Part shown: positions 1-12,092 of the stretch, piece after piece
How positions within the stretch are numbered: position 1 is the stretch's first letter
Layout of the letters: the number at the start of each line of letters is the position of its first letter
Assembly: GCA_009783055.1 (NCBI GenBank)
Contig: WRHW01000075.1
Location: 1-12,092 of the forward strand
Length of the DNA: 12,092 nucleotides
Direction: 5' to 3'
Source of the DNA: Holophagaceae bacterium
GTDB taxonomy: Bacteria; Acidobacteriota; Holophagae; Holophagales; Holophagaceae
Translations under genes and position numbers: made by a program
The notes under the pieces: model-generated
What the model saw: only the letters and a program-made list of their open reading frames with translations
Told to the model about the DNA's origin: nothing
Databases searched by the model: none

Positions 1-7428: not shown

Positions 7429-8229
7429 TCAATTGGAGTCTATGGCCACGGCAACCTTTAGATTGAAAACGATGATGGTATTTTCCTTGATTAATACCGG
7501 GATAATGATGTCTGGAAAGCCTTGACTAGCCCCTGTGGGGGCAGTCGTTGTATGTTCGTCTGTTGTGATCGATTTGCTACCATTTGTAAGCGTCAGGTTT
7601 GTCAATTTTAGAGACATAGATGTGCCTCTGGTTTGGTTGCCTGGCACTACGTTTGAAACTACGCCTCTGACGGTAGCTCCCCGTTTTGCGACGGTTTTAC
7701 CACTCGCTACAATGTCTTCATCTAGGACTGCAGAAAACCCCTCGCCTGCCCTAACTCGATTTGTTGAAATGTCAGAAGTGGCTCGTACGAAAATCGAAGT
7801 TCCCTGTGCCAATGTAATGCTGGGGGGTGCAGGTGTGTTAATGTTTTGACTATCGCCAGATGACTTCTTTTCTGTAGTGGTAGCCTTGACATCAGACGGA
7901 TTAATTGGTGCCCCAGTAGCTTGGGTACCCTGTCCCTCATTAACGACTTTTTTGCCGGTTGATTTCCAGGCTAGGTAACCTCCGATTATGCAAACAGCCA
8001 AGATTGAGGCAATAGCGATACCTATCTTTTTGTTTGTTGATTTCTTGGTTGTTTCTATGGGTGAGACTGAAGCCACAAGTGCAGTAGTGCTATAGCCTAC
8101 GCTGGAGCTATCATCACTGGGGTTAGCTGGCATTCGAATTATTGTGTCGCAGTATTCGCAGGTAATCTTTTTATTGTCGTCACATACGAATTGTTCTCCG
8201 CCACATTTTGGACATTTCTCAGTACTCAC
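7429..8229 (-). CDS. Zinc-ribbon / single-TM / extracytoplasmic beta-domain protein (possible NfeD-like partner of the SPFH protein)
   Basis: The N-terminal segment 'CPKCGG-x12-CEYCD' is a CxxC...CxxC ribbon. One TM helix follows ('IGIAIASILAVCIIGGYLAW'), then an S/T/P-rich linker and a ~120-aa beta-rich C-terminal domain. GTG start at 8227-8229 sits 9 nt after SD 'GGAGG' and 22 nt downstream of the previous gene. Confidence 0.6.
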   Translation of the reverse strand: MSTEKCPKCGGEQFVCDDNKKITCEYCDTIIRMPANPSDDSSSVGYSTTALVASVSPIETTKKSTNKKIGIAIASILAVCIIGGYLAWKSTGKKVVNEGQGTQATGAPINPSDVKATTTEKKSSGDSQNINTPAPPSITLAQGTSIFVRATSDISTNRVRAGEGFSAVLDEDIVASGKTVAKRGATVRGVVSNVVPGNQTRGTSMSLKLTNLTLTNGSKSITTDEHTTTAPTGASQGFPDIIIPVLIKENTIIVFNLKVAVAIDSN

Positions 8230-8251
8230 AGCCTATTCCTCCAATACAAAA

Positions 8252-8953
8252 TTATTGTGGTCGCCTCAGTAGGCGGCACTTATTATTCCTTTCAGTAAGT
8301 AATAAAGAAAGTTCGTCTGCTATTTTTCCGATATTTTCCCCATTTGAGGTCACAGCCTGCTTTAGGGAGGCAAATAACTTTTCCATTGCCGTTTCTAGGT
8401 CGGCTAAATCAGCGATACTTATTGGGTCGCTATAACGGACATCCTCCGATAGTTTTTCAACTTTATTTTTTAACACACCATCTGAAATGCGCGGTACCAG
8501 CGATTTCAAATCGACATAGAGGTGATTGATAAACCTTGATTCTGTTACGCTTTTTGTATCTATCTGTTCAATTATCTCGCGCGACCAATCTGCAAAAATA
8601 ATAGCTATCGTGGCATAGGCGAGGACAAGTATGCATGGGATAACTGCAACCCACGCGGGAAGATTAACCACAAGAGAAATAAGCATTATTGTTGCACAAA
8701 TGGCCAATTCAGCTAATAGACAGCGAAAGGCAATAATTACTATTGGGACACCCAAGAAGGCGCGTTTTAGGTTATCGGCTTTGCGAAAAGCAATGGTGTC
8801 AGCGATTAATTGAGCAATTATTGTTAGGACTGAAAAGCCGTAGGCGACCCAAAATGCCCCATTTTTGCGAAATGGTATTACAAAAACCAGTATATTGAAA
8901 ACAATAAAGATAATGGCTAATACTAAACTTCGGCGATTTCTGTATTTTATCAT
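8252..8953 (-). CDS. Integral membrane protein (4 predicted TM helices) with C-terminal cytoplasmic helical domain
   Basis: The 233-aa ORF has four hydrophobic segments in its first ~125 aa and a charged helical tail. Its ATG overlaps the stop of the upstream SPFH gene (ATGA at 8950-8953), which indicates translational coupling. It is preceded by SD 'AAGAAGGG'. Confidence 0.6.
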   Translation of the reverse strand: MIKYRNRRSLVLAIIFIVFNILVFVIPFRKNGAFWVAYGFSVLTIIAQLIADTIAFRKADNLKRAFLGVPIVIIAFRCLLAELAICATIMLISLVVNLPAWVAVIPCILVLAYATIAIIFADWSREIIEQIDTKSVTESRFINHLYVDLKSLVPRISDGVLKNKVEKLSEDVRYSDPISIADLADLETAMEKLFASLKQAVTSNGENIGKIADELSLLLTERNNKCRLLRRPQ

Positions 8954-10824
8954 CCTGTCCCTTCTTTCCGAGTTCCACAGTTATCGCAGAAATTTCCGAC
9001 AATGTTTTTGTTGCCGCATTTACAGTCCCAAGAGGTGGCTTTTTGTGACCCGCAATTTGAGCAGAAATTTTTTGCATTGCCCATTTGCCCGCAGGCACAA
9101 TTCCATGTTTCTGGTGGTGTTGGCTTTTTTCCACCACAATCGGAGCAAAAATTACCCTGAATCCCTTTTTGCCCACAAGCACAGTCCCATAAACCGCCTG
9201 ACAAATTATCGGAGGGAGAAATCGCAGGATTTACTGCGTTCCCAACCATTTTGCCAATATCCGAGGAAGCACCCATCATTGGAGAGAGTGCATCCTTTGT
9301 AAGTCCTATCACTCCGCCAAGGGCACCCAATGTTATTCCAAGGCCTGCGACATCTCCGATGGCTGATCCCATTCCACCGCCGCCACTACCTTCTTTAACG
9401 ATGCCTCCCTTCATGGCTTCCAATCCGATTTGACGTTGCGTTTCCTGGCTGTACGAATATTCTTTCATTTTCATTTCGCGGGCTTCGGCTTCTGCCTGCA
9501 TTAAGTGAGCATCTGCGTCTGCCTGTTTTTCTAAGCGCGTTTTATCTGCTGTTCCACCGGCAACTATTCTTGTAGTATCTGCATTCATCTGAGCTTCGAT
9601 AAGTTTTACCTGTGCTTGAGCGCGCGCAACCTCTGCCTCGGCTTCCAACTCCGCTTTTCTTACCTCCATTGCACGGACTTTTTCAAACTGGGCGGTGTGC
9701 GCTTCTAAAATCTTTTGTAGATTCCCTTTATTATCTGTTGTATCTATGGCCTCAAGATAAAACTCAGATAGGGTCAGGCCATATTCTTCCAGGTCTTTAT
9801 TGAGTCGTATTTGTAACGCACCCGACAATTCATCAAGGTTTTCGTCAATTTCTAGTATGTTGATCTGATTTTCTTTAATGGTTTTTGCCAAATGGGTTTT
9901 TACCCGCGTCATTACCATGGAACGGAAGTAACCCTTAAACTCTTTTGCCCCCTCCCCGTCTTGACGAAGGTCAGACCATATCAACTTATTTTCGGTACCC
10001 ACCAGCTTTAATATCAGTTTCCGTGAATCGCAAACACGCATGTTATATGCGCCACGTGCCCCAATATCCAATGGGAGGCGAGTTGTTGGTTCTAAAAACC
10101 TTACCCTGCTATCAGTGCCCCACTTTATTCCCATTTGCGTTGTGAGGTTTACAAAGTATATTTCTGCATGAAACATCCCCGATGGTTCCACCAAGGAATT
10201 GTAGACATCATTGATCAAAGGGACGCTTTGCGTTTCTAATGTATGTCGCCCAGCGGGAAATAATTCCCTTGCCTGGCCATTGCGAAAGAAAACTGCCTCC
10301 TGGGATTCGTGGACAATTAGCTGTGAACCAATGTTAAAGTCTTCAACCGGATGCTTCCATACAAAAGTATCGTTTTGGCCTTCATACTTAATTACGCTTG
10401 CAAGCCCCGTTTTGGCAATCTTTTTTAGTTGCACTTCTTTTAATACATCAATATTGCCCAATCCGCAGACTGGGCAGGTGTATTCTAATACGTCATCTTT
10501 TACGCTCAGGCTACAGCTACATTGAGGGCAGGCAAAGCTAAGCATGCGAGCAAACATTTGCCCCGTTGTAGTGAGTTTCTTTTTACAAACTGGACACTTT
10601 GCTTTGTCACCTTGACGCTGGTCATAGGCCACCGATTCCCCGCATTCAGAACATTTTAGCGTTACAAGGCTTGCAGAATCGATCACTATGTCACGCTCAC
10701 ATGCGGGGCATTTGAATTTTTTCTTGGCTAAAAAATTAATACCAAATATGCCCTTGGGTGCTTCTACATGCGTATTGCAATGGGGACAATTGAGTGCAAA
10801 TTTTGGTGTTACAAAATCAAGCAT
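8950..10824 (-). CDS. SPFH / Band_7_1 (YdjI-like flotillin-related) protein fused to an N-terminal triple zinc-ribbon array and C-terminal triple tandem zinc ribbons
   Basis: The core 'VIKYEGQNDTFVWKHPVEDFNIGSQLIVHESQEAVFFRNGQARELFPAGRHTLETQSVPL' matches the Band_7_1 / SPFH-like family signature (B. subtilis YdjI type). The N-terminus has three CxxC-x15-25-CxxC ribbons. An Ala/Glu/Gln-rich coiled coil (~res 385-470) is followed by a Gly-rich GxxxG segment. The C-terminus has three 'W[DN]C[AK]CG-x6-NFCxxCG' repeats. SD 'GAAGG' lies upstream of the ATG at 10822-10824. Confidence 0.8.
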   Translation of the reverse strand: MLDFVTPKFALNCPHCNTHVEAPKGIFGINFLAKKKFKCPACERDIVIDSASLVTLKCSECGESVAYDQRQGDKAKCPVCKKKLTTTGQMFARMLSFACPQCSCSLSVKDDVLEYTCPVCGLGNIDVLKEVQLKKIAKTGLASVIKYEGQNDTFVWKHPVEDFNIGSQLIVHESQEAVFFRNGQARELFPAGRHTLETQSVPLINDVYNSLVEPSGMFHAEIYFVNLTTQMGIKWGTDSRVRFLEPTTRLPLDIGARGAYNMRVCDSRKLILKLVGTENKLIWSDLRQDGEGAKEFKGYFRSMVMTRVKTHLAKTIKENQINILEIDENLDELSGALQIRLNKDLEEYGLTLSEFYLEAIDTTDNKGNLQKILEAHTAQFEKVRAMEVRKAELEAEAEVARAQAQVKLIEAQMNADTTRIVAGGTADKTRLEKQADADAHLMQAEAEAREMKMKEYSYSQETQRQIGLEAMKGGIVKEGSGGGGMGSAIGDVAGLGITLGALGGVIGLTKDALSPMMGASSDIGKMVGNAVNPAISPSDNLSGGLWDCACGQKGIQGNFCSDCGGKKPTPPETWNCACGQMGNAKNFCSNCGSQKATSWDCKCGNKNIVGNFCDNCGTRKEGTG

Positions 10825-10975
10825 TGAAAACCTTCATATGTCGACATTAAGCCGTTGTTACGAATTGTCTTGCCTAAGAATTTGGTTTGCTCCGATTTGG
10901 ATTCCAACGACACAGCCACTATGCAAAAAAATAGGTGGCATTGGTGTGGTGGGGTGATTTCAAAATCCGCGATGC

Positions 10976-11005
10976 TCGGCCACGCCAACATCCTGTCGGC
11001 CACGC
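10976..11005. promoter_or_regulatory. Two copies of a 10-bp direct repeat TCGGCCACGC, spaced 20 bp start-to-start, 150-180 bp upstream of the SPFH gene. Candidate operator or promoter element.
   Basis: Read directly from the sequence: copies at 10976-10985 and 10996-11005. It is GC-rich relative to the surrounding AT-rich intergenic DNA. The 20-bp phasing places both copies on the same helical face. Confidence 0.25.
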
Positions 11006-11066
11006 AAAAGTAGCGTACTGCTCAATTTTGACGTAGCTTTGCATCTCCGATGGTTCTAATAACGGT

Positions 11067-12062
11067 TCACTTCTTTGTCATCTTCTCCCACATGCTTCTT
11101 CCTTCCGTTTCATCAATTTGCCTTACCGACATCCCTGGCACTATTTCTAGTCTTTCATTTTTTTTCTTGCCACGGTCGTTTACGACTTTTTCCTTTTGGA
11201 CATTGGCTATTTTGCCTGTAGAGGTAGATGCCGCAACGGTTTCGATAACGATGTAGGCAATTACAGTTTCTTCAACGGCCACGGTCTCACCAGTTATGGG
11301 ATGAACGATGGGATCGTCCTCTCTGATGACCATGTAACGCTGGCCTTTTATAACTCCATCATTGCTACCCATATCAATCATTGCCATATTGTCCTTAACC
11401 TGTACCACTGTGGCTTCTGTGCCAATTCCCATTTTTCTCACAACCCTGGCAATAGCCTCGCGCGTCAATTTTGAGTACAGAGCAGTGTTTACGTAGCGAT
11501 CTCTGACAGGATCCCATGAACTTACAGTGGAGCTTTCCACCCCTTCTGCTTGCTCAATAAAGGCAATTTTGCCATTTTTTACGTCAAGCATTTTTATGTT
11601 TATTAGAACCGATGTTTTTCTGGTCAACGAGCTAGCCGTGTTTCTCGATGAATTTTTGCTCAAGGCATTAGAAAGAAGCGAAGTCGAAGTTTCGCGAGCT
11701 TCTTCGCTAACTTCCAGCACTTTGCCCATCACTACATAATCAACGCCGGCTATTTTGCCCATCTCCGCGGCGACATCATCCGTAATGCCTGCCATACCTT
11801 GCGCTACCTGCTCTATCACCTTATTCATCTGTGCTTGTTCAACGAGCTCATATTTTTTACTTTTCAACAGTTCGTAGCTTAGTATGTCCACAAGGCCCCT
11901 GCTAAAGGCACTATCGCTGACCTGCGAGTTGTTTTCGAAGGCTACCACGCCAATGCGTTCTTTGGGGCGCTCCTGGGCGACCGCGGAAGGCGAAAAGCCA
12001 AAAACGGCGAGTGATAGTACTGCCAGTTTTAGACTGAGCAAGTGTCTGAGGTTGAGATTCAT
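11067..12062 (-). CDS. CsgG-family-like periplasmic protein (curli-assembly/transport-component-like N-domain), SPI-type signal peptide
   Basis: The segment 'KERIGVVAFENNS...GLVDILSYELLKSKKYELVEQAQMNKVIEQ...GVDYVVMGKV' follows the CsgG-family pattern (xxIAVlpFen...L...L.ksgrfxvveR..l..vl.Eq...GAdyvv.G.v). The signal peptide 'MNLNLRHLLSLKLAVLSLAVFGFSPSAVA|QE' has no lipobox Cys. I chose the second in-frame ATG (12060-12062) because it is preceded by purine-rich 'AAAGGAAAGAAG'. The ORF-track start at 12077 has no SD. The window ends 15 nt further on. Confidence 0.6.
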   Translation of the reverse strand: MNLNLRHLLSLKLAVLSLAVFGFSPSAVAQERPKERIGVVAFENNSQVSDSAFSRGLVDILSYELLKSKKYELVEQAQMNKVIEQVAQGMAGITDDVAAEMGKIAGVDYVVMGKVLEVSEEARETSTSLLSNALSKNSSRNTASSLTRKTSVLINIKMLDVKNGKIAFIEQAEGVESSTVSSWDPVRDRYVNTALYSKLTREAIARVVRKMGIGTEATVVQVKDNMAMIDMGSNDGVIKGQRYMVIREDDPIVHPITGETVAVEETVIAYIVIETVAASTSTGKIANVQKEKVVNDRGKKKNERLEIVPGMSVRQIDETEGRSMWEKMTKK

Positions 12063-12092
12063 CTTCTTTCCTTTCATGGAATTAGGTGGTTA

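Follow-up and report, generated by a model that had tools for sequence, protein, structure and literature searches.

The window, by which we mean the whole 12,092-nt stretch of DNA analysed, comes from a diderm Holophagaceae MAG and carries three co-directional minus-strand genes, g1, g2 and g3, that form one operon (Table 1). The g1 stop codon TGA and the g2 start codon ATG share an ATGA overlap that is predicted to couple their translation, while g2 terminates with TAA ending at 8252 and g3 initiates with GTG at 8229, leaving a 22-nt spacer (8251–8230). An earlier note on this DNA had described the same three genes as a single module with this overlap and a GGAGG-containing spacer, and we find all of these features in the sequence. 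A Pfam search of the window ORFs places an OMP_b-brl protein and then a Flg_new lipoprotein gene 3' of the cassette, the outer membrane (OM) barrel and lipoprotein that the note had anticipated; the barrel gene lies 58 nt from g3, and there is no terminator between the two. Pfam finds no PspA, TPM or NfeD domain in any window ORF, in keeping with the earlier statements that no PspA gene can be seen there and that this is not a textbook flotillin-NfeD pair. The window flanks consist of envelope genes (CsgG/LpoB-like lipoprotein, OMP and Flg_new lipoprotein by Pfam). Neither a TIR protein nor any other enzymatic effector is encoded in the window, and defense-island neighbors are likewise missing from it, a setting that counts against a reading as a defense system.

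Table 1 Features of the g1-g2-g3 cassette, in window coordinates
Feature	Position	Strand	Description
g1	8950..10824	-	ORF, 624 aa; GenBank MCL1894550.1
g1 N-terminal array	10465..10788	-	Three 4-Cys zinc ribbons, residues 13-120
g1 SPFH domain, Band_7_1 type	9733..10344	-	Residues 161-364; PF13421 profile positions 9-197 of 211
g1 Gly-rich hydrophobic segment	9289..9366	-	GDVAGLGITLGALGGVIGLTKDA; about residues 487-512; hydropathy peak and conservation in alignment A1
g1 C-terminal array	8974..9189	-	Three W[DN]CxCG-x7-FCxxCG ribbons, residues 546-617; alignment A1
ATGA overlap	8950..8953	-	g1 stop TGA / g2 start ATG, read from the sequence
g2	8252..8953	-	ORF, 233 aa
GGAGG ribosome-binding site for g3	8238..8242	-	8 nt 5' of GTG, within the 22-nt g2-g3 spacer
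g3	7429..8229	-	ORF, 266 aa, GTG start
g3 tag ribbon	8140..8217	-	KCPKCGGEQFVCDDNKKITCEYC; residues 5-30; phmmer matches to partner N-termini
g3 TM helix	7969..8034	-	About residues 66-87 by hydropathy; KKSTNKK just before
g3 beta-rich extracytoplasmic domain	7450..7857	-	About residues 125-260

We find that g1 is YdjI-like, as previously assigned, with a Band_7_1 domain (PF13421, 107 bits, E = 1.4e-30) rather than a canonical Band_7 domain, which scores merely 34.6 bits in the same Pfam check. Three N-terminal CxxC ribbons precede this domain, which is followed by an EA-rich coil, a Gly-rich hydrophobic segment and three C-terminal WDCxCG..FCxxCG ribbons. The six four-Cys ribbons (Cys 13/16/39/42, 58/61/77/80, 99/102/117/120, 548/550/560/563, 576/578/588/591 and 601/603/613/616), together with one in g3, make up the seven ribbons over two proteins that had been counted before. 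In the g1 family alignment (A1), Cys 99, 102, 117 and 120 are invariant, and every Cys of ribbons 1 and 2 except Cys 61 reaches 90% conservation or more; relatives carry from two to seven copies of the C-terminal ribbon. Hydropathy analysis reveals a single hydrophobic peak, at residues 488–506, which is conserved throughout A1 and is a candidate membrane-contacting or cap element, and g1 is otherwise predicted to be a soluble SPFH scaffold with no TM helix of its own. More than 6,500 g1 homologs are found, and full-length relatives of about 620 aa share 44–57% identity by BLASTP and up to 60% in A1.

The earlier description of g2 as a 4-TM protein agrees with both hydropathy, which gives four N-terminal TM helices (about residues 8–125, N-in/C-in), and an AlphaFold2 model (pLDDT 71.5) with helices at 2–25, 32–56, 61–92 and 101–155; a C-terminal cytoplasmic helical domain (126–233) had been left out of that description. 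Residues S175, D176, S179, E187 and E221-R222-N223 are invariant in the g2 family alignment (A2). Pfam and NCBIfam return no match and PADLOC no significant match to g2, and a word-index search gives only eight homologs; an HMM of the g2 family matches the ORF immediately 3' of g1 in all first-round lineages. We regard g2 as the predicted inner-membrane partner of g1, from a separate 4-TM family that has no Pfam model.

Hydropathy and domain analysis of g3 recover the layout given in the earlier note, a zinc ribbon (Cys 6/9/23/26), a TM helix (69–87 by hydropathy) and a beta-rich C-terminal domain. The KKSTNKK stretch before the TM helix points, by the positive-inside rule, to a cytoplasmic ribbon and a periplasmic C-terminal domain. 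A homolog search finds no whole-protein relatives, so that full-length g3 is an orphan, and no Pfam model matches its C-terminal domain; Pfam gives a weak match of g3 to Zn_Ribbon_TF (E = 0.012). The C-terminal domain is nonetheless common, with 1,032 representative proteins matching g3 residues ~105–235 at E ≤ 1e-3, most of which have a signal peptide, lipobox or TM helix at the N-terminus; among the architectures seen are ribbon-TM-PASTA/NPCBM-domain-Gly-zipper and Ser/Thr kinase-TM-domain. An N-terminal CxxC..CxxC ribbon is present in 7 of the 149 best matches to this domain, and is of a different type where checked.

The g3 N-terminus shares the tag motif CxxCGG-x14-CEYC with the TIR proteins and other partners of g1/g2 elsewhere. 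A tag HMM trained solely on 40 TIR-partner tags, with g3 excluded, scores g3 at 20.6 bits over a short match of ~26 residues; the 149 relatives of the g3 C-terminal domain, some of them ribbon-bearing, score at most 1.5 bits, and the six ribbons of g1 do not score. A regex for the tag is positive for a neighbor's N-terminus in 17 of the 17 first loci with an intact g1, and finds no tagged neighbor beside the decayed g1 copy at locus L009. Two loci (L016/L017) encode an analogous ribbon-TM-ectodomain client immediately after g1. We regard g3 as a lineage-specific chimera of the shared tag and a periplasmic domain.

Comparison of 107 related loci, representing 47 lineages at 90% identity, reveals that g2 nearly always lies directly 3' of g1 (mostly at −11 to +6 nt) and that one to three same-strand proteins with the tag ribbon are also present. 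Whether g1 has N-terminal ribbons does not follow the type of client, a point against the docking model set out below. Linkage was counted over the 19 dereplicated lineages whose flanks extend for 4 kb or more on each side: the g2 family is directly 3' of g1 in 17, a tagged partner lies within 4.5 kb in 17 by HMM and in all 19 when the regex is included, and 14 carry one to three TIR-core genes per locus, all on the same strand as g1. Because the g1-g2 pair and a ribbon-tagged neighbor recur across dozens of independent lineages, this arrangement is far above chance. The neighborhood that the earlier note had wished to see conserved is therefore conserved as g1, g2 and a ribbon-tagged slot, and not as g3 itself, since elsewhere this slot is usually occupied by a TIR protein.

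The usual tagged partner is a ribbon-TPR-TIR_2-TPR protein (TIR_2 at E = 1e-10 to 1e-13) with a highly divergent C-terminus (RCC1, Sel1, LRR, L12-CTD or TM); in the nearest relative of g1 it is a TIR-RCC1 protein. Most lineages have one to three of these TIR proteins in tandem. The motif WV[KRV]NEW is kept in 85 of 88 distinct TIR cores, and its Glu aligns to the Glu of WCLMEL and WPAREL in the plant L7 and Brucella TcpB TIR domains, which we take to be the catalytic residue; the TIR clients thus appear to hold an intact NADase-type Glu. Paralogous TIR cores are 51–92% identical, with most tails much more divergent and of different length, and partner length ranges from 557 to 1113 aa across strains in which g1 is at least 90% identical. 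In a viral collection the TIR core is confined to two contigs, both of which also bear g1. Hydropathy predicts that some TIR clients have a TM helix and then a long, probably extracellular tail and that many others are wholly cytoplasmic, with BspA-type LRR, RCC1 and Sel1 repeats found in clients rated soluble. The TM helices and probable extracellular repeats of the former would also fit a surface-sensing, non-immune role.

The relatives occur in varied company. One adjoins a JetD-like (Wadjet-like) cluster and a type I HsdR, another VapBC, and a third lies near Mob_Pre and a primase-like gene in a mobilizable element; the copy on Butyrivibrio plasmid pNP21 sits among an R-M S subunit, a recombinase and YoeB/RelB. 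SbcC-like, PLD, helicase and AAA_13 genes are further neighbors, and the g1 family also occurs on IMG/VR viral contigs, including a prophage with terminase, portal and Abi_2 genes.

From gene content and context, this cassette appears to be an unusual TIR-less member of a widespread, unnamed bacterial system of SPFH scaffold, four-helix partner and tagged clients. TIR clients with an intact Glu and divergent tails, in loci associated with defense and mobile elements, point most readily to a membrane-scaffolded, anti-phage conflict system in which g3 of this copy ties the scaffold to the periplasm or envelope, a reading to which we assign a probability of roughly 55%. We infer that g1, as expected for SPFH proteins, would assemble at the inner membrane, on its cytoplasmic side, into a large ring or cage, which g2 most likely anchors in the way that YdjH anchors YdjI, and NfeD anchors stomatin or flotillin; the requirement of YdjI for YdjG/H in membrane binding is a precedent (PMC8581546). 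The N-terminal ribbon tag presumably docks a variable client on this g1/g2 platform, and the scaffold would concentrate or restrain TIR effectors, to be triggered by the client's variable module or by membrane damage. Like Thoeris ThsB/ThsA, TIR-NLR/Avs-like systems, Rst_2TM_1TM_TIR and SPARTA, the relatives pair TIR_2 domains bearing a catalytic-type Glu with variable repeat "sensor" regions and reside in defense islands, prophages and plasmids, some joined with small TM proteins; unlike them, they have no ThsA, STAND NTPase, Argonaute or SAVED partner, and the present family alone has the SPFH scaffold and the zinc-ribbon tag. Superstructures built from Band7-like domains have been proposed for conflict systems (Kaur et al. 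2020, PMC7159879), and the NTP-dependent systems of that work likewise use a short shared N-terminal module to couple diverse effectors and sensors to a core; those are centred on vWA-MoxR or STAND NTPases, whereas here there is no conserved NTPase and the adaptor is a four-Cys ribbon. None of the components is covered by a PADLOC model, so the case for defense is one of guilt by association; the searchable literature does not cover the system, which is apparently undescribed.

The earlier note had favored a variant of the PspA-associated YdjGHI stress cassette, in which g1, as YdjI, would bring to damaged membrane a PspA/Vipp1 whose gene lies elsewhere, with g2 and g3 as the YdjH and YdjG anchors. 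The YdjI likeness of g1 stands: both are soluble Band_7_1 SPFH proteins that contain a low-complexity region and carry zinc ribbons at the C-terminus (PMC8581546, PMC11237479). Each system has three structural components, YdjI requires two co-encoded membrane partners, and one of these, YdjG, also opens with a TFIIB-type ribbon (MIISYKCPNC, from a cloning primer; PMC8581546), to which the weak Zn_Ribbon_TF match of g3 may be compared. The association itself is unsupported, and we consider this reading unlikely: neither the window nor any of the 12 relatives' loci with recorded Pfam matches contains PspA_IM30, the gene order is not that of pspA-ydjG-H-I, and the recurring partners are TIR proteins in mobile or defense contexts, not Psp components. 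The defining feature of YdjH is a TPM-phosphatase domain, and YdjG is characterized by a pair of ribbons, a YpeB/NTF2-like domain and a TM helix (PMC11237479), whereas g2 is a 4-TM helical protein with no TPM domain and g3 joins a single ribbon to a periplasmic beta domain without a Pfam match, where relatives have TIR; g1 differs from YdjI in its three N-terminal ribbons and in a family range of two to seven C-terminal ones. Less probable still is a housekeeping pair acting in membrane microdomains or membrane-protein quality control, with the ribbon neighbors as substrates or unrelated. SPFH genes commonly share an operon with a membrane partner (PMC11237479), and stomatin/flotillin-NfeD, QmcA-YbbJ and HflK/C-FtsH resemble this cassette in the translational coupling of the SPFH gene to a small membrane partner and in an expected ring or cage scaffold for membrane clients; envelope genes also adjoin the cassette. 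However, g1 is a Band_7_1 protein without its own TM helix, g2 has no NfeD OB-fold, Pfam detects no NfeD or protease partner in the window or related loci, and clients are zinc-ribbon-tagged, an SPFH-TIR pairing being unreported. The family's presence on a plasmid, viral contigs and mobilizable elements, its decayed copies, and its tight, reciprocal linkage to divergent-tailed TIR proteins also argue against housekeeping.

Lower again in our estimation is a module of g1 and g2 only, with g3 an unrelated envelope protein belonging with the OMP and lipoprotein genes. The orphan status of g3, the spread of its C-terminal domain through more than 1,000 envelope proteins with rare and dissimilar ribbons, and the closeness of the barrel gene are consistent with this. 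Yet g3 sits precisely in the slot of tagged clients elsewhere, just 22 nt from g2 with its own ribosome-binding site, its ribbon is system-specific by the tag HMM, and L016/L017 offer a close parallel. The least probable reading is a surface or ligand-sensing platform, a bacterial analog of raft-clustered Toll-like receptors, in which variable repeats sense, TIR-made nucleotides signal and g3 is a periplasmic sensor. Clients with long, probably extracellular tails, the repeat classes of the soluble clients and the presence of the extracytoplasmic g3 domain on Ser/Thr kinase receptors would fit such a platform; the many wholly cytoplasmic clients do not, and defense-island, prophage and plasmid contexts with strain-level turnover of client tails suit immunity better.

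The earlier suggestion of a possibly phage-defense-like module is the better lead. Since most of its clients are TIR immune-type enzymes, the family probably serves in membrane-based defense rather than as a PspA/YdjGHI stress cassette. In this Holophagaceae copy, which has no TIR client, g3 would project a common periplasmic beta domain from the scaffold, and the cassette probably serves to connect the scaffold with the periplasm or envelope, whether as a variant for sensing or anchoring or as a derivative that has been disarmed.

The cassette comprises three minus-strand ORFs between 7429 and 10824, as the earlier note had claimed, encoding a Band_7_1 SPFH protein with zinc ribbons (g1; MCL1894550.1), a four-TM protein (g2) and a ribbon-TM-beta-domain protein (g3), on a complete 12,092-bp contig, with the locus tags FWG02_10035 and FWG02_10040, from a MAG filed as Holophagaceae bacterium. 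We find the proposed junctions in the sequence: the g1 stop TGA and the g2 start ATG overlap in an ATGA at 8953-8950, and the 22-nt spacer that follows the g2 TAA contains a GGAGG 8 nt ahead of the g3 GTG. The seven ribbons counted previously are also there, as six four-cysteine ribbons in g1 (three N-terminal, three C-terminal) and one in g3, and the domain descriptions agree with ours: g2 has four N-terminal TM helices, to which we add a cytoplasmic helical domain, and g3 has a ribbon, one TM helix (residues 69-87) and a beta-rich C-terminal domain. No PspA domain is present in any window ORF, as reported before, nor is any TPM or NfeD domain, and an Rfam scan of the window returns no RNA element.

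Protein-coding features of the cassette and its neighbours
Feature	Positions	Strand	Length (aa)	Remarks
g1	8950-10824	-	624	ORF call
g2	8252-8953	-	233	ORF call
g3	7429-8229	-	266	ORF call; GTG start
Lipoprotein, probable	11067-12077	-	336	N-terminal similarity to CsgG (E 1.4e-12) and LpoB-like (E 4e-6); extra C-terminal domain
OM beta-barrel	6792-7370	-	192	Starts 58 nt past g3
Lipoprotein	4249-6690	-	813	Listeria-Bacteroides (Flg_new) repeats
TM2-domain small membrane protein	3614-3901	-		Unrelated neighbour
DUF2911 protein	1699-2646	-		C-terminal helical extension; unrelated neighbour
Small radical-SAM protein	1073-1726	-		Unrelated neighbour

In contrast to the contexts of relatives described below, the cassette in the window has envelope genes on either side, for the CsgG/LpoB-like lipoprotein (upstream, separated from g1 by a 242-nt spacer), the OM beta-barrel and the Flg_new lipoprotein. 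Co-transcription of the beta-barrel gene with the cassette is possible, given the 58-nt spacing and no terminator-like site between it and g3. The Flg_new lipoprotein shows weak similarity to the Treponema denticola TDE0471 neuraminidase model.

The earlier proposal, a variant of the PspA-associated YdjGHI membrane-stress cassette, stands for g1 and falls for its two partners. YdjI is a soluble band-7 protein with a C-terminal ribbon whose membrane binding needs YdjG/H (PMC8581546, PMC9239133, PMC11237479); the membrane protein YdjH carries a TPM-phosphatase domain, and YdjG combines a pair of N-terminal ribbons with a YpeB/NTF2-like domain and a TM segment (PMC11237479). Like YdjI as described in PMC8581546 and PMC11237479, g1 is soluble and of the Band_7_1 type, with low-complexity sequence and zinc ribbons towards the C-terminus: it lacks an N-terminal TM segment, has a Gly-rich segment and three C-terminal ribbons, and scores 107 bits on PF13421 (cut-off 24) against 34.6 bits on canonical Band_7, PF01145, so that the Band_7_1 assignment made before is upheld. 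In contrast to YdjH, g2 has no TPM domain and is predicted to be all-helical, while g3, with one ribbon, a TM helix and a domain that matches no Pfam family, shares with YdjG only the N-terminal ribbon type (a weak Zn_Ribbon_TF match of g3). PspA is not encoded in the operon, and PspA_IM30 is found neither on the 12-kb window contig nor in those neighbourhoods of relatives for which Pfam hits are recorded. By these component definitions the window cassette is not a member of the PspA-YdjGHI system. The two nevertheless have a logic in common, in which a soluble SPFH protein with ribbons is combined with a membrane anchor and with a bitopic protein that also bears a ribbon. SPFH-NfeD pairs differ as well, having a partner with an NfeD OB-fold and/or a ClpP-like protease; neither g2 nor g3 matches NfeD.

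Homologues of g1 number more than 6,500, and the best 120 of these are full-length proteins of about 575-720 aa with 44-57% identity and the same architecture, their named sources being mostly Clostridia, Oscillospiraceae or Ruminococcaceae MAGs; a phmmer search of g1 against PDB sequences gives no match. A word-index search with g2 returns only eight homologues, and g2 has no Pfam match at E<=0.1 and no NCBIfam or PADLOC family; an AlphaFold2 model predicts four TM helices and a helical bundle. On the contigs of these g1 and g2 homologues, a g2-family protein is encoded directly downstream of every g1-like gene (HMM E 1e-46 to 1e-120), and window g2, immediately after g1 on the same strand, scores 339 bits on the family HMM. 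A scan of a genome collection with g1 as a single protein yields three loci; the alignment-based metagenome scan is far richer, with at least 590 confirmed stretches from which 80 loci were retained, and the scan of a viral collection adds seven; together with the loci from the contig look-ups, the set comes to 107 g1-carrying loci in 47 lineages at 90% g1 identity.

Linkage was counted where at least 4 kb of sequence flanks g1 on either side, a set of 19 lineages. Here g2 lies downstream on the same strand in 17, the exceptions being of the type represented by L016 and L017, two loci with distant g1-like genes. From g1 to g2 the distance is in most cases -11 to +6 nt. Genes with a TIR core, one to three per lineage and all on the g1 strand, occur in 14 of the 19, and a partner bearing the N-terminal zinc ribbon described below, which we call the tag, is encoded no more than 4.5 kb away in 17 by HMM and in all 19 by regular expression. 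A large TIR_2 protein with repeats adjoins the g1-g2 pair in six independent contexts, and in the reverse test the TIR-core alignment retrieves only two contigs from the viral collection, both of which also carry g1. The viral-collection scan with the g2 alignment gives no confirmed match, TM-protein patterns being too degenerate, and tblastn against phage GenBank entries finds only weak partial matches, in unannotated faecal 'Bacteriophage sp.' fragments.

Short forms of g1 (373-465 aa), near YdjI in size and made of Band_7_1 and C-terminal ribbons without the N-terminal ribbon array, are encoded in seven IMG/VR contigs (L099-L105) and on plasmid pNP21 (L106; NZ_CP146965.1), most often with a g2-family gene next and in several cases with ribbon-tagged clients, as we term the tag-bearing proteins encoded beside g1 and g2. 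Since short forms still have both partners, the g2/tag partnership predates the N-terminal ribbon array. We considered a correlation between the N-terminal ribbons of g1 and client type and rejected it, because short g1 still pairs with g2 and tagged clients, including a TIR client in L100.

As a whole protein g3 is an orphan, with no full-length homologue found. Run by phmmer against all ORFs of the related loci, it matches only the N-termini of neighbours, its ribbon KCPKCGGEQFVCDDNKKITCEYC aligning, for example, with KCKMCGGSLKIAEKSSTITCEYC of a TIR protein. The resulting regular expression, CxxCGG-x14-C[ED]YC, fits g3 residues 5-30, in a protein encoded beside g1 and g2 on their strand; it also fits a neighbour, at about residues 5-8, in each of the first 17 loci with intact g1, among these neighbours the 272-aa protein encoded after the g1-like genes of L016 and L017 (Clostridiales RUG581, Ruminococcaceae P7), and finds no match in the decayed copy L009. 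An HMM built from 40 distinct tags of TIR partners only gives g3 20.6 bits, against at most 1.5 bits for 149 relatives of the g3 C-terminal domain, several of which have other zinc ribbons, and no score for the six ribbons of g1; this score set against clean controls argues that the g3 ribbon is of a system-specific type. The expression further picks up third genes missed by the public gene caller in four relatives (L005:7320-7895, L006:5361-5540, L007:2728-3261 and L008:856-1776), where public calls place an ORF on the opposite strand. There the plus-strand tag-ribbon ORF (306 aa and multi-TM in L008) is the more plausible gene, and automated annotation has therefore missed the third component.

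An exhaustive phmmer search aligns 1,032 representative proteins at g3 residues of about 105-235; their N-terminus is usually a signal peptide, a lipobox or a TM anchor (73 and 25 of 149), in architectures such as Zn_Ribbon_1-TM-PASTA/NPCBM-domain-Gly-zipper_YMGG and Ser/Thr kinase-TM-domain. No Pfam model matches the C-terminal domain. With widespread relatives that have export or anchor N-termini, it is a common extracytoplasmic module, and g3 is a chimera of the system tag, a TM helix and this module. An AlphaFold2 model of g3 made without an alignment (mean pLDDT 41.5) is too poor for fold assignment. The TIR-core HMM has no match anywhere in the window, and the window copy is a non-TIR variant, like the clients of L016/L017, L101, L103 and L106. 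Even P0002, the closest relative of window g1 (57%), has a TIR-RCC1 neighbour, and g3 thus looks like a lineage-specific replacement.

In most relatives the client is a TIR protein, with a core of about 375 aa in the order tag ribbon, TPR, conserved linker, TIR_2 and TPR. The motif WV[KRV]NEW is shared by 85 of the 88 distinct cores, and its Glu aligns with those of the plant L7 TIR (WCLMEL) and Brucella TcpB (WPAREL), which we take to be catalytic. A catalytic-type Glu of the WxxxE motif thus appears to be conserved in these clients, with NADase activity putative. The TIR clients range from 467 to 1,829 aa in total length, and their C-termini differ widely, with RCC1/WD40, Sel1, BspA-type LRR, ribosomal L7/L12 C-terminal domain and single or multiple TM types among them. 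The cores of paralogues from the same locus share 51-92% identity, and most of their tails are 25-51% identical or unalignable, apart from a few related pairs whose tails are 61-70% identical over most of their length. Adjacent TIR clients vary in length and tail across the L023 cluster of human-gut loci (e.g. L026, L027, L029, L031, L032, L039, L045, L052, L054 and L057). Strains with g1 at least 90% identical have partners of 557-1,113 aa, and these differences in length and tail beside such similar g1 genes indicate strain-level turnover of client C-termini in that cluster.

In a termite-gut lineage (L001:3289-5757, also L002-L004) the TIR client has a strong match to the ribosomal L7/L12 C-terminal domain at residues 380-445 (Pfam E 2e-25), with three TM segments after it. 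On the ribosome this domain normally serves to bind translational GTPases, which makes its fusion to a TIR odd; a decoy or sensor role is possible. Tagged clients without TIR comprise ribbon-RCC1 proteins (458-663 aa, often encoded between g1 and g2), ribbon-TPR proteins (417-464 aa), a 306-aa multi-TM protein and the 272-aa ribbon-TM-ectodomain protein of L016/L017, and g3 belongs to this non-TIR group.

Several relatives lie among defence or mobile genes. L107 (GCA_947625735.1) has the order HTH, TIR client, 244-aa gene, g1 and g2 beside a JetD_C/DUF6063 (Wadjet-like) cluster and a type I HsdR; L108 and L109 adjoin a Mob_Pre relaxase and a primase-like DUF3987 protein; the short module of L106, on pNP21 of the isolate Butyrivibrio fibrisolvens D1, sits between an R-M S subunit, a recombinase and YoeB/RelB; L101 is flanked by an SbcC-like ATPase, PLD, ResIII helicase and AAA_13; and the short-g1 module of L103 lies in a prophage region with terminase, portal and Abi_2 genes. 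The decayed copy (L009:1696-2658) has an intact g2 homologue (58% to window g2) with only a 60-aa remnant of the g1 C-terminus ahead of it, and adjoins a VapB/PIN (VapBC) toxin-antitoxin pair; g1 or g2 is frameshifted or split in L050, L085, L086 and L106.

Just upstream of g1, 17 loci carry an accessory gene of about 154-162 aa (e.g. L026:5615-6079, L108:8416-8886 and L103:9705-10193) whose product has an RNKIIH (Rx4H) motif and sub-threshold Pfam HEPN matches (E 0.0023 and 0.021). We treat motif and matches as a hint and do not adopt a firm HEPN assignment; the protein is a candidate for an optional fourth component of RNase-like type. Further optional genes upstream of g1 encode an RHH protein and members of a 241-aa family and of a DUF2971 family (322 aa), and in one Clostridia lineage an R2K-type ATP-grasp gene (R2K_3/R2K_2; L011:49-816, minus strand) lies just upstream of the module. 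The R2K-type family is often linked to conflict systems.

The most far-reaching reading would make the family a new bacterial immune class in which a flotillin-like SPFH ring with a 4-TM anchor docks ribbon-tagged TIR receptors with rapidly diversifying sensor tails, the client slot is modular, and the window holds a periplasm-reaching diderm variant without TIR; at a probability of about 0.4, this reading is tentative. Judged by other SPFH rings, g1 probably forms oligomers on the membrane's inner face, and g2 probably anchors it, as the dependence of YdjI on YdjH suggests; tagged clients would dock on this platform through the tag ribbon. TIR enzymes generally need oligomerisation for activity. 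That need, the fast-diversifying tails and the defence and mobile contexts all point to an immune function for the TIR-bearing systems, in which the scaffold would concentrate or restrain TIR effectors. In the window copy, the client would present a periplasmic domain, and this copy probably either links the scaffold to the state of the envelope or represents a disarmed derivative. The window carries the atypical, TIR-less form, and the proposed role of the family is drawn from relatives. If the immune reading is true, the system would be the prokaryotic equivalent of TIR signalling from raft clusters.

Against PADLOC-DB v2, g1 and g3 have no significant match and g2 has only a weak one, to CARF_TM (E 0.006); TIR and non-TIR partners give chance-level matches only (E>=4e-5), with no matched stretch. 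Our literature search found no paper that links SPFH, Band-7 or flotillin proteins with TIR, Thoeris or defence islands. At the level of the family, the candidate SPFH-scaffolded TIR system is a surprising, testable result, a variant on SPFH-partner scaffolds and on TIR conflict systems, both already known.

To our knowledge, scaffolds of the SPFH/flotillin type are universal and their bacterial clients mostly unknown. Comparative genomics here names a client class, zinc-ribbon-tagged proteins, and a 4-TM partner, which opens the question of what such rings organise to direct test. Should the TIR-bearing relatives prove to be immune systems, they would represent a modular TIR defence on a membrane scaffold, abundant among Clostridia of the human gut, rumen and termite gut, missing from PADLOC-DB v2, and parallel to eukaryotic raft-associated TIR signalling. 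The TIR-less, periplasm-facing window variant suggests that the client slot is re-usable, and offers a natural comparison for separating scaffold from effector function.

Follow-up and report, generated by a model that had tools for sequence, protein, structure and literature searches.

A Subfamily of YdjI-type SPFH Proteins with Predicted Zinc Ribbons at Both Termini and a Putative Client-holding Role at the Membrane

Introduction

The minus strand of a 12,092-nucleotide stretch of a Holophagaceae contig (WRHW01000075.1, referred to as the window) encodes a 624-amino acid protein in which an SPFH core is flanked on both sides by cysteine-rich repeats, raising the question of whether this is a genuine single gene product and of what such repeats might do for an SPFH protein. 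SPFH proteins such as flotillin, HflK/C, and stomatin are membrane cages that enclose and regulate client proteins, and the cage-forming members carry their own N-terminal transmembrane (TM) helix or hairpin. Bacillus subtilis YdjI (SamI) is a soluble member recruited by the membrane proteins YdjG and YdjH (PMC8581546; bioRxiv 10.64898/2026.02.06.704340; PMC11237479), and YdjG is composed of two zinc ribbons (ZnR), an NTF2-like domain, and a C-terminal TM segment (PMC11237479). The initial annotation of the window regarded the 624-residue architecture as unusual and as a possible Rosetta-stone fusion of a YdjG-like ribbon module with a YdjI-like SPFH protein.

Results

Gene and Overall Architecture

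The features of the SPFH gene and its two downstream neighbors are collected in Table I. The ORF, taken from the ORF list and its translation with the stop codon counted, has full-length homologues at 44-57% identity and 94-99% coverage, and an identical protein is present in independent assemblies. Judged by these homologues the gene is genuine and unbroken, and its product is a flotillin-like scaffold with predicted zinc-binding modules at either end. Three N-terminal ribbons, the SPFH core, a long helix, a Gly zipper, and three C-terminal ribbons had been read from the translation by the initial annotation, and all are recovered by translation, Pfam, and AlphaFold2 (AF2), confirming that the architecture is real. 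The protein has 26 cysteines, 25 of which lie in motif regions (24 in six Cys4 sets plus C104 inside ribbon 3) with C265 being the sole cysteine elsewhere. No TM helix of its own is present.

Table I. Features of the SPFH gene and its downstream neighbors in the window
Feature	Position	Strand	Evidence
CDS of the 624-aa ZnR3-SPFH-CC-Gly-zipper-ZnR3 protein	8950..10824	minus	translation; identical protein record P0001
N-terminal triple zinc-ribbon array (predicted), residues 1-135	10420..10824	minus	Cys positions, conservation, Pfam, AF2
SPFH / Band_7_1 core, residues 161-364 (YdjI homology from residue 141)	9733..10344	minus	Pfam PF13421, BLASTP, Foldseek
Long helical (coiled-coil) region, residues 368-473	9406..9723	minus	AF2 helices, Foldseek, conservation
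Gly-rich tether, residues 474-545	9190..9405	minus	AF2 low-confidence coil, conservation
Three C-terminal Cys4 ribbons (predicted), residues 546-564, 574-592, 599-617	8974..9189	minus	motif scan, AF2
Partner gene, 233-aa protein, 4 TM helices and cytoplasmic helical bundle	8252..8953	minus	linkage, motifs, AF2
Third gene, 266-aa protein, N-terminal ZnR head (KCPKCGG...CEYC), one TM helix, extracytoplasmic domain	7429..8229	minus	profile match, position

The N-terminal Array

The cysteines of the N-terminal array fall into three Cys4 sets (13/16/39/42, 58/61/77/80, and 99/102/117/120) with the CxxC pairs beginning at 13/39, 58/77, and 99/117. When 34 homologues (44-60% identity) are aligned, 11 of these 12 cysteines prove invariant and C42 is at least 90% conserved, a level far above chance. 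The isolated 135 residues score above the gathering thresholds of several Pfam zinc-ribbon families (DUF7560, 36 bits; Zn_ribbon_FGT1_2, 32.5 bits), and the AF2 model places β-hairpins at the knuckles (pLDDT 65-88). The sequence pattern, conservation, Pfam families, and hairpins thus agree with Cys4 two-knuckle zinc ribbons, as the initial annotation had supposed, with the zinc itself being predicted. All six knuckles are kept in 171 of the 183 relatives examined; the loci L081 and L077 naturally have no array, and L072 has a shortened one of two ribbons.

An exhaustive HMMER search with residues 1-135 returned matches confined to Band_7_1 proteins or their fragments, with no free-standing or YdjG-borne counterpart found, and the triple ribbon is specific to this family. 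Comparison with a provisional YdjG sequence gave BLASTP E values of 0.12 or above and a likeness limited to the CxxC knuckles. The Rosetta-stone reading is therefore unsupported, the array occurring only on Band_7_1 proteins and having no significant YdjG match. A YdjG-like protein with a zinc ribbon and a TM helix does occur in the window as a separate gene, two positions downstream of the SPFH gene.

The SPFH Core, Long Helix, and Gly-rich Tether

The core scores 107 bits with the Band_7_1 profile, for which the cut-off is 24 bits; the match has E 1.4e-30 and spans positions 9-197 of the 211 in the profile. Pairwise BLASTP aligns residues 141-361 with B. subtilis YdjI at E 2e-17 and 23% core identity, the YdjI sequence being a provisional one whose ends were checked against the primers printed in PMC8581546. 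These two results bear out the assignment of a YdjI-like SPFH core. Foldseek comparison of the predicted model, whose core has only moderate confidence (pLDDT 50-90), returns stomatin, prohibitin, HflK/C, flotillin, and QmcA with a probability of 1.00 and E values from 2e-7 to 1e-5. In the predicted model an α/β fold of the SPFH type leads into a long helix, the arrangement seen in SPFH subunits of solved structure.

The long helical region is modeled as three helices (368-422, 426-453, and 458-473) and ends in an invariant KGYTYxQETxRQxGLEA block. The Foldseek alignments to cage-forming SPFH subunits span 266-348 columns and take in this helix. The coiled coil listed by the initial annotation is thus present as a long helix but is not an extra module, as it matches the canonical SPFH wall helix.

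Directly C-terminal to the wall helix, AF2 models residues 472-543 as low-confidence coil, with the tether having pLDDT values below 50. The tether contains the Gly-zipper motif GDxAGLGxxLGAxGGVxG (residues ~486-508, window positions 9301-9369), which is real and conserved; Leu-495, Gly-496, Gly-503, and Val-505 are invariant in the 34-homologue alignment and the motif is detected in 160 relatives, with a mean Kyte-Doolittle hydropathy of 1.27. The segment is hydrophobic enough that it could act as a membrane-inserting element, in which case the topology would change.

The C-terminal Ribbons

The C-terminal motif W-x-C-x-C-G-x7-NFC-xx-CG occurs in three copies starting at residues 546, 574, and 599, with AF2 pLDDT values of 70-87. 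Relatives have two to seven copies (mode four), and the ribbons of homologues are assigned to zinc_ribbon_2/3 and DZR. A tandem repeat is clear in the protein, but the diverged repeat of ~72 bp proposed for the DNA could not be detected as such, the spacing being 84 and 75 nt. Tandem Repeats Finder run at score 30 on positions 8800-10900 found nothing, the 57-nt DNA cores are 60-67% identical, and a repeat-pair search gave only short pairs (12-24 nt, 70-83% identical). With a null Tandem Repeats Finder result, diverged cores, and uneven spacing, the DNA-level repeat was dropped. The repeats resemble RanBP2/NZF zinc fingers (W-x-C-x(2,4)-C-x3-N-x6-C-x2-C) in an initial Trp, four cysteines, and a comparable span, and differ from them in having C-x-C as the first knuckle; no zf-RanBP match is obtained with Pfam even at E <= 10. 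A PDB sequence search gave only insignificant ribbon matches (E of at least 0.13).

The Downstream Partner and Third Genes

The start of the partner gene overlaps the SPFH stop codon by 4 nt, and the two genes are predicted to be translationally coupled. Across related loci the partner gene lies directly downstream of the SPFH gene in 74 of 83, and in most the spacing lies between -32 and +26 nt. The protein has invariant RYSDPVS and ERN motifs and is modeled as four TM helices with a three-helix bundle, an all-helical prediction with a pLDDT of 71.5 from an eight-row alignment. It has no Pfam match at E <= 0.1, TPM and NfeD included, a scan with its cytoplasmic half yields nothing noteworthy even at E <= 10, and no fold match is found in the PDB (best E about 1). 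A word-index search returned only eight homologues. One partner homologue (L097) stands without an SPFH gene.

The third gene follows the partner gene after a 22-nt gap, and no terminator-like site is found between the three genes on the minus strand. Its ribbon matches a profile built from the ZnR heads of TIR proteins with E 3e-4, a modest score (18 bits), and the gene sits in the slot occupied by ZnR-headed proteins in related loci. The ribbons of the provisional YdjG sequence match the same profile, and the N terminus of the SPFH protein does not at E <= 1. The third gene is otherwise an orphan, a homologue search returning only its own database record.

Distribution and the Conserved Triad

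Relatives of the SPFH protein are encoded in at least 591 species-representative genomes, mostly of gut and rumen Clostridia. The architecture is thus not unusual on two counts, the second being that the order SPFH domain, low-complexity region, C-terminal zinc finger has already been published for YdjI/SamI (PMC8581546; PMC11237479). Judged from this distribution, the ZnR3-SPFH architecture is conserved, neither odd nor rare. By sequence, the protein belongs to a large, previously undescribed subfamily of YdjI-type (Band_7_1) SPFH scaffold proteins; searches of the literature on SPFH with TIR and anti-phage, on SPFH with defense and zinc ribbon, and on PF13421/Band_7_1/COG4260 found no description of it.

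The conserved unit, as gene order across the loci suggests, is a triad of the SPFH-ZnR protein, the 4-TM partner, and a variable ZnR-headed protein. ZnR-headed genes are present in 62 of 83 loci and occur in the same order beside distant relatives that have no N-terminal array. In Clostridia a ZnR-TPR-TIR protein usually fills the third place, and often a locus has several paralogues of it; a Pfam scan of the window ORFs found no TIR gene in the Holophagaceae contig. Only three array-less loci can be used to compare the presence of the array with that of TIR genes, and one of them (L081) still has a TIR/ZnR-head neighbor; the array thus appears not to be required for this linkage. A viral origin was considered as a general explanation and rejected, only seven loci being found in 2.9 million viral contigs.

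Discussion

Proposed Function

The best explanation of these features, which we hold to be probable if by no great degree, is that the SPFH protein, anchored at the membrane, serves as a scaffold by which clients with ZnR heads are held or gated. The protein would be made together with its 4-TM partner, which would fix it to the inner membrane on the cytoplasmic side. Assembly into an oligomer, a ring or cage by analogy with other SPFH proteins, may proceed through the SPFH domains and the long wall helix. The six Cys4 ribbons of each subunit, predicted to bind six zinc ions, would be protein-docking modules, three placed at the membrane-proximal N terminus where other SPFH proteins have their membrane anchor and three at the far end on the tether of roughly 70 residues. 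These ribbons would hold, or in a regulatory role gate, the ZnR-headed client encoded in the same operon, which in the Holophagaceae contig would be the bitopic ZnR-TM-periplasmic-domain product of the third gene and in Clostridia the ZnR-TPR-TIR proteins. Several observations count against this explanation: the modest profile score and orphan status of the third gene, the TIR/ZnR-head neighbor of the array-less locus L081, the partner homologue L097 that stands alone, the hydrophobicity of the Gly-zipper segment, and a window in which no pspA, TPM-domain, or TIR gene points to the pathway that is served. For soluble SPFH members of the YdjI type the subfamily offers a sequence-level handle on how the membrane and the clients are found, with the usual membrane anchor replaced by three zinc ribbons and two to seven more being carried on a tether. 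If docking of ribbon to ribbon or of ribbon to partner recruits the clients, the close association with multi-copy TIR proteins across hundreds of gut Clostridia would point to an unrecognized membrane-gated TIR system.

Alternative Readings

One alternative is a mobile conflict or anti-phage module with the triad at its core. In it the SPFH/4-TM complex would sense a perturbed membrane and control effectors with ZnR heads (TIR NADase-like in Clostridia), the Holophagaceae copy being a horizontally acquired variant with its effector replaced by the ZnR-TM-periplasmic protein. ZnR-TPR-TIR proteins adjoin the SPFH/partner pair on the same strand in 67 of 83 loci with one to five paralogues per locus, those next to the closest relatives of the window protein included, and have RCC1, ankyrin, TM, or coiled-coil tails. 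A W-x-x-E motif is present in 89 of 112 TIR proteins, and we take this motif to resemble the catalytic-Glu motif of plant and bacterial TIRs. In 29 loci a gene for an RHH regulator is found upstream, copies with no N-terminal array sit next to serine recombinases on viral or prophage contigs, and the sequences nearest to the Acidobacteria copy are Clostridial-type. The flanking genes are mixed and include resolvases, integrases, and scattered matches to defense families (AbiLi, ThsA-STALD, LeoBC, and IetA), although the survey of 147 neighbors scanned against Pfam and PADLOC had no background control, so that its heterogeneous result is a hint only and enrichment of defense genes near the loci is not established.

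Against this reading, no TIR or other recognizable effector domain is found in the window, and none of the three proteins of the window's triad has a significant match in PADLOC-DB v2 (the single match, CARF_TM at E 0.006 on the partner, is insignificant). The TIR proteins themselves obtain only weak TIR-level PADLOC matches and fit no PADLOC system, and no paper linking SPFH and TIR was found in the literature searched. The triad as a conflict module is on this balance unlikely. The mechanistic proposal that SPFH protein and partner act as sensor and scaffold in a horizontally mobile system not described before, with an SPFH cage sequestering ZnR-headed effectors at the membrane and releasing or activating them on a membrane insult such as phage entry, is tentative and we think it rather unlikely; if true, it would describe the first SPFH-gated immune or conflict system.

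A second alternative is that the protein represents the PspA-YdjGHI (SamGHI) envelope-stress module as its local orthologue and recruits a PspA/ESCRT-III protein whose gene lies at another site in the genome. The YdjI-like core, tether, and C-terminal ribbon favor this (PMC11237479), as does the sharing of one operon by a membrane protein, a ZnR-head and TM protein, and the SPFH protein, comparable with ydjG-ydjH-ydjI. However, no pspA (PspA_IM30) is found in any window ORF scanned, nor is it among the 25 commonest Pfam families of the neighbor sample. The partner does not have the TPM domain that defines YdjH, the third protein has a topology other than that of YdjG and no recognizable NTF2-like domain, the gene order differs, and YdjI has neither the N-terminal array nor the long coiled coil. 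Orthology with SamGHI is accordingly judged improbable.

It is very improbable that the ribbons bind nucleic acid in the manner of TFIIB-type or RanBP2-type modules and that the protein serves as a membrane tether for DNA or RNA. The ribbons do have weak similarity to transcription-factor and nucleic acid-associated Pfam ribbon families, and TF_Zn_Ribbon domains are known DNA binders (Popp et al., bioRxiv 10.1101/2021.02.15.431232), but such matches report the generic ribbon fold only. The protein has no nucleic-acid enzyme or HTH domain fused to it and the triad conserves none, the RHH regulator is encoded by a small gene of its own that the window lacks, and SPFH proteins are known as membrane scaffolds.

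That the long ORF is an assembly or frameshift artifact joining a small zinc-ribbon gene to an SPFH gene, a merger that the initial annotation had wished to see checked and that an in-frame stop exactly at the junction in L073 (Bacterium 1xD42-67) might favor, is refuted by the homologue survey, with the identical protein known from independent assemblies, the six-knuckle ORF continuous in 171 of 183 relatives, and the 34-homologue alignment unbroken through residues 120-150 with no conserved stop/start near residue 135. For annotation purposes the ORF is no fusion artifact and splitting it is unwarranted.

Comparison with Known Systems

Compared with TIR immune systems such as Thoeris ThsB, the Clostridial relatives of the client-holding scaffold proposed here are similarly flanked by arrays of TIR_2-domain proteins with W-x-x-E, whereas the window has no TIR gene and the loci no conserved SLOG/SIR2 partner. 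The predicted SPFH domain and wall helix superpose on those of the cage-forming SPFH proteins (HflK/C-FtsH, QmcA-YbbJ, flotillin, stomatin, and prohibitin), but three zinc ribbons take the place of the N-terminal TM segment, the partner is neither NfeD nor a protease, and a cage is here a prediction by analogy. The pairing of an SPFH gene in an operon with a small membrane protein is shared with SPFH-NfeD systems, the all-helical model of the partner and its failure to match NfeD in Pfam setting the two apart.

The closest likeness in domain order is to YdjI/SamI. Both proteins have a Band_7_1 core with no TM helix followed by a low-complexity region (Gly/Met-rich in character) and a C-terminal Cys4 ribbon ending in NFCxxCG, and the operon of each also encodes a membrane protein and a protein composed of a ZnR head (a predicted one in the window) and a TM helix. 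In contrast to the window protein, YdjI has 323 amino acids with a single C-terminal ribbon, and its operon has pspA and the TPM-domain protein YdjH. The third protein resembles YdjG/SamG in having a predicted ZnR head followed by a TM anchor and in being encoded beside the SPFH protein, and differs from it in having a single ribbon and a centrally placed TM helix together with an extracytoplasmic domain. The proposed logic would parallel that of the SamGHI proteins of B. subtilis (YdjG/YdjH/YdjI), in which the SPFH member keeps a membrane complex in check, and if clients are recruited by docking through ribbons the same logic may explain the relationship of YdjG and YdjI.

Architecture of the SPFH protein

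Every architectural element listed in the initial annotation is present in the 624-residue translation, and 25 of the 26 cysteines lie inside the ribbon motif regions. The N-terminal 135 residues scanned alone exceed the Pfam gathering scores of several zinc-ribbon families. In the AlphaFold2 model (34-sequence alignment, mean pLDDT 68.7) the N-terminal ribbon knuckles are β-hairpins (pLDDT 65-88), residues 368-473 are helices, residues 472-543 are low-confidence coil and the C-terminal end forms three small modules (pLDDT 70-87). The glycine zipper (GDxAGLGxxLGAxGGVxG) is kept among relatives with a borderline mean hydropathy of 1.27 (1.49 in the SPFH protein), is without structure in the model and may be a membrane dip, a cage-apex plug or a plain linker. 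The C-terminal ribbon repeat is a feature at the protein level; the diverged DNA tandem repeat described earlier is not found by TRF, and its three 57-nt cores, spaced by 84 and 75 nt, share only 60-67% of their positions. Nucleic acid binding by the ribbons is suggested only by generic fold similarity.

Features of the SPFH protein and genes of the contig
Feature	Position	Strand	Comment
SPFH protein ORF	8950..10824	-	624 aa
N-terminal CxxC pairs	residues 13/39, 58/77, 99/117		translation of SPFH protein
Band_7_1 SPFH domain	residues 161-364		Pfam, E 1.4e-30
W-x-C-x-C-G-x7-NFC-xx-CG, three copies	residues 546, 574, 599		C-terminal; translation of SPFH protein
Zinc ribbon-head + TM protein (third gene)	7429..8229	-	two genes downstream of SPFH gene
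CsgG/LpoB-like lipoprotein	11067-12077	-	flanks triad
OMP β-barrel protein	6792-7370	-	flanks triad
813-aa lipoprotein, Listeria-Bacteroides/InlB B-repeats + further C-terminal region	4249-6690	-	flanks triad
TM2-domain protein	3614-3901	-	unrelated to triad
Metallo-β-lactamase-fold protein	2654-3319		unrelated to triad
DUF2911 protein	1699-2646	-	unrelated to triad
Small radical-SAM protein	1073-1726	-	unrelated to triad; 7-carboxy-7-deazaguanine-synthase-like by our reading
HD-domain protein	272-937	-	unrelated to triad

Distribution and integrity of the gene

A protein search with the SPFH protein gave 6,527 matches, the best 120 of which show 44-57% identity over 94-99% of the query, are 575-719 aa long and carry five or six N-terminal CxxC knuckles apiece. 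When 34 of these 120 are aligned, 11 of the 12 N-terminal cysteines are invariant, Cys-42 is at least 90% conserved and no break is seen near residue 135. Six N-terminal knuckles occur in 171 of the 183 relatives with a recognizable core, in which the C-terminal ribbons number 2 to 7 per protein (mode 4). The conserved knuckles and the unbroken alignment refute a frameshift artefact. With each species represented by a single genome, at least 591 of the genomes scanned encode a relative, and thus the architecture, previously termed unusual, is conserved and widespread. Almost all of the best 80 belong to Clostridia of the gut or rumen (Lachnospiraceae, Oscillospiraceae, Ruminococcus, Acutalibacteraceae, Erysipelotrichales) and include the cultured isolates Ruminococcus sp. 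FC2018, Blautia sp. HCP3S3_C4 and Pseudoflavonifractor capillosus.

The module boundary is marked by natural variants. The proteins of loci L081 and L077 have no N-terminal array and start directly at ...ALASVIKYEG, that of L072 has two ribbons, and in Bacterium 1xD42-67 (L073:7995-9890) an in-frame stop exactly at the ribbon array/SPFH junction (…SEKI*HDGLASVIKYEG…) divides the gene into products of 123 aa (ribbons) and 490 aa (SPFH). This stop may reflect a nonsense mutation, mark a read-through site or result from a sequencing error.

The window makes up an entire contig of a MAG assigned to Holophagaceae (Acidobacteriota). The best relatives of its SPFH protein, from Clostridial-type loci, reach no more than 52-57% identity, suggesting horizontal acquisition. 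The envelope genes flanking the triad are typical of a diderm, consistent with the Holophagaceae assignment.

Origin of the N-terminal array

The initial annotation raised the possibility that the array is a YdjG-like module fused to a YdjI-like SPFH protein, which would be a 'Rosetta-stone' sign that the two normally separate proteins act together. Residues 1-135 as query in an exhaustive HMMER search, covering 1.84 billion representatives, returned 163 clusters. Those inspected were members of the protein's own family (about 550-680 aa), longer versions (about 1,000-1,300 aa, Band_7_1 detectable in most) and fragments reaching into the SPFH start, with no free-standing or YdjG-type carrier among them. 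The inspected clusters thus give no support to the fusion, and in a BLASTP comparison with YdjG the CxxC knuckles alone match (E ≥ 0.12). A profile of the N-terminal ribbons of neighboring proteins in related loci is matched by the third-gene ribbon (KCPKCGG...CEYC, E 3e-4) and by both YdjG ribbons (33.8 bits total); the SPFH protein N terminus gives no match at E ≤ 1. The profile matches therefore indicate that the YdjG-like element of the window is the separate third gene and not the fused array. At its C terminus the third-gene protein carries a Ser/Thr-rich domain (about 170 aa), probably extracytoplasmic, with no Pfam match, and a search of 5.8 billion proteins found no homologue of the protein besides its own record.

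Five longer records (P0209, P0212, P0215, P0232 and P0276, about 1,000-1,200 aa) share the array and have several hundred additional residues ahead of a C-terminal ribbon; most of them also match Band_7_1. Another match to the array is P0210, in which a DnaJ domain accompanies repeated double ribbons.

The conserved triad and its neighbors

When the ORFs of 83 loci are clustered, the SPFH gene is followed immediately by a partner gene (about 230 aa) in 74 of them, with gaps mostly of -32 to +26 nt and a 4-nt ATGA overlap in the window. The partner is predicted to cross the membrane with four TM helices and to have a cytoplasmic helical bundle bearing the invariant motifs RYSDPVS and ERN; it has no match in Pfam, PADLOC or the PDB. 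The window triad lies on the minus strand between 10824 and 7429, and as third member it has a zinc ribbon-TM protein with a probably periplasmic domain. Distant array-less relatives on viral/prophage contigs retain the order SPFH-zinc ribbon, 4-TM partner, zinc ribbon-headed protein. In the IMG/VR loci L088-L091, classed as viral, the headed protein is a coiled coil, the sets adjoin serine recombinase and lysozyme-like genes, and they may be prophage cargo. A partner homologue (L097:1957-2658, 58% identical) occurs without any SPFH gene; its neighbors encode a VapB/PIN toxin-antitoxin pair and purine DNA glycosylase.

For the Clostridial loci a defence or conflict module is an attractive reading. 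Zinc ribbon-TPR-TIR_2 proteins are encoded on the same strand in 67 of the 83 loci, as one to five paralogues with varying tails (RCC1 propeller, ankyrin, TM, coiled coil); a zinc ribbon head is present in 87 and a W-x-x-E motif in 89 of 112 TIR_2 proteins. Such arrays surround the SPFH/4-TM pair in gut and rumen Clostridia (L007-L086, e.g. L018:2927-15212, L019:3223-14691 and L024:66-11531). In 29 of the 83 loci a small RHH gene (consensus …ISMRLPKDMLADIDKIAKETGRTRNEI…) lies upstream of the cluster (e.g. L015:7673-7987, L078:979-1296 and L081:7477-7947), and the loci also have recombinases and variable flanks. Against this, no known defence model matches, PADLOC assigning no system to the TIR_2 arrays; the neighbor survey is without a control; and the window has no effector domain. 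The window also has no TIR, pspA or TPM gene, and no RHH gene in its 242-nt upstream gap.

Proposed mechanism

The results above bear on composition, conservation, linkage and fold; the mechanistic steps that follow are our inferences. The SPFH protein has no TM helix and would be anchored by its co-translated 4-TM partner, with the SPFH and wall-helix regions driving oligomerization as in structural relatives. Since the N-terminal ribbons hold the anchor position of other SPFH proteins, they should be placed at the membrane-proximal rim, and a tether of about 70 residues would carry the C-terminal ribbons. The best reading of the two ribbon sets is that they dock the partner and/or the zinc ribbon-headed client. 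Published genetics show that SamI (YdjI) restrains SamGH, and the working analogy would be a scaffold restraining a membrane complex.

Comparison with YdjI and cage-forming SPFH proteins

In B. subtilis YdjG and YdjH bring YdjI to the membrane (PMC8581546; bioRxiv 10.64898/2026.02.06.704340). According to Ravi et al., YdjI (its gene printed as 'YdjL' in the text) consists of band-7 followed by a C-terminal zinc ribbon, YdjG combines an NTF2-like domain and a TM segment with two zinc ribbons, and YdjH has a TPM domain with a low-complexity region (PMC11237479). Strict PspA-YdjGHI orthology fails on pspA, the TPM domain and the NTF2-like domain. Residues 8-215 of a YdjI sequence whose two ends agree with primers printed in PMC8581546 align to residues 141-361 of the SPFH protein (23% identity, E 2e-17), and with the published layout this makes the shared core, tether and C-terminal ribbon a known architecture. 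The SPFH protein differs from YdjI in adding the N-terminal triple ribbon, a long helix and a multiplied C-terminal ribbon. Foldseek aligns 266-348 columns to stomatin, prohibitin, HflK/C, flotillin and QmcA (E 2e-7 to 1e-5), and in the model the coiled coil is the counterpart of the wall helix in cage-forming SPFH proteins, in which a membrane anchor sits where the SPFH protein has its N-terminal ribbons. The architecture is real and was correctly read, and for the most part it is that already known from YdjI. New are the family-specific N-terminal ribbon array and the conserved triad with its TIR linkage in Clostridia, no description of either having been found in the searchable literature.
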